NCBI GenBank assembly: GCA_003221005.1
Contig: QHTZ01000081.1
Span: 1 to 64,000 of the forward strand
Direction: 5' to 3'
Length of the DNA: 64,000 bases
Source: Gemmatimonadota bacterium
GTDB taxonomy: Bacteria; Gemmatimonadota; Gemmatimonadetes; Gemmatimonadales; GWC2-71-9
A program made the translations under genes and the position numbers. The notes below the pieces were generated by a model. The model was not told where the DNA came from. It saw only the letters and a program-made list of their open reading frames with translations, and ran no database searches. Below, piece by piece: positions 1-64,000 of this stretch (its first letter is position 1; the number at the start of each line of letters is the position of its first letter).

Positions 1-603
<603 letters not shown>

Positions 604-622
604 GCATTCCTCGTTGGGATGC

Positions 623-697
623 CAGACGTCAGACGTCAGACATCAGCGTTGCCAAGGTCACACAGCCATCTGACGTCTGACTCCTGACGTCCGATGC
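623..697. repeat. Inverted pair of 7-mer tandem repeats (CAGACGT)n / (CTGACGT)n in the tuf leader
   Basis: CAGACGT CAGACGT CAGACAT CAG (623-646) versus CTGACGT CTGACTC CTGACGT CCG (670-693). Confidence 0.8.
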
Positions 698-705
698 CTC
701 TCCAA

Positions 706-778
<73 letters not shown>

Positions 779-781
779 GAG

Positions 782-854
782 AGCGGGCGACGGGGCTCGA
801 ACCCGCGACCCTCAGCTTGGAAGGCTGATGCTCTACCAACTGAGCTACGCCCGC
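782..854 (-). tRNA. tRNA-Gly(TCC)
   Basis: GCGGGCG TAGCTCAGTTGGTAGAGC...CTTCCAA...GGTTCGAGCCC. Confidence 0.97.
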
Positions 855-862
855 GGGCCGAA

Positions 863-945
863 TGGTGGGGGAAGGATTCGAACCTTCGTAGGCTGACGCC
901 GGCAGATTTACAGTCTGCTCCCTTTGGCCGCTCGGGCACCCCACC
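863..945 (-). tRNA. tRNA-Tyr(GTA)
   Basis: GGTGGGG TGCCCGAGCGGCCAAAGGG...CTGTAAA, long variable arm, GGTTCGAATCC. Confidence 0.97.
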
Positions 946-1093
946 ACGCCAGCGCCTCGGCTCGCCTCCCCGCGCTCTGCCATCCCCCGTCCCCGCTCCC
1001 AGTGACAACGCACCCCGCGTTCGCGAAGCGCGGGGTGAGTTGGGTGTGCCGTAGCACGTCGGGGGCGTCGGTGTGCTCCTCTTCGGCAACGTG

Positions 1094-1166
1094 AGCTGAC
1101 GAAGGGACTCGAACCCTTAACCTGCTGATTACAAATCAGCTGCTCTACCAGTTGAGCTACGTCAGC
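1094..1166 (-). tRNA. tRNA-Thr(TGT)
   Basis: GCTGACG TAGCTCAACTGGTAGAGC...TTTGTAA...GGTTCGAGTCCC; completes the classic thrU-tyrU-glyT-thrT-tuf order. Confidence 0.97.
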
Positions 1167-1195
1167 GGCCGACGACGAAATATTTTCAGACTCGT

Positions 1196-1224
1196 AGGAT
1201 AAACGGGGCGACCCGCTACCGCAA
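1196..1224 (-). promoter_or_regulatory. Putative sigma70 promoter of the tRNA-tuf operon
   Basis: TTGCGG-17 nt-TATCCT on the minus strand about 30 nt upstream of tRNA-Thr(TGT). Confidence 0.55.
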
Positions 1225-1243
1225 GGGATGAGCCCGAAACAAC

Positions 1244-2689
1244 TTAGCCCGCGCGCCACTTGGTCCCGGCGGGCGTGTCCTCGAGCTCGACGCCTTTCGC
1301 CCGCAGCGCGGCGCGGATCCGGTCAGCCTCGCGGAAGTCCTTGGCGCGTCGGGCCTTCTCGCGCGCGGCCAGCTGTCCTTCCACCCACGCCGCGAACTCC
1401 GGGGTGAGCGCCTTGGCCGTCGGGAGCACGTCGAGCACGGTCATGACCCGGTCAAATACGGCGAGCGCGGCGCCCGCGCCGGCGGCCGCGCCGGTTCCGA
1501 TCCCCCCCTGCCCGCGGTCCAGCTCCCGGTTCGCCGCGCGCACGAACTCGAACAGCGCCGCCACAGCGCGCGGCGCGCCGAGGTCGTCGTCGAGCGCTAT
1601 GCCGAACTCGCTCAGGAGCTCGCTCGCGAGCTCGGCGAGGACACCCGGCCGCGCCGAGTCGACGGCCGCTCGCTCGACGAGGCGGGCGCGCAGCTCGCCG
1701 AGCCGCTTCACACCTTCCTTCGCGCCCTCGAGCGCCTCGTCGTTGAAATCGAGCGCCTGGCGGTAATGCGTCTGCCAGAACAACAACCGGACGGCCGCGG
1801 CATCCACGCGCTGCTCCCGCAGGTCGCGCGCCGTGAGGAAGTTGCCGAACCGCTTCGACATCTTGGTGCCGCGGACGTTGAGGAACTCCCCGTGGAGCCA
1901 GAAGCGCGCGAACGGCTGGCCGGTCGCCGCCTCCGACTGCGCGATCTCGTCCTCATGGTGTGGGAAGATGAGGTCGATGCCGCCGGCGTGGATATCGAGC
2001 GTCGCGACGCCGAACCTGCTAATGGCGTCGAGCGACATCGCCGAGCATTCGAGGTGCCAGCCAGGCCGGCCCCGCCCGAACGGTGCGTCCCAGGCCGCGC
2101 CCACCTGCTCGTCGATCGGCTCCGCCCGCTTCCAGAGAGCGAAATCGCGCGGGTCGTCCTTTGCGTATTCGTCGCTCGCCACGCGGGCGCCCACCTTCAG
2201 CTCGCGCCGGTCGAGCCGCGACAGCCGCCCGTACGTCGGGAACTTCCCGATCGCGAAGTACACCGAGCCGTCTTCTCCCTTATACGCCACCCCCTTGTCG
2301 AGCAGCTGTCCCACGAGGCGGACCATCGCCGGGATCGCCTCGGTCGCCCGGGGATATACGTGCGCGGGCTGGATGCGCAGGTAGTCGCGGTCGTCGAAGA
2401 ACGCCTGGACGAACGGGGCGGTGTGCTCTTCCAGTCGCTTTCCCGCGGCGGCCGCGGCTTTGATCGTGCGGTCGTCCACGTCGGTGAGGTTCATGATGTG
2501 AAACACGTCGTACCCCAAAAACTCGAGGTGGCGGCGCAGCAAGTCCTCGAACAGAAACGTGCGGAAGTTGCCGAGGTGCGCGTACTGCCAGACGGTGGGC
2601 CCGCAGGTGTAGATCGTCACGCGGGGCGGCAGCAGCGGCGTGAACGGCTCGACGCGACGGGTGAGCGTGTTGTAGAGCGACAGGGCCAT
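1244..2689 (-). CDS. cysS: Cysteine--tRNA ligase
   Basis: YTCGPTV, HLGN (HIGH-like), GRPGWHLEC, DLIFPHHEDE, KMSKR motifs. Confidence 0.97.
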   Translation of the reverse strand: MALSLYNTLTRRVEPFTPLLPPRVTIYTCGPTVWQYAHLGNFRTFLFEDLLRRHLEFLGYDVFHIMNLTDVDDRTIKAAAAAGKRLEEHTAPFVQAFFDDRDYLRIQPAHVYPRATEAIPAMVRLVGQLLDKGVAYKGEDGSVYFAIGKFPTYGRLSRLDRRELKVGARVASDEYAKDDPRDFALWKRAEPIDEQVGAAWDAPFGRGRPGWHLECSAMSLDAISRFGVATLDIHAGGIDLIFPHHEDEIAQSEAATGQPFARFWLHGEFLNVRGTKMSKRFGNFLTARDLREQRVDAAAVRLLFWQTHYRQALDFNDEALEGAKEGVKRLGELRARLVERAAVDSARPGVLAELASELLSEFGIALDDDLGAPRAVAALFEFVRAANRELDRGQGGIGTGAAAGAGAALAVFDRVMTVLDVLPTAKALTPEFAAWVEGQLAAREKARRAKDFREADRIRAALRAKGVELEDTPAGTKWRAG

Positions 2690-2725
2690 GGCGCGGCCGT
2701 AACGTAGGAAGGCCGGCGGGAAGCG

Positions 2726-2938
2726 TCAACGCGGCGCGGGGAGAGCGAGCGACGGGTCCGACGGCTCGCACACCACGGGGCCGTGACGGAAGACGAGCAC
2801 CCGGAGCGTGAGCCAACCTGCGCAGCCCGGGTCCGACGGCGCGAGCAGCCCGCGCCGGACCAGGCGCGCCGCGACGTCGGTCACGACGAGCAGCGGCTTG
2901 GCGGTTCCATTACTAAGGAAGGGCTCTGTCTCGGTCAC
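2726..2938 (-). CDS. Small hypothetical protein or remnant of a longer gene
   Basis: 70-aa ORF co-oriented between DUF1611 and cysS; no recognised motif. Confidence 0.3.
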   Translation of the reverse strand: MTETEPFLSNGTAKPLLVVTDVAARLVRRGLLAPSDPGCAGWLTLRVLVFRHGPVVCEPSDPSLALPAPR

Positions 2939-3029
2939 GCGGCGACACTAGAGCGCGCGGCCTAGGGCAGCGGCATCGGATCCTCGCCGCCGCGATCGGA
3001 AAGCCGCGCGCCGCTGCGCCCTGCACCGC

Positions 3030-4097
3030 CTAGCGCGTGGCCAGCGCCTCCCGCACGACGGCCTCCACCAGGGGCTCCGACCCAAAGCGCACCGGATCGG
3101 TCGTCGGGAGGCGGGTGTCTTCCGAAGCCCGCGCCACCGCCGCTCGCGCCCTCGTCTCATCCAGGTCGAACGTGTTGAGGGCGATGCCGATCACGCGGGT
3201 CGGGCGCACCGGGGCCGCAGCCCGCTCGTACAGCTCGACCACCTCGGCCAGCGGCGGGATCCGGACCCAGGGTCCCCGGCCGTGGTAGTCGCCGATGTAT
3301 TCGCGCGTCGCCTGGTGACACAGGATGAGCGCGTCGGGGCAGGCGCCGTGCAGCAGGCCCAGCGTCACCCCCGAGTACCCGGGGTGGATCAGGCTCCCCT
3401 GTCCTTCGACGAGGACGATGTCCGCGTCCGCCGCTCCCTGGACGACGAGCTGCTCCGCCGCCCCGGCGATGAAGTCCGCGACGACGGCGTCCACGGCGAT
3501 GCCCCAGCCCTCGATGAAGATCCCGGTCTGTCCCGTGGCGACGAAGCTCGCGCGGTGGCCGCGGCGCACCAGCGCATCCCGCAGCTCGAGCTGCGCCGTC
3601 ATCTTCCCGACGTTGCAATCGGTCCCGACGCTGAGGATCACGTACGCATCCACCTCCGCGGCGCGCCCGTCCGCGATGGGCAGCTCCGCCGGCGGCTTCC
3701 GCACGTCGAGAATGCGCACCCCCCGCTCGCGCGCCAACGCCCCGAGCTCGGGATCGTCGCCGATAAACGTGTGCAGCCCGCTCCAGATCTCGAGGCGGTG
3801 GACGAGCGCGCGCTTGAGCCAGGCGCGCCACTCGGGTGGCAGCCGGCCGCCCGGGGGCGCAATCCCCACGAGGACTGCAGTGGCGCCGCGGGTCAGCCCG
3901 GGCTCGAAATCGTCCACCACGGGGATGGAGCCGCCGAAGCCGAGGACGTCCTGCACCGTCTGTCCCGCGTGGCTGCGGTCGAGGACGGCGACGACCCGCT
4001 CGGGGAAGTAGCGGATGCAGGAATTCGCCGTTTTCGACGTGAGCGGACCGAACTCTCCGTCGGCGATGATCAGGAACCGTGGCCGGGCGGCGGCCAT
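3030..4097 (-). CDS. DUF1611 / DgcN-like P-loop protein
   Basis: KTA, SGLH, VGTDCNVGKMT, ATGQTG, VEGQGS, LLHG motifs typical of DUF1611. Confidence 0.88.
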   Translation of the reverse strand: MAAARPRFLIIADGEFGPLTSKTANSCIRYFPERVVAVLDRSHAGQTVQDVLGFGGSIPVVDDFEPGLTRGATAVLVGIAPPGGRLPPEWRAWLKRALVHRLEIWSGLHTFIGDDPELGALARERGVRILDVRKPPAELPIADGRAAEVDAYVILSVGTDCNVGKMTAQLELRDALVRRGHRASFVATGQTGIFIEGWGIAVDAVVADFIAGAAEQLVVQGAADADIVLVEGQGSLIHPGYSGVTLGLLHGACPDALILCHQATREYIGDYHGRGPWVRIPPLAEVVELYERAAAPVRPTRVIGIALNTFDLDETRARAAVARASEDTRLPTTDPVRFGSEPLVEAVVREALATR

Positions 4098-5221
4098 CAG
4101 ATCCGAGGCCCCGTCCTGGGAATGCGGAATTCGCCGCTGGTGCGCAGCACTGCCGGCTCGGCAATGGTGCTGTCGCCGTAGATCTCGCCCTGCAGCACGT
4201 GCCGGACGAGGACAAGCGCGACCGCGAGCACCGGCACCGCCACCACGAGCCCGACGGCGCCCAACAGCACGCCCATGACGAGCACCGCGGCGATCGTCAA
4301 CACCGGCGGGAGCGCCACCTTCCGCTCCATGATGAGCGGCGCGACAACGTTCGCCTCGAGCACGTGGATCACGACGCCGAGGACCACGACCGCGAATGCC
4401 TTCAGGGCGTCACCCGAGCCGAGCACGAACAGCGCCGGCAACAGTGTGGAGAGCAAGGTGCCGAAGAACGGAACGATCGCCGCCAGCCCCGTGAAGATGG
4501 CGAACGCGAGCCAGTAGGGCACGTCGAGGAGCCACAGACCCATCGCCGTGAGGACTGCGAGGACGATCATGTCGAGCAGCTGCCCCGCCACCCAGGCGCG
4601 CAGCGTCGCCGTCGCATCGTCGAGCACGCGCGCGCCCACCGGCCGGTAGCGGGGCGCGATGAGCGCCAGCACGCCGGCACGGTAGATCGCCGGCTGGCGG
4701 GCGAGGTAGAGGGCCATGACGATCACGCTCGCCGCCTCGATGAAGAGCCTGCCCCCCGCCCGCACGTACGGCAGCAACGAGCCGCGCATGTAGTTCACTG
4801 CGTCGTCGATGAGTCGCACGGCGATCCCGGACGCGGGGTCGGCGAGGACGGTGCGGCGCAGCACCGGGTAGCGCCCCGCCCAGCGGGCGATGACGCCCTG
4901 CAGGTCCGCGAAGCTCTGCGGCAGGGCGGAGATCAGCGCCTGGGTCTGGTCGATGACCGGGGGGAGGATGAGCGCACCGGCGCCGGCGAGGATGACCAGG
5001 CTCCCGACCACCGCGCACACGAGGCCCGCCCAGCGCGGCATGCGGAAGCGCTGCTCCAGCAGGTCGGTGATCGCCGAGAGGTACACGGCCGCGAGGACGG
5101 CGAGGAACACGAGGAGCACGACCTCGAACACGCGGAGGACGAACCAGACGACCAGGGCGGCAACGAAGAGCGCCACGAACGTGGCGCCCGACAGCCGTGA
5201 GGGGGACAGCTCAGGATTCAG
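4097..5221 (-). CDS. AI-2E (PerM) family transporter
   Basis: Multiple TM helices, IVPFFG, HVLEANVVAPLIM...LPP, GAVGLVVAVP; start may be CTG at 5221 overlapping the pspA stop or GTG at 5176. Confidence 0.88.
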   Translation of the reverse strand: MNPELSPSRLSGATFVALFVAALVVWFVLRVFEVVLLVFLAVLAAVYLSAITDLLEQRFRMPRWAGLVCAVVGSLVILAGAGALILPPVIDQTQALISALPQSFADLQGVIARWAGRYPVLRRTVLADPASGIAVRLIDDAVNYMRGSLLPYVRAGGRLFIEAASVIVMALYLARQPAIYRAGVLALIAPRYRPVGARVLDDATATLRAWVAGQLLDMIVLAVLTAMGLWLLDVPYWLAFAIFTGLAAIVPFFGTLLSTLLPALFVLGSGDALKAFAVVVLGVVIHVLEANVVAPLIMERKVALPPVLTIAAVLVMGVLLGAVGLVVAVPVLAVALVLVRHVLQGEIYGDSTIAEPAVLRTSGEFRIPRTGPRI

Positions 5222-5979
5222 CGGGCGGGCTCGTCGTCGTCGTCGACCAGCTGGGCCTCGGCCGCGCCTTTGCCGAGCTGCTTCGATTCGCCGGACGAGC
5301 CGGCCGGCAGGAGCCCCATCTTGCGCTTCAGGTTGAGGAGCTGCTGGTCCGCGTCCGCCTTCACCTCGAGCGACTGGAACTGCTTGACGAGCCGGTCGCC
5401 CGAGAGATCCTCGTTCACTTCCGCGGCGGCGATCAGCTTGCGCTCCTCGTGCTCGATCTGCTCCGCCATGCGCTCGAACGTCTCGAACACGCTCTTGTCG
5501 CCGATCGAGGACATCGTTTCCTGGATGCGCTTGTGCGCCTCCGCGCGCTTCTGGCGCGCGATCAGGATGTTTTTCTTGCGCTTGGCTTCCTCGATCCGGT
5601 CGTTGAGCTGGCGCAGCGAAAGCTTGAGCTTCTCGGTCTCTTCACGGTGCTTGACCCACGTGTCGTGCAGCTGCAGCGCGTTCTGGGCGTGCTCGTTGTG
5701 CCGCAGCAGCGCCTGCTTCGCCAGGTCGTCGCGGCTCTCCTGCACCGCCAGCACCGCCCGTCGCTCCCAGTCCTCCGCGCCCTTCTTCTCCACGTCCACC
5801 TGCCCCGCCAGTCGCTTCTCGTCCGCGATCGCCGCCGCTACCTGCTGCTTCGCCTTCGCCAGGTGACTGCGCATGTCGACGATCAGCTGGTTCAGCATCT
5901 TCTCGGGATTCTCGGCGCGCGAGATCAGGTCGTTGATGTTCGACCGGAACAGCGTGGAGAGGCGGTCAAAGATTCCCAT
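5218..5979 (-). CDS. pspA: PspA/IM30 family phage shock protein
   Basis: MGIFDRLSTLFRSNINDLISRAENPEKMLNQ..., DDLAKQAL, FERMAEQI; long coiled coil. Confidence 0.93.
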   Translation of the reverse strand: MGIFDRLSTLFRSNINDLISRAENPEKMLNQLIVDMRSHLAKAKQQVAAAIADEKRLAGQVDVEKKGAEDWERRAVLAVQESRDDLAKQALLRHNEHAQNALQLHDTWVKHREETEKLKLSLRQLNDRIEEAKRKKNILIARQKRAEAHKRIQETMSSIGDKSVFETFERMAEQIEHEERKLIAAAEVNEDLSGDRLVKQFQSLEVKADADQQLLNLKRKMGLLPAGSSGESKQLGKGAAEAQLVDDDDEPAR

Positions 5980-6352
5980 GAGGACCCTCGGTCAACTTGC
6001 GTTCCCGCCGCTCGGCGAGCAGCCGCTCGGCGAAATCTAATCGCTCCGCCAGCTCAGACACCTGGCTGTGCAACAGGTTCACCTGTTCTTCGAGCGCCGC
6101 GACGCGGCCGGACTCCGCGGGCGTCTCGCCCGGGACGTCCAGCCACTCGCCGCCGAACCCCTTCCAGTGGCGCCGCCGCCGGCTCCCCTGCCGGATCCGC
6201 TCCGCGAGCGCCTCACCCACGACCGTGCCGAAGAGCCACCGCAGACCGAGCGCGCCCACCAGGATCACGGCGACCAGTCCCACAGTCGGGGCGGCCTGGG
6301 TGAAGAAAAAGTTCGGGTCGAACCCCGGAGGGATTGGCGGCCCCTGGATCAC
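5966..6352 (-). CDS. Single-TM coiled-coil protein, PspB-like paralog 3
   Basis: GTG start overlapping upstream TGA; TM helix then ELAERLDFAERLL. Confidence 0.75.
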   Translation of the reverse strand: MIQGPPIPPGFDPNFFFTQAAPTVGLVAVILVGALGLRWLFGTVVGEALAERIRQGSRRRRHWKGFGGEWLDVPGETPAESGRVAALEEQVNLLHSQVSELAERLDFAERLLAERRERKLTEGPHGNL

Positions 6353-6606
6353 GGCGGCGCCAGCCGGCCAGCGTCGCGCGGCCTGGCCTGGAGCCGCTCC
6401 ACGAAGTCCACCCGTTCCGCGAGCTCGGCCACTTCGCGGCGGAGCTCCTCTATTGCTCCCCGCACTTCCTCGAGTCCGGGCGCCGCCTGGCCCTGTGCGT
6501 TCAGCCTCGCCGTGTATGCCCCGGTGAACGCCAGAGCGATCCGCCATGCGAAAAACCCGCCGATCGCAATCACCGGGATCAGCACGGCCAGCGCGTCAGG
6601 GTTCAT
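6349..6606 (-). CDS. Single-TM coiled-coil protein, PspB-like paralog 2
   Basis: MNPDALAVLIPVIAIGGFFAW...ELAERVDFVERL; GGAGG SD upstream. Confidence 0.75.
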   Translation of the reverse strand: MNPDALAVLIPVIAIGGFFAWRIALAFTGAYTARLNAQGQAAPGLEEVRGAIEELRREVAELAERVDFVERLQARPRDAGRLAPP

Positions 6607-6616
6607 CGGCCCTCCA

Positions 6617-6922
6617 TCAAGGTCCGCCCGGGGGCGCCAGGCGGGCCGACTGCCGCTCCTGCGCCAGCATGCGCTCGGTGAAGTCGAGCCGCTCTTCCAC
6701 GTCGGCCAGCCGCCGCCGGAGCTCGTCCACCTCGGCAACGAGCCGTTCCGTCTCGGCTCCGCGCGCCTTCGCGTATCGCGCCGCGATCCATTGCTGATCC
6801 GTCTGCGACCATCCCCGAATCCACTGGGCGAGCGCCTTGCCGACTGGCCCCCGCAGCACGGCGGTCGTACCGGCGATGAGCGCCAGACCGAGCACCCCGG
6901 CAAACGGCATCCACGCGTTCAT
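6617..6922 (-). CDS. Single-TM coiled-coil protein, PspB-like paralog 1
   Basis: MNAWMPFAGVLGLALIAG...DVEERLDFTERML; purine-rich SD upstream. Confidence 0.75.
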   Translation of the reverse strand: MNAWMPFAGVLGLALIAGTTAVLRGPVGKALAQWIRGWSQTDQQWIAARYAKARGAETERLVAEVDELRRRLADVEERLDFTERMLAQERQSARLAPPGGP

Positions 6923-6957
6923 GGCGCTGCGTCTCCCTCCGCGTTCAACATATGGCG

Positions 6958-9813
6958 CTAATCCCCCGCCGCCAGCACCTTGCGCAGGAAGCGGCCCGTG
7001 AACGACGCCGCCGTACGCGCCAACTCCTCGGGCGCCCCGGCCGCGACCACCGACCCTCCCGCGTCGCCGCCCTCCGGTCCCAGGTCGATCACCCAGTCCG
7101 CCGTCTTCACGACGTCGAGGTTGTGCTCGATCACGACGACGGTGTTGCCTTTGTCGACCAGCCGGTGCAGCACGTCGAGCAGCAGGCGGACGTCCTCGAA
7201 GTGCAGTCCGGTCGTGGGCTCGTCCAAGATGTACAGAGTCCGGCCGGTGTCGCGCTTGGCGAGCTCCGTCGCGAGCTTGACGCGCTGCGCTTCGCCGCCG
7301 GACAGCGTCGTCGCCGACTGGCCGAGGTGAATGTACCCGAGCCCTACGTCGTTCAGGAGCTCGAGTTTCGAGCGGATCCGGGGTTGGGCCTCGAAGAACT
7401 CGAGCGCGTCGGCCACGGTGAGCTCGAGCACGTCCGCGATCGACTTCCCCTTGTAGCGCACCTCGAGGGTTTCCCGGTTGTAGCGCCGCCCTTTGCACAC
7501 CTCGCACGGCACGTACACGTCGGGAAGAAAGTGCATTTCGACCTTCACCAGACCGTCGCCTTCGCACGCCTCGCAGCGGCCTCCCTTCACGTTGAACGAG
7601 AAGCGCCCGGGACCGTAGCCGCGGATCTTGGATTCCGGCAGGAGCGCGAACAACTCCCGGATCGGCGTGAAGAGACCGGTGTAGGTCGCCGGATTGGAGC
7701 GGGGCGTTCGCCCGATCGGACTCTGGTCGATGTCGATGACCTTGTCGATCTGAGCGACGCCCTCGATCCGGTCGTGCGCGCCCGGCACCACCTTGGCGCG
7801 GTACAAGTGCCGCGCCAGCGCCTGGTACAAGATGTCGGTCACGAGGGTGGACTTGCCCGACCCCGACACGCCGGTCACGGCGACGAAGGCTCCCAGCGGC
7901 ACGTCCACCGTGAGATTCTTGAGGTTGTGGTGCCGGGCGCCGACGACGCGTAGCGCGCGCTCGGGGTCCGTGTGGCGGCGGCGTGGCGGAACGGGAATCC
8001 GGAGCTCGCCGCGCAGGTAGCGCGCCGTGAGCGAGTCCTGGTGCTGAAGCACGGTCGCGAGCGGTCCGGCGACCACGACCTCACCGCCATGACGGCCGGC
8101 GCGCGGCCCCAGGTCGATGACGTGGTCCGCCGCGCGGATCGTCTCCTCGTCGTGCTCCACCACCAGCACGGTGTTGCCCAGGTCGCGCAGGTCCCGCAGG
8201 GTCGCGAGCAGCCGCTCGTTGTCCCGGTGGTGCAGCCCGATCGAGGGCTCGTCCAGGATGTAGAGCACGCCCACGAGCCGGCTGCCGATCTGCGTGGCGA
8301 GCCGGATCCGCTGCGCCTCACCTCCCGAGAGCGACGCCGCCGAACGGCCGAGGGTGAGGTATTCCAGGCCCACGTTCTTAAGGAACCGCAGGCGATCGTT
8401 CACCTCCTTGAGGATCGGCCCCGCGATGTCGCGGTCGAGGCCCGGCCGGCCGTTGCCGCGGAGCGGCAATCCCTCGAAGAAGGCGAGCGCATCACCGACC
8501 GACAGCTCCACCACATCGCCCAGGCTGCGCCCGCCCACCAGCACCGCGAGGCTCTCGGGGCGCAACCGTCTCCCGCCGCACGCGGGGCACGGCTGTTCCA
8601 CCATGTATTCCTCGAGCTGCTCGCGCACGCTGTCGGACGCGGTCTCACGATAGCGCCGCTCGACGTGTCTGAGGACGCCTTCCCACGCCGACTCGTATTC
8701 GCCGTGCCACCGCTCGCTGTCGTACTGATACGTGAGGGTGCGGCCCGGTGCCCCCTGCAGGATCACCTTGCGCACCGGGGCGGGGAGGTCCTTCCAGGGC
8801 GCTCCGAGGTCGAACTTGAAGGTGCGCGCGAGCGACGGCAGGACCACCTTGCGGAGATAGCCGCTCGGCTCGCCCCACGGCAGGATCACGCCTTCGAGGA
8901 TCGAGAGGCCCGCGTCGCCCAGAACGAGATCGGCGTTGACCTCGCGGCGCGTGCCGAGCCCGGAACACGCCGGGCAGGCGCCGAACGGCGAGTTGAACGA
9001 GAACTGCCGCGGCTCGAGCTCCGGAAGCGAGAGGCCGCACGTGGGGCAGGAGTAGCGCTCGGAGAAGACCGTCACGCCGTCGCCCGCCGAGCCACCCTGT
9101 CGCACGACCTCGACCACACCCTCCGCCGCCTTGAGCGCCGTCTCGATCGAGTCCGCGAGCCGGCCCCGGTCCGCCGGCCGGATCACGAGCCGGTCCACGA
9201 CTACGGCGATCGTGTGGTTCTGACGGCGGTTCAGCTTGGGCACGGCGGACAGATCGTAGCTCTGCCCGTCCACCCGCACGCGCACGAAGCCCTGCTTGCG
9301 TGCCGCCTCGAACAAGTCCCGGAACTCGCCCTTGCGTCCCCGCACCAGCGGCGCCAGGACCTCGATCTTCGTCCCCTCGGGCCAGGCGACGACGAGATCG
9401 GTGATCTGCGACGCGCTCTGGCGCTGGATCGGCGAGCCGTCGTTCGGGCAGTGGGGCACCCCGACACGCGCCCAGAGCAGCCGGAGGTAGTCGTACACCT
9501 CGGTGATCGTCCCCACCGTGGATCGCGGGTTCGCGCCGGCGGACTTCTGCTCGATCGAAATCGCGGGCGACAGGCCCTCGATGGCGTCCACGTCCGGCTT
9601 TTCCATCAACCCGAGGAACTGCCGGGCGTACGCCGACAGCGACTCCACATAACGTCGCTGGCCCTCGGCGTAGATGGTGTCGAACGCGAGCGAGGACTTG
9701 CCCGAGCCCGAGAGTCCTGTGATCACCGTCAACGAGTGGCGGGGGATCTCGACGGTAATGTTCTTGAGGTTGTGCTCGCGGGCCCCGCGGACGATGAGGG
9801 TGTCGCTGGACAT
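6958..9813 (-). CDS. uvrA: Excinuclease ABC subunit A
   Basis: [32 protein letters not shown], two ABC cassettes (LSGGEAQR twice), CxxC zinc motifs. Confidence 0.98.
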
Positions 9814-9938
9814 AGACTTGTAGGCTTAACGGCCGGGGGTTCCGGGGTCAACGGTGGGGGTGCAGCGAAGGGCGGCATGCCTCTGCCGCCCCTGTTCTCT
9901 TGCCCAACCTACGTCCATTTCTTACGTTAGCCCTCCCC

Positions 9939-10259
9939 ATGGAGCGCACCGCCCTGGTGGTGCTGACCACCCTGAGCACAGAGGACGAGGCGCGGACCTT
10001 GGTGAAGGCGCTCGTAGAGGCGCGGCTGGTCGCGTGCGGCACGCTGCTGAGCGGGGCCAGCTCCATCTACCGCTGGCAGGGAGTGGTCAGGGAAGAGACG
10101 GAGGTCGTGGTGTTGCTGAAGACCGACGCATCGAAGTGGACGGCCCTGGCCGCCGCCATCCGCGAGCGGCATCCGTATCAGATGCCCGAGCTGCTGGCGC
10201 TGCCGGTGAAGCATGGCCTGGACGCGTACCTCTCGTGGCTCGCCAGCGAGGTGACCTGA
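9939..10259 (+). CDS. cutA: Divalent-cation tolerance protein CutA
   Basis: LVAC, SIYRWQG, LLKT, HPYQMPEL, YLSWL. Confidence 0.9.
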   Translation: MERTALVVLTTLSTEDEARTLVKALVEARLVACGTLLSGASSIYRWQGVVREETEVVVLLKTDASKWTALAAAIRERHPYQMPELLALPVKHGLDAYLSWLASEVT

Positions 10260-11032
10260 TGATCCGGAAGCGCGAGCCGCATTGGCAGTCGGCCGCTGAA
10301 CGGGCCCGGGTGGCAGCGGAGCTCATCGAGGAAGCGGAGTCGCTGACGAAGACCGGGGGCATTGCGAGCCCGGCCGAGGTCGACCGCGACAAGCTCCCCC
10401 CACCGTTGCGCCTCGAGGTGCCGCCCCCGCCCCCGCCCCCGCCTCCGGCTCCGCCGGCGAACCACGCGGACTCAGCCGCCCCACCACCGGTGGCCGCTCC
10501 GGTCGCCGAACCCCCCGCGCCTGCTCCGGCTCCCGTGCCGGCGGCGCGCGCCGCGGCTGCGCGCGGCGACCGGGACGGCGCGCTCGCCGTGCTCGACGCG
10601 GCGCTCGACACTGCGCCCGACGATGCTGCGCTGCTCGTCGAGCGTGCCCTGACACTCGCCGCGGGCGGCCGCTACGCCGCGGCGCAGCGCGATCTGGAGC
10701 GCGTGCTGCACAACGACCCCACGCAGGCGATCGCGCTCACCGCCCTGGGCGTGTTGCTGTCGCGCAAGGGCCTTTGGGCCGAGGCCGTGGCACATCTCAA
10801 GCGAGCGGTCGAGGTTGAGCCGGGCCGCGCAGCGGCATGGTACCAACTCGGGGAAGCCTTGAATCACCTCGACGACCTCGGCGGCGCACGCGAAGCCTAC
10901 GAGCGCGCGGTCGAGCTCGAGCCTCGCAACTCCCGCGCCCTCTACGGACTCGGGATCGTGCTGGACCGGTTGAACCGACCGGAAGACGCCACCCACATGT
11001 ACCGGCGCTCGCGGGAGGCGGCCAGCAGGTGA
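10259..11032 (+). CDS. TPR protein with Pro-rich linker
   Basis: ATG overlaps cutA stop; poly-Pro stretch then about 4 TPR-like repeats. Confidence 0.8.
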   Translation: MIRKREPHWQSAAERARVAAELIEEAESLTKTGGIASPAEVDRDKLPPPLRLEVPPPPPPPPPAPPANHADSAAPPPVAAPVAEPPAPAPAPVPAARAAAARGDRDGALAVLDAALDTAPDDAALLVERALTLAAGGRYAAAQRDLERVLHNDPTQAIALTALGVLLSRKGLWAEAVAHLKRAVEVEPGRAAAWYQLGEALNHLDDLGGAREAYERAVELEPRNSRALYGLGIVLDRLNRPEDATHMYRRSREAASR

Positions 11033-11544
11033 TCCGCGTGGCCGTGGACGATCTCGCGTTCCTGGAGACCGACGCGATCGTCCGCCCCGCCACCGCCCGG
11101 CTCGACCCTACGACACCCGCCGTGCGCCGCCTCGAGCGTGCTGGGGGACCCGAATTCCTCGGCCAGCTCCAGCTCCAGAAGGATCTCGCGGTGGGCGCCG
11201 CCGTGGTGACCGGCGGGGGGGGCGACCTCCCTGCCGATTTCATCATCCACGCCGTGATCCAGAGTGATACCGAGCCGGTCACCCGTCAGACCGTCGCGCG
11301 CGCCTGGCAGTCGGCGCTCGAGCGGGCGCGCGAATGGGAGTTCGCGCGTCTCACGGTGCCGCCGCTCGGCACCGGAGCGGGCAACCTCTCGGTGGAGGAC
11401 GCGGCGGCCGTGATGGTGAGCGTGCTCAAGGCGCAGATCCGCAACGCTCCGTACCCGTCAGATGTGTGCATCGTGGTCGAGACCGCGGAGGATCGCGAGG
11501 CGTTCGAGGCGGCGCTACGCCGGGAGGAGGTCGCGGAGTCGTGA
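11029..11544 (+). CDS. Macro-domain protein with degenerate catalytic loops
   Basis: DDLAFLETDAIV, GAAVVTGGGGDLPADFIIHAV, PPLGTGAG. Confidence 0.8.
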   Translation: MIRVAVDDLAFLETDAIVRPATARLDPTTPAVRRLERAGGPEFLGQLQLQKDLAVGAAVVTGGGGDLPADFIIHAVIQSDTEPVTRQTVARAWQSALERAREWEFARLTVPPLGTGAGNLSVEDAAAVMVSVLKAQIRNAPYPSDVCIVVETAEDREAFEAALRREEVAES

Positions 11545-13076
11545 CGCGCCGCGGCTGGGCGGTGGTGATTCTCGCCGCATGGGCCGTGTCGCTCGGGTGG
11601 CTGGTAAAGCGCGAGTTCTTCCGGACCACGGGCGAGCGCCTCGCAGAAGCCGCCCTGGCGGTGCCCCCCGGCACGCAGTTCTATCGAGTCGACCTCGGCG
11701 CGCAGCAGGTTGGCTTCGCCTCGACGACCGTGGACACGCTCGGGACCACGCTGCGCGTCACCGATCTGCTGCTCCTCGACCTGCCCGCGCTGGGCCGCCT
11801 GCACCACACCCGCGTCCGCAGCGTCGCCGTGGTGAGCCGCGCCCTGCGCCTGGAGACCCTGCAAGCCGACTTCGAAGGAGACGCGGAGCGCTTCAGCGCG
11901 CGCGCGGTGGTGAGCGGAGATTCGGTGCTCACGCTGACGCTCGCGTCGGCTGGCGACTCCCAGACGACGCGTACCCGGATCACCCACCCGATCGTCGTCC
12001 CATCGCTGCTCCCGGTGCGGCTCGCCTTCGGCGGAGCGCTGAAGCCCGGGCGCACCTTCGCCCTGCGAGTGTTCGATCCCCTGGAGCTCGCCGAGCGCGA
12101 CGTGAGCGTGACGATCGCGGCGGAGTCCACGCTGGTCGTCTCCGATTCGGCCGGCTTCGACTCGACCGCGATGGCCTGGACCCCGGCCCGCCTCGACACG
12201 GTGCGGGCCTTCAGGCTCGAGCAGCGCATGGGGGGCCTCACGACGAGCGCCTGGATCGACGCGCAGGGCCGGGTCGTCCGCGCCACGGGACCGGTCGGCC
12301 TCACGCTGGAACGCTCGGCGTACGAGATCGCGTATCAGAACTTCCGGCGCCGCGACACCGCGCGGCTGCTCCGGGCCGGCGCGCCGCCGGGCGCGAACGA
12401 CGTCATTGCCCTCACGGCGATCACCGCCGGAGCGCCGCTCGCCGCCACGGGCCGGGACGAGCTGCGCGTGCGGCTCCGCGGCGTCGACCTCTCGGGGCTC
12501 GACCTCGCGGGCGGCCGCCAACGGCTCGTGGGAGACACGCTGATCGTGCGGCGCGAAGCACCGGCCGCCCTCACGACGGCGTACAAGCTCCCGGCGCGCG
12601 ACACGACGCTCGCGCGCTGGCTCGCGCCGGAGCCGCTGGTGCAGAGCGGCGCGCCGAGCATCCGCGCCCAGGCCCACGAGCTCCTCGGCGGTGAGCAGGA
12701 TCCCGCGGTCGCCGCTGCCCGGTTGACGCACTGGGTGGCCGCGCACATGCGTAAGGAAATCACCATGGGTATTCCCAGCGCGGTGCGCGTGCTGGCCCAG
12801 GGACGCGGGGACTGCAACGAGCTCACCGTGCTGTACGTCGCGCTCGCGCGGGCAGCCGGGCTCCCAGCGCGGCCGGTCGCCGGGCTCGTGGATTTGGGGG
12901 GGCGCTTTTACTATCACGCGTGGCCCGAGGTGTACCTCGGCGATTGGGTCGCCGTGGATCCCACGCTCGATCAGTTCCCTGCCGACGCCGGACACCTGCG
13001 CTTCGCCGCCGGCGGGCTGGCGCGACAGGTCGAGCTGATCCGCTTCGTCGGGCGATTGAAGCTCGAGGTGCTATGA
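11541..13076 (+). CDS. Transglutaminase-like domain protein, N-terminal membrane anchor
   Basis: GDCNE...HAWPEVY...W.AVDPT catalytic triad. Confidence 0.85.
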   Translation: MTRRGWAVVILAAWAVSLGWLVKREFFRTTGERLAEAALAVPPGTQFYRVDLGAQQVGFASTTVDTLGTTLRVTDLLLLDLPALGRLHHTRVRSVAVVSRALRLETLQADFEGDAERFSARAVVSGDSVLTLTLASAGDSQTTRTRITHPIVVPSLLPVRLAFGGALKPGRTFALRVFDPLELAERDVSVTIAAESTLVVSDSAGFDSTAMAWTPARLDTVRAFRLEQRMGGLTTSAWIDAQGRVVRATGPVGLTLERSAYEIAYQNFRRRDTARLLRAGAPPGANDVIALTAITAGAPLAATGRDELRVRLRGVDLSGLDLAGGRQRLVGDTLIVRREAPAALTTAYKLPARDTTLARWLAPEPLVQSGAPSIRAQAHELLGGEQDPAVAAARLTHWVAAHMRKEITMGIPSAVRVLAQGRGDCNELTVLYVALARAAGLPARPVAGLVDLGGRFYYHAWPEVYLGDWVAVDPTLDQFPADAGHLRFAAGGLARQVELIRFVGRLKLEVL

Positions 13077-13837
13077 TCCGGCTGGAAAATCTGACGAAGC
13101 TGTACGGCAGCTTCGTGGCGGTGGACGACATCACGCTCACCGTCGAGCGGGGTGAGCTGTTCGCATTTCTTGGGCCCAACGGCGCCGGCAAGACCACAAC
13201 CCTGCGGATGATCGCCGGCATCCTGCGACCGAACGGCGGCCGGGTCTTGATCGGGGACGACGACGTCCATCGCAACCCGCTCGCGGCGAAGCAGCGCTTG
13301 GGCTTCATCCCGGACCGCCCCTTCGTGTACGAGAAGCTGACCGGAGCCGAGTTCCTGCGCTTCGTGGCCGGGCTGTACGGCCAGGAGGGGGACGCGGTGG
13401 AGCGTCGCATCGCCGAGCTGCTGGAGGTGTTCGAGCTGATGAGCTGGCGGGACGAGCTGGTCGAGGCGTACAGCCACGGCATGCGGCAGAAGCTCATCAT
13501 CTCGAGCGCGCTCATTCACCGGCCCGCGTGCATCGTCGTGGACGAGCCGATGGTGGGGCTTGACCCGAAGGCGGCGCGGCTGCTCAAGGACATCTTCCGG
13601 CAGTTCGTCGGGCGGGGCGGAACCGTCCTGATGAGCACGCACACGTTGGAGGTGGCCGAGGTGATGTGCGACCGGATCGCCATCATCCAGCACGGCAAGA
13701 TCGCCGCCTGTGGCACGATGGACGAGCTGCGCCGGCAAACCGCAGCCGGCAACGTCAGCCTCGAAGAGCTGTTCCTCCGGCTCACCGGCGGCGTGCAGGC
13801 GCGCGAGCTCGCCGAGGTGCTGGGCGAGACCAGCTGA
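13073..13837 (+). CDS. ABC transporter ATP-binding protein
   Basis: GPNGAGKTT, YSHGMRQK, IVVDEP, H-loop STH. Confidence 0.95.
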   Translation: MIRLENLTKLYGSFVAVDDITLTVERGELFAFLGPNGAGKTTTLRMIAGILRPNGGRVLIGDDDVHRNPLAAKQRLGFIPDRPFVYEKLTGAEFLRFVAGLYGQEGDAVERRIAELLEVFELMSWRDELVEAYSHGMRQKLIISSALIHRPACIVVDEPMVGLDPKAARLLKDIFRQFVGRGGTVLMSTHTLEVAEVMCDRIAIIQHGKIAACGTMDELRRQTAAGNVSLEELFLRLTGGVQARELAEVLGETS

Positions 13838-15522
13838 TGCAGCCGACGCTGTGGCTCGTGATCGAGCCCAAGTGGCGGACCGCCCTCCAGCGGATCCGTG
13901 AGGAGCGCGCGCGCGGGCTGGGGAGGCCGCTGGCGCTGGCCCTGGTCGCGGCGACGTTCTGGCTCGGGGCCTACGGGATCCTCTACCGCATCCTCAAGTA
14001 CTTCCGCGGCGTCGAGGAGCTGGGCCCCCTCCTCGCCGGCAAGCTGCTGGGCCTCGTGCTGCTGTCGTTCATCTCGATTCTCGTCTTGTCGAATGTCGTC
14101 ACGGCCCTGTCGAGCTTCTTCCTCGCCCGGGACCTGGACCTGCTAGTCTCGGCGCCGGTGGACTGGCTGCGGCTGTACCTCTCCAAGCTGGGCGAGACGC
14201 TGCTGCACTCCTCCTGGATGGTCGCGCTGACCGCGGTCCCGATCCTCACGGCGTACGGGGTGATCTACCACGGCGGCTGGGTGTTCGCGCCCTACGCGGT
14301 GCTGACGATGTTCCCGCTGCTGCTCCTCCCCGCGGTCGTGGGGACCGCGATCACGCTCGTCCTGGTGAACATTTTCCCCGCGCGGCGCACGCGCGATCTG
14401 CTCTCCATCATCGCGCTGGGCGCGGCCGGTGGCGTGGTCCTGTTGTTCCGCCTGATCCGGCCCGAGCGCCTGGCGCGCCCCGAGGGCTTCCGCAACCTGC
14501 TCGACTTCATCACGGTCCTGCGCACGCCGACGTCACCCTTTCTTCCGAGCGAGTGGGCGACGCAGGCGATCATGAGCGACCTGCGCGGCGCCTTCGACCC
14601 CCTGCCGCTCGCGCTATTGTGGACCACCGCCGCCGCCTTCGTGACTGTAGGCGCGCTGCTGCATCGCGCGCTGTTCGCGCCGGGCTACACGAAGGCGCAG
14701 GAGGGGGCCGAGCGGTTCGTACGGGGTGGGTTCTGGCGTTGGACGGTGGGCGCGCTGCTCGGGCCGCTGCCCGTCGCGAAACGGGAATTCGTGTTGAAGG
14801 ACATCAAGCTGTTCTTCCGAGACACGACCCAGTGGAGCCAGCTGATTTTGCTCGGCGTGCTCGTCGTCGTGTACCTATTCAATATCAAAGCGCTGCCGCT
14901 GCATCGCGGCGAGGATGTCGGGTTCTTTTACGTCACCCTGGTCTCGTTCCTGAACCTCGGGCTGGCCGGCTTCGTGCTCGCGTCGATCGCGGCGCGGTTC
15001 ATTTTCCCGGCGGTCTCGCTCGAGGGGCGCCACATGTGGCTGCTGCGCTCGAGTCCCCTCGATCTCCGGACCTTGCTCTGGTCGAAGTACTGGATCGGGA
15101 CCCTCCCCCTCTTGATCCTGGCGCTGTTGCTCACCGGATCCACCAACGTGCTGCTCGAGGTGCGGCCGTTCATGATGGTCGTCGGGCTCGTCACGATCTG
15201 CGCCCTCACGTTCGCGATCTCGGCCATGGCGCTGGGCTTCGGCGCGCTGTATCCCCAGTTCGAGACGGAGAACGCCGCGCAGATTCCCACGTCGTTCGGC
15301 GGGCTCGTCTTCATGATGGCCACGATCACGCTGCTCGGCGCCGTGATCGTTGCGCTGTGGCAGGCGGTGTACGCATACGTCCGGGCCGTGTACGTGCATC
15401 AGCCGGTGGTGGTGGACTCAGGGATGATCTTCTGGTTCGCCATCGCCGCGGGCATCTGCGCGGCGGCGACCGCCATCCCGCTGTGGGTAGGCCTGCGGAA
15501 GATGGAGAGCTTTGAGTTCTAG
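13837..15522 (+). CDS. Large ABC-2 type permease
   Basis: About 14 TM helices; DLDLLVSAPV, KDIKLFFRD, SLEGRHMWLLRSSP motifs. Confidence 0.85.
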   Translation: MQPTLWLVIEPKWRTALQRIREERARGLGRPLALALVAATFWLGAYGILYRILKYFRGVEELGPLLAGKLLGLVLLSFISILVLSNVVTALSSFFLARDLDLLVSAPVDWLRLYLSKLGETLLHSSWMVALTAVPILTAYGVIYHGGWVFAPYAVLTMFPLLLLPAVVGTAITLVLVNIFPARRTRDLLSIIALGAAGGVVLLFRLIRPERLARPEGFRNLLDFITVLRTPTSPFLPSEWATQAIMSDLRGAFDPLPLALLWTTAAAFVTVGALLHRALFAPGYTKAQEGAERFVRGGFWRWTVGALLGPLPVAKREFVLKDIKLFFRDTTQWSQLILLGVLVVVYLFNIKALPLHRGEDVGFFYVTLVSFLNLGLAGFVLASIAARFIFPAVSLEGRHMWLLRSSPLDLRTLLWSKYWIGTLPLLILALLLTGSTNVLLEVRPFMMVVGLVTICALTFAISAMALGFGALYPQFETENAAQIPTSFGGLVFMMATITLLGAVIVALWQAVYAYVRAVYVHQPVVVDSGMIFWFAIAAGICAAATAIPLWVGLRKMESFEF

Positions 15523-15907
15523 TGGAGCCTGAAGCTCAGGCCTCCGACGAGCTGGAAAGAGCTGCCGCTCCCGAGAATCTCCCGCGCTTCCGCGTACGGA
15601 CGGATCGGACCGCGGGGTCCCTCCAAGCCAATGAGCAGGTTGAGGTGCGCCTTGGTGTCGCTCGTTCCCGCGACGCTCACATGAGTCAGATTCAAGCCAG
15701 CGCCGGCGTACCAATACCGGTACCGGGACGGCGGGCGGGCACGGCGTTGCTCACGTCGAAGTTGTAGCCCACGTGGCCGCCGATCTCGGGACCCGCCGAC
15801 ACCACCGCCCGCCCGCCCCGCATGCGACGGCGCTGCGCCTGCGCCGGCGCGGCGATGACCGCGACCGCGACGAGCGCGAACACGATCCGCAGTCCGAGTC
15901 CTCTCAC
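15519..15907 (-). pseudogene. Outer-membrane beta-barrel protein with internal deletion/frameshift near 15740
   Basis: Signal peptide plus GPEIGGHVGYNFDVSNAV in one frame; YWYAGAGLNL...PYAEAREILG...FQLVGGLSFRLH* in another. Confidence 0.65.
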
Positions 15908-16004
15908 ACGTCGCTCCCGGAGTAGAGGTGGCACACTCATAGGAAAAGCCGCGGGGAAACGCAAGAGGAACAGACGGACAGAGGCGGACCGAGACGGACC
16001 GTTC

Positions 16005-16532
16005 TCAGGCCGCGACGCGGGCACCGCAGGCGTGGCAGTAGCGCGCTTCCACTTCGAGTGCCGAGCCGCAGCGGGCGCAGTAGCCGAGCGCTGCGGCCAA
16101 GCGGCGACCGCATTCCGAACAGAAGACCGCGTCGGATTCGGGGCGCGGGCCGTGGGTGGGACAGGCGGGATGCGAGATGCGAGATGCGAGATGCGGAGCT
16201 CCGCTGCGCGCAACCGTAGACGCATCCCGCATCTCGCCTCCCGCATCCCGCGTCTCGGCCCGCAGCGCCGCGAGCGCCTCCGCCGTGTACTTGCGGTGCA
16301 GCCCGTCGTAATCCGCGTCGGAGAGCTTACCGGTGGCGCGATCGAACTCGATCTCCCGGAGCGCGCGCAGGGCGACGGCGCGTGGGCTCAGATCGTCGTC
16401 CGGATCCTCGCCGTCCTCAACCCGTCCCGCGTCCCCCGTCCCCCGTCCCTCGACCGCCGGCCGGAATATCGGCTGCAGGACGAACCACACCGCCGCGGCG
16501 GCGAGCAGCACGCCGATGACGAGCTCGATCAC
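16005..16532 (-). CDS. CcmI-like N-terminus plus double zinc-ribbon protein (cytochrome c biogenesis cluster)
   Basis: TM helix, ALRALREIEFDRATGKLSDADY, C-terminal CxxH/CxxC pairs. Confidence 0.78.
   Translation of the reverse strand: MIELVIGVLLAAAAVWFVLQPIFRPAVEGRGTGDAGRVEDGEDPDDDLSPRAVALRALREIEFDRATGKLSDADYDGLHRKYTAEALAALRAETRDAGGEMRDASTVARSGAPHLASRISHPACPTHGPRPESDAVFCSECGRRLAAALGYCARCGSALEVEARYCHACGARVAA
16168..16255. repeat. Inverted 7-mer tandem-repeat pair (AGATGCG)n / (CGCATCY)n, in frame inside CDS
   Basis: GGATGCG AGATGCG x3 ... CGCATCC CGCATCT CGCCTCC CGCATCC CGCGTCT. Confidence 0.85.
16421..16452. repeat. Solo 7-mer arm (CCCGTCC)n inside CDS
   Basis: CCCGTCC CGCGTCC CCCGTCC CCCGTCC CTCG. 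Confidence 0.7.
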
Positions 16533-16539
16533 GGCACCG

Positions 16540-17124
16540 CTACTCTTGGAACTGCTCGAGCTCGTGCCGCAGCCGCTCGAGCTCCGCGGGCGACGCGTCG
16601 GGCGGGGGGGGCGGCGCCGGGATAGGCGCCGGCGCGCCGCGGGTCCAGCGGCGCAGCGCCAGCACCAGGAGCACTCCAGCGACGAGGATGACGAGCGAGG
16701 GCGTGAAGTAGCCCGCCAGGTTGAAGCCGCGCTTGGGCGGCGCCATCAGGATCGCGACGCCGCTCTCGCGCACGAATGCATCCAGGATCTCCTGCGCGCT
16801 CTTGCCCTGCTGCGCCAGCGTGACCACGTGCTGGTGCATCGCCGGGCTCGTCGTGCAGGTGAAGTCGGTCGTCCGGCAGGTGTAGACGTCCAGGCCGCAA
16901 CCGCAGGTGCAGTGGAGGCGTTTCTCGATCGCCTGAATCGCAGCGTCGTTATCGGCGGCTACGACGGGCTCGAGCGGGCGGCCGGCGCGAGACGGATCCC
17001 ACAGGCGGCCGGAGGGGCCGGAGCCGGGGAGGGAATCGACGGACTGTCGGACTGTCGGACTGAGGGACAGGACAGATGAAACCATGAGCCCGAAGAACTC
17101 GCGGCGCTTGCAGTCCGACGTCAC
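16540..17124 (-). CDS. ccmH: Cytochrome c biogenesis protein CcmH/CycL
   Basis: RLHCTCGC...C, GKSAQEILDAFV..G..ILMAPP..GFN, C-terminal TM; follows ccmF. Confidence 0.8.
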   Translation of the reverse strand: MTSDCKRREFFGLMVSSVLSLSPTVRQSVDSLPGSGPSGRLWDPSRAGRPLEPVVAADNDAAIQAIEKRLHCTCGCGLDVYTCRTTDFTCTTSPAMHQHVVTLAQQGKSAQEILDAFVRESGVAILMAPPKRGFNLAGYFTPSLVILVAGVLLVLALRRWTRGAPAPIPAPPPPPDASPAELERLRHELEQFQE

Positions 17125-19145
17125 TTCTCTTCCCCCACCAAGCGTACCGCATATCCAGCCTGCGCGCGCTTGACCGCGGGCGAGCCTCCCCCCGGCCACA
17201 TCACGATCAGGCCGCCCAGCACCACGATCATCCCGCCGTACCACACCCACCACACCAGCGGATTGATCGTGAACCGGAACACCGCTTGCTCGGTGCCGCC
17301 CACGACGCCGCCGAGCACGACGTACAGGTCTTCCAGGGGATCGCTGCGGATGCCGACCTCGGTGGACGGCTGGAAGGTCGGGCGACCGAGCGCGTCCACG
17401 TGCTGGCGCTTTTCGGTGGTGAGCAGGCCGAGGCGCTTGCCGTCGCGCCGCACGTCGATCGTCGCCGCGGTGACCAGCCGGTTCAGCTGGTCGTACTGCG
17501 AGATCCCGAGGTGCGTGAAGGAATACGTCCATCCGTAGGGACTGCGCACCGTCGCCGACTCTCCCGGCTTGAGCGTCGCCTCGGTCTCGGTCTTGAAGGC
17601 CATCCCGGCGAACGCAATGAAGAGCACGACGATGCCCGTGTGGACGACGTAGCCGCCGTAGCGCCGCCGGTTCCGCGCCACGAGGTGCGCGAGGGCGAGG
17701 GGCGCGGGCTCTCGGTACTGACGGCGCCGCGCCCGGGTGCCGCGCGCGAACTCCTGGATCACGGTGGCGAGCACGAAGCCGCCGATCGCGATCGCAAGGA
17801 GCGCGTAGAAATCCCGCATCCTCAGGAGCAGCAGCACCAGCCCCGTGAACACGCCCGCTGTCACCGGCACCGCGAACTGGCGCTGCAGGTTCGGGAGCGA
17901 CGCTCGCCGCCAGGCAATGAGCGGGCCGATCCCCGTGAGGGCGAGCAGGGCGAGGCCGAGCGGGATGTTCACCTGGTTGAAGAACGGTGGCCCCACCGTG
18001 ACTTTGGTGCCCTGAATGGCCTCGGAGAGGATCGGGAAGAGCGTGCCCCACAGCACCGAAAACGCGATACCGACGAGGAGCAAGTTGTTAAAGAGGAATC
18101 CCGCCTCTCGGCTCACCATCGACTCGAGCCGCGCCTCGGCCGTGAGGAGCGGCAGCCGCCGCGTGTACAGCGTGAAGCTCGTGACCGCGGCGAACAGCAG
18201 GAAGAAAGCGAAGTAATAGCCGACCGGCGATTCGGTGAAGGAGTGCACGCTCGAGATCACCCCCGAGCGCGTGATGAAGGTCCCCATGATCGACAGCAGC
18301 CACGAGCCGATCACCAGCGCGAGGTTCCACTTCTTCAGCATCCCCCGCTTCTCCTGGATCATGACCGAGTGTAAGAACGCGGTCATGGTCAGCCACGGCA
18401 GCAGCGCCGCGTTCTCGACCGGGTCCCACGCCCAGTAGCCGCCCCACCCGAGCTCGACATACGCCCACCACATGCCGAGGACGAGGCCGATCGAGAGGAA
18501 CAACCAGGAGACGAGCGTCCACTTCCGGATCGCGATCAGCCAGTCGGAGTCGAGCTGCTTCGAAGCCAGCGCCGCAATCGCGAACGCGAACGGGATGGTC
18601 ATCGAGATGTAGCCCAGGTACAGCATCGGCGGGTGGAACACCATGCCGGGGTTCTGGAGCTGCGGGTTGAGCCCGCTGCCGTCGGCCGGAGTGTACGGCA
18701 GCCGTCCGAACGGGTTCGCCGCGAAGAGCATCACGGTGACGAAGAACGCCGCCACCGTGCACACGACGCCGGCGACGAAGGGGAGGTACACGCGGTGCCG
18801 CCGCGCGGTGAAGAGCTGCGCCAGCGATCCGAAGAGCGAGAGCACGGTCGCCCAAAAAAGCAGGCTTCCCTTTTGACCAGCGTACAGCGCCGACCAGGTA
18901 TAGAAGATCGGGAGGTTGCGGCTGGTGTACGCCGCGACGTACTCGACGTTGAAATCGTGATGGAACAGCGCCCACTCGAGGGTGAACACCGCGAGGACGA
19001 GCGCGCCGCACATCGCGAACACCGCGTTGCGCGCGCTGCGCTCGAGGTCGGGCCGGGCATACAGGCCACCAACGAACCCCGTGATCGCCCCCCACACGCC
19101 GAGCAGCAGGGCGACCCACAACGCCAGATTGCCGAGCAGCGTCAT
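17121..19145 (-). CDS. ccmF: Heme lyase CcmF
   Basis: GLNPQLQNPGMVFHPP, WAYVELGWGGYWAWDPVEN (WWD domain), TRSG..SVHSF. Confidence 0.97.
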   Translation of the reverse strand: MTLLGNLALWVALLLGVWGAITGFVGGLYARPDLERSARNAVFAMCGALVLAVFTLEWALFHHDFNVEYVAAYTSRNLPIFYTWSALYAGQKGSLLFWATVLSLFGSLAQLFTARRHRVYLPFVAGVVCTVAAFFVTVMLFAANPFGRLPYTPADGSGLNPQLQNPGMVFHPPMLYLGYISMTIPFAFAIAALASKQLDSDWLIAIRKWTLVSWLFLSIGLVLGMWWAYVELGWGGYWAWDPVENAALLPWLTMTAFLHSVMIQEKRGMLKKWNLALVIGSWLLSIMGTFITRSGVISSVHSFTESPVGYYFAFFLLFAAVTSFTLYTRRLPLLTAEARLESMVSREAGFLFNNLLLVGIAFSVLWGTLFPILSEAIQGTKVTVGPPFFNQVNIPLGLALLALTGIGPLIAWRRASLPNLQRQFAVPVTAGVFTGLVLLLLRMRDFYALLAIAIGGFVLATVIQEFARGTRARRRQYREPAPLALAHLVARNRRRYGGYVVHTGIVVLFIAFAGMAFKTETEATLKPGESATVRSPYGWTYSFTHLGISQYDQLNRLVTAATIDVRRDGKRLGLLTTEKRQHVDALGRPTFQPSTEVGIRSDPLEDLYVVLGGVVGGTEQAVFRFTINPLVWWVWYGGMIVVLGGLIVMWPGGGSPAVKRAQAGYAVRLVGEEK

Positions 19146-19556
19146 CTAGGCCTTGGGCACCGCTTCATAGCGGGAGCCACACTTGGCGAGGACGTTGGTC
19201 GCGTAGATCACGCCGTCCTGCTTCAGCCGTCCCTCCACGACGACCTCCACCGAGTCGTTGAAGGTGTCGGGAGGAAGACCGTGGAAGGTGACGGGGTAGG
19301 TGGCGCTCCCGTCGGAGATCCGGAAGCTCAGCGTCTGCGTCGCGACGTCCTTCGCCACGGTCCCACGGACCACGTGGGCGCCGACCTTCATGCCGACGTT
19401 GTAGAACGACGGGTCCACGGCGACCTTGCGCGACAGCTCGCTCGGCGTGAGGAAGTACTGCCCCGTCTGCTTGATGCCCGAGGCCATGAGATAACCGACC
19501 GATCCGACGATCAGCACGGCGCCGACCGCGAACTTCGCTCCAGCGTTCATTTTCAT
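19146..19556 (-). CDS. ccmE: Heme chaperone CcmE (CxxxY variant)
   Basis: N-terminal TM, PDTF, VVVEG, VLAKCGSRYE. Confidence 0.9.
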   Translation of the reverse strand: MKMNAGAKFAVGAVLIVGSVGYLMASGIKQTGQYFLTPSELSRKVAVDPSFYNVGMKVGAHVVRGTVAKDVATQTLSFRISDGSATYPVTFHGLPPDTFNDSVEVVVEGRLKQDGVIYATNVLAKCGSRYEAVPKA

Positions 19557-19564
19557 GGTCCTAA

Positions 19565-20032
19565 TTATACCGTCTGTCCCGCCACCTGCTCCATCGCCCA
19601 GGCGACCGCCTGGGCGGGCGTCGTGACCCGGGGAATGTCCACCGCTGACACGAACGCGTCGTGCAGCCCCACCACCGGGGTGCCGATGCGCAGCGCCAGC
19701 GCGATCTCCGATAGCGTGCCCCACCCCCCGCCGATCGCGATGACGGCGCCCGCCGCGCGCACCAGGAGCGCGTTGCGCATCTCACCCATTCCCGTGGCGA
19801 GCGCGATGTCGATGTGCGGATTCGCGTCCCTCGGGTCGCTGCCCGCCAGGATGCCGATCGTCACACCGCCGGCTTGCTTCGCGCCGCGAGCGGACGCCTC
19901 CATCACCCCACCGTAGCCCCCGCATACTAGCACCGCTCCCCGCTCCGCGAGCAGCCGCCCCACGGCCACGGCCCATTCCGCTTCTTCGGTGCTGCACGAG
20001 CTCCCGCCGACGACGGCGATCAATGGCTTCAC
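19565..20032 (-). CDS. TIGR00725 / LOG-family Rossmann-fold protein
   Basis: CGGYGGVMEA, TGMGEMRN, GGGWGTLSEIA. Confidence 0.88.
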   Translation of the reverse strand: MKPLIAVVGGSSCSTEEAEWAVAVGRLLAERGAVLVCGGYGGVMEASARGAKQAGGVTIGILAGSDPRDANPHIDIALATGMGEMRNALLVRAAGAVIAIGGGWGTLSEIALALRIGTPVVGLHDAFVSAVDIPRVTTPAQAVAWAMEQVAGQTV

Positions 20033-21525
20033 CGTCGTCCCGCCCCCCCCGCCCCCGCCCAGTGGAGCGCGGCGTCCACGGCGCGACGCCACTCCACTGC
20101 GCCGGCGCGCACAGCCGCAGCTCGCTCGCCGGGGACAAAGCGGCGGAACGTACGGCCGCTCAAGAATTGGTTCGGCCCCTGCCACACACCGGCGGCGAGA
20201 CCGGCCAGCGCCGCGGCGCCAAGCGCGGTCGTCTCGACCACGTCGGGCCGCGCCACCGGCACGCCGAGCAGGTCCGCCTGGAACTGCATCAGCCAGTCGT
20301 TCGCCGCGGCGCCCCCATCCACCTGGAGCGCTGCGAGCCGCAGGTCGGCGTCGCCGGTCATCGCGTCGAGCACCTCCTTGGTGCCGAACGCCATCGCTTC
20401 GAGCGCCGCCCGGACGAGATGCGCGCGCGTCGTGCCGCGCGTGAGTCCCACGATCGTACCGCGGGCGTTCGGCTCCCAGTGCGGCGCGCCGAGCCCTACG
20501 AAGGCGGGCACGAAGTACACGCCGCCCGTGTCGGGAACCTCGCGCGCCAGGTGCTCGGATTCGGACGCCTGGGTGATCAGCTTGAGCCCGTCGCGCAGCC
20601 ACTGGATCGCGGCCCCAGCGATGAAGACGCTGCCCTCGAGCGCGTACACCGGCTCGCCCCGCGGCCCGCACGCGATCGTCGTGAGCAACCCGTGCTGCGA
20701 CACGGCCCGGCGGTCGCCGGTGTTGAGGAGCAGGAAGGCGCCAGTGCCATACGTGTTCTTCGCCTGCCCTGGCTCCGTGCATCCCTGGCCGAATAGGGCC
20801 GCCTGCTGGTCGCCTGCGACGCCGCAGATCGGCAACTCGGCGCCCAGGTGCCGCGCCTCGCACGTCCCGAACATGCCGCTCGACGCGCGGACGTCCGGTA
20901 GCGCGGCCCGCGGCACCCCGAAGAGCCGCAACAGGTCTTCGTCCCACGTGCGTGCTTCGATGTTGTAGAGCATGGTACGCGAGGCGTTGGTGTGATCGGT
21001 CAGGTACGCCTTGCCGCCCGTCAGCCGGAACAACAGCCAGGTGTCCATCGTCCCGAACACCACTTCACCCGCGCGCACGCGGGCCGCGAGCCCCGGGACG
21101 TGCTGGAGCAGCCACTCGATCTTCGTCGCCGAGAAGTAGGGATCGAGCACCAGCCCGGTGCGCTCGCGGACCAGCTTCGCCTGACGGTCCCGGGCCAGCT
21201 CCTGGCAGCGCGGCGCCGTGCGGCGGTCCTGCCAGACGAGCGCCCGATGCACCGCCCGTCCGGTGTCGCGCTCCCAGGCGCAAACGGTCTCGCGCTGATT
21301 CGTGATGCCGAGGGCGGCCGGCACGACCTTCGCCTGCGCCAGCGCCTCCCGCGCGGCGGTGACGGTCGCTGCGAGGATCTCCTCCGCATCGTGCTCGACC
21401 TGCCCCGGCGCAGGGAAGTATTGCGGGATCTCGCGGTAGCCGCGCCCCAGCACCCGGCCGTCGGCTGCCACGACGAGCGCCGTCGAGCCGGTGGTTCCCT
21501 GATCGATGGCAAGGACGGCGGTCAT
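20029..21525 (-). CDS. glpK: Glycerol kinase
   Basis: IDQGTTGS, GITNQRET, WQDRRT, TNASRT, GDQQAALFGQ, KNTYGTG, DGGA. Confidence 0.96.
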   Translation of the reverse strand: MTAVLAIDQGTTGSTALVVAADGRVLGRGYREIPQYFPAPGQVEHDAEEILAATVTAAREALAQAKVVPAALGITNQRETVCAWERDTGRAVHRALVWQDRRTAPRCQELARDRQAKLVRERTGLVLDPYFSATKIEWLLQHVPGLAARVRAGEVVFGTMDTWLLFRLTGGKAYLTDHTNASRTMLYNIEARTWDEDLLRLFGVPRAALPDVRASSGMFGTCEARHLGAELPICGVAGDQQAALFGQGCTEPGQAKNTYGTGAFLLLNTGDRRAVSQHGLLTTIACGPRGEPVYALEGSVFIAGAAIQWLRDGLKLITQASESEHLAREVPDTGGVYFVPAFVGLGAPHWEPNARGTIVGLTRGTTRAHLVRAALEAMAFGTKEVLDAMTGDADLRLAALQVDGGAAANDWLMQFQADLLGVPVARPDVVETTALGAAALAGLAAGVWQGPNQFLSGRTFRRFVPGERAAAVRAGAVEWRRAVDAALHWAGAGGAGRR

Positions 21526-21537
21526 GTGTGCGAAGGT

Positions 21538-21633
21538 AATGCGGAATTCGGAATGTGGAATGCGGAATGTCAGTGGAGGGTCGAACGGTTCGAGAAGCCT
21601 CCCCTGCAGTTCCGCATTCCGCATTTCGCATTC
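21538..21633. repeat. Inverted 7-mer tandem-repeat pair (AATGCGG)n / (TTCCGCA)n in divergent intergenic region
   Basis: AATGCGG AATTCGG AATGTGG AATGCGG AATGT ... TTCCGCA TTCCGCA TTTCGCA TTC. Confidence 0.85.
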
Positions 21634-21651
21634 TCTACTTAGGATTGCTAC

Positions 21652-22434
21652 ATGCCCTACGACACCCTCCTGTTCGACGTCCGCGACGGGATCGCGTTCG
21701 TCACGATCAACCGCCCCGACAAGCTGAACGCGCTGAACGATCGGGTCATAGACGAGCTGGCCGCTGCTGCGGAGCGCATCGCCGTTGAGAGCGACATCAA
21801 GGGCGCCATCATCACGGGCGCCGGCCAGAAGGCGTTCGTGGCCGGAGCTGACATTGCGGAGCTCTCTCAACAGGGGCCCTTCGATGGGAAGGCCCGGGCC
21901 TTGCGAGGTCAGTCGGTGCTGCGGCGCCTCGAGACCTGCGGCAAGCCGGTCCTCGCCGCGGTGAACGGCTTCGCCCTGGGCGGCGGATGCGAGCTCGCCA
22001 TGGCGTGTCACCTGCGCGTCGCGAGCGAGAACGCGAAGTTTGGGCAGCCCGAGGTGAAGCTCGGGATCGCGCCGGGCTACGGCGGCACGCAGCGTCTCCC
22101 GCGGCTCGTGGGGAAAGGCATCGCGCTCCAGCTGATCCTCACGGGAGCGACGATCGACGCGCAGGAGGCCTATCGCATCGGTCTCGTGAACAAGGTGGTC
22201 CCCGCGGCCAGCCTCCTCGCCGAGACGGAGGCGCTGCTCAGGGGTATCCTGTCCATGGGGCCGCTCGCCGTGCGGCTGGCGTTGGAGGCAGTCGAGCGGG
22301 GGCTCGACATGTCGCTCGACGAGGGCCTGCTGCTCGAAGCCAACCACTTCGGTCTGCTCGCCGCCACGCGGGACATGAAGGAGGGCCTGACGGCGTTCCT
22401 TGCGAAGCGCACGCCCACGTTCGAGGGGCGGTGA
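21652..22434 (+). CDS. Enoyl-CoA hydratase (crotonase)
   Basis: NRPDKLNALN, AFVAGADI, GGGCELA, FGQPEVKLG, GGTQRLPR. Confidence 0.93.
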   Translation: MPYDTLLFDVRDGIAFVTINRPDKLNALNDRVIDELAAAAERIAVESDIKGAIITGAGQKAFVAGADIAELSQQGPFDGKARALRGQSVLRRLETCGKPVLAAVNGFALGGGCELAMACHLRVASENAKFGQPEVKLGIAPGYGGTQRLPRLVGKGIALQLILTGATIDAQEAYRIGLVNKVVPAASLLAETEALLRGILSMGPLAVRLALEAVERGLDMSLDEGLLLEANHFGLLAATRDMKEGLTAFLAKRTPTFEGR

Positions 22435-22805
22435 AGGCGGCCGCACTACCGCTCCTCGTGACGGGGGGCGCGCTGCTGCTCGCCGGCTGCCTCAGCGAGC
22501 GACCCCGCCCTGCACCGCCGCAACTCGCGATCGTCCTGTCGAAGAAGACGGTCCACTCCCCCGACACGCTCCGAGGAACGATGCACGCCGAAGACCCCGA
22601 CGGTATCGACTCGGTGTGGCTCGCGGTCGGCGCTGGTCCTCCGCTGGCCCTAAACGGGCTGCTGGAGACGGCCTTCGACGCGCCGTTTGTCTTCCTGGTA
22701 GCGCGGGGATACCCGCCGGGCGACCGCCTCCCGGTGAAGTTGAGCGCCCGGGACGTCGCGGGATTCAGGGGCGAGTTGGACACCATAGTCACGGTCACCC
22801 CGTAG
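22431..22805 (+). CDS. Putative lipoprotein
   Basis: GTG overlapping crotonase stop; LLLAGC lipobox. Confidence 0.65.
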   Translation: MKAAALPLLVTGGALLLAGCLSERPRPAPPQLAIVLSKKTVHSPDTLRGTMHAEDPDGIDSVWLAVGAGPPLALNGLLETAFDAPFVFLVARGYPPGDRLPVKLSARDVAGFRGELDTIVTVTP

Positions 22806-22812
22806 CCGCAAC

Positions 22813-22854
22813 GACTTAGTAAGTCTTGACCTGACAATGACTTCTGTGTATTTT
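22813..22854 (+). promoter_or_regulatory. Putative sigma70 promoter for dciA-gyrB with adjacent palindrome
   Basis: GACTTA-G-TAAGTC (22813-22825) abutting TTGACC-17 nt-TATTTT. Confidence 0.5.
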
Positions 22855-22937
22855 GGGGGGGTTGTCTGGAGGGCTCTCGCGGCCTCGCCGCGGCGCGCCA
22901 CGGGACGTCCCGTGGCGCTTTTCGTAGGGGGTCCGCT

Positions 22938-23249
22938 GTGACCGAACGCCGACGCAACAAGCCGACGGCCGTCGGCGAAGTGCTGGAGGGTTACCTCGCC
23001 CGCTCCGGACTCGCGCCACGCCTCAAGCAGGCGCAGGTGGTCCCCCAATGGCCGCGGCTGGTGGGGCCGCAGATCGCGGCGGTCACCCAGCCCGAAAGCG
23101 TAGCCCCCGACGGCACCCTGTTCGTCCGCGTGGCGACGAGCGCCTGGATGAACGAGCTGCAGCTCATGACGCCCGAGATCATGGCCCGGGTCAACGCCGG
23201 CCGCGGAGCGGGCCGCATCCGTACGATCCGTTGGCTTCTCACGCGCTAG
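22938..23249 (+). CDS. DUF721 / DciA family protein
   Basis: QWPRLVGPQIA, GTLFVRVATSAWMNELQL; directly upstream of gyrB. Confidence 0.85.
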   Translation: MTERRRNKPTAVGEVLEGYLARSGLAPRLKQAQVVPQWPRLVGPQIAAVTQPESVAPDGTLFVRVATSAWMNELQLMTPEIMARVNAGRGAGRIRTIRWLLTR

Positions 23250-25420
<2,171 letters not shown>

Positions 25421-25601
25421 CCGCGGGTGATCCGGCTCACGCGCTCCCCCTGCCATCCCCCTCTTGACGCTGGAATCGCCAGTTATAACAGTAGGTAGTA
25501 AGAATCCGTCGGCAATTCGTTCTCCGAAGCACGTTAGGCCCCGTTGCGCCCGCGAACCGGCCAACGGGGCCGTTTATGTGCCCCTGAGCGAAGCGAGGCG
25601 C

Positions 25602-27443
25602 ATGGAGCCGCGGGCGGTAATCGACAGCCTCGACGTGGGAGTGGCGGCGATCGCACCCGATTGGACGATCGTCGAATGGAGCGCGCCCGCCACCCGGATC
25701 ACCGGACTGCGCGCCGACCAGGTGCTGGGGCGCAACTTCTGGACCGCCTTCCCCGGTGCCCGGGGGTCGAACGTCGAGCGCACGCTGCACGAAGTGCTGC
25801 TCGACGGCGAGCCCCGTACATACCTCACCTCGGCGCCCGTTCCCGAGCTCGCGAGTCGCGTCCTCGAGACCCGGGTGACGCGGGGTCCGCGGAACCACTT
25901 GGTGCTGCTGCTGCGGCATCTGCGCGACGAGCCGTCCGTGGACTCGCGCACAGGCCAGCTGCTCGCCGCTACCGAAGTGGAGCGCCGGCTGTATGCCCAG
26001 CTGTTCAGCGCCGTGCCGATCCCCGCCCTCATCGTGACCGCGGACGCTCAGATCCTCGACGCGAATCCGGCGGGTGGCGAGCTGTTGGGCGTGGCGGACA
26101 CCCGGGCCCTGCGCGGGCGCTCGCTGGCCGACTGGGCGCCCCCGACCCAGCGCGCGGCGCTCGCCGGCGTGCTGCGCGACGCCATCACCAAGGCACAACG
26201 CGCGCGCTTGACAATCGAAGTGGGCGGGGAATCGCCCCGCGAAGTGGAGGCAGTGATCGAGAACCTGGAAGGCCGCGACAGCGACGCCAAGCTGCTGCTC
26301 CTGGCCGTCGACGTGTCGCGCGAGGTGCTGCTGCAGCGCAAGCTGCTGCAGTCGGACCGCCTGTCCCAGCTGGGGGCGCTCGTCTCGGGCGTGGCGCACG
26401 AGTTGAACAACCCGCTCGCCGCGATCGCCGCCTTCGCCGAGGTGCTCAAGGTCGACGCGGCCACGGCCGATCAGCGCGAGAGTGCCGACGTCATCCACTT
26501 GGAGGCGATGCGCGCGGGGCGCGTGGTCCAGACGCTGCTCGACTTCGCGCGGCAGCGGCCGCGCGTGCGCCAGCCCGTGGACCTGAAGGACGTGGCCGAC
26601 CGGGTGATCGCATTGCACAAGAGCGCGCTGCGCAAGGCTCGCGTGCAGGCGGTCGTCGTGATCGACGACAGCACGCCGGCGGTCATCGGTGACCCCCAGG
26701 AGCTCCAACAGGTGCTCCTCAATGCCGTGGTGAACGCGGAGCAAGCGATCGCCGCGCAGGGGCGCCCGGGCAAAGTGTTCATCACGGCCCGCCGCATGGA
26801 GGACCACGTGGTCCTGCTGGTCGAGGACACGGGCCCGGGAATCCCGCCGGAGATCCTGGACCGCGTGTTCGAGCCGTTCTTTACGACCAAAGGCGACGCC
26901 GGGACGGGCCTCGGCTTGGCCATCAGCTACGGGTTGGTCAAGGCGAGCGGCGGCCGCATGTATATCCACAACCTCGAAGGGGGCGGCGTGCGCCTCGGCA
27001 TCGAGCTGCCCATCGATCCGGCGCAGGCCGCGCCCGCCACGGCCGGCGGGTTCAAGCGCGCCGAGCGGCCGCTGTCGGTGCTGGTGGTGGACGACGAGGA
27101 AAGCGTGCGCCGCGGGCTGATCCGCATGGCGGAACGGCTGGGCCACCGCGTGGCGAGCGCGCCGAGCTTCGCGGAAGCGATCCTCCAGCTGAAGGCCGCG
27201 GACGCGCGGTTTGACGCGCTGCTCCTCGACGTGCACCTGGACGAGGCGAACACCGGATTCGACCTGTTCGATACCCTGCGCCAGGAGGGACGCGGCCGCG
27301 AGCGCCACGTGATCTTCACCACCGGCGACTCGATGTCGGTCAAGACGCGCGACCTGCTCCAGCAGGCGGAGCGGCCGCTGCTCAAGAAGCCGTTCAACCT
27401 CGAGGAGCTGCGCGAGGTTTTGGACCGGGTCGCGGGCGAGTGA
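25602..27443 (+). CDS. PAS-PAS hybrid sensor histidine kinase/response regulator
   Basis: Two PAS-like segments, HELNNPL H-box, N/G1/F/G2 boxes, receiver with VVDDE, D, T, KP; start uncertain. Confidence 0.9.
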   Translation: MEPRAVIDSLDVGVAAIAPDWTIVEWSAPATRITGLRADQVLGRNFWTAFPGARGSNVERTLHEVLLDGEPRTYLTSAPVPELASRVLETRVTRGPRNHLVLLLRHLRDEPSVDSRTGQLLAATEVERRLYAQLFSAVPIPALIVTADAQILDANPAGGELLGVADTRALRGRSLADWAPPTQRAALAGVLRDAITKAQRARLTIEVGGESPREVEAVIENLEGRDSDAKLLLLAVDVSREVLLQRKLLQSDRLSQLGALVSGVAHELNNPLAAIAAFAEVLKVDAATADQRESADVIHLEAMRAGRVVQTLLDFARQRPRVRQPVDLKDVADRVIALHKSALRKARVQAVVVIDDSTPAVIGDPQELQQVLLNAVVNAEQAIAAQGRPGKVFITARRMEDHVVLLVEDTGPGIPPEILDRVFEPFFTTKGDAGTGLGLAISYGLVKASGGRMYIHNLEGGGVRLGIELPIDPAQAAPATAGGFKRAERPLSVLVVDDEESVRRGLIRMAERLGHRVASAPSFAEAILQLKAADARFDALLLDVHLDEANTGFDLFDTLRQEGRGRERHVIFTTGDSMSVKTRDLLQQAERPLLKKPFNLEELREVLDRVAGE

Positions 27444-28767
27444 GGTCCTCGACGCCGCTCTTGGTCACGCGGTGGGAGACGAGGGGCAGCGGCGGTTCGG
27501 CGAGGCGGTCCACGATCACGATCGCGCGCCCGAGCGCCTCGTACGCCAGCTCGACACCGCTCGCATCCCGCGCGTAGACCGAGGCGATCGGCTCTCCCGC
27601 CAGCACCTTGTCGCCGGGCTTCGCCGAGATGACGAATCCGACCGTCGGATCCACAGCATCCTCCACCTTGAGGCGGCCACCCCCCATCGCGACGACCGCC
27701 CTCCCGATCGTCCGCGGCTCGATCCGTGCGATGACGCCCGTGGCGGCGGCGGCATAGACCTCCACTGCCTGGGCCTGGGGGAGCACGGCAGGGTCCTCCA
27801 CGACCCGCGGATTCCCCCCCTGGGCTTCGATCAGCTGCTCGAACTTTTCGGCGGCGAGCCCGGAGCCGAGCGCGCCCTCGAGCTTCTTGCGCGCCTTGGA
27901 GGTGGTGCGCTCGACTCCGGCCGCGAGGAGCATCTCCACGCCCAGCGCGTAGGTCACCTCCATGAGGTCGGGCGGTCCCTCGCCCCGCAGAGCAAGAATC
28001 GCTTCCTCGGTCTCGAGCGCGTTGCCGCAGGCGCGCCCCAGAGGCCGGTCCATCGCGGTGAGCAGCGCTACCGTCGGGCACCCCCGGTCCTCACCGAGGG
28101 CGATCATGGTGCGCGCGAGCTCGAGGCCGTCCTTCAGGTCGGGCAGAAAGGCACCGCTGCCGTGCTTCACGTCGAGCACCAGCGCGGTCAGCCCCTCAGC
28201 GAGTTTCTTCGACATGATGCTCGCCGCGATGAGGGGAATCGCTTCCACGGTGCCCGTCACGTCGCGCAGGGCGTAGAGCCGCCGGTCGGCCGGCGCGATC
28301 TCCGGGGTCTGGCCGATCATCGCGCACCCGAGCCGCTGCACCTGCTGCTTCGTCTCCGCGAGGGAGAGCACGGTGCGGAACCCGGGTATCGCTTCGAGCT
28401 TGTCGAGGGTACCACCCGTGTGGCCCAGGCCCCGGCCCGACATCATCGGCACCGCGACGCCGCACGCGGCGACGAGCGGCGCGAGCACGAGCGAAACCTT
28501 GTCGCCCACACCGCCCGTCGAATGCTTGTCGACGCGCGGCGTCGCCCAGTCGTCGAAGCTCAGTCGCTGGCCGGAGGCGAGCATGGCATCGGTGAGGGCG
28601 GCGAGCTCCTGGCGCTCGAGGCCGCGGAACACCACCGCCATCAGGAGCGCCGCCATCTGATAGTCGGGGACTCCGCCCTCGGTGTAGGCGGCGATGAGCG
28701 CCGACCACTCCTCCGGCGTGAGGGAGCCGCCGTCCCGCTTGCGCTCGATCATGGGCACGACCAACAT
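27394..28767 (-). CDS. pdp: Thymidine / pyrimidine-nucleoside phosphorylase
   Basis: DKHSTGGVGDK, SGRGLGHTGGTLDKLE, LYALRDVT, SIMSKK, LDVK.GSGAF. Confidence 0.95.
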   Translation of the reverse strand: MLVVPMIERKRDGGSLTPEEWSALIAAYTEGGVPDYQMAALLMAVVFRGLERQELAALTDAMLASGQRLSFDDWATPRVDKHSTGGVGDKVSLVLAPLVAACGVAVPMMSGRGLGHTGGTLDKLEAIPGFRTVLSLAETKQQVQRLGCAMIGQTPEIAPADRRLYALRDVTGTVEAIPLIAASIMSKKLAEGLTALVLDVKHGSGAFLPDLKDGLELARTMIALGEDRGCPTVALLTAMDRPLGRACGNALETEEAILALRGEGPPDLMEVTYALGVEMLLAAGVERTTSKARKKLEGALGSGLAAEKFEQLIEAQGGNPRVVEDPAVLPQAQAVEVYAAAATGVIARIEPRTIGRAVVAMGGGRLKVEDAVDPTVGFVISAKPGDKVLAGEPIASVYARDASGVELAYEALGRAIVIVDRLAEPPLPLVSHRVTKSGVEDLTRPRPGPKPRAAPRG

Positions 28768-28797
28768 TACGAGCCCGCTCCCAGGTGGAGTTTAGAA

Positions 28798-29595
28798 ATG
28801 CGCGGCATGACGGCTCTGCTGATCCCCTTCCTCGCGGTGCGCCTGGTGGCGGCGCAGACCCAGTCCGTCGCTTCCGAGATTGCGCGGGGCGACAGCTTCC
28901 ACGTGGCCCTCCAACCCGACAAAGCGCTGGTCCACTACCGCGCCGCCCTGGCCCTCGACTCCGCCAACTACGGGGCCCTGTGGAAGGCGTCGCGCGCCAC
29001 CGTGGACGTCGCGAAGCAGCTCGAAGGCGACGCGAGCGCGCTCAAGCGGCGGCGCGACAGCCTGTACGTGCAGGCGCGGGCCCTCGCGGAAGCGGCGGTG
29101 CGCGCGAACCCCAACGGCGCGCAGGGGCACTCGATGATCGCCCAGTCCCTCGGGCGACTGTCGCGCACCCGCGGCGGCAAAGAGCGGGTCCGCTTCGCGA
29201 AGATGATCTACGACGAAGCCCAGCGCGCGATCGCGCTCGATTCCACGGACGACCTGGCCTACCACGTGCTCGGCGCCTGGCACGCCGAGGTGAAGCGACT
29301 GTCGGGCCTGCAGCGGTTCTTCGCCAAGACGCTCTTCGGGGCAGGCTTCATGGACATCGCGAACTGGAACGACGCGCAACGCTACCTCCAGCACGCGGTC
29401 GCGCTCAACCCCCGGCACATATTCCATCGCCTCGAGCTCGCCGAGATCTACGTGGACGTCGGCAAATACTCGCTGGCGCGGGAGCAGCTGCGGGCGCTTC
29501 ACGACCTCCCCATCGCGGACGTCCTCGATCACGAGTACAAGACCCGAGCGGCGACGCTGCTCGACGACATCAAGAACGAGAAAGACGAAACCTAG
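28798..29595 (+). CDS. Secreted TPR protein (RMDN/RMD1-like)
   Basis: Signal peptide; LWKASRA..., YHVLGAWHAEV..LS..QRFFAKTLFG. Confidence 0.7.
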   Translation: MRGMTALLIPFLAVRLVAAQTQSVASEIARGDSFHVALQPDKALVHYRAALALDSANYGALWKASRATVDVAKQLEGDASALKRRRDSLYVQARALAEAAVRANPNGAQGHSMIAQSLGRLSRTRGGKERVRFAKMIYDEAQRAIALDSTDDLAYHVLGAWHAEVKRLSGLQRFFAKTLFGAGFMDIANWNDAQRYLQHAVALNPRHIFHRLELAEIYVDVGKYSLAREQLRALHDLPIADVLDHEYKTRAATLLDDIKNEKDET

Positions 29596-30965
29596 GGCGG
29601 GCGGGGCTCTCCCGCCGCCAGCCGCTCGATCGCCTCGGTCGTGCGCGGCGCCCTCCCGGACAGCCATTCCCCGCCCCCCGGCGTGACCAGCACGTCGTCC
29701 TCGATGCGCACCCCGAGGCTCTCCGCTGGCAGATAGATCCCCGGCTCCAGCGTGAGCACCGTCCCCGGCGCGAGCGGCGTACGGTAGTCCCCCGGGTCGT
29801 GCACGTTCATGCCCAGCCAGTGGCTCACCGCGTGGATCATGGTTTGGTCGCACATCTGCCGGCCGCACAGCTTCCCCGAATGGGCGCGCATGTACGCGCG
29901 GGCGATCCGGTCCAGGTCGCTCACCAGCACGCCCGGGCGCACCGAGTCGAACGTGGCGCGCTGCGTCGCGAGCACGAGGTCGTAGATCGCCTTCTGCCGC
30001 GGCGTGAACCGGCCGCTCACCGGGAAGGTGCGGGTGACGTCGGCCGTGTACTGGCCCCACTCCGCGCCCGCGTCGATCACCACGAGCTCGCCGTCCTTGA
30101 CCTGACGCCGGTTGGCGTCGTAGTGCAGGATCGCGGCGTTGGGGCCGCTGCCCACGAACGAGGGATAGCCGACCCGATCCGCGCCTTGCGCCCGGAAGGT
30201 CCCTTCGACCACCGCTTCGAGCTGATACTCCCACATCCCCGGGCGGACCGCCTGGATCGCGGCGATGTGCCCCAAGACGGTGATGCCGATGGCGGTACGC
30301 ATGCGACGCAGCTCGTCTGCGTCCTTGATCAACCGCAGCGAGTCGACGAGCGGGCCGGCGTCGTGGATCGCCTGTCCGGGGAGCGCGAGCTCCACGGCGC
30401 GCCGCGCGTCTGCTGGCGCGTCCGCGAGCGGCACGTACACGTCCCCCGCGACGCGGCTCCTGGCCACGCCGAGGTACGCGGCCAGCGAATCGACGGGGAC
30501 GACGCGGGGGACACCGGACAGCCGCGCGACGGCATCAGGCCCGAGCTGGATCCCGGTCCACCGCTCCTCGACGGTGTCACGTCTCGGCAGGAACAGGGTG
30601 GCGGGGGCCGAGTCCGGCGCGACCGCGAGCAGCAGCCACGCGTCTCTCGCCTCGAGCTCCGTGAAATAGAAGAAGGTGTCCGACTGCCGGAAGTCGTTGT
30701 CCTGGGCATGGTCGCGTTCCAGCGAGCGCTCGTGCGCGGCGGGGATGAGCACGAGCCCGCGGCCGATGCGCCGCGCCAGCGCGCGCCGCCGCGCGGCGAC
30801 GGCGGCGGTGTCGACGGGACGGCCCATGCCGGGGAGCTCGGGGACCGCCGTCCAGCGCCCGAGCGGCGCTGCCGGGACGGCGAGTGGGACGACGGCCTGA
30901 GCGGGACTCACCTGCGCGGCGAGCGCGCCGGCGCAACCGAGCAGCACGAGCGTGCCGTAACGCAT
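29592..30965 (-). CDS. Xaa-Pro aminopeptidase (M24B), secreted
   Basis: FRQ..FFYFT, ILHY, IDAG, ADVTRT, HWLGMNVHD, EPGIY, RIEDD. Confidence 0.92.
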   Translation of the reverse strand: MRYGTLVLLGCAGALAAQVSPAQAVVPLAVPAAPLGRWTAVPELPGMGRPVDTAAVAARRRALARRIGRGLVLIPAAHERSLERDHAQDNDFRQSDTFFYFTELEARDAWLLLAVAPDSAPATLFLPRRDTVEERWTGIQLGPDAVARLSGVPRVVPVDSLAAYLGVARSRVAGDVYVPLADAPADARRAVELALPGQAIHDAGPLVDSLRLIKDADELRRMRTAIGITVLGHIAAIQAVRPGMWEYQLEAVVEGTFRAQGADRVGYPSFVGSGPNAAILHYDANRRQVKDGELVVIDAGAEWGQYTADVTRTFPVSGRFTPRQKAIYDLVLATQRATFDSVRPGVLVSDLDRIARAYMRAHSGKLCGRQMCDQTMIHAVSHWLGMNVHDPGDYRTPLAPGTVLTLEPGIYLPAESLGVRIEDDVLVTPGGGEWLSGRAPRTTEAIERLAAGEPRPP

Positions 30966-31041
30966 CGCGTCCGAAGCTACTCCGCCTCGGGGAACGCGGC
31001 AACGGCTTGACGGGTCGTCCGATGCGAGCGCAAACTACGCC

Positions 31042-33830
<2,789 letters not shown>

Positions 33831-33843
33831 GTTGGCGTCCGAT

Positions 33844-34401
33844 ATGACCGCCCACTTCGGCGCCGCGACCGACGGCCTGACGATCGGTCGCGGCGCGCTG
33901 CGACAGCTGCACGAGAGCCTACTCCGCGACGCCGCCGACCACGCCGTCAACATCCTCCAGGAAGCAGGCTTCGCAGCCGGCGCAGGCGTCTACCAGGCGT
34001 TCCGCACCTGGCTCCCCGGGGAGACGGGCGTGGCCGAACCACAGGACCTGGAAGCTGCCCGGCTAAACGACGTCCTCTCGGCCTTCTTCCAGGCGATCGG
34101 GTGGGGCTCGGTGAGGGTGGGTCCCCTGGGCGCGGCCGCGCTGGCGATCGACTCGAGCGATTGGGCGGAAGCGGAGCCCGGTACGGCGGAGACGCCGATG
34201 TGCTTCTTCTCGTCCGGGATGTTCGCCGACTTCCTCGGCCGTCTCTCGGGAGAGACGGTCGCCGTGATGGAAGTGGAGTGCCGCAGCCGGCACGACCCCC
34301 GCTGCCGCTTCCTCTCGGGAGCACCGGACACCCTCAACGTGGTCTACGACCAGATGACCCAGGGAAGGAGCTACGTCGAGGCGCTGGGAGGAGGGACGTA
34401 A
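33844..34401 (+). CDS. V4R domain protein
   Basis: GWG, MCFFSSGMF, EVECRS...CRF. Confidence 0.82.
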   Translation: MTAHFGAATDGLTIGRGALRQLHESLLRDAADHAVNILQEAGFAAGAGVYQAFRTWLPGETGVAEPQDLEAARLNDVLSAFFQAIGWGSVRVGPLGAAALAIDSSDWAEAEPGTAETPMCFFSSGMFADFLGRLSGETVAVMEVECRSRHDPRCRFLSGAPDTLNVVYDQMTQGRSYVEALGGGT

Positions 34402-35522
34402 CCGCGCCGCGCAAGGTGCGCCAGCGTAGCCCCGATCACGAGACCCACCACGTAGCCGTACGGCAGGAAAGCGGCGCACACGGCGACCAGCGCGGCGATG
34501 AAGAAGTCCGACCGCTCGCCGGCGAGGTCGCGCACCAGCACGACCAGGGCGATCCCCTCGAACAGCAGCAGGACGCCGAGCATCGGGAGCGGGAACACCG
34601 TGACTAGGCGCGCGAACCCGCCGCTGAAGAACAACCCCAGCGCGATGAACATCGCGCCATAGATCACCACGGATCCCCCGGTGCGCCCGCCGAACGCGTA
34701 GTGGCCCGCGAACCCACCCGAGCCGTGGCACACCGGCACTCCACTAAGGAACGAGCTCGCCAGATTCATCGCGCCGTAGGTCAAGCCGACCTTGCGGACC
34801 GAGAGGCGGACGTCGGGAAACAGGTCCCGGGCGATTTGATGCGTGGCGAGGATCGAGTTGCCCAGAGAGAGGGGCAATTGCGGAAGCGCCAGCACGATGA
34901 ACCCGGTGACGACGTCCGCGAGCGTGGGCACGTGGAGCCGCGGCAGCTGGAAGCCGGCGCTCCGGATCACCTCTGAGACCGGCAGCTTGAGCGCGAAAGC
35001 GTAAATCAGCCCGAGCGCCACGACCGGCAGCGCGGCCGGGAGCCGCCGGTTCCCGATGAGGGCGACCGTGATGACAAAAGCGACCGCGGCGAGAACGTAC
35101 CCGGGGGCGTGGTCGGCGCCGACGTACTCGCGCAGGGCGAGCGACGCCAGCTGCAGTCCCAGACCGAGCTGAATCCCGCGCACCACGCTCTTGGGGATCG
35201 CCCACGCGAGCCAGTCGATCAATCCGAACGCCGTGATCAGCAGCATCGCGACGCCGATGGCGAGGCCCGCGCCGTAGATGATGTCGGCGGCGATGTGCTG
35301 CGTAATCACGAGCGCCGCGACCGCCTTGAGTGGCTGGACCGGCATCGGGAGGCGGTATGCCAGCCCCGTGAGGAGCTGCATGGCGCCGTAGGCGACGAGG
35401 ACGCTGGCCGCGTCGAGATGCGCGGCGAGCACCATGCCTACGATGAGCGGCAGGTCCGTGCCCAGGTCCCCGAACGCTCCCGCGAGCTCGTTGCGGTCGA
35501 AGCGGACGGCGGGAGGACTCAT
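34371..35522 (-). CDS. MOT1-family molybdate/sulfate transporter
   Basis: GAFGDLGT, PMPVQPLKA, PVCHGSGGFAGHYAFGGR. Confidence 0.88.
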   Translation of the reverse strand: MSPPAVRFDRNELAGAFGDLGTDLPLIVGMVLAAHLDAASVLVAYGAMQLLTGLAYRLPMPVQPLKAVAALVITQHIAADIIYGAGLAIGVAMLLITAFGLIDWLAWAIPKSVVRGIQLGLGLQLASLALREYVGADHAPGYVLAAVAFVITVALIGNRRLPAALPVVALGLIYAFALKLPVSEVIRSAGFQLPRLHVPTLADVVTGFIVLALPQLPLSLGNSILATHQIARDLFPDVRLSVRKVGLTYGAMNLASSFLSGVPVCHGSGGFAGHYAFGGRTGGSVVIYGAMFIALGLFFSGGFARLVTVFPLPMLGVLLLFEGIALVVLVRDLAGERSDFFIAALVAVCAAFLPYGYVVGLVIGATLAHLARRGYVPPPSAST

Positions 35523-36883
35523 GGCGCGGCACGCCGCGTGACGCTCACTCCCTCGAGCAGCACCGACGGCGTGTTGCGCGCGCCGTACCAGCGGCGGTCG
35601 CTCCCGAACCCGGCGATGCGCTGCAACAGGTCGTAGCTGTTGCCCGCGACGGCCGCGTCCTTCACGCGACCGACGATCTCACCGCGCCTGATGCGATACG
35701 CGAGCGCCACCGGATGGCTGAACGCCCCGCCGCTCACGTTCCCCTGCCCTACCCCGATGAGGTCGTCGACCAGAAGACCGTCGGCGATGTCGCCGAGCAA
35801 ACCGCCACCCAACTGTAGGGGCACGGCATGCCATGCCCCTACGGAATACCCGTCCCCCTTCCCCCGTCCCTCGTCCCCTATGATGAGGTTGGTATATCCG
35901 ACGACAGGCTTCGAAAAAATGGCGCGCTGCCCGTGCCCCGTGCTCATCGTCCCGGCACGGGCCGCGGTCTCGAGATCATAGATGAACCCCTGCACGACGC
36001 CACGTTGCACGAGGCACGTGGCGCGCGACGGCACGCACTCGTCGTCCACGGGCCGTGACGACGCTCTGCCGGGAGCGAGCGCGTCGTCCGTGAGCGAGAA
36101 CGCTGGATCGAACATCTGTTCGCCGACCTTCGCGGCGAGGGGCGAGATGCCCTGCAGCACGGCCTTGCCCGAGAGGGCCTGGGTGAGGGGCAGGAGCACC
36201 GCGGTAAGTCCGGCGGGCGTGAATATGACCGGGAGCGCGCCTTCGGGCGGGTCGGTGACCTTGAGGGCAAGATCGAGGCGCGTATTGACCGACTGTGCGA
36301 TGCGAGCGACGTCGGCCGCGCTCGGGAGATCGGCGCCCTCGAACGCGTCGCCGAGCACGAGCACGTCGTCGCCCGCGACGCGCCACAGGTCGGCGCTCAC
36401 CACGACGCCGGTCGATTGGTAGCTCGAGTCGGCGCCGGCCGAGTTCGCCACCCGCGTCTCGGCCAGCTCGCGCTCGACGCTGACGTTGACCTGGCACCCA
36501 TCGCGCGCGAGCTGTGCGACGAGCCCGGCCCCGAGCTCGATGAGGGCATCGAGCGACGCGCCGGCTGCCGCAGCGAAGAACGTAGGGACGTGGGGGAGCG
36601 GGGTGCGCGACGGAAACGCGAGCGTCAGCTCCGCGCCCAGCTCGGCCGAGGCGAGCGCGCGGCTCACCAACTCGTCAGGCGCGGCAGCGACGGCGGTCGA
36701 GCCCGCCACGCCGACCCGCCCGCCGCTCACGACCCGCAGGTTGACGCCCGCCTCTTCCGTCACCCCCGCGGCCTTTAGGCGGCCGAATTCGAACGCGACG
36801 GACGTCCGCTCCGACCGGCGCCACAGGGCGTCCGCGGTGCCCGCCCCGCGGCGCCGCGCCTGCTCGAGCAGCCGCTCGATCAC
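35519..36883 (-). CDS. pmbA: PmbA/TldE family protein
   Basis: DDECVP, STGHG, GAFS, GEIVGRVKDAAVAGN; lacks HExxxH; follows tldD. Confidence 0.85.
   Translation of the reverse strand: MIERLLEQARRRGAGTADALWRRSERTSVAFEFGRLKAAGVTEEAGVNLRVVSGGRVGVAGSTAVAAAPDELVSRALASAELGAELTLAFPSRTPLPHVPTFFAAAAGASLDALIELGAGLVAQLARDGCQVNVSVERELAETRVANSAGADSSYQSTGVVVSADLWRVAGDDVLVLGDAFEGADLPSAADVARIAQSVNTRLDLALKVTDPPEGALPVIFTPAGLTAVLLPLTQALSGKAVLQGISPLAAKVGEQMFDPAFSLTDDALAPGRASSRPVDDECVPSRATCLVQRGVVQGFIYDLETAARAGTMSTGHGQRAIFSKPVVGYTNLIIGDEGRGKGDGYSVGAWHAVPLQLGGGLLGDIADGLLVDDLIGVGQGNVSGGAFSHPVALAYRIRRGEIVGRVKDAAVAGNSYDLLQRIAGFGSDRRWYGARNTPSVLLEGVSVTRRAAP
35815..35878. repeat. GTAG-type REP palindrome plus solo 7-mer arm, in frame within pmbA
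   Basis: GTAGGGGCACGGCATGCCATGCCCCTAC (35815-35842), then CCCGTCC CCCTTCC CCCGTCC CTCGTCC (35849-35876). Confidence 0.75.
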
Positions 36884-38265
36884 GCGGCGTCCGGGACGTC
36901 GCCCCCGACCAGCGCTTCCTCGATCCGCACGTGGGGCGCGCCCTCGGTCACCGGCAGAGGGAACTGCCCGCCCTTGCCGCAACCCCCGCCCATCTCGTTC
37001 CAGCGGAAGTCGCCGGCGATGCGCTCGATGCGATCCAGGGTCTGGAACAGGTTGCCCGCGATCACCACGTCCTTCACGAGCTCCGCCACCTGGCCGTCGC
37101 GGATCATGTGCCCATAGGCGGCGGTGAAGGAGAAGTTCTCGAGCAGCGTCTGGCCGCCGAAGGCGCTGCACGCGTAGACGCCGAGCGGGATGTCCTTGAT
37201 CAGGTCGGCGAAGCTGCCGCGCCCGTTCGCGATGTAGGTGTTGGTCATCCGGACGATGGGGGGATAGCGGAACGAGGTGGCGCGGGCGTTGCCGGTGGGG
37301 TGCTCCCCCAGCGCCGCCGCCGTCTCACGCGAATGCAGCCGGCCGACGAGCACCCCTGCGCGGATCAACGGCGTGTCCTGTGTGGGCGTGCCCTCGTCGT
37401 CGAACGGCAGGGTGCCCCGCAGCCCGGCCGCGGCCCCGTTGTCCCCCACGTTGAGGAGCGGTTTCCCGAAGCGGCGGCCGAGCGTCATCATCTCGCGCGC
37501 CTGGGGATTCTCGTAGATGAAGTCGGCCTCGGAGAGATGGCCGAATGCTTCATGGATGAACACGCCGGCGAGCTCGGGGTCGAGCACGACCGGGTAGGTG
37601 CCGCCCTTCACCCGCGGCGCGTCCAGCAGCGCCACGGCGCGCTCCGCGGCCCGGCGGAATCCCGCCGCGCGGTCCTGCACGCTGCGCCAGCCGCGCCGCA
37701 GGCCGAACGACTCGAGACCTTTCTCGATGATCCCATCGCGCCGCGCCACGGCGCTCCCCGACACCGTCACCTCGGGACGGAGCTCGTGCAGCACGGTCCC
37801 CTCCGAGTTGACGTACCAGTACTCCGTCACTGCGTCGTGGTAGCTGGCCACGGTATCCACGACGCGGTCGCTGACGGCGAGCATTTCGCTGTTGTAGGCC
37901 TCGATCAACCGCTTCTTCTCGGCGAGGGGGACGCCGCGCACGTCGCCGTCCAGGTCGAGGACAGCGTCGGCCTGGTGCGGCGGAACCTCGGCGAGGCGGA
38001 TCGGGCGCTCCAGGCGCACGGCCCGGGAAAGCTCACCCGCCCGCGCGACCATCGCAGGGAGCTGGTCGAGCGAGGTGAACGCCGCGACGCCCCAGCCGCA
38101 GCCGCGATGCAGCGTGCGCACGAAACCGCCCTGGTCCTCGCTCGCGGTGGCCGCTTCGAGCCGCCGCCCCCGGAAGGAGACGGCCGAGGTCCAGGTGCGT
38201 TCGAGGCGGATTTCGGTGAAGTCGGCGCGCGACGCGGCCAGCGCGTCGGTGAGGCGGTCCTTCAC
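36880..38265 (-). CDS. tldD: TldD metalloprotease
   Basis: HEAFGHLSEAD, FDDEG, RMTNTY, GGCGKGGQ. Confidence 0.93.
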   Translation of the reverse strand: MKDRLTDALAASRADFTEIRLERTWTSAVSFRGRRLEAATASEDQGGFVRTLHRGCGWGVAAFTSLDQLPAMVARAGELSRAVRLERPIRLAEVPPHQADAVLDLDGDVRGVPLAEKKRLIEAYNSEMLAVSDRVVDTVASYHDAVTEYWYVNSEGTVLHELRPEVTVSGSAVARRDGIIEKGLESFGLRRGWRSVQDRAAGFRRAAERAVALLDAPRVKGGTYPVVLDPELAGVFIHEAFGHLSEADFIYENPQAREMMTLGRRFGKPLLNVGDNGAAAGLRGTLPFDDEGTPTQDTPLIRAGVLVGRLHSRETAAALGEHPTGNARATSFRYPPIVRMTNTYIANGRGSFADLIKDIPLGVYACSAFGGQTLLENFSFTAAYGHMIRDGQVAELVKDVVIAGNLFQTLDRIERIAGDFRWNEMGGGCGKGGQFPLPVTEGAPHVRIEEALVGGDVPDAA

Positions 38266-38819
38266 TCCGCCAGTTCCCTCAGCTTCTCCGCGTAGTCGGG
38301 ACGCATGACGATCTCTCCGCCGACGATGATCTCGCGGTCCCAGGGGAGGATGATGAAGTTTTCGGTCTCGAGGGCGTAGAAGTCCGGCTTGTAGTCGCCG
38401 GTCCGGAACGACACGGCGGTTTTCACGGCCGCGGGCTTCAGGTCCCGCACCGCGGCGAGCGCGAGCTTCATGGTGTCGCCCGTGTCGCAGGTCTCGTCCA
38501 CGATGAGCACTCGCTTGCCGGTGACGATCCGCGGCGGCCCGGCGATGACAGTGGGGCGGGCGCCGCTCGCCTCGCGCGTGATCGCGATCGACGCGAAGTC
38601 GCGCTGCAGGATGCTCGCCACCACGGCGCCCGGAATCACGCCCGCCTTGGCGATCCCGACCACCAGTTCCGGGTCGTACTCGCGGAAGATCCGGAGCGCG
38701 AGCGCCCGGCACAGCTCGCCGAAGAAGGGCCAATCGACCTGGAGCACGCCGTGCGGCGGCAGGCGGCCGCCGCGGGTGGTGGGCGTGGTCGGCACCGTGG
38801 GTCTGCGGGTGGGAGGCAT
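38262..38819 (-). CDS. Type I phosphoribosyltransferase (xanthine/hypoxanthine-like)
   Basis: GIAKAGVIPG, VLIVDETCDTGDTM, IILPW. Confidence 0.85.
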   Translation of the reverse strand: MPPTRRPTVPTTPTTRGGRLPPHGVLQVDWPFFGELCRALALRIFREYDPELVVGIAKAGVIPGAVVASILQRDFASIAITREASGARPTVIAGPPRIVTGKRVLIVDETCDTGDTMKLALAAVRDLKPAAVKTAVSFRTGDYKPDFYALETENFIILPWDREIIVGGEIVMRPDYAEKLRELAE

Positions 38820-38873
38820 AGGCTGGAAGAAGCTACATTGCTAAACGACGAGGCCGCAAGCTATTTTCGGCCC

Positions 38874-39329
38874 ATGGGTTTTTGGCGCCGACTGTTCGGC
38901 GGCTCGGGAGGCGAGGACCTCCAACCGCAGCGCCTGGATTACCTCAACGAGGCGCTCGCGCTCGAGCGGCAGGGCGACTACGACGCCGCCCTCACCTCGT
39001 ATCGCCTCGCACTCCGCGATCATCCCAACGACGCCCGCATCCTCCAGAACATGGCGATCGCGCTCACCAAGACGCGACGCGTGGACGAAGCGATCCGCCA
39101 TTACCGGAGGGCGCTGGAGCTCGACAGCACACTCGCCGGCGCGCACTACGGGTTGGCGTTTCTGTTGCTCAAGCGCGGCGACCCCGACGGCGCGGAGCGA
39201 CATCTCAAGGCGTTTCTCGCACATCCACCCCGAGGTCCCGACGCCCAGCGGTGGATCGAGCACGCCACGCAGGCGCTGCGCGACCTAGGCGCCAGCCCGC
39301 CGCAGGCGATCTCGGCCGAGGCGCCCTGA
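38874..39329 (+). CDS. TPR protein
   Basis: Three TPR-like helical repeats. Confidence 0.78.
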   Translation: MGFWRRLFGGSGGEDLQPQRLDYLNEALALERQGDYDAALTSYRLALRDHPNDARILQNMAIALTKTRRVDEAIRHYRRALELDSTLAGAHYGLAFLLLKRGDPDGAERHLKAFLAHPPRGPDAQRWIEHATQALRDLGASPPQAISAEAP

Positions 39330-39633
39330 GCCACCGACGACCGATCGGCGCGTTCCTGCTTGCCGTCACGGCCGTCGTGGGGGGAGGGGGAGGGGGAGGG
39401 TGTGGAAAGCTCGCACCGGATTTTAATCAGGTGATCGCACTCGAAGTGACGGTGGCGGACAGGGTCGCGGTGGACGACACGCTGCGCGCCCACGCGATCG
39501 CGCGCACCGCGCGCGGTGACTCGGTGAGCGCGACCATCTCCTGGGCCAGCCTGGCGCCAGGATCCAGGCGCGCACCGGCGATCTGCGCACCAACGCGATC
39601 TCGATCACCGTCTACACGCCGACCCCACCGTGA
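39326..39633 (+). pseudogene. Putative Ig-like lipoprotein with frameshift/deletion near 39552
   Basis: Signal...GCGKLAPDF...ISWASL in one frame; ARIQARTGDLRTNAISITVYTPTPP* in another. Confidence 0.5.
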
Positions 39634-41447
39634 CGAAGGGAACGCTGGTCCGCCTGTTCTTCGACGCCGTGGAGCGGTTCGCCAGCCTCCCCGCCGCGCT
39701 GCGGCACAAGGTGGGAGGCCGCTGGGTGGCACTCACACACCGCGAGGTGGAGGAGCGCGTGCGCGCCGTTTCGCTCGGCCTGCGCGAGCTCGGGGTCCGC
39801 CCCGGCGACCGCGTGTCGATCCTCTCCGAGAATCGGCCGGAATGGGCGATCGCGGACTACGCCTGCCTCTGCGCCCGCGCCGCGGACGTGCCCATCTACC
39901 CCACGCTCCCCGCGAAACAGGTGGAGTACATCCTCCACGACTCGGGCGCGGTGCTGGTGTTCTGCTCGACGGCGACACAGCTCGCGAAGGTGCTCGAGGT
40001 CCGCGCCGACCTACCATCGCTGCGGCACGTCGTCGTGTTCGACGCGGCCGCGCGCCGCGATGGCACCATGACCTTCGCCGACCTCGAGGCGCTGGGACGC
40101 AACGCCGTCGCGAAATACCCGCAGTTCCGGGTCGAAGCGTTGGCCGTAGAGCCCGACCAGCTCGCTACCCTCATCTATACCTCAGGGACGACGGGCGACC
40201 CGAAGGGCGTAATGCTCTCCCACAACAACCTGTGGTCCAACGTGCAGTGCTCCTTGCGGATGATCTCCGTGGGCGTGGGGGACGAGTGCCTCTCGATGCT
40301 GCCGCTGTCGCACGTGTTCGAGCGGATGGTGGACTACACCATGTTCAACGCCGGGGTAGTCATCAACTACGCTGAATCGTTCGAGCTGGTACGTCAGAAT
40401 CTCCAAGAGGTCCGGCCGACGGTAGTGCTCTCGGTGCCGCGGTTCTACGAAAAGGTGTATGCCGCCGTGCTCGAGAACGCGCTCTCCGGGAGCGGGGTCA
40501 AGCGACGCATCTTCTTCTGGGCGAAGCGCGCAGGCGAAGACTGGGCGACCTACCGTCTGGCAGGGTTGCGGGTGCCCACGGGCCTCGCCCTGAAGCATGC
40601 GCTCGCGGACCGGCTCGTGTTCGCCAAGCTGCGGGCGCGCACCGGCGGCCGCCTCAAGCTGTTCTTCTCGGGGGGTGCACCGCTCAGCCCGGAGATCGCA
40701 AAGTTCTTCTTCAGCGCCCGCCTCCCCGTGGCGGAGGGGTACGGGCTCACCGAGACGTCTCCCGTGCTGACCATCAATCCGCCGGAGCGCATCAAGATCG
40801 GGACGGTCGGCAGGGCCATTCCCGAGGTGCAGATCAAGATCGCCTCCGACGGCGAGATCCTCGCCAAGGGCCCGGGGATCATGCAGGGCTACTACAACAA
40901 GCCCGACGCGACCCGCGAGGCGCTCGACGCCGACGGCTGGTTTCACACGGGGGACATCGGCGACCTCGACGCCGACGGCTACCTCAAGATCACGGACCGC
41001 AAGAAGGACCTGATCGTGACGGCGGGTGGCAAGAACATCGCGCCGCAACCGATCGAGAATCTGGTGAAGACCAGCAAGTTCGTCGCCAACGCCGTGATGC
41101 TGGGCGACAAGCGCAAGTTCCCGATCATGCTCGTGGTCCCGAACTTCGAGACGCTGGAGCGGTGGGCGCGGGAGCGGCGCCTGGCGTTCGCGTCGCGGGC
41201 GCAATTGATCGCGCTGGCCGACGTGCAGGCCAAGGTGGAGCGGGAAGTCATGGGGGAGCTGCGCGATCTCGCGAAGTTCGAGATGCCCAAGCGCGTGCTG
41301 CTGCTCGAGCACGACTTCACGATCGAGTCGGGCGAGCTGACGCCCACGCTCAAGGTCAAGCGGCGCGTCGTGGAAAAGCGCTACAAGGATCTCGTGGACC
41401 GGACGTACGCCGAGGGTGACGCGATCGCGGCTGCGCTGGAGGGGTGA
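39630..41447 (+). CDS. fadD: Long-chain fatty acid--CoA ligase (AMP-binding)
   Basis: YTSGTTGDPKG, EGYGLTE, GWFHTGD, DRKKD, ELTPTLK. Confidence 0.92.
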   Translation: MTKGTLVRLFFDAVERFASLPAALRHKVGGRWVALTHREVEERVRAVSLGLRELGVRPGDRVSILSENRPEWAIADYACLCARAADVPIYPTLPAKQVEYILHDSGAVLVFCSTATQLAKVLEVRADLPSLRHVVVFDAAARRDGTMTFADLEALGRNAVAKYPQFRVEALAVEPDQLATLIYTSGTTGDPKGVMLSHNNLWSNVQCSLRMISVGVGDECLSMLPLSHVFERMVDYTMFNAGVVINYAESFELVRQNLQEVRPTVVLSVPRFYEKVYAAVLENALSGSGVKRRIFFWAKRAGEDWATYRLAGLRVPTGLALKHALADRLVFAKLRARTGGRLKLFFSGGAPLSPEIAKFFFSARLPVAEGYGLTETSPVLTINPPERIKIGTVGRAIPEVQIKIASDGEILAKGPGIMQGYYNKPDATREALDADGWFHTGDIGDLDADGYLKITDRKKDLIVTAGGKNIAPQPIENLVKTSKFVANAVMLGDKRKFPIMLVVPNFETLERWARERRLAFASRAQLIALADVQAKVEREVMGELRDLAKFEMPKRVLLLEHDFTIESGELTPTLKVKRRVVEKRYKDLVDRTYAEGDAIAAALEG

Positions 41448-41465
41448 ACAGAGACGATCGCTCGC

Positions 41466-41945
41466 CTAGCAGCCTTCTATCACCCCGCCGAAGCCACTGG
41501 CGCTTCCTGCAGGGCCTACCGCATCGCCCGTGAATCCCCACGAAGATTCAGAGTGCCAGAACATCGAGTCCGGACGCCCGGCATAACCGACACCCTGGCC
41601 ACCCGGGAAAGAAAGCCTGTACTGCACAGCGATCCGGTCGCTCGGCGCCTCGAAGTGCTCACACCTCACCTGGTTCGGGAGCACTGTGTCGGTTCTGAAC
41701 CCTGGGCCCCACCACCCGAAGACGCCGCCGCTCGGCACGACCTCCGTGTGTTGGAGGACCGCGGTCTCTGGAGATAACCAGGTGATGATCGCGGTCCCAG
41801 GCTCTCGGTTATTGAAATGAGTTGAGAGATTGGTGTAGAAGACGGAGAGTTGCAGTGGAGCAAGCGAGTCCTTCGAGCACGCAGCCAAGGTCGCGGCGAG
41901 CGTCGCTCCGTAGAGGATCCGAAGCGGCGCGCTCGAGAGTCTCAT
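41466..41945 (-). CDS. Hypothetical lipoprotein
   Basis: LAAC lipobox, GAGGAGG SD; codon usage atypical for the window. Confidence 0.6.
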   Translation of the reverse strand: MRLSSAPLRILYGATLAATLAACSKDSLAPLQLSVFYTNLSTHFNNREPGTAIITWLSPETAVLQHTEVVPSGGVFGWWGPGFRTDTVLPNQVRCEHFEAPSDRIAVQYRLSFPGGQGVGYAGRPDSMFWHSESSWGFTGDAVGPAGSASGFGGVIEGC

Positions 41946-41999
41946 GGTCCCTCCTCAGCCAACTGCATCACTACAGCGTCGCGGGCGTCGCCAGCGCAC

Positions 42000-42320
42000 T
42001 CACCGAGTCTGAATCGAGAGGATTTCAACAACGGGTCCAACCATGCAATAGCTACCGTAATCAGCGCGGCGTAGTAGCCGGGCGCGGACCCGCAAGCCAT
42101 CGCGCCGGAATTCGTCTGGCAAGTTGAGGGGGAGGTAGTGGACGCGCTCGCTGATGGCAATCGTCCAACATCCACCTTCGAGGTTGAGGAACTCGACTGC
42201 CGCGTTGACTGTCGCGAGCTTGCTCGACGCGAGGGGGTCGGTTGGCTGACGACACGCCAAGGCCGCTGCCAGAATTGAGGCGGTTATTCCGAGTCCGGTT
42301 GCCGACGGCCGACGAAGCAT
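42000..42320 (-). CDS. Small hypothetical lipoprotein
   Basis: ALAC lipobox; LEGGCW...YLPLNLP...CMVG. Confidence 0.65.
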   Translation of the reverse strand: MLRRPSATGLGITASILAAALACRQPTDPLASSKLATVNAAVEFLNLEGGCWTIAISERVHYLPLNLPDEFRRDGLRVRARLLRRADYGSYCMVGPVVEILSIQTR

Positions 42321-42447
42321 GTGATTTGGTCTTACGGTCGACTCTTGAGCCTGTTCCGCGCTGTCTAACGAGTATTATGAGCGGACGAGGGATGTCCAGT
42401 ACGCACGTAGCTTCGTCTTCGTGGCGGGTATTGCGCCCGCGCCTCAC

Positions 42448-43071
42448 CTAGCTCTTCTCCCCCGCCCACAACCCCTGCCCCGCCGCGAGCTGCCGGATCC
42501 CGGGCGGCGGCACGACATCCTCCCGCTCGACCACGAACCGCCGTCCTCTGAGCAGCACGCGCTGGCCTTCCTCGAACCACGGCGGAGCCGCCACGTCCGC
42601 CCCCAGGACGACGCCGCGCGCCATCGCCGGACGCAGCGGAATCACTCCCGCCGCGCGCACCAGGCTGAGCACCGGCAATTCCTCCGCATCGCTCGGCGCA
42701 TTCACGCCGATGAAGTGAACCCCACCCCTCAGTCCCGCTAGGCCCACCGCGTGCCGCACTCCGTCACCCACGAGCACGATGAAGCCGCCGGGGCCGGAGA
42801 GATCGAGGAGGGCCTGGAGGGTCTGTGCGTCATCGGGACGAAGGACGGGGGACGGGGGACGGGTGGCGGCGGGGCCACGTCCCACGTCCCTCGTCCCCCG
42901 TCCCGTGAAATCGACGACCCCGTGCACAATCGGATACTCCCGCTTGCAAATGGGACATCCCACGATCCCCGAGCGTACCATCCGTCCGAGCATCTCGCCC
43001 GTCGACAACACGAGGACGCCGAGCTCGTGCGGCTCGGGGCAGCGCAGCATCTCCGTCAACTCGATGTGCAT
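42448..43071 (-). CDS. Trm112-like zinc-ribbon plus degenerate methyltransferase-like domain
   Basis: LRCP...GCPICKREYPI..GV, followed by a Rossmann-like region. Confidence 0.6.
   Translation of the reverse strand: MHIELTEMLRCPEPHELGVLVLSTGEMLGRMVRSGIVGCPICKREYPIVHGVVDFTGRGTRDVGRGPAATRPPSPVLRPDDAQTLQALLDLSGPGGFIVLVGDGVRHAVGLAGLRGGVHFIGVNAPSDAEELPVLSLVRAAGVIPLRPAMARGVVLGADVAAPPWFEEGQRVLLRGRRFVVEREDVVPPPGIRQLAAGQGLWAGEKS
42835..42905. repeat. Inverted 7-mer tandem-repeat pair (GGGACGG)n / (CCCGTCC)n, in frame inside CDS
   Basis: GGGACGA AGGACGG GGGACGG GGGACGG ... CCACGTC CCACGTC CCTCGTC CCCCGTC. Confidence 0.85.
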
Positions 43072-43079
43072 CGGCGCGC

Positions 43080-43805
43080 TCAGCCCCGTCGCGTGTACCC
43101 GCTCGGCAGCAAGCGGATCTCGGTCACGTCGACCCGCAGCGGCTGCGTCACCGCGAACACCACGGCCGCTGCGACGTCCTCGGCATGCAACATGTCCCTG
43201 CGTTTGGTGAATCCCGGCTTGGAATCCGGATCCACGTCGTCCCAGAGGTCGGTGTCGACCGGCCCCGGCGAGACCAACGTCGTGCGCACGCCGCTGCCCG
43301 CCAGCTCGACGGCGAGCACTCGGTGCATTCCCCGGAGCCCGAACTTGCTTGCCGCGTAAGCGGTCGACCCGGAGAACGCGACGTGATCGGCGATGCTCCC
43401 GATCGTCACCAGGTGACCGCTGCCGCGCTGGCGCAGCGCGGGCACGAGGAGGTGGGCGAGCAGGAAGGGGCCGGTGAGGTTGGTCGCGAGGGTCTCCGCG
43501 AACTCGCGGTATGTCGTGGCTTCCACCGGCTTCACGTAGAACACGCCTGCGTTGCTGACCACGATGTCGGGGAGGCCGAGCTCAGCCTGGATCCGCGCCA
43601 GCGCTCGCTCCACGGCGGCGGGGTCCGTCACGTCGCAATGCACGTCGGTCTGGCGCTCGGTCGCGCGATCCTCGAGACTGCGCGCCAGGCGCACCACGTG
43701 CGCCCCAGCCGTGCGCAGCGCGTCCGCGACGGCGCGCCCGATCCCCCGCGAGGCGCCCGTCACGAGCGCGACCTTCCCCTCGAGCGAGATCGTCGCGGCG
43801 GTCAC
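43080..43805 (-). CDS. Short-chain dehydrogenase/reductase
   Basis: [22 protein letters not shown]. Confidence 0.92.
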
Positions 43806-44370
43806 TCCGCCGCGCGGCCGCCGTGCACCAGACGCAGGAACTCGTCGCGCGTCTTCGCGTCCTGGAGCAGCGCGCCGCGCAGCGCGCTCGTCACCGTCTT
43901 CGAGTTTTGCTTCTCCACGCCGCGCATCATCATGCAGAGGTGGTACGCCTCGATCACGACGCCCACCCCCAAGGGATCGAGCACCTCCATCAGCGCGTCG
44001 GCCACCTGATCGGTGAGCCGCTCCTGCACCTGGAGGCGCCGCGCGAACACCTCGATCACGCGGGGGATCTTGGAGAGCCCGACGAGCCGGCCGTTCGGGA
44101 GGTAGGCCACGTGCGCTCGCCCATAGAACGGGAGCATGTGGTGCTCGCACAGCGAGTAGATCTCGATGTCGCGGACGCACACTAAGTTGTCGTGCCGCTC
44201 AGTGTACAGGGCGTCGCCGATCACGTCCGCGACGGACACGTCGTAGCCGCGCGTCAGCCACTTGAGCGAGGCCGCGACGCGCGCCGGCGTCTGGCGCACG
44301 AGGGCGCCGCCTCGGACGCCGGCGGCTCCACATGCTCTTCGTGGAAGCTGTGCAGGCTCGCCGACTTCAT
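43802..44370 (-). CDS. folE: GTP cyclohydrolase I; N-terminus out of frame near 44301
   Basis: [41 protein letters not shown]; ATG at 44370 is not in frame and the LGEDPxREGL segment is absent. Confidence 0.88.
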
Positions 44371-44374
44371 CTTG

Positions 44375-44788
44375 TCACGTCCCATCATAGTCCACGTAGT
44401 TCCGATCCGTCTCCCAGAGACGGATCCGTTTGAGGGTGGCCGGCCGCACGGCTGGCTGAAGCACGCGCCAGCACACGACCGCGATGTTCTCGGCGGTCGG
44501 ATTCAGGCCGGCGAACCAGGGCACGTCGACGTTCAAGTTCTTGTGGTCGAGATGGCTCACCACGCACTCCGTCGCGATCTGCTTCAACCGCTGCACGTCC
44601 ATGACGTAGCCCGTGGCGGGGTCGATCTCCCCCTCCACCGAGATGTCAAGGTCGTAATTGTGCCCGTGATAGTTCGGGTTGTTACAGACGCCGAACACGC
44701 CCGCGTTCTCGGCATCGGAGAAGCTCGGGTTCCACAGGCGATGAGCGGCGCTGAAGTGGACGCGGCGAGTGATGACGCATCGCGGCAT
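44375..44788 (-). CDS. 6-pyruvoyl-tetrahydropterin synthase (PTPS/QueD family)
   Basis: FSAAHRL, CNNPNYHGHNY, LDHKNLN, PTAENIA, WET. Confidence 0.92.
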   Translation of the reverse strand: MPRCVITRRVHFSAAHRLWNPSFSDAENAGVFGVCNNPNYHGHNYDLDISVEGEIDPATGYVMDVQRLKQIATECVVSHLDHKNLNVDVPWFAGLNPTAENIAVVCWRVLQPAVRPATLKRIRLWETDRNYVDYDGT

Positions 44789-44827
44789 GCTTGTAGGCCC
44801 TCCCGGACAGGACTATCTTCGGCGCTC

Positions 44828-46075
44828 GTGCGCCTAAAGGTACTCGCTTCCCTGTCGGCGGCGGGAGGCTCCGCGCTTGCCGCGCTGTGGACCTTTCCGA
44901 CCCTGCTCGCGTCCGCGTTCCTCGTCGCCTGGGGCGCGGAAGCGGCGCAGTTCCTCATCTCCCAGGGCCTGGCCCTCGCGGTGCTGGCGTGGCTTCAGAC
45001 TGCGCCCGAATTCGCGGTCGAGGCGGTCATCGCATGGGACGCGGGACGCGAACCGGCGCGGGCCCAGCTCGCTATCGCGAACCTCACCGGAGCGATCCGC
45101 CTGCTGCTCGGCTTCGGCTGGCCCCTGGTGTACGGCGTGTACGCCGTCGCCAGCCGCCGCCGCGGCGGGCCGGCCCTCCCCACGATCACGCTTCAGCGCG
45201 AGCACGCGGTCGAGGTGCTCGCGCTCATCCCGGTGCTGCTCTACTTCGGCATCATCCTCGCCAAAGGATCGTTCGGCGCCGGGGACGCGGCGGTGCTGAC
45301 CGCGATGTACGGCGGCTACCTCTGGCTCCTCGCGGGCCATCCTCCCCACGCCGTCGAGCAGGCGGCGGACGCGCCCGCGGTGTCGCGCTGGGCGCTGCGC
45401 CAACAGCCCGGCTGGCGCCGGCGGGCGGCCATCGGCGGGCTGTTCGCCGCGGGGGGCGCGCTGTTGTTCGTGACCGCCCACCCGTTCCTCGAGTCGATGC
45501 TCGCCGTGGCGGCGATCCTCGGGATCGGCGAGTTCTTCCTGGTGCAGTGGGTGGCGCCGTTTCTCTCCGAATTCCCGGAAATGGTTTCGACGGTCGCGTG
45601 GGCGCGGCGCGTGAAGCCAGCGCCGCTCGCCCTGATGAACCTCGTGTCGAGCAACATCAACCAGTGGACGGTGCTCGCGGCGATGATCCCGCTCGTCTTC
45701 GGGTACTCGCACTGGCATCACCACGGTACCTGGACGGCGTTCCACTTCGATCGCGCGCAGCAGCTCGAGCTCGTGCTCACGCTGCTGCAGACGGGGCTCG
45801 GGGTGCTGCTGCTCGCGACACTCGAGTTCGGGGCGCCGGCGGCAGGGTTGCTGTTCCTGCTGTGGCTCGTCCAGTTCCTGCTCCCCGACTGGCGCGGCGC
45901 GGTGGCGTGGGCCTATGGCGCGTGGATGGCCGTGCTCGTGATCCTGTTCCTCACCCGGCGGCTGCCGCTGCGCGCGCCGGCGGCCTTCCGCGAGACGATG
46001 CGGCAGAAACACGATCGGCCGGCCCCGCGTATGGCAGGCCGGCCGACCGGTAAAGGGAACGAAGAGGATTATTGA
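44828..46075 (+). CDS. Ca2+/cation antiporter (Na_Ca_ex-like) membrane protein
   Basis: Alpha-repeat motifs QTAPEFAVE...ANLTG and SEFPE...NLVSSNINQ. Confidence 0.8.
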   Translation: MRLKVLASLSAAGGSALAALWTFPTLLASAFLVAWGAEAAQFLISQGLALAVLAWLQTAPEFAVEAVIAWDAGREPARAQLAIANLTGAIRLLLGFGWPLVYGVYAVASRRRGGPALPTITLQREHAVEVLALIPVLLYFGIILAKGSFGAGDAAVLTAMYGGYLWLLAGHPPHAVEQAADAPAVSRWALRQQPGWRRRAAIGGLFAAGGALLFVTAHPFLESMLAVAAILGIGEFFLVQWVAPFLSEFPEMVSTVAWARRVKPAPLALMNLVSSNINQWTVLAAMIPLVFGYSHWHHHGTWTAFHFDRAQQLELVLTLLQTGLGVLLLATLEFGAPAAGLLFLLWLVQFLLPDWRGAVAWAYGAWMAVLVILFLTRRLPLRAPAAFRETMRQKHDRPAPRMAGRPTGKGNEEDY

Positions 46076-46206
46076 AGCCCGAAGAGAATGACTGGTCCCT
46101 CACCGTAGCGTCTGTCTTCCCCACGCGGGGGCCTGACATTGGTTACAGTATCCGGGTCCACTATCGAGCCTGTTGGCTCAATAATTGAGCTCTCCGTCCC
46201 CGACCC
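46040..46206 (-). ncRNA. ssrS: Probable 6S RNA
   Basis: Long closing stem with AUUGAGCCAACA / GGGCUUCAAUAAU, central bubble, terminal stem-loop; upstream TTGACG-16-TATTCT. Confidence 0.65.
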
Positions 46207-46211
46207 GTGGT

Positions 46212-46239
46212 AGAATACACGGGGGGACGGCGCCGTCAA
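46212..46239 (-). promoter_or_regulatory. Putative sigma70 promoter of the ncRNA
   Basis: TTGACG (46234-46239), 16 nt spacer, TATTCT (46212-46217). Confidence 0.55.
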
Positions 46240-46266
46240 GACGACTCCGCACGAACGGAACGTTCC

Positions 46267-46428
46267 ATGAACCTCACGTTGCTCGCTGCCATCGGCTGCC
46301 TCGCGGCCTGGCTCGCGCTGGTGTTCGTCGCACACCTGGGGGGCGGCACAGTGCAGCTGCTCTGGGCGGCCGCGGTGATCCTGTTCGCCCGGCGCGTGCT
46401 CGCCGGCGCACCCAAGTTTCTCTCCTGA
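46267..46428 (+). CDS. Small two-TM protein
   Basis: 53-aa hydrophobic ORF translationally coupled (TGATG) to the M13 peptidase. Confidence 0.55.
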   Translation: MNLTLLAAIGCLAAWLALVFVAHLGGGTVQLLWAAAVILFARRVLAGAPKFLS

Positions 46429-48482
46429 TGGAGGCTACTCCCATGATCGCCTGCCGCCGGTTCCTGCTCGCCAGCGCGCTCGTGGCCGTCGCCACAGCTG
46501 CGCCTGTCGCCGCCCAGCGCGGCGTGAATCGGGCCTACCTCGACACGAGCTGCGCGCCTTGCAGCGATTTCTTCGGGTTCGCGAACGGCGCTTGGGTCAA
46601 GACCGCGACCATCCCGGCCGCGTACGCGAGCACCGGGGCCGCCCGCGAGCTGTACGACCGCAACCAGGAGACGCTGCGCAAGGTGCTCGAGCGTGCCGCG
46701 GCGGCCGCTGACACGACGCACGACGCCACGCTCAAGAAGCTCGGCGCCTTCTACGGGAGTTGCATGGACTCCGTAGCCGCCGAGCGGGCGGGGGCGGCGC
46801 CGATCGCCGACGAGCTGCGCCGTATCGACGCGATCCGCACCGTGCGCGACCTGCAAGACGCAATCGTCCGCTTCAACCGGCTTCAGATCTTCGCGCCATT
46901 CTCTTTCTCGGCAGAGGCCGATCCCAAGGAGAGCTCGCACAACATCGGACAGCTGTACCAGGCCGGGCTCGGGCTCCCCGACCGGGACTACTACCTGAAG
47001 ACCGACGCCGCCTCGGACTCGCTACGCCAGAAGTACGTGGCCCACGTGGCGCGCACGCTCGCCCTGCTCGGCACGCCGTCCTCCCAGGCTGAGCAGGACG
47101 CCCAGCGCGCGATGCGCTTCGAGACTGCGCTCGCCGAGTCATCGATGACGCTCGTCGCCCAGCGCGATCCCAACGCCATCTACCACAAGATGACGGTGCG
47201 GGAGCTACAAGCCCTCGCTCCCGCCCTCGACTGGCCGGCTTTGTTTGGCGGGCTGGGGGTGCCGCTGGCCGATCCCGCGGCCGCGCTCGACGTCTCGCAG
47301 CCCGCATTCCTCCGGCTGGTGAGCGCCATGGTCCAGAGCACGCTCCTCGCCGACTGGCGGGTCTATCTGCGCTGGCAGCTTGCGGGCGCCACGGCGCCGA
47401 CGCTCAGCAGCGGGTTCTTCAATGAGGACTTCCAGTTCCAGACGGTGCTGCGGGGCGTCAAGGAGCCGCTACCCCGCTGGAAGCGGTGCGCGGCGGCGGC
47501 GGACGACGCGTTGGGGGAGGCGCTGGGCAAGGCCTACGTGGCGAGCGAGTTCTCGCCCGCGGCGAAGGCTCACGTCGTCGAGATCGTCGACAATCTCAAG
47601 GAGGCCCTGGCCGCGCGCATCCGGCAGCTCGACTGGATGAGCGACTCAACCAAGGCTCACGCCTTCGCCAAGCTCGACGCGATCGTCAAGAAGATCGGGT
47701 ACCCGGACCACTGGCGGGACTACTCGGCGCTCGAGGCCCGAGGGGTGTGGCCCTACGCCGCGAACGTGCTGCAGGCGCGCGAGTTCGAGCAGCGGCGCCA
47801 GCTCGCGAAGGTCGGCCGTGCGGTGGACAAGACCGAGTGGGGGATGACGCCGCCTACCGTGAATGCCTACTACAACCCGTCGTTCAACGAGATCGTGTTC
47901 CCTGCCGGGATCCTCCAGCCGCCGTATTTCGACCCAGCGGCCGACGATGCGGTCAACTACGGGGCGATCGGGGCGGTGATCGGCCACGAGCTCACGCATG
48001 GCTTCGACGACCAGGGGCGCCAATTCGACGCCCAGGGCAACCTGCGCGACTGGTGGACCGCGGAAGACGCCCGGCGGTTCACGGAGCGGGCGCAGCGGGT
48101 CGTGGCGCAGTTCAACGGCTACGTCGCGGTCGACACGTTCCACGTGAACGGGCAGCTCACGCTGGGCGAAAACATCGCCGACCTGGGCGGGCTCACCATC
48201 GCCTACTACGCCTTCGAGCAGTCGCTCGCAGGCAAGCCGCGCCCTCGCGACATCGACGGCTTCACACCGGAGCAGCGCCTTTTCCTTGCCTTCGCGCAGG
48301 GTTGGCGCAACCGCACGCGGCCGGAGACCCTGCGGCTCCGCACCCTCACCGACCCGCACTCGCCGCCGCACGGGCGCGTGAACGGGCCCACGTCGAACAT
48401 GCCGGAGTTCGCCCGCGCCTTCGGGTGCAAGGCCGGAGACGCCATGCTCCGGCCCGACAGCGTCCGCGCGGAGGTGTGGTAG
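46428..48482 (+). CDS. M13 family (neprilysin/PepO) metallopeptidase
   Basis: DFFGFANG.W, VNAYY, FPAGILQPP, HELTHGFD, GENIADLGG, DPHSP. Confidence 0.95.
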   Translation: MEATPMIACRRFLLASALVAVATAAPVAAQRGVNRAYLDTSCAPCSDFFGFANGAWVKTATIPAAYASTGAARELYDRNQETLRKVLERAAAAADTTHDATLKKLGAFYGSCMDSVAAERAGAAPIADELRRIDAIRTVRDLQDAIVRFNRLQIFAPFSFSAEADPKESSHNIGQLYQAGLGLPDRDYYLKTDAASDSLRQKYVAHVARTLALLGTPSSQAEQDAQRAMRFETALAESSMTLVAQRDPNAIYHKMTVRELQALAPALDWPALFGGLGVPLADPAAALDVSQPAFLRLVSAMVQSTLLADWRVYLRWQLAGATAPTLSSGFFNEDFQFQTVLRGVKEPLPRWKRCAAAADDALGEALGKAYVASEFSPAAKAHVVEIVDNLKEALAARIRQLDWMSDSTKAHAFAKLDAIVKKIGYPDHWRDYSALEARGVWPYAANVLQAREFEQRRQLAKVGRAVDKTEWGMTPPTVNAYYNPSFNEIVFPAGILQPPYFDPAADDAVNYGAIGAVIGHELTHGFDDQGRQFDAQGNLRDWWTAEDARRFTERAQRVVAQFNGYVAVDTFHVNGQLTLGENIADLGGLTIAYYAFEQSLAGKPRPRDIDGFTPEQRLFLAFAQGWRNRTRPETLRLRTLTDPHSPPHGRVNGPTSNMPEFARAFGCKAGDAMLRPDSVRAEVW

Positions 48483-48520
48483 GGGGGACGAGGGAGGTGG
48501 GACGGGGGACGGGTAAGACA

Positions 48521-48552
48521 ACGGGGCGCCTGCTGATTAGCGGGCGCCCCGT
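48521..48552. terminator. Hairpin between convergent genes (probable terminator)
   Basis: ACGGGGCGCCTGCT-GATT-AGCGGGCGCCCCGT. Confidence 0.6.
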
Positions 48553-48578
48553 GCCACAGTAACTCGCAGCGGCTTGCG

Positions 48579-49109
48579 TTACATCCCGAACGTGAACCCG
48601 AGCGTGACGGGGAAGAAGTTCGTCGCGCTGTTGCTGGTGCGGACTGAGATGAACCGCGCCTCGCCGAAGATGTGCATCGGCCCGAGACCGAGGGCGACCC
48701 CCGTGCCGCCGTCGAACGCAGGCTTGGACTGGGAAGTGCCCGATATGTCCACGCTATAGTAGCCCAGCCCCGCCAGCAGGTAGACCTTCACCGGCACCAT
48801 CGGCGCGCCGATGTGATAGACCGCATTAGCCGTCCCGCCGGTCAGCTTGGTGCCGCCGGAGAGCAAGCCGCCCTGGTGACTGGTGTGGCCGTACACGAGA
48901 TCGGCACGGACCGAGAGCGGCGAGTGGGGCAGGCCCAGGTCGAGCGCGCCCATCAGGTGCCAACCGGCGTTGTCCAGAGTGGAGTAATCCCCCGACGGAA
49001 CTACGCCGCCGAGGCCCAAGCTGAGGCGAGGCTTCTGCGCAGCCGCTGGCGAGGCGACGAGCGCCCCCATCCAGCCGAGGACCACCAAGCTCAACAGTAC
49101 CCGTTTCAT
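48579..49109 (-). CDS. Outer-membrane beta-barrel protein
   Basis: Signal peptide, amphipathic strands, YLLAGLGYY, FGEARF, terminal FTF. Confidence 0.8.
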   Translation of the reverse strand: MKRVLLSLVVLGWMGALVASPAAAQKPRLSLGLGGVVPSGDYSTLDNAGWHLMGALDLGLPHSPLSVRADLVYGHTSHQGGLLSGGTKLTGGTANAVYHIGAPMVPVKVYLLAGLGYYSVDISGTSQSKPAFDGGTGVALGLGPMHIFGEARFISVRTSNSATNFFPVTLGFTFGM

Positions 49110-49261
49110 TGGACTGCCTCCGCATCGCAAGAACTGCAGGTGGGCCAGCGGGCGCGGGGCAGATGATAGAGATGGGGGGGCGGCCAGGACGTGATGCAGA
49201 TCACCAATTTCGCTCAACTGATTGTGGCAATGCGGGTTAGCGCGAGGCCCGACGGCTCCGG

Positions 49262-50488
49262 TCAGCGTGTCAGCACCAGCGCGACCACGCCCCACGCGAG
49301 CGTGAGCGCGGTGACGGGCATGCCCACGCGGGCGTACTCCCAGAAGCCGATCGGCGCGCCGCGCTTCTCGGCGCGCTCGGCTACGATGAGGTTCGCCATC
49401 GACCCGATGAGCAGCAGGTTCCCGGCGAACGTCGAGCTCATCGCGACCACGCGCCACACGAGGTCCGAGTCGGGGAGGTTGGGCACCGTGTTGCGCCACA
49501 GGATGACCGCCGGCACGTTAGAGATCAAGTTCGAGAGCCCCGTGAGCGCGGCGCTCACGACGACGGCGGCGCGCCACACCGTGCCGTGGCTCAGGAGCGA
49601 CACCGCGTGGCGATCGATCCAGGCTACGGCGCCCGTCTGCTCGAAGCCGCGCATCACCACGAACAGAGAAGCGAAGAACAGCAGCAGCGACCACTCGACG
49701 CGGTCGATCGCGTAGGCCGGGTCGCGCTGCCCGAGCGCCACCATCGCGGCGCCCGCCGCGATCGCTACGAGGGGGAGCGGCCCGCCGGCGAGCCACGCCA
49801 CGACGGCGCACCCGAACATCGCGAGCCCCTTCGCGACCAGCGGACGGTCGAGGGCGACGGGCACGGACTCGAGCCGCTCGCGGAACGGCTCGCGTAGCTC
49901 CGCGCCATAGACCCAGCGCAGGTAACCGTAGGTGATCGCAAGCCCGCCGGCCGCCACCGGAAGCATGTGCGCGAGGAACCCGCCGAACGTCGCTCCGCTC
50001 CAGATCCCCACCAGCATGTTCTGCGGGTTTCCCGTGATCGACAGCACCGAGCCGACGTTGGAGCCCATCGCGAGGCCGATGAGATACGGGTTCGGTCGCA
50101 CGCGCAGCGGGCCGAGCGCGGCGAGCAGCACCGGCGTGACGACGAGGCAGATCGTGTCGTTCACGAACAGCGCCGACAACAGGCCGCCCCCGATGACGAC
50201 GCCGAGCAACAGCCGCTCGGGCGTGACCGCGCGCTTCAAGACCCATTCCGCCGCCCACTCGAAGAACTTCCCCACCTCGAGGTAGCCGACGATGAGCATG
50301 AGGCCCAGCAGGAAGACGAGAACGTCGAAATCGATGGCGGCGTAGGCGTCGGGGAGCGGCAGCACGCGGAACGCGACCATCGCAACCGCGCCGAGCAGGC
50401 TTGCGGCGGGCCGATTGAGGTGCACGAAAGGCAGGCGCTGGACCGCGATGAGAAAGTAGGTCGCGGCGAAGATGATGAGGCCGGTCAG
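49262..50488 (-). CDS. ArsB/NhaD/CitM-type anion permease
   Basis: ALFVNDT, SNVGS..ITGNPQN, SNVPA, STFAGN...GS.AN; start appears to be CTG overlapping the GNAT stop. Confidence 0.85.
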   Translation of the reverse strand: MTGLIIFAATYFLIAVQRLPFVHLNRPAASLLGAVAMVAFRVLPLPDAYAAIDFDVLVFLLGLMLIVGYLEVGKFFEWAAEWVLKRAVTPERLLLGVVIGGGLLSALFVNDTICLVVTPVLLAALGPLRVRPNPYLIGLAMGSNVGSVLSITGNPQNMLVGIWSGATFGGFLAHMLPVAAGGLAITYGYLRWVYGAELREPFRERLESVPVALDRPLVAKGLAMFGCAVVAWLAGGPLPLVAIAAGAAMVALGQRDPAYAIDRVEWSLLLFFASLFVVMRGFEQTGAVAWIDRHAVSLLSHGTVWRAAVVVSAALTGLSNLISNVPAVILWRNTVPNLPDSDLVWRVVAMSSTFAGNLLLIGSMANLIVAERAEKRGAPIGFWEYARVGMPVTALTLAWGVVALVLTR

Positions 50489-51453
50489 ATCTCCCAGTTG
50501 GAGAACAGCACGCCCGTGCCCGCGTGGGGCTCGGGGTACCCCTCGCAGGTCATGCGCAGGTCGGTCCAGCGCACGCGGTAACCGCGCTCGATCAGGTGCC
50601 GGAACGCCCCCTCGTAGCGCGTCTGACAGCGGATCGCGACGCGGCGGATGCCGGCACGCGCCGCGGCTGCCTCCGTGGCGACGAGCGCGGCCGCGAAGGC
50701 GCGCTCGTCCCGCGCGGCGAGCTTCAGGATGCGGAGCTCTTCCTTGGGCCGGCCCTCGGCGAGCGGCGCCGAGTGCCACAGCACGAAGGCGTCGAGCCCG
50801 TCGCTGCCGTCCACCAGCGTCGTGTCGCCGAGACCGAGCTGCGCCGTGAGCAGAATCTCCCGCGTGAAGTCCGGGCCAGGGGCGAGCGCCCCGACGAGCC
50901 GGGCGGCCGCCGCGGTCGCGGCCTGCTGCGCGGCCGCGGGGCGCTGCGACAGGAGCGCCGGGGCGGCGTGACCACGCGTCGCGAGATCGCGCGTCATCGT
51001 CACCGTGAGGTAGCCAGGAGCGAACCCGAGGCGCCCGTAGAAGCCGATGTTCTCGACCGTGCGCGGCATCGTCTCGAGGCCCACGGTGGCGACGTGCTGG
51101 TCCACCAGCCAGTCCACCGCGGCCCGCACGGTCGCCTTGCCGATCCCCACGCCCTGCCGGTCGGGGCGGACCGCGAGCGGGCCCATCCACCCCTCGGCGC
51201 CCGAGCGGTGCGCCACGTTGAAGGCGACGACCTGTCCCGCCTCGTCGCGCCACACCATCGCGCCGTCGCCCGCGTCGAGCAGCGCGTAGCGCCACACCTG
51301 GGGATTGAGATGCGGCACCCGCACGCCGACCAGGCCGTCGCGGCGGTAGCGGTCGGTGAACGCGTCGGCGAACACCCGGTTCAGGCTCTCGATGTCGCGC
51401 TCGACCGCGCGCTCGGGGCCCGAGACCTGGCGCTCAGGCAGCCACGCCCGCAT
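50485..51453 (-). CDS. GNAT family N-acetyltransferase
   Basis: GPLAVRPDRQGVGIGK acetyl-CoA motif, N..FY.RLGF. Confidence 0.85.
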   Translation of the reverse strand: MRAWLPERQVSGPERAVERDIESLNRVFADAFTDRYRRDGLVGVRVPHLNPQVWRYALLDAGDGAMVWRDEAGQVVAFNVAHRSGAEGWMGPLAVRPDRQGVGIGKATVRAAVDWLVDQHVATVGLETMPRTVENIGFYGRLGFAPGYLTVTMTRDLATRGHAAPALLSQRPAAAQQAATAAAARLVGALAPGPDFTREILLTAQLGLGDTTLVDGSDGLDAFVLWHSAPLAEGRPKEELRILKLAARDERAFAAALVATEAAAARAGIRRVAIRCQTRYEGAFRHLIERGYRVRWTDLRMTCEGYPEPHAGTGVLFSNWEI

Positions 51454-53839
51454 CGGCAGCTCCCGGCGTCGCGGTGTCGTCCCGGACCACACTCGTGCCC
51501 CCGTCCCGGGTAGCGTCATAGTCCACGCGGATCACTCGATCCACCCCTTCCCGCACCTGCTCGATGTGCGTGATGAGAATAACCTGTGGGAAGCGATCAG
51601 CCAGCCGGCGCAGCAGGGCGACGACGTGCTGGCGGCGCGCGTCGTCGAGCGAGCCGAAGATCTCGTCGAGCACCAGGAGCGAGAGCGGCTGGCCGGCGCG
51701 CTCCGCGATCATCTGCGAGATCGCGAGCCGCAGCACCAAGTTCGCCACGTCTTCCTCGCCCCCCGAGATCACGGGCTTGGGGACGCCGCCATCGAGAATG
51801 ACGACCTCGTAGTCCTCGGTGAGATCGATCTGCTGATAGCGCCCGTCGGTGAGGTCCGCCAAGAAGTCCGACGCGAGATCGGCGATCTCGGGGCGCATCG
51901 CGGCATTCAGGTCGGCCCGCAGATCGGAGAATGCGCGATCCAGCTCGTTGTGGAGGCGGTGGCGCGTCTTGCGCTCGCTGATGTCCCGGTCCCGCGCCGC
52001 GCGCTCCTCCTCCCGGCGCGCGGCCTCTTGCACGTCCCCCTCGGCGCGCGACAGGTCGCCGCGGGCCTCGACCAGCGCCAGCTCCGCCTCACGCAGGGTC
52101 CCGAGCGCCCGGTCGTAGCGATCCTTGGCGAGGCGGAACTGCTCCTCGGAGAAGCCCTCCGCCCGGACGGCGTCCGCCAGCTCGCGCACCCGGCGCTCGG
52201 CCTGGGAGAGCAACTGCTCCGCCTGCTCCGCCTCGGGCACCAGGCCCTCCGCCCGCTGCGCCCGCTCCTCGAGCGCCGCGGCTTCCAGCGCCACCGGCTC
52301 GAGCTTCACCAGCTCGGCCCGGACGGCGTCGTGGCGCGCCGCGTCGTATCCCGTGCGGCGCGTCGCGAGCCGGCGCTCCAGGCCCGTGGCGCGCTCCCGG
52401 GCGGCATCCAGCTCCGCCTTGGCCCGCGCGCGCTCCTCGGCCTGCGCCCGCAGCTCGCCTGCCCGCTCGCTCGCCCGCCGGCTCTCCTCTCGCAGCTCGT
52501 CGCGCTGCGCCTCGAGCAGCCCCACACCGGCGGGCGGCTCCGCGAGCTGCTCCAGCCGTTGGCGGAAGAACTTGCCGTCCTCCACGATCGCCTGGAGCTG
52601 ACGGTCGAGGATTCCGAGCACCGCGGCGTGCTCGCCCCCGAGCGGCCGCCGGCACGTCGGGCACTCTCCCTCGGGGCCGAGCTGGGCGATCTTGTCGCGC
52701 TGCTCCTTCACCTCGTCGTACTGCTTGAGGAGCTCCGCCCGCCGCGTCGCGGCGTATTCCTTCTCCCGCACCCAGGCTGCCTGCTGCTCCTCGACTGCCG
52801 CCTCGGCCGCCTGCACGCGCTCGGCGAGGCGCCGTGCCTCCGCCTCCGCTCGCTCGAGCGCCGCCCCCACGTCCGCGAGCTCCGCGATCCGCTGCTCCAG
52901 CCCGCGCGTGGTGCGCGCCAACTCGTCGAGCTGCGCCTGCTCCGCGCGCCGGGCCGCCTCCTCCCGCTGGAGCAGCTCGAGGTCGGCGAGCTCGCCCTTG
53001 AGCCGGGCCACGGGCGCGAGCTCCGCCTCCAGCTGCTTCAGCTGCTCGCGCGCTTTGAGCGCGTCGGCCAGCTCCTTGTCGAGCCGCTGGAACTCCTGGC
53101 GCCGCCCCTCGACGGCCTGGTGCGCCATGCGGCGCTCCCCGTCGAGCGACAACGTGCGCTCGCGCCGCGCGGTCCACTCGTTCCAGCGCGGCTCCTCGCG
53201 CGCGAGCCGCTGCTGGGCCTGCGCCCGGGCCGTGTCCGCCGCCTGCGCCGCGCGCTGCGCCGCCGTCAGGCGGGCTTCCGCAGCGCGGCGCTGCTCGGCG
53301 AGCGCCTGGGGATCGGGGAGCGCGGCCTCGAGCCCCTTCACTTCGGCGGCGAGCGTATTCCGCACCTCGCGCACGCGCTCCTGCGCGAGGCGCAGCCGCT
53401 CGTACCCGAGCACCTGCGAGAGGAACGCGGCCCGGTCGGTCTTCCCGAGCGCTGCCATCACCTTGAGCTCTTTCTGGCCCGTGAAGTAGGTGTTGAAGAA
53501 CTCCTGGTGCGTCATCCCCAGGGCCCGCTCGAGCTTGTCCGTCACCGCCTTGAGGGAGTTGGCGACGAGCTGGCCGTCCTGATGCAGCGCCGCCGTGGAC
53601 AGCGTACGGGCGACCCGGTACTCGTGCGCGCCGAGCCGGAACTCGAGCTCCACCTCGACGTTGGCGCGCCCCTTCACCCCGATGCGCCGGATGGAGTCCT
53701 TGTCCCCGCGCACGGCCTGGACGCCGTACAGCGCCCAGGCGATCGCCTCCAGGATCGTCGTCTTCCCGGAGCCGTTGGGGCCGATGATCCCCGTGATGCC
53801 GGGACCGAACTCGAGCTCGGTGTGCGCGTGCTGCCGGAA
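51434..53839 (-). CDS. sbcC: SbcC/Rad50 SMC-family ATPase (first few codons missing)
   Basis: FRQH, GPNGSGKT, Q-loop, coiled coil with CPTC zinc hook, SGGE, LVLDE..GSLD, ITH. Confidence 0.9.
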   Translation of the reverse strand, partial: FRQHAHTELEFGPGITGIIGPNGSGKTTILEAIAWALYGVQAVRGDKDSIRRIGVKGRANVEVELEFRLGAHEYRVARTLSTAALHQDGQLVANSLKAVTDKLERALGMTHQEFFNTYFTGQKELKVMAALGKTDRAAFLSQVLGYERLRLAQERVREVRNTLAAEVKGLEAALPDPQALAEQRRAAEARLTAAQRAAQAADTARAQAQQRLAREEPRWNEWTARRERTLSLDGERRMAHQAVEGRRQEFQRLDKELADALKAREQLKQLEAELAPVARLKGELADLELLQREEAARRAEQAQLDELARTTRGLEQRIAELADVGAALERAEAEARRLAERVQAAEAAVEEQQAAWVREKEYAATRRAELLKQYDEVKEQRDKIAQLGPEGECPTCRRPLGGEHAAVLGILDRQLQAIVEDGKFFRQRLEQLAEPPAGVGLLEAQRDELREESRRASERAGELRAQAEERARAKAELDAARERATGLERRLATRRTGYDAARHDAVRAELVKLEPVALEAAALEERAQRAEGLVPEAEQAEQLLSQAERRVRELADAVRAEGFSEEQFRLAKDRYDRALGTLREAELALVEARGDLSRAEGDVQEAARREEERAARDRDISERKTRHRLHNELDRAFSDLRADLNAAMRPEIADLASDFLADLTDGRYQQIDLTEDYEVVILDGGVPKPVISGGEEDVANLVLRLAISQMIAERAGQPLSLLVLDEIFGSLDDARRQHVVALLRRLADRFPQVILITHIEQVREGVDRVIRVDYDATRDGGTSVVRDDTATPGAADAGVAA

Positions 53840-54956
53840 GCTCCGTGCGGTCCAGATCGGCGTCGAGGGGGCGCCGCTCCAGGAACTCACGCACCGTCTC
53901 GGGGATGGTCTGTCGCCGTCCGGCCACGCCCACGGTCTGGAGGCGAGGCAGCTCGGGGCGGCGGACATCGAGCTGGAAGTGGAGCGCGCGCGCCTTGTAC
54001 GCTCGGATGGCGGCGTGATCGAGGTCGCGCGCCGTGGCGCGGGAGACGTCGAACACGAGGAGGCGCACCACCTGGTCGTCGATCGGCGGCTTGGCGACGG
54101 CCACTGCGGCGGCGATCCGCTCGTCCAGCTCCTTCGGGGTGAGGCCTTTCCCTTCGATCACGGGCAGCTCGACGTGGCGCCGCGCCAGCGCCAGCGGTCG
54201 AAACGTCACCCGGGCGCCCGGCAGCTCCACCAGGAGGTAGCCCTTCCCGCGCCGCCCGTGCTCCGCTTCGTCTTGGAGCTGGCCCCACGGATTGGGGGCG
54301 ACGTACTCGAGGCTCCCCGCGTACCACGCGTTGGGCGCCAGCTGCTGCGCCACGTGGTAGTGGCCGAGCGCGACGTAGTCCCACTGGGCGGGGGCGAGGT
54401 CGGTGCGATCGACCGGCGCGCCGCCGTACTCCATGGTGCCGCGCGCTTCGCCCACTCCCGGCCATTGCCCGTGGAGCAGCAGCACGTTGAAGGTGCGCCC
54501 ACCCTGCGGCCGCAGGGCCGGCCGCTCAGGTTGGGCCAGCGCCTGATGCGGCACCGCGAGGACCGAGCAATCGAGCGCCGGGAAGACGAGCCGCCGTGCC
54601 TGGTCCACCACCACCTCCACGCCGAGCGCTTCGTACAGCCGCAGGATCGTCCCGGTCTCGGCGCTGCGGGGCGTGTCGTGCTCTCCCGCGATCATCACTA
54701 CGGCGGAGTCGGGTAGCTCTGCCCGCAGGCGCTGCAGCTGGCGAAACAGGAACAGGATCGCGGGGTTGGCCGGCCGGATGGAGTGGAAGATGTCTCCCGC
54801 GAGGAGAATCAAGTCGGGGCGCTGGTCGATGAGGTCGTCCACCGCGCGCCGGAACGCTTCGGCGACGTCGGCCTCGCGCTGGTTCCCGCCCCGAGGCGTC
54901 TGCCGCTCGCACTGGCGGAACCCGAGGTGCAGGTCGGCGAGGTGCGCGAGCTTCAC
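53840..54956 (-). CDS. sbcD: SbcD/Mre11 nuclease (3' end and stop lost at the junction near 53840)
   Basis: ADLHLG, AGDIFH, GEHD, LHG, ALGHYH, YAGS. Confidence 0.88.
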
Positions 54957-54960
54957 CCGC

Positions 54961-55818
54961 TCACTTCGCCTCGTTCAGCTGGAGCGACGTGAGATGTTGC
55001 AGCGACATCTGCACCGCTCCCTGCGGACCGCCGCTCACGTTGACCCGCATGTTCCCTCCCATCGACGAGCGGACCGCCGCCCCCCGCGTGACCGAGAACA
55101 GCTGCTCCCCGGCGAGCCCCCCCGTCAGCTTCAGCGTTTGCCGCGCCCCGCCGTCCCCGGTGACGGTGATCGGGTCCCCCGGAAAAGTGGTCTCCACGCC
55201 GACCAGGATGGTGGTGTCGGGGCCGCCCGCATTCAGCTCCTTGAGCGTCAACTTCGTATGCGCCCTGGCCGTGCCGCTCCCGATCTCGCCGACGGGCAGC
55301 GCGGTTTCCGTGGTCCAGGAGTCGCCCACCCCCACGGGCTGCTCGGGGAGGGGGAAGACCATCCCCTCGATGTGACCCCCCAACTGCTCCATGATCTGCG
55401 GCGGTAGCCCGCGGACCGGGGCGAGCTCGGCGTGCAGCACGTTCATGCGGTCGTCGTAGACGACCTGGCCCTTGAGTCCGCGCATCCCAACGAGCACGGG
55501 ATCGAGCGAGCCGGGCGCCAGCATGGTGGACTCGATGGCGGTCGAGTCGAGCCTGATCGTCACGGCGACGCCACCCCGCGCGGGCCCGCCCACGGACTGG
55601 GTGAAGTACATCCGCGTGGTGAACTTCTGCTCCCCCAAGTGCCCCATGGGACCGCCCTCGAGCTTCATGGAGTTGTGCTGCTCCAGGGCGTAGTGGTACG
55701 AGGCGCCGACCGGTGGATGGTAGCGCAGCGTCAGCTTCGTGGCGCTCCGTTCTTTGCCGCACCCGAGGGCCGCGAGCCCCAGAGCGAGCCCTGCGAAGCG
55801 ACGGGCGTGGTGTGACAT
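54961..55818 (-). CDS. Hypothetical lipoprotein
   Basis: ALGC lipobox; beta-rich, LPEQPVGVGDSW. Confidence 0.7.
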   Translation of the reverse strand: MSHHARRFAGLALGLAALGCGKERSATKLTLRYHPPVGASYHYALEQHNSMKLEGGPMGHLGEQKFTTRMYFTQSVGGPARGGVAVTIRLDSTAIESTMLAPGSLDPVLVGMRGLKGQVVYDDRMNVLHAELAPVRGLPPQIMEQLGGHIEGMVFPLPEQPVGVGDSWTTETALPVGEIGSGTARAHTKLTLKELNAGGPDTTILVGVETTFPGDPITVTGDGGARQTLKLTGGLAGEQLFSVTRGAAVRSSMGGNMRVNVSGGPQGAVQMSLQHLTSLQLNEAK

Positions 55819-55832
55819 CCAGCGGCCTCCAG

Positions 55833-57791
55833 TCAGTATGGTTCGTCCGACAGCGGGTTGAGGGGCGGCACCGCCTCGCGCGCGCGTCCGGCGGGCTCGG
55901 CCGCCGCGACCCGCGCCCCTAGCGCCCGCCGGAAGAACGCGAGCGGGTCTTCGGGCCGGGCGCGCCGTGTCGCGGCGAGCGCGCGGCGCACGTCATCCGG
56001 CGCGCGGTCGACGATGAGGTCGTGCACCGCGTTCGGCCGGATCCTGCGGTCGAGCCTGAGGAGCTGGCGCACGACCGCGTCGGCGAACGGCAGATCGGCA
56101 GCGGGTGGGAACCGCTCGACGCCGTCCCGCCCGCGCAGCACCGCGGGCCGCGGGAACCGCACGAAGATCGGTTGCGTGAAATGCGGGTGGCGCACCATCA
56201 GCTCGCCGATGGGCAGGGTGGCGAGCTTGATCTTGGTGGCGGGCGAGAGCACCTGGTAGCCGGGCGTGGCCAGCTCGTCGTAGTCCATACGCCCGTAGAC
56301 GATCGTGCCGGCGTTCCCCACCACTCGCCGATGTACCTGCGAGCGGAACTGCTCGGCGCCGAAGAGCACGAGCCCAAGGTAACGCCCGCGCTCCGAGATA
56401 TCGAGCAGCATCTTGCGGACGTACGTGTCCGGCCCGTCGGCCGGCGCGTACTTGTTGAGCTCGTCCACGAACACCACGACGGCCTCGACGCCGAGATCGC
56501 GCCGCTCGAGGTGCTCGCGCAGCTGCGACACGACGCGCGCAAACACGAGGTCCTGGCCAAGCGGATCCACGTTCGCCAGATCGACCACGTACACGGCCCG
56601 GTCCTCGAACGCGCCCCACGGCAGGTCGTTCGAGGGGCCGTCGTCGGTGACGAGCCCCTTGCAACGGGTCGAGATGTTGGAGAGCCGGTTCCGGACCTTG
56701 CGCATCGTCGCGATGTGATGAGTGCGCCACATGTCGCTGCGGCCTGCCAGCTCGAGCCCGTCGAAGATGGCGCGGAACAGCGCATCCAGGTCTGCGAACG
56801 TCTGGACCCGATGGGTGCCGCCGAAGCCATCGTCGAACTCCCGGTTGAGCACCCGGTCGGCGAGGAAGTCGATGAATGCGTCGGCCTTGGCGTCGATGTC
56901 GTCGCGGTTCAGGAGCACTTCGGCGAAGTCGAGCACCTCCTGGAGGCCCCACACGAGGGGCTCGACGGCGCCCACGAGGTCGGGATGGGTGCGCAGCGTA
57001 TTGAGGTTCACGCCGTCCGCCTTGAAGGGCGCGTAGTAGCGCACCCGGCGGAACGGCTGCGGCGCGACCCCGAGCCGCTCGTAGCGGCGGCGGTCCGCGT
57101 CGTCGAGGCTCCCCGGCTGGTCGAGGAAGCAGAGGTCGGGACCCTTCACGTTGAAGCACACGGCGGCAATCCGTCCCTTGTGCGCCGGGAAGTGCTGGAA
57201 GATGGACGACAACAGGAACTCGACGGCGCTCGTCTTGGTCGCGAGTCCAGAGACGCCCGAGATGTTGAGGTGAGCCGCTTCAGGACCGTGCAGGAAGTCC
57301 GCGTCCAGGTAGACCGGCGCCTCGAGCCCTCCCGAGGTGTACAGCCCCACCGGGATGGCGGTGGGGGTGGCGCCCTGGAGGTAGGTCTCCATGCGGAGGG
57401 CGCGGGCCACGTCAGGGTCGGTCGCCACGAACACGCGGCCGAGCGGGACCGGCTGCAGCGGCTCCTCGGGCTCCTGGCGCAGCACGGCCGCGGTCCACAG
57501 CCGAATCTCCTGGCGCACCGTGGGGCTGTCAGCTGCGCGAGCGGGATCTCCGTCGGCGCCGACCACGTCGTGCAGTGGGGTGGCAAGGTCGGAGTAGGCG
57601 AACCCATCCGTCACAACCCCGAAGACCACCCTTCCCTCTTCCCCCGTCCCACTTCCCTCGACCCTGACAATCGCCCCGATCCCGATCGCCGTCTCGGTAG
57701 CGGTCCAGAAGTGGAATTGGTGCGGCGTCGCCGGCTTGAGCTCGGTGGCGACCACCCGGCCGACCGGCTCCGGCGCCCGTTTCTGGATCAC
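55833..57791 (-). CDS. herA: HerA-like ATPase
   Basis: N-terminal barrel, AHLNISGVSGLATKTS, FNVKG.DL, VFVDELNKYAP, ERGRYLG...AEQ. Confidence 0.8.
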   Translation of the reverse strand: MIQKRAPEPVGRVVATELKPATPHQFHFWTATETAIGIGAIVRVEGSGTGEEGRVVFGVVTDGFAYSDLATPLHDVVGADGDPARAADSPTVRQEIRLWTAAVLRQEPEEPLQPVPLGRVFVATDPDVARALRMETYLQGATPTAIPVGLYTSGGLEAPVYLDADFLHGPEAAHLNISGVSGLATKTSAVEFLLSSIFQHFPAHKGRIAAVCFNVKGPDLCFLDQPGSLDDADRRRYERLGVAPQPFRRVRYYAPFKADGVNLNTLRTHPDLVGAVEPLVWGLQEVLDFAEVLLNRDDIDAKADAFIDFLADRVLNREFDDGFGGTHRVQTFADLDALFRAIFDGLELAGRSDMWRTHHIATMRKVRNRLSNISTRCKGLVTDDGPSNDLPWGAFEDRAVYVVDLANVDPLGQDLVFARVVSQLREHLERRDLGVEAVVVFVDELNKYAPADGPDTYVRKMLLDISERGRYLGLVLFGAEQFRSQVHRRVVGNAGTIVYGRMDYDELATPGYQVLSPATKIKLATLPIGELMVRHPHFTQPIFVRFPRPAVLRGRDGVERFPPAADLPFADAVVRQLLRLDRRIRPNAVHDLIVDRAPDDVRRALAATRRARPEDPLAFFRRALGARVAAAEPAGRAREAVPPLNPLSDEPY

Positions 57792-58774
57792 GAAGCCGCT
57801 TTGGGGAGGCGGGAGGCGGGGGACGGGAGCAGGTCCCGCGGGGCGCGCGCTCTCAGATACGTCTCCACGTCATGAATGGGATAAAGTAATCGATCCCACC
57901 GCGCATCGGGGGTCGAGACCGGCGCGCGCTCGCGCGCGAGCCAGCCGCTCACGCCCGACGCCGCCGTGACCGTTGCGGGATGGGCGCGCGCCTCGACCCG
58001 CAGCAGGCCGAACAACAGGTCGTTCCCCTCCCACGGCCACAGCCGCAGGTACCACGAGTAAACCTCGTGGTGCGCCCGACCCCGCGGGCGGAACACCGAG
58101 GTGCGATGCAGCGCCGGAAGCGTGAGGGCGCGCGTGAGGGCGTCGCCCTCGAAGTACTGCGCGCCGTGGCTCTTGATCACGCCGAGCGCGCGCGGATGCC
58201 CGGCGAGGCGGGCGGACTCGGAGAGCACACCGTCCACGACGAACCACTCTTCGGCGCCGAGCGACGCGAGGTGCCGCTCCGCCAGGTCCTTCTCGAGCGC
58301 GACGCGGGCGTTCTCGACGGCGCGCCGTGCTGCCTCGAGCGCCGGCCCAGGCTGGCCCAGGGCCTCCTGAGGCACGTCCACCAGGTCCACGCCGCTCGCC
58401 TCGAGCGCCGCGCGCACGCCGGGACGCAGCGCGGCCACGGCTGCCGCGTGAAACTCCCGCGTCGTCTCCCCGACGACGCGCAGCCGGCGGTCTCCAGTCC
58501 GGCGTCGCACGGCGGACGCCACGTACGCCCGCACGATGGGCACGGCGCCGTCGTAGTAGGTGACCTTCCAGCGCTGGATACCGTCGAGGAAAGAGGCTGT
58601 CGCGGGGGGGGCAATGACGCCGCCGGGATCGAGTGGGTGGATCCGGACCTCCGTGTCCTCGACCAGCTCGGCCCCGGCGACCTCGCTGAGCTCGGTACGC
58701 CCCAGGCTCTCCTCCGGGACGTGCGACGCCCGCACGGCCCCTGCCGCCACGATCGCGTCCGCCCAGCTGCGCAT
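57788..58774 (-). CDS. nurA: NurA-like nuclease
   Basis: FLDG, VVDG, GVIKSH, YSWYLRL, R...LYPI..VE..LR; coupled to herA. Confidence 0.72.
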   Translation of the reverse strand: MRSWADAIVAAGAVRASHVPEESLGRTELSEVAGAELVEDTEVRIHPLDPGGVIAPPATASFLDGIQRWKVTYYDGAVPIVRAYVASAVRRRTGDRRLRVVGETTREFHAAAVAALRPGVRAALEASGVDLVDVPQEALGQPGPALEAARRAVENARVALEKDLAERHLASLGAEEWFVVDGVLSESARLAGHPRALGVIKSHGAQYFEGDALTRALTLPALHRTSVFRPRGRAHHEVYSWYLRLWPWEGNDLLFGLLRVEARAHPATVTAASGVSGWLARERAPVSTPDARWDRLLYPIHDVETYLRARAPRDLLPSPASRLPKAAS

Positions 58775-58776
58775 GG

Positions 58777-59505
58777 CTAGCGGGTCCGCAGTGCCCAGCC
58801 GATGTAGGTGATGCTCGTGTCGTCCACCAGGGAGCGGGTCCCGTCGGGCGCCCGGCCCACGCCCTTCACCTCCTGCACCACCATGCCGTGGCGCGCCAGC
58901 CCGTCGCCAAGCTCGGCGGGCGTGATGAAGCGGGCGAAGTCGTGGAAGCCTTCGGGCATCGTATGGCGCACGTATTCCTCTTCCCAGATCAGCTCGAGGA
59001 ACGCGGCCAGAGTGCGGTTGTGCGTAAGGAAGCCGAGCCCGCCACCGGGGGCGAGCACCGTGGCGATCGCGTCGACGGTGGCGTCGAGGTCCTCCACGTG
59101 CTCGAGCACGTCCACGGCGAAGACGAGGTCGAAGCCCACCCCGAGCCCGCCCGACGCGAGCGCCTCGGCCGTGCCAAGCCGGTAGTCGATCGAGAGGCCG
59201 GAGCGCGCCGCGTGCTCACGCGCGGCCGTGAGGGACTTTTCCGACGGATCGACCCCGGTGACGATCGCCCCCTCGCGGACGAGCGTTTCCGCCAGGATCC
59301 CCCCGCCGCACCCCACGTCCAGGGCGCGCTTCCTGCCGAAGCCGCCGAACACCGTGCGGAAGTACTCGACCCGCAGCACGTTGAGCTGATGCAACCCGAC
59401 GAAGGGACCCGCGTCGCTCCACCACACGCCCGGGACGCGCTCGACGAGGCGTTCGTACTTGTCCGGCTCGGAAAGCCCGCCGACGCGGGGGAGGGAGTCG
59501 GTCAG
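58777..59505 (-). CDS. UbiG-like SAM-dependent O-methyltransferase
   Basis: WW...GPF..LH.LN.LR, LDVGCGGGIL, VLEHV, NRT, G.HD...FITP.EL. Confidence 0.85.
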   Translation of the reverse strand: MTDSLPRVGGLSEPDKYERLVERVPGVWWSDAGPFVGLHQLNVLRVEYFRTVFGGFGRKRALDVGCGGGILAETLVREGAIVTGVDPSEKSLTAAREHAARSGLSIDYRLGTAEALASGGLGVGFDLVFAVDVLEHVEDLDATVDAIATVLAPGGGLGFLTHNRTLAAFLELIWEEEYVRHTMPEGFHDFARFITPAELGDGLARHGMVVQEVKGVGRAPDGTRSLVDDTSITYIGWALRTR

Positions 59506-60023
59506 GCCGTGGCCTCGACGTCGACGTTGGGGAAGGGTGGCACCTCGAGGAACCACAGGCCCGCGATCCGCGCGTGCTTGTCTATCTCCACCAGCAGCAG
59601 ATCCGCCACGCGCACGACTGTGACCGAGCGCGAGCGGCCCACACGCAGGTGGAACACCGACTCCGTCTGGTTCTTCTCGACCGTGAGCGCGGTATCCACT
59701 TCGACGCCGGCGACTCCGGGCTGCGACAGCCGGCTGGGGAACACCACGCGCCCCTCCTTCGCGGCCGCCGGCGTCGCGAGCTGCTCGATGGTGCGGACGT
59801 CATCGGGCCACGACACGACGTCAACGCCCCGCAGGCACCCGTCCGCGACCTCGATGACGACGAACGAGCCGTCGGTGCCTTCCAGGTCCACGGTGCCGTT
59901 CAACCCGTTCGATTTGGCGACGCCCTTGCACGCCACCGACAGGATGTCCGTCTCCGGATCCCAGTGGTAGCTCACCTTGGGAAGTTTGCCGCCGAGTGGC
60001 TCGATGCGCGCTTCGAAGTTCAT
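59502..60023 (-). CDS. Hypothetical protein (two similar halves, DUF2283-like)
   Basis: WDPETDILSV...GVDV, then a second half ending IAGLWFL. Confidence 0.6.
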   Translation of the reverse strand: MNFEARIEPLGGKLPKVSYHWDPETDILSVACKGVAKSNGLNGTVDLEGTDGSFVVIEVADGCLRGVDVVSWPDDVRTIEQLATPAAAKEGRVVFPSRLSQPGVAGVEVDTALTVEKNQTESVFHLRVGRSRSVTVVRVADLLLVEIDKHARIAGLWFLEVPPFPNVDVEATA

Positions 60024-60091
60024 GGGGAACGACGCCTTCCACCTGCTCGCGAGGGCGGATAATATAGCGCCTGACTCGGAGGGAGCCAGCG

Positions 60092-61266
60092 ATGCAACGG
60101 CGGGAGTTCGTCTCGGTGGCTGGGGCCCTGGTCCTGGCGGCGACGGAAGGACGGAAGGACGGAAGGGGGTGGCGGGGACGTTCCGTCCTTCCGTCGTTCC
60201 GTCCTTCCGTCGCCTCTCAGGAACCAGCCCTCTCGCCCGAAGTCTTCTCCCGCCGCCTCGCGCGCGCGCAGGCGGAGCTCAAGACCCGCAAGTGGGACTT
60301 CCTCATCGCCACGCCAGGCACGACCTACCTCTATTTCACCGGCTACAACCCGGGCCGGAGCGAGCGGCTCATCGCGCTCGTCATCCCCGCGAGCGGCGAG
60401 CCCGCGATCGTGTGCCCGTCGTTCGAGGTGGACCGCATCAAGCGCCATGCGACGGCGCTCGACATCACGGGGTGGGAGGAGCCGGCGAATCCCTATAAGC
60501 TGGTCGAGCGCGTGGTCCGCGCGCGCAAGCCCCGGGCTCCCGGGACGATCGCGCTCGAGTCCTCGACCGCGTTCGGATCGTATCTGGGCATCAAGGACGC
60601 GCTTGGGGGCTGGAAGTTTGAAGATGCCGCCGCCATCACCGACCGGCTGCGGATCATCAAGTTTCCCGAGGAGATCGCGCTGATCCGCCGCGCGATCGCG
60701 ATCACCGAGGACGCGATGGCGGCCACCTTCGCGCAGCTCGCCGTGGGCGTAAGCGAGCACGACGTGGCGGGGGTGCTCGAGCGGGAGATGGAGCGGCGCG
60801 GCGGAGAGGGGGGCGGCGGGCTGGTGCAGTTCGGGCCGTCGAGCGCCCTGCCGCACGGCGGCCCCGCGAGCGTCACGCTCGAGCGCGAGATGGTGGTGCT
60901 GATCGATTGCGGCTGTCGCGTCTCGGGCTATACGTCCGACATCACGCGCACGATCTGGTTCGGCGACCATTGGGCCGGCCCCTCGTCACCCCATGTGAGG
61001 AAATGGATCGCGCCGCGCGCAAGGTGATCAGCGACGCCGGCTTCGGCCGTAACTTCACCCACCGCCTCGGCCACGGAATCGGCCTCGACGGCCACGAGCC
61101 GCCGTATCTCGTCGAAGGAAACGAGGTCCACCTCGAGCCAGGGATGGTGTTCACGCTCGAGCCAGGGGTGTACCAAACTGGGAAATTCGGAGTGCGGATC
61201 GAGGATGACTGTCTGATGACGGAGAACGGAGTTGAGGTCCTGAGTCACCGACCGTCCAAACTCTGA
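60092..61266 (+). pseudogene. Tat-exported Xaa-Pro peptidase (M24), split by deletion/frameshift near 60969
   Basis: MQRREF Tat signal; PHG, DCG, SDITRT in one frame; THRLGHGIGLDGHE, EPG, RIEDD in another. Confidence 0.8.
60142..60212. repeat. Inverted 8-mer tandem-repeat pair (GACGGAAG)3 / (TTCCGTCS)4, in frame in CDS
   Basis: Read directly; lies just after the Tat signal. Confidence 0.85.
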
Positions 61267-61631
61267 CGGGGACGAGGGACGCGGGACGGGGGACGCGTGG
61301 TGCCGAGGCGGCGGCGTAGGCTATAGATGAGGCCGATCAACAGCCCCACGACCTGATTGCTGAGTACCAGCGCCTCGTCCACCGATTTCGCGGGCGCAAG
61401 TTCTAGGTCTCGCACCAATTCGAGATGCGTGCAAAGCTCCGTACCGGAACCGAGGGCAATCCCGAGCGCGTAGCCTTCAGCGATGTTCGCAGGAATCGCC
61501 GCCGCCGCTCGCCGGATCTGATCCGCGAGTCCATAATGGCGACTGAGAGGTGGCTCGAGCGTGAGGCGATAGGCGACGCGCGCGACGGCGCGACCGCGCG
61601 TCCACGCCTGCAAAGAATCGAGCTTTCGCAC
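61245..61631 (-). CDS. Four-helix-bundle protein (23S rRNA IVP / Avd-like, TIGR02436 type)
   Basis: L.AW, YGLADQIRRAAAAIPANIAEG, IALGS..EL; about 10 residues apparently missing after NIAEGYALG. Confidence 0.85.
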   Translation of the reverse strand: MRKLDSLQAWTRGRAVARVAYRLTLEPPLSRHYGLADQIRRAAAAIPANIAEGYALGIALGSGTELCTHLELVRDLELAPAKSVDEALVLSNQVVGLLIGLIYSLRRRLGTTRPPSRVPRPRQSLDGR

Positions 61632-61732
61632 GAATAGAAGTTGGAATGCCGCCTGCCATGGTAGGAGTCATTCCGCCGCATCCATGGTCCTTTCGCCGCA
61701 ACACTCGTCCCCCGTCCCTCGTCCCCCGCCCC
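61268..61732. mobile_element. Putative element: inverted 7-mer arms bracketing the four-helix-bundle gene
   Basis: (NGGGACG)4 at 61268-61295 and (CNCGTCC)-type x4 at 61704-61731, each abutting the stop codon of a flanking convergent gene. Confidence 0.55.
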
Positions 61733-62919
61733 TAGTCTCCTAGCTTCTTCGCAAACCCCACGATCTTCTCCAGCGCCCGCTCGATGTCCCCCGTCGCCGC
61801 CGCGTAAGACAATCGCACGTAGCGATCGTCGCCGAACGCCGAGCCGGGGACCAGCGCCACCCCCGACTCGGTAATGAGACGGGTGCAGAACTCCGTGCCG
61901 CTCGAGCCCCCGAGCGAGTCTACGCGGAAGAAAAAGTAGAACGCGCCCAGCGGATCCACGAACTCCACGCCTGGCAAATCGCGGCGGAAGCGGCCGACCA
62001 CGAGGTCGCGCCGCTTGCGGAACTCCGCTACCATCCGCATCACGTCCTGCTCCACCCGCTCATCGCCCAGGGCGGCGGCCGCGGCGAACTGCGCCGGGTG
62101 ATTCGCCCCGGTGGTGGTATGTGACTGCAGCGCAGCCATGGCCTTGGCGATCTTGCCCGGCGCGAGCGCGATGCCGATGCGCCACCCCGTCATCGCATAC
62201 GCCTTACTGACCCCGTAGATCACGACGACGCGCTCGAGCAGCTCGTCCGGAAGATCGAGGAACGACGGGGCCGGTCCCGGACCGTAATGGATGCGCCGGT
62301 AAATCTCGTCGGTGATCACCCACACCTTGCGCTCCACCGCCCACTGCGCGATCGCCTTGATCTCGGCGTGCGTGTAGACGCCGCCGGTCGGATTGCAGGG
62401 CGAGCACAGGATCAACCCCTGGGCCCCGGGCACCACGCGCTCGAGATCGCGCACCCCCACCTTGAGACTCCACTCCGGATCGCCGGGCACGAGCACGGGC
62501 CGCGCGCGCGTGAGGTGCACGATCTGGGGATACGACACCCAGGCAGGAGCAGGGATCGCCACCACGTCCCCCGGGCCGAACAGACTGAAGCAGACGTTGA
62601 ACAGCGACTGCTTCGAGCCGTTGGAGATGACGACGTGATCGGCGTTCACGGGCCGCCCGCCTGAGAGCAGCGAGAGATGCTTCGCCGCCGCGGCACGGAG
62701 CTCGAGGATCCCCTCGTTCGCCGGGTAGTGGGTCTTCCCCTCCCGAATCGCCCGCACGCCGGCGTCGGCGGGAATCGACGGGGTGGGGAAATCCGGCTCG
62801 CCCGCCCCGAGGTCGATCACATCCTCTCCCGCGGCGCGACGCCGCTTCGCCTCCTGGGAGATGGCGATCGTGGCGGATGTCTCGAGATGCTGAAGGTTGG
62901 GCGACAGCCCCTGCGACAT
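61732..62919 (-). CDS. aspC: PLP-dependent class I aminotransferase (aspartate aminotransferase type)
   Basis: GEPDF, W.SY, PCNPTG, DEIY, SKAYAMTGWRIG, PG.AFG, RLSYA. Confidence 0.9.
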   Translation of the reverse strand: MSQGLSPNLQHLETSATIAISQEAKRRRAAGEDVIDLGAGEPDFPTPSIPADAGVRAIREGKTHYPANEGILELRAAAAKHLSLLSGGRPVNADHVVISNGSKQSLFNVCFSLFGPGDVVAIPAPAWVSYPQIVHLTRARPVLVPGDPEWSLKVGVRDLERVVPGAQGLILCSPCNPTGGVYTHAEIKAIAQWAVERKVWVITDEIYRRIHYGPGPAPSFLDLPDELLERVVVIYGVSKAYAMTGWRIGIALAPGKIAKAMAALQSHTTTGANHPAQFAAAAALGDERVEQDVMRMVAEFRKRRDLVVGRFRRDLPGVEFVDPLGAFYFFFRVDSLGGSSGTEFCTRLITESGVALVPGSAFGDDRYVRLSYAAATGDIERALEKIVGFAKKLGD

Positions 62920-63063
62920 GAGCGACGTGCTCCGTGGCGGACGATGGCAATATCCGCTCGCGCGGTCGCGACGCGCAACTAGTCGCGAGGTTGCCTTTCG
63001 CGCGCCCGCGCGGTAGCATCCCGCCACGAGCGGTACGTCGCCCTTTGACAACTCGAGGATCGT

Positions 63064-64000
63064 GTGGTGGCGCTGGACGAGGGCCGGGCCGCGCTGGAGC
63101 GCGGCCGGCCAGTGGTGCTGGTGACTCCCCCTGCTCCGGAGCAGGCGGGGGCAGTGTGGGAGTTGGTGGGGACCACCCCCGGGGTGGGGGTGGGGCCCGC
63201 CGTGCTCATAGCATGCTGCGACGCAGTGAGCGCAGCTGAATGGGCGGCTGTCGCGCCCGCCGGGCTCCGGGTCCATGCGGTCAGCGGCCTCGCCCGCAGC
63301 GCCCGCATCCTCAAGGAGCACCCGCCCGAAGTGCTGGTCGGCGCCGTCGCCGACCTCGCCGCGCTGGTCGCGCGGTCCGCGCTGAACTGCGACGCCGTCG
63401 CCACGCTCGCCGTCGCCTGGCCCGAGCTGCTCGTCGCAGGCGAGCAGGCCGCGACGCTCGACACGCTACTCGGCGCGGCGCGCGACGCCCGCCGCATCGT
63501 GCTCAGCTGGAATCCCTCCACACTCACGGACTTCCTCGAGCGACACGCGCGCCGTGCCGAGGTGATCGGCACCCCGGCACCTGCGGCCGGGCCGGCGGGC
63601 GCCGCACGCTACGCGGTCGTCGCACCGTCACGCCGCGCCGCCGCCTTGCGCGAGGCGCTCGACCTCCTCGACCCGAAGCATCCTCTGGTCTGGGACGGAG
63701 ACCCGGCCGAGCCCGCCGCGACGCCGGACGCGGTGTTCTGCATGCGGCTCCCCACGCGGGAGCAATTCGCCACGCTGTCACGGCTCAGCCCGCCCGTCGT
63801 CTTCGTGACGGGAGCGCAGCTCCCTTACCTCCGTTCAATCGCGGCGCCGCTGACTCCCCTGCACCTCCCCTCGGGCGCCGATCTCGCGCACGACCGCGCG
63901 GAGGCGCTGCGCGCCCGCATCGCGGAGCGGCTCGAAGCGCGCGACCACGACGCCGAGCTGGCGCTACTCGACCCGTTGTTCGAGCGGTACGATCCGGCGG
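63064..64000 (+). CDS. Degenerate DEAD-box-helicase-like protein, runs off window end
   Basis: Open frame after a GAGGA SD; RecA-like strand pattern (PAVLI, EVLVG..DL..LV.RSAL....V..L..AW) without intact helicase motifs. Confidence 0.45.
   Translation, partial: MVALDEGRAALERGRPVVLVTPPAPEQAGAVWELVGTTPGVGVGPAVLIACCDAVSAAEWAAVAPAGLRVHAVSGLARSARILKEHPPEVLVGAVADLAALVARSALNCDAVATLAVAWPELLVAGEQAATLDTLLGAARDARRIVLSWNPSTLTDFLERHARRAEVIGTPAPAAGPAGAARYAVVAPSRRAAALREALDLLDPKHPLVWDGDPAEPAATPDAVFCMRLPTREQFATLSRLSPPVVFVTGAQLPYLRSIAAPLTPLHLPSGADLAHDRAEALRARIAERLEARDHDAELALLDPLFERYDPA

Follow-up and report, generated by a model that had tools for sequence, protein, structure and literature searches.

In the window, the 64,000-nucleotide stretch of Gemmatimonadales DNA analysed here, a gene of the PF05635/TIGR02436 (23S rRNA IVP) family lies at the junction of a peptidase gene and aspC, bracketed by inverted arrays of a 7-nt repeat. 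The features of the junction are:

60092-61266, plus strand: left neighbour, an M24 (Xaa-Pro type) peptidase, in two frames, 60092-61027 and 60907-61266 (ORFs, HMM)
61245-61631, minus strand: cargo gene, PF05635/TIGR02436 four-helix bundle (23S rRNA IVP), 128 aa, GTG start (ORF and HMM match)
61268-61303, no strand: arm A, G-rich, GGGGACG AGGGACG CGGGACG GGGGACG plus a non-repeat inner end, CGTGGTGC
61632-61703, minus strand: leader from arm B to the start codon, 72 nt, overlapping the inner end of arm B, which starts at 61698 (read from the sequence)
61698-61732, no strand: arm B, C-rich, the reverse complement of arm A, with inner end GCAACA, then CTCGTCC CCCGTCC CTCGTCC CCCGCCC
61732-62940, minus strand: right neighbour, aspC, a class I/II aminotransferase of the aspartate aminotransferase type (ORF, HMM)

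An inverted-repeat search of the window pairs the two arms as 35 nt each (61269-61303 and 61698-61732), 86% complementary and 394 nt apart. TRF reports period-7 arrays of 4.0 copies at 61268-61295 (GGGGACG) and at 61706-61732 (CGTCCCC). The peptidase stop codon, TGA, occupies 61264-61266, so arm A begins 2 nt later; the aspC stop is at 61732-61734, so arm B ends on it, its final base being the first base of that codon. Thus, the inverted period-7 arms described in the initial annotation do adjoin both stops, and the inverted-array bracket around the IVP gene at 61268-61732 is confirmed. The same annotation placed only a gene and a leader of about 70 nt between the arms. This stands for the content, one PF05635/TIGR02436 gene and its leader with no other gene, but not for the left border: the first stop in the cargo ORF comes at 61245, which places the codons of its C-terminal tail in arm A and gives the ORF a 22-nt overlap with the peptidase 3' end. 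An upstream in-frame ATG in the leader, at 61685, is dead, being followed by an in-frame TGA. aspC is convergent with the peptidase gene and co-directional with the cargo gene. The apparent frameshift in the peptidase gene matches breaks of independent contigs at 60966/60971. No Rfam family was found at the locus, and two metatranscriptome runs (Logan contigs) cover only its aspC part, 61761-62183.

PF05635/TIGR02436 is a very common "function unknown" family, with members dispersed among operons, cas loci, and rRNA genes. The window protein matches PF05635 with an E value of 3.2e-17 and 63.1 bits (cut-off 33.8) over profile positions 2-105 of 106, and TIGR02436 with an E value of 8.3e-17 and 61.4 bits (cut-off 24). 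A profile search of the cargo protein found no nuclease, transposase, or polymerase domain, in agreement with the earlier statement that it carries no transposase. At the family motif, quoted as RxxxSxxxNxxE in the accessible text of PMC3936711, the window protein reads RRAAAAIPANIAEG; the R, N, and E are kept and the S is replaced by A. Relative to its paralogs and orthologs, the window copy also has an in-frame deletion of 10 residues (30 nt) after AEGYA, and given this deletion it may be decaying.

The arm-gene-arm unit at other loci

All six PF05635 genes of this genome are bracketed by arms, built from six different repeat units. A wider search, using a three-member IVP alignment as the query, retrieved 80 loci, which therefore stand for one IVP subfamily. 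A flanking inverted match with a score of at least 17 is present at 65 of 75 related loci in Gemmatimonadota (69 of 75 at a score of at least 14), while control windows displaced by 1 kb give 0/138 at a score of at least 14, with a maximum of 13. This is the enrichment of inverted short-period arrays that had been predicted for other members of the family. Arms were also found at 30 of 32 further loci from 41 relatives (31 distinct loci; this scoring had no control of its own), and at 15 of 17 plasmid loci from Cyanobacteriota, Gemmatimonadota, Pseudomonadota, and Bacteroidota (score of at least 14) versus 0/340 shuffles. The repeat unit differs from one IVP gene to the next, and the two arms therefore vary together. 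The arm-gene-arm architecture is common to essentially every IVP gene examined, in four phyla.

Comparison of the peptidase-aspC junction among relatives reveals two states. Genomes G000, G003, and G017 contain both arms and gene, and the GGGGACG-type unit is shared by the window copy and those of G003 and G017. Genomes G001, G015, and G020 (unpublished) contain neither, their two stop codons lying 0-11 nt apart; these are the empty sites that the initial annotation had proposed to look for. Among the relatives compared, none has the gene at this junction without arms, a finding that would have counted against that annotation. In the aspC tree, the empty G001 is sister to the occupied G003 (92/92). 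The whole unit has been gained or lost as one piece at a conserved gene junction.

The cassette also occurs at unrelated loci. Two elements from different genomes, L049 and L052, share 82-93% identity over their whole length, outer arms included, in flanks that cannot be aligned, which supports the earlier proposal that arm-gene-arm is a mobile unit. A second pair, L052 and L063, has flanks that are 95-99% identical and elements that are only about 75% identical; judged from these identities, the element appears to have been exchanged as an allele by homologous recombination and not by transposition. A consistent target-site duplication was not seen at element borders. The sequence CTAG is enriched 6.5-fold near the borders (1.39 versus 0.21 per kb), being present per side at 21 of 72 loci and on both sides within 260 nt at 7 of 72, and the G003 element has CTAG on both sides where the empty G015 site reads CTAG. 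A CTAG target-site duplication was nevertheless set aside, because it is absent from most loci and the enrichment is due in part to neighbouring stop codons. In DNA runs, the joints 61290>61706, 61290>61709, and 61295>61704 have sides of only 22-27 letters and most likely come from other GGGGACG hairpins; they are therefore not counted as excision.

Cargo-free hairpins and their distribution

Besides its six loaded copies, the genome contains about 88 short-loop hairpins without cargo, 13 of which belong to the GGGGACG family; most of the 88 belong to unit families for which this 94%-complete assembly has no loaded copy. Their loops are mostly 4-100 nt long and hold no recognisable gene remnant. 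By eye, an inner-end signature, GGGTGG...CCACCC, is present in most of the 13 GGGGACG hairpins and in the loaded copies of G003 and G017, and is less exact in the window copy. Five cargo-free hairpins of the window, none assigned to a strand, are:

622-693: CAGACGT arrays; the G001 ortholog has CAGGTGT arrays and a partly conserved loop
16165-16251: GCGAGAT arrays; at this site, a G-rich array only in G001 and none in G004
21538-21633: AATGCGG arrays; at this site, GGTGTCA arms in G001 and GGGAGTG arms in G003
42835-42904: GGGACGG ... CCGTCCC with an 11-nt loop, of the arm unit family of the IVP locus; the unit is conserved in G001 and G003
60139-60214: GACGGAAG x3 / CTTCCGTC x3, in frame within the peptidase ORF after a Tat-like signal; at this site, GGCGGGAA arms in G001 and GGAACGCG arms in G003

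The units of orthologous cargo-free hairpins drift in concert. In 85 of the 88 hairpins the 5' arm is the purine-rich one whichever strand is read, and the structure is thus independent of any one transcript. One idea is that G-rich strands running to the centre from both sides would reflect templated 3' extension of a break. Candidates for other cargo in loops of 200-1300 nt turned out to be ordinary genes flanked by two independent hairpins, or a stretch that, from its translation, may be a tRNA gene.

Across genomes, an IVP gene is accompanied by its own dispersed repeat family. GGGACG arrays number 108 in G000, 106 in G017, 58 in G003, and 50 in G001, with no more than 6 in each of 37 other genomes, and orthologs of the window IVP (at least 77% identity) are restricted to G000, G003, and G017. 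Likewise, GGGATT arrays number 72 in G016, whose IVP gene has GGGATT arms, and no more than 8 elsewhere. Six genomes without IVP genes have 0 hairpins in 497 kb, and nine with IVP genes have 24 in 640 kb (13 in 519 kb when two samples chosen for synteny are excluded). Because related genomes are not independent, all of these co-occurrence counts overstate the support. The exceptions are G001 (assembly 83% complete), which has its 50 GGGACG matches without a close ortholog, its best IVP match being 39% identical, and G031, which has 8 IVP genes yet 0 hairpins in the 100 kb sampled. GGGAAG was considered as a third cognate test; G014, which has no IVP gene, yields 51 matches to this loose pattern versus 17 for the reversed control, and the test was dropped as too loose, since the reversed control gives 83 matches in G017 and the pattern overlaps the GGGACG family. 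Together, the shared unit families and the genome-by-genome co-occurrence agree with the earlier view that the empty hairpins are related to the loaded ones.

Y1 (RAYT-like) transposases, another possible driver of the hairpins, are encoded by 17 of 41 relatives, this genome included. The two Y1 genes of this genome are flanked by palindromes of their own, which are different and non-tandem. Genomes G005, G026, and G029 have arrays or hairpins together with IVP genes and no Y1 gene, and G012 has a Y1 gene, no IVP gene, and no hairpin in 63 kb. RAYT was rejected as the driver, because the Y1 genes have their own REPs and the Y1 distribution fits the hairpins worse than the IVP distribution does.

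A two-part reading and its rivals

On balance, we lean towards the reading that the window locus is a "loaded" member of a hairpin repeat family, an IVS-type selfish cassette within a two-part system that resembles REPIN/RAYT. The unit consists of a G-rich tandem array of about 30 nt, a short leader, the PF05635 (IVP) gene, and the complementary C-rich array. The IVP protein would be a trans-acting factor for the repeated arms of its own family, which it might bind as hairpin, single strand, or G-quadruplex, and such binding could promote copying, insertion, or retention of the arms. On this view the loaded copy would sustain the empty hairpins, much as a RAYT does its REPINs. The long 5'-3' stem, predicted also for a read-through transcript, most likely isolates or controls the cassette mRNA. 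RNase III is the enzyme that excises rRNA IVSs. Searches for its domains (PF00636, PF14622) gave no match in this 94%-complete genome, and among 41 relatives a match, to PF14622, was present in one only. Therefore, stem action on the cassette mRNA cannot run through RNase III in this lineage, and a model of excision by RNase III was rejected because this genome lacks a detectable domain. Retro-element movement or telomerase-like addition by a reverse transcriptase was also rejected, since RVT_1 has no match anywhere in the genome.

In an alternative reading, which we consider unlikely, the hairpins are primary and have spread by slippage, host repair, or another transposase; the IVP genes would be selfish or useful lodgers in the loops, or would simply survive best there, and would be inert on the arms. 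The excess of about 88 hairpins over 6 loaded copies, most of them in families without a loaded copy, is what this reading expects, as are the persistence of arrays in G001 without a cognate IVP gene and the concerted drift of units at orthologous hairpins without cargo. The presence of Y1 transposases in 17 of 41 relatives, including this genome, would supply a mover, and the available portions of PMC4679880 and PMC4692102 describe heptamer repeats as widely over-represented in bacteria and propose slippage as the cause. However, none of the three empty orthologous sites (3/3) has a hairpin into which a gene could have lodged. Moreover, IVP is the only protein cargo in loops of 300-500 nt in this genome, the IVP-less genomes have 0 hairpins in 497 kb, and Y1 genes are poor candidates for the mover, given the separate palindromes of the two in this genome and the distributions seen in G005, G026, G029, and G012.

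Less likely again is that mobility is confined to the loaded cassette, which would travel by horizontal transfer and recombination or along some host route, and that the empty hairpins are non-multiplying leftovers of gene deletion; the protein would have a cellular or defence role unrelated to the arms. Such a history explains why hairpins and IVP genes occur together and why the inner-end signature is shared, and the window copy could be an internal in-frame deletion in progress. The resemblance of L052/L063 to allele replacement also fits. In addition, IVP genes lie inside cas operons among the cyanobacterial loci examined, a location also given in the accessible part of PMC3936711. Nonetheless, for GGGGACG alone this history needs at least 13 independent insertions followed by internal deletions in a 2.8-Mb genome, with one loaded copy surviving; the empty loops, mostly 4-100 nt, contain no recognisable remnant of a gene; and some hairpins are in frame within a coding region, where a 450-nt cassette would be disruptive.

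Several observations concern the RNA. The initial annotation had suggested that the transcript could fold into a stem that loops out the gene, and the arms do form the terminal stem in the predicted MFE and centroid folds (z = -3.5). Mismatches between arms lean to G.U in the sense strand, 143 versus 104 (p = 0.015), an excess that is weak and comes from related, non-independent loci. At the cyanobacterial loci, a purine-rich unit beside the start codon resembles a ribosome-binding site. Runs of G are also frequent in the hairpins: 15 of 88 5' arms have at least four G3 runs (shuffle mean 4.2), and 55 of 88 have at least four G2 runs (shuffle mean 38). The paired arms, the G.U excess, the purine-rich unit, and the G3 runs would all suit a purely cis-regulatory role, in which the arms, pairing over a long range as a 5'-3' RNA stem or acting as a G-quadruplex/hairpin switch, set the stability, processing, or translation of an ordinary host gene, absence is gene loss, and the other hairpins are unrelated terminators; this is improbable, as it leaves unexplained the same cassette in unrelated flanks, the clean joint loss of arms and gene, the bursts of one unit family in particular genomes, the lack of hairpins where IVP genes are missing, and insertions that fall in rRNA genes or midway through cas operons, and is at odds with the 5' position of the purine-rich arm on both strands in 85 of 88 hairpins.

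Relation to known systems

How rRNA intervening sequences arose and how they move has been a question for more than 30 years, and heptamer tandem repeats, among them the cyanobacterial STRR and the G4 repeats, have lacked an explanation since they became known in 1990. Avd is the four-helix-bundle, nucleic-acid-binding accessory protein of diversity-generating retroelements; the cargo protein is similar to it in belonging to a homologous four-helix-bundle family, and a link between PF05635 and Avd is reportedly mentioned in one paper. Unlike a diversity-generating retroelement, the locus has no template/variable repeat pair, and no reverse transcriptase gene was found in its genome; its neighbours are a peptidase and an aminotransferase, and its arms are short tandem arrays. 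The unit shares with MITEs and other TIR transposons its terminal inverted repeats, a presence/absence polymorphism, and short non-coding derivatives, but it encodes no transposase, its inverted repeats are entirely different from one element to the next, and no consistent target-site duplication was found.

The likeness to the intervening sequences of 23S rRNA (Leptospira, Coxiella), which carry an S23p/IVP ORF, is closer in architecture. In both, terminal inverted repeats form a long stem around an IVP ORF (35-nt arms here), the distribution is sporadic, and one IVP copy of this genome lies directly after the 23S-5S genes. According to the available text of PMC4990558, a terminal stem of 28 bp and an S23p ORF are present in the Coxiella IVS, and its 5' arm contains tandem heptamers (GACAGAT) in a copy number that varies between strains. 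In contrast to the rRNA elements, the window element lies between two protein-coding genes rather than in a 23S or 16S rRNA helix, its arms are wholly tandem arrays, and many cargo-free hairpins accompany it; rRNA IVSs are excised by RNase III, which was not found here or in 40 of 41 relatives.

As the accessible text of PMC3116915 describes them, REPIN/RAYT systems consist of a low-copy gene flanked by its own hairpin repeats plus dispersed non-autonomous copies, with a separate repeat family for each gene lineage and co-occurrence of gene and repeats by genome, all of which is seen here. The differences lie in the protein, a four-helix bundle of about 120 aa with PF05635 only instead of a Y1/HUH transposase, and in the repeats, tandem arrays of 7-10-nt units instead of single palindromes; RAYT-like genes with REPs of their own are separate in this genome.

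The arrays most like the arms are the heptamers of Xanthomonas and Nostoc (GGGAATC, GGGGAYT). In the portion of PMC4692102 available, G-rich heptamer arrays form convergent pairs that abound in Xanthomonas and are also reported from Nostoc; the arrays have about 3-5 tandem G-rich units, often in convergent stem-loop pairs and mostly intergenic, with a conserved position and a length that varies between relatives, and are capable of forming G4. The same features are found here, and arm A has four tandem heptamers, each with a run of three or four G residues, as in G4-forming heptamer repeats. That portion of the paper makes no link to IVP and reports the heptamers without an associated gene or mobile element, unlike the arrays here, which bracket IVP genes and follow IVP lineages. 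In a literature search of freely accessible main texts, no paper was found to connect flanking tandem-repeat arrays or G4/STRR heptamers with IVP genes outside rRNA.

The counts given here tie together the IVP family, the heptamer repeats, and the rRNA IVSs, under the proposal that the protein acts on its own arms. By analogy, the ORF-bearing IVS of 23S rRNA would be only the rRNA-lodged special case of the cassette. More tentatively, and with some doubt, PF05635 proteins could be trans-acting partners of short-tandem-repeat hairpins throughout bacteria, each lineage recognising its own arms and driving their spread or maintenance without HUH, DDE, or reverse-transcriptase activity of its own; rRNA IVSs, cyanobacterial STRR, and the Xanthomonas/Nostoc G-quadruplex repeats would be one system, and the many "four helix bundle protein" genes found within operons, such as cas loci and rRNA operons, would represent autonomous copies of that system. 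If the arms are indeed acted on by the protein, this would be a mobile-element type with a new kind of protein, and would account for a widespread class of structured repeats with a part in the make-up of intergenic regions and even of coding linkers; if PF05635 is the trans-acting hairpin partner, it would define a new class of mobile repeat system. A paralog of the cargo protein in this family, C132, matches by sequence (E 1.5e-18) the protein of PDB entry 2GSC, XCC0516 of Xanthomonas campestris.

The IVP cassette and its relatives

The genome that contains the window (contig C118) is assembled as 2.79 Mb in 141 contigs, with 69% G+C and an estimated completeness of 94%; its close relatives in the public record are all Gemmatimonadales or Gemmatimonadota MAGs. 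Near the end of the window, a gene for an IVP, the four-helix-bundle protein first found in 23S rRNA intervening sequences (IVS), lies between inverted arrays:

61264-61266, + strand: TGA stop of the M24 peptidase ORF (sequence reading)
from 61268, read on the + strand: arm A, GGGGACG AGGGACG CGGGACG GGGGACG (sequence reading)
61245..61631, - strand: IVP ORF, GTG start, 128 aa, the sole ORF between the arms
61705-61732, read on the + strand: arm B, CTCGTCC CCCGTCC CTCGTCC CCCGCCC (sequence reading)
61732..62940, - strand: aminotransferase gene (aspC); the first base of its stop codon is the last C of arm B

This arm-gene-arm architecture, described in the initial annotation, was confirmed. An inverted-repeat search returned arms at 61269-61303 and 61698-61732 (35 nt, 86% complementary, 394 nt apart), TRF resolved both as period-7 arrays of 4.0 copies each, and the ORF matched PF05635 (E 3.2e-17) and TIGR02436 (E 8.3e-17). 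The sense-strand RNA is predicted to fold with the arms paired as its terminal stem, in the MFE and centroid structures alike (-235 kcal/mol; z = -3.5 relative to 100 shuffles). RNA contigs aligned here reach part of aspC (61761-62183) and no part of the IVP gene. A 72-nt leader precedes the ORF, and an in-frame ATG within it, at 61685, meets a TGA five codons on; at its other end the ORF reads across arm A and then 22 nt of the peptidase gene before its stop. Missing from the protein after AEGYA are 10 residues that five paralogs and two orthologs have. The corresponding 30-nt in-frame deletion (window 61455-61470; GTTPQFMRFLR, roughly the residues lost, is present in the ortholog of G017, a relative from another genus) falls where helices 2 and 3 meet and recurs, with identical sequence, in independent contigs of two DNA runs. 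Judged from this deletion, the window copy may be decaying. The neighboring peptidase is split into two frames by an apparent frameshift at 60960-60975, where independent Logan contigs break or have loose ends (60966/60971); the probable cause is a join in the assembly or a difference between strains, not a pseudogene.

Bracketing arms are a general trait of IVP genes. All six PF05635 genes of the genome are bracketed by inverted arrays, with six distinct units: TAGACGC; GGCGGTAAGG; a GGCGGTC-based composite; GGGGACG; AATGTCC; and GGAACGCG. The other proteins share just 22-36% identity with the window copy, indicating old lineages within each of which the arms have co-varied. A scan for related loci, with one genome per species and a three-member alignment, gave 80 loci, all from Gemmatimonadota, of which 75 had enough flank for scoring. 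Each was scored by its highest ungapped inverted match pairing the 265 nt upstream with the 280 nt downstream. The score was at least 17 in 65 of the 75 and at least 14 in 69, compared with 0 of 138 control windows displaced by 1 kb (maximum 13). Arms were also found at 30 of 32 further loci (31 distinct; best matches, all IVP subfamilies) from 41 relatives, a set scored slightly differently and without control windows. A tblastn search of PLSDB matched 29 plasmids, from which 17 loci were taken (14 cyanobacterial, plus Gemmatirosa, Azospirillum, and Riemerella); 15 of these scored at least 14 versus none of 340 shuffles (maximum 12), and their units are all distinct (GGTGACA, GGGAAAA, AGGGTGT, TCAGGAG, GGGAACA, GGGCAGGA, AAGGTTY, and others). 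The expected enrichment of flanking inverted arrays in other family members is borne out in the genome itself, in its phylum, and on plasmids.

The settings of these cassettes vary. Cyanobacterial copies, which lie on the operon strand, separate cas6 from cas4 or cas10 from cmr3. In one cas6-IVP-cas4 locus, on a Pseudanabaena galeata plasmid (L139), very long direct arrays flank the gene on one strand (upstream, some 15 copies of AAAGCTA; downstream, some 10 of AAAGCCA), and an additional inverted partner lies further upstream. One cassette of the window's own genome lies directly behind 23S-5S rRNA genes; there (contig C39, positions 1-1722) the 23S 3' end and 5S are followed by an AATGTCC hairpin, the IVP gene on the opposite strand, and more AATGTCC arms.

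Presence, absence, and apparent exchange of the unit

Alignment of the peptidase-aspC junction, which is kept in six genomes among the 41 relatives, revealed both occupied and empty sites. In G003 (same genus) and G017, the junction holds the IVP gene and arms with the GGGGACG unit, which directly adjoin the two stops; relative to the G017 protein, those of G003 and the window are 77-78% identical. Neither arms nor gene is present in G001 (same genus), G015, or G020, where the stops are separated by 9, 0, and 11 nt, respectively, the G020 site resting on an unpublished genome. The aspC tree joins the empty G001 and the occupied G003 as sisters (92/92) and places G017 outside the genus. Consequently, there has been at least one clean loss of the unit, or else repeated entry at one site.

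Two loci from different MAGs, L049 and L052, are 82-93% identical from outer arm end to outer arm end, while their flanks cannot be aligned. Together with the presence or absence of the whole unit at the junction, these similar elements in unrelated flanks support the proposal that arm-gene-arm is a mobile unit. L052 and L063, from two Gemmatimonadales MAGs, have flanks that are 95-99% identical, with only 75-80% identity across the element and roughly 150 nt to either side, and an unalignable leader. This sharp local peak of divergence, centered on the element, looks from the alignment like allele replacement. No consistent target-site duplication was found at the element borders. CTAG is generally scarce in these genomes (0.21 per kb in the loci), but up to 260 nt from the gene its density is 1.39 per kb, a 6.5-fold enrichment (72 loci); most of the 72 lack it. 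In G003 (locus L012), CTAG flanks the element on both sides, and the empty site of G015 reads TTCTAGTCC.

Empty hairpins and their distribution

Paired arms without a gene are abundant. Requiring arms of at least 20 nt, at least 80% complementary, each with a self-match of at least 0.7 at period 6-10, we counted 88 hairpins in the genome whose loops span 0-150 nt. Their commonest period is 7, a typical arm measures some 28 nt (3-4 units), and about a dozen unit families are represented. In 85 of the 88, the arm on the 5' side is the purine-rich one. Since a hairpin reads alike on both strands, this bias is a genuine asymmetry and not an effect of orientation. Thirteen belong to the GGGGACG family, and most of these have, by eye, the inner non-repeat end GGGTGG...CCACCC in common with loaded copies, a likeness that is clearest with those of G003 and G017 and looser with the window's.

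Genome by genome, arrays and hairpins track the IVP genes. GGGACG arrays (three units, at most one mismatch) number 108 in the window's genome (G000), 106 in G017, 58 in G003, and 50 in G001, and at most six in each of 37 other genomes, four of the same genus among them; orthologs of the window IVP (at least 77% identity) occur only in the first three, the best match in G001 being 39%. Similarly, GGGATT arrays number 72 in G016 and at most eight elsewhere, and the IVP of G016, which has GGGATT arms, is the closest to the window type outside the orthologs (59% identity). In the six of 41 genomes that lack PF05635, no hairpins were found in 497 kb sampled (mostly contigs C1-C5), compared with 24 in 640 kb of nine IVP-bearing genomes, 13 in 519 kb of these after removal of two picked for window synteny, and 84 in the 2.79 Mb of the window's genome. 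Because related genomes are not independent, all of these array and hairpin counts overstate the support. There are exceptions: G031 has eight IVP genes yet no hairpins in 100 kb, G001 has GGGACG arrays without an ortholog of the window IVP, and G014, without an IVP, has 51 matches to a loose GGGAAG pattern. The co-occurrence, the 13 GGGGACG-family hairpins, and the common inner ends support the claim that empty hairpins are related to loaded ones.

Congeneric genomes retain hairpins at orthologous sites, with differing units. One pair has CAGACGT versus CAGGTGT arrays with a partly conserved loop, and another site has GACGGAAG, GGCGGGAA, and GGAACGCG in different genomes. Some of these units are 1-2 substitutions apart, indicating that arrays and arms evolve in concert. 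Within the peptidase ORF itself, an in-frame tandem-array hairpin (window 60139-60214) separates a Tat-like signal (MQRREFV...) from the mature domain; it is present in the window's genome, G001, and G003, where three units give three linker peptides.

Four or more G3 runs are found in 15 of the 88 5' arms (shuffles: mean 4.2, maximum 10) and four or more G2 runs in 55 (shuffle mean 38). G-quadruplex potential is therefore enriched, yet not general; with such G runs, many 5' arms could form a G-quadruplex in place of the hairpin.

Single arrays without a close partner arm also occur in the window (16421-16449, 17036-17068, 35849-35878, 48470-48513, 57629-57659, and 57804-57829). They belong to the same unit families as the hairpins, some lie inside long ORFs, and several are shared with G001 and G003 and missing in the IVP-less G004. 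Elsewhere in the genome (C38:42484-42987 and C68:13013-13255), arrays of the TAGACGGG and GGCGGATA types border stretches that, judged by their translation, may be tRNA genes.

Known systems and candidate mechanisms

The IVS described for Coxiella is 428 nt long, has a terminal stem of 28 bp, contains an S23p ORF, and carries GACAGAT heptamers, two or three in tandem, in its 5' arm; an old idea quoted there is that the ORF serves mobility (PMC4990558). The window element is likewise best read as an IVS-type cassette, but one outside rRNA, and as part of a two-part repeat system. In Xanthomonas, Rehm et al. count roughly 180 GGGAATC arrays, with 70-75 arranged as convergent pairs; they also describe GGGGAYT arrays in Nostoc and demonstrate G4 formation. 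Their passages on heptamer arrays give neither an associated gene nor a link to mobile elements (PMC4692102). IVP genes have been noted in cas loci and CPR rRNA insertions, in passages that do not mention flanking arrays (PMC3936711; 10.1101/2024.02.27.582315). A literature search, with supplements and subscription journals outside its scope, found no paper joining IVP genes, IVS, and heptamer arrays. There is a realistic chance that the element marks a new class of mobile system.

Overall, the observation in the initial annotation was confirmed and its interpretation supported. The best reading, which we hold with moderate confidence, is that of a selfish IVS-type cassette whose protein would act upon arms of its own repeat family, an activity that we infer, with the empty hairpins as putative non-autonomous members of the system. 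Another candidate driver, the Y1 (RAYT-like) transposases, occurs in 17 of the 41 relatives and twice in the window's genome (C27:17898-18239 and C66:6398-6736). Both of these genes have REP palindromes of their own on either side, non-tandem and unlike the tandem-array hairpins, and the distribution of the hairpins is matched less well by Y1 genes than by IVP genes; this candidate was rejected. Classical excision of IVS by RNase III cannot apply in this lineage, given that neither PF00636 nor PF14622 was found in the window's genome (94% complete) and PF14622 is present in a single genome among 41 Gemmatimonadales, many of which reach 98-100% completeness. A search of the window's genome for a reverse transcriptase found none. 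Arm mismatches lean weakly toward G.U in the sense RNA (143 vs 104). The Y1 gene on C66 lies 2.2 kb from an IVP cassette.
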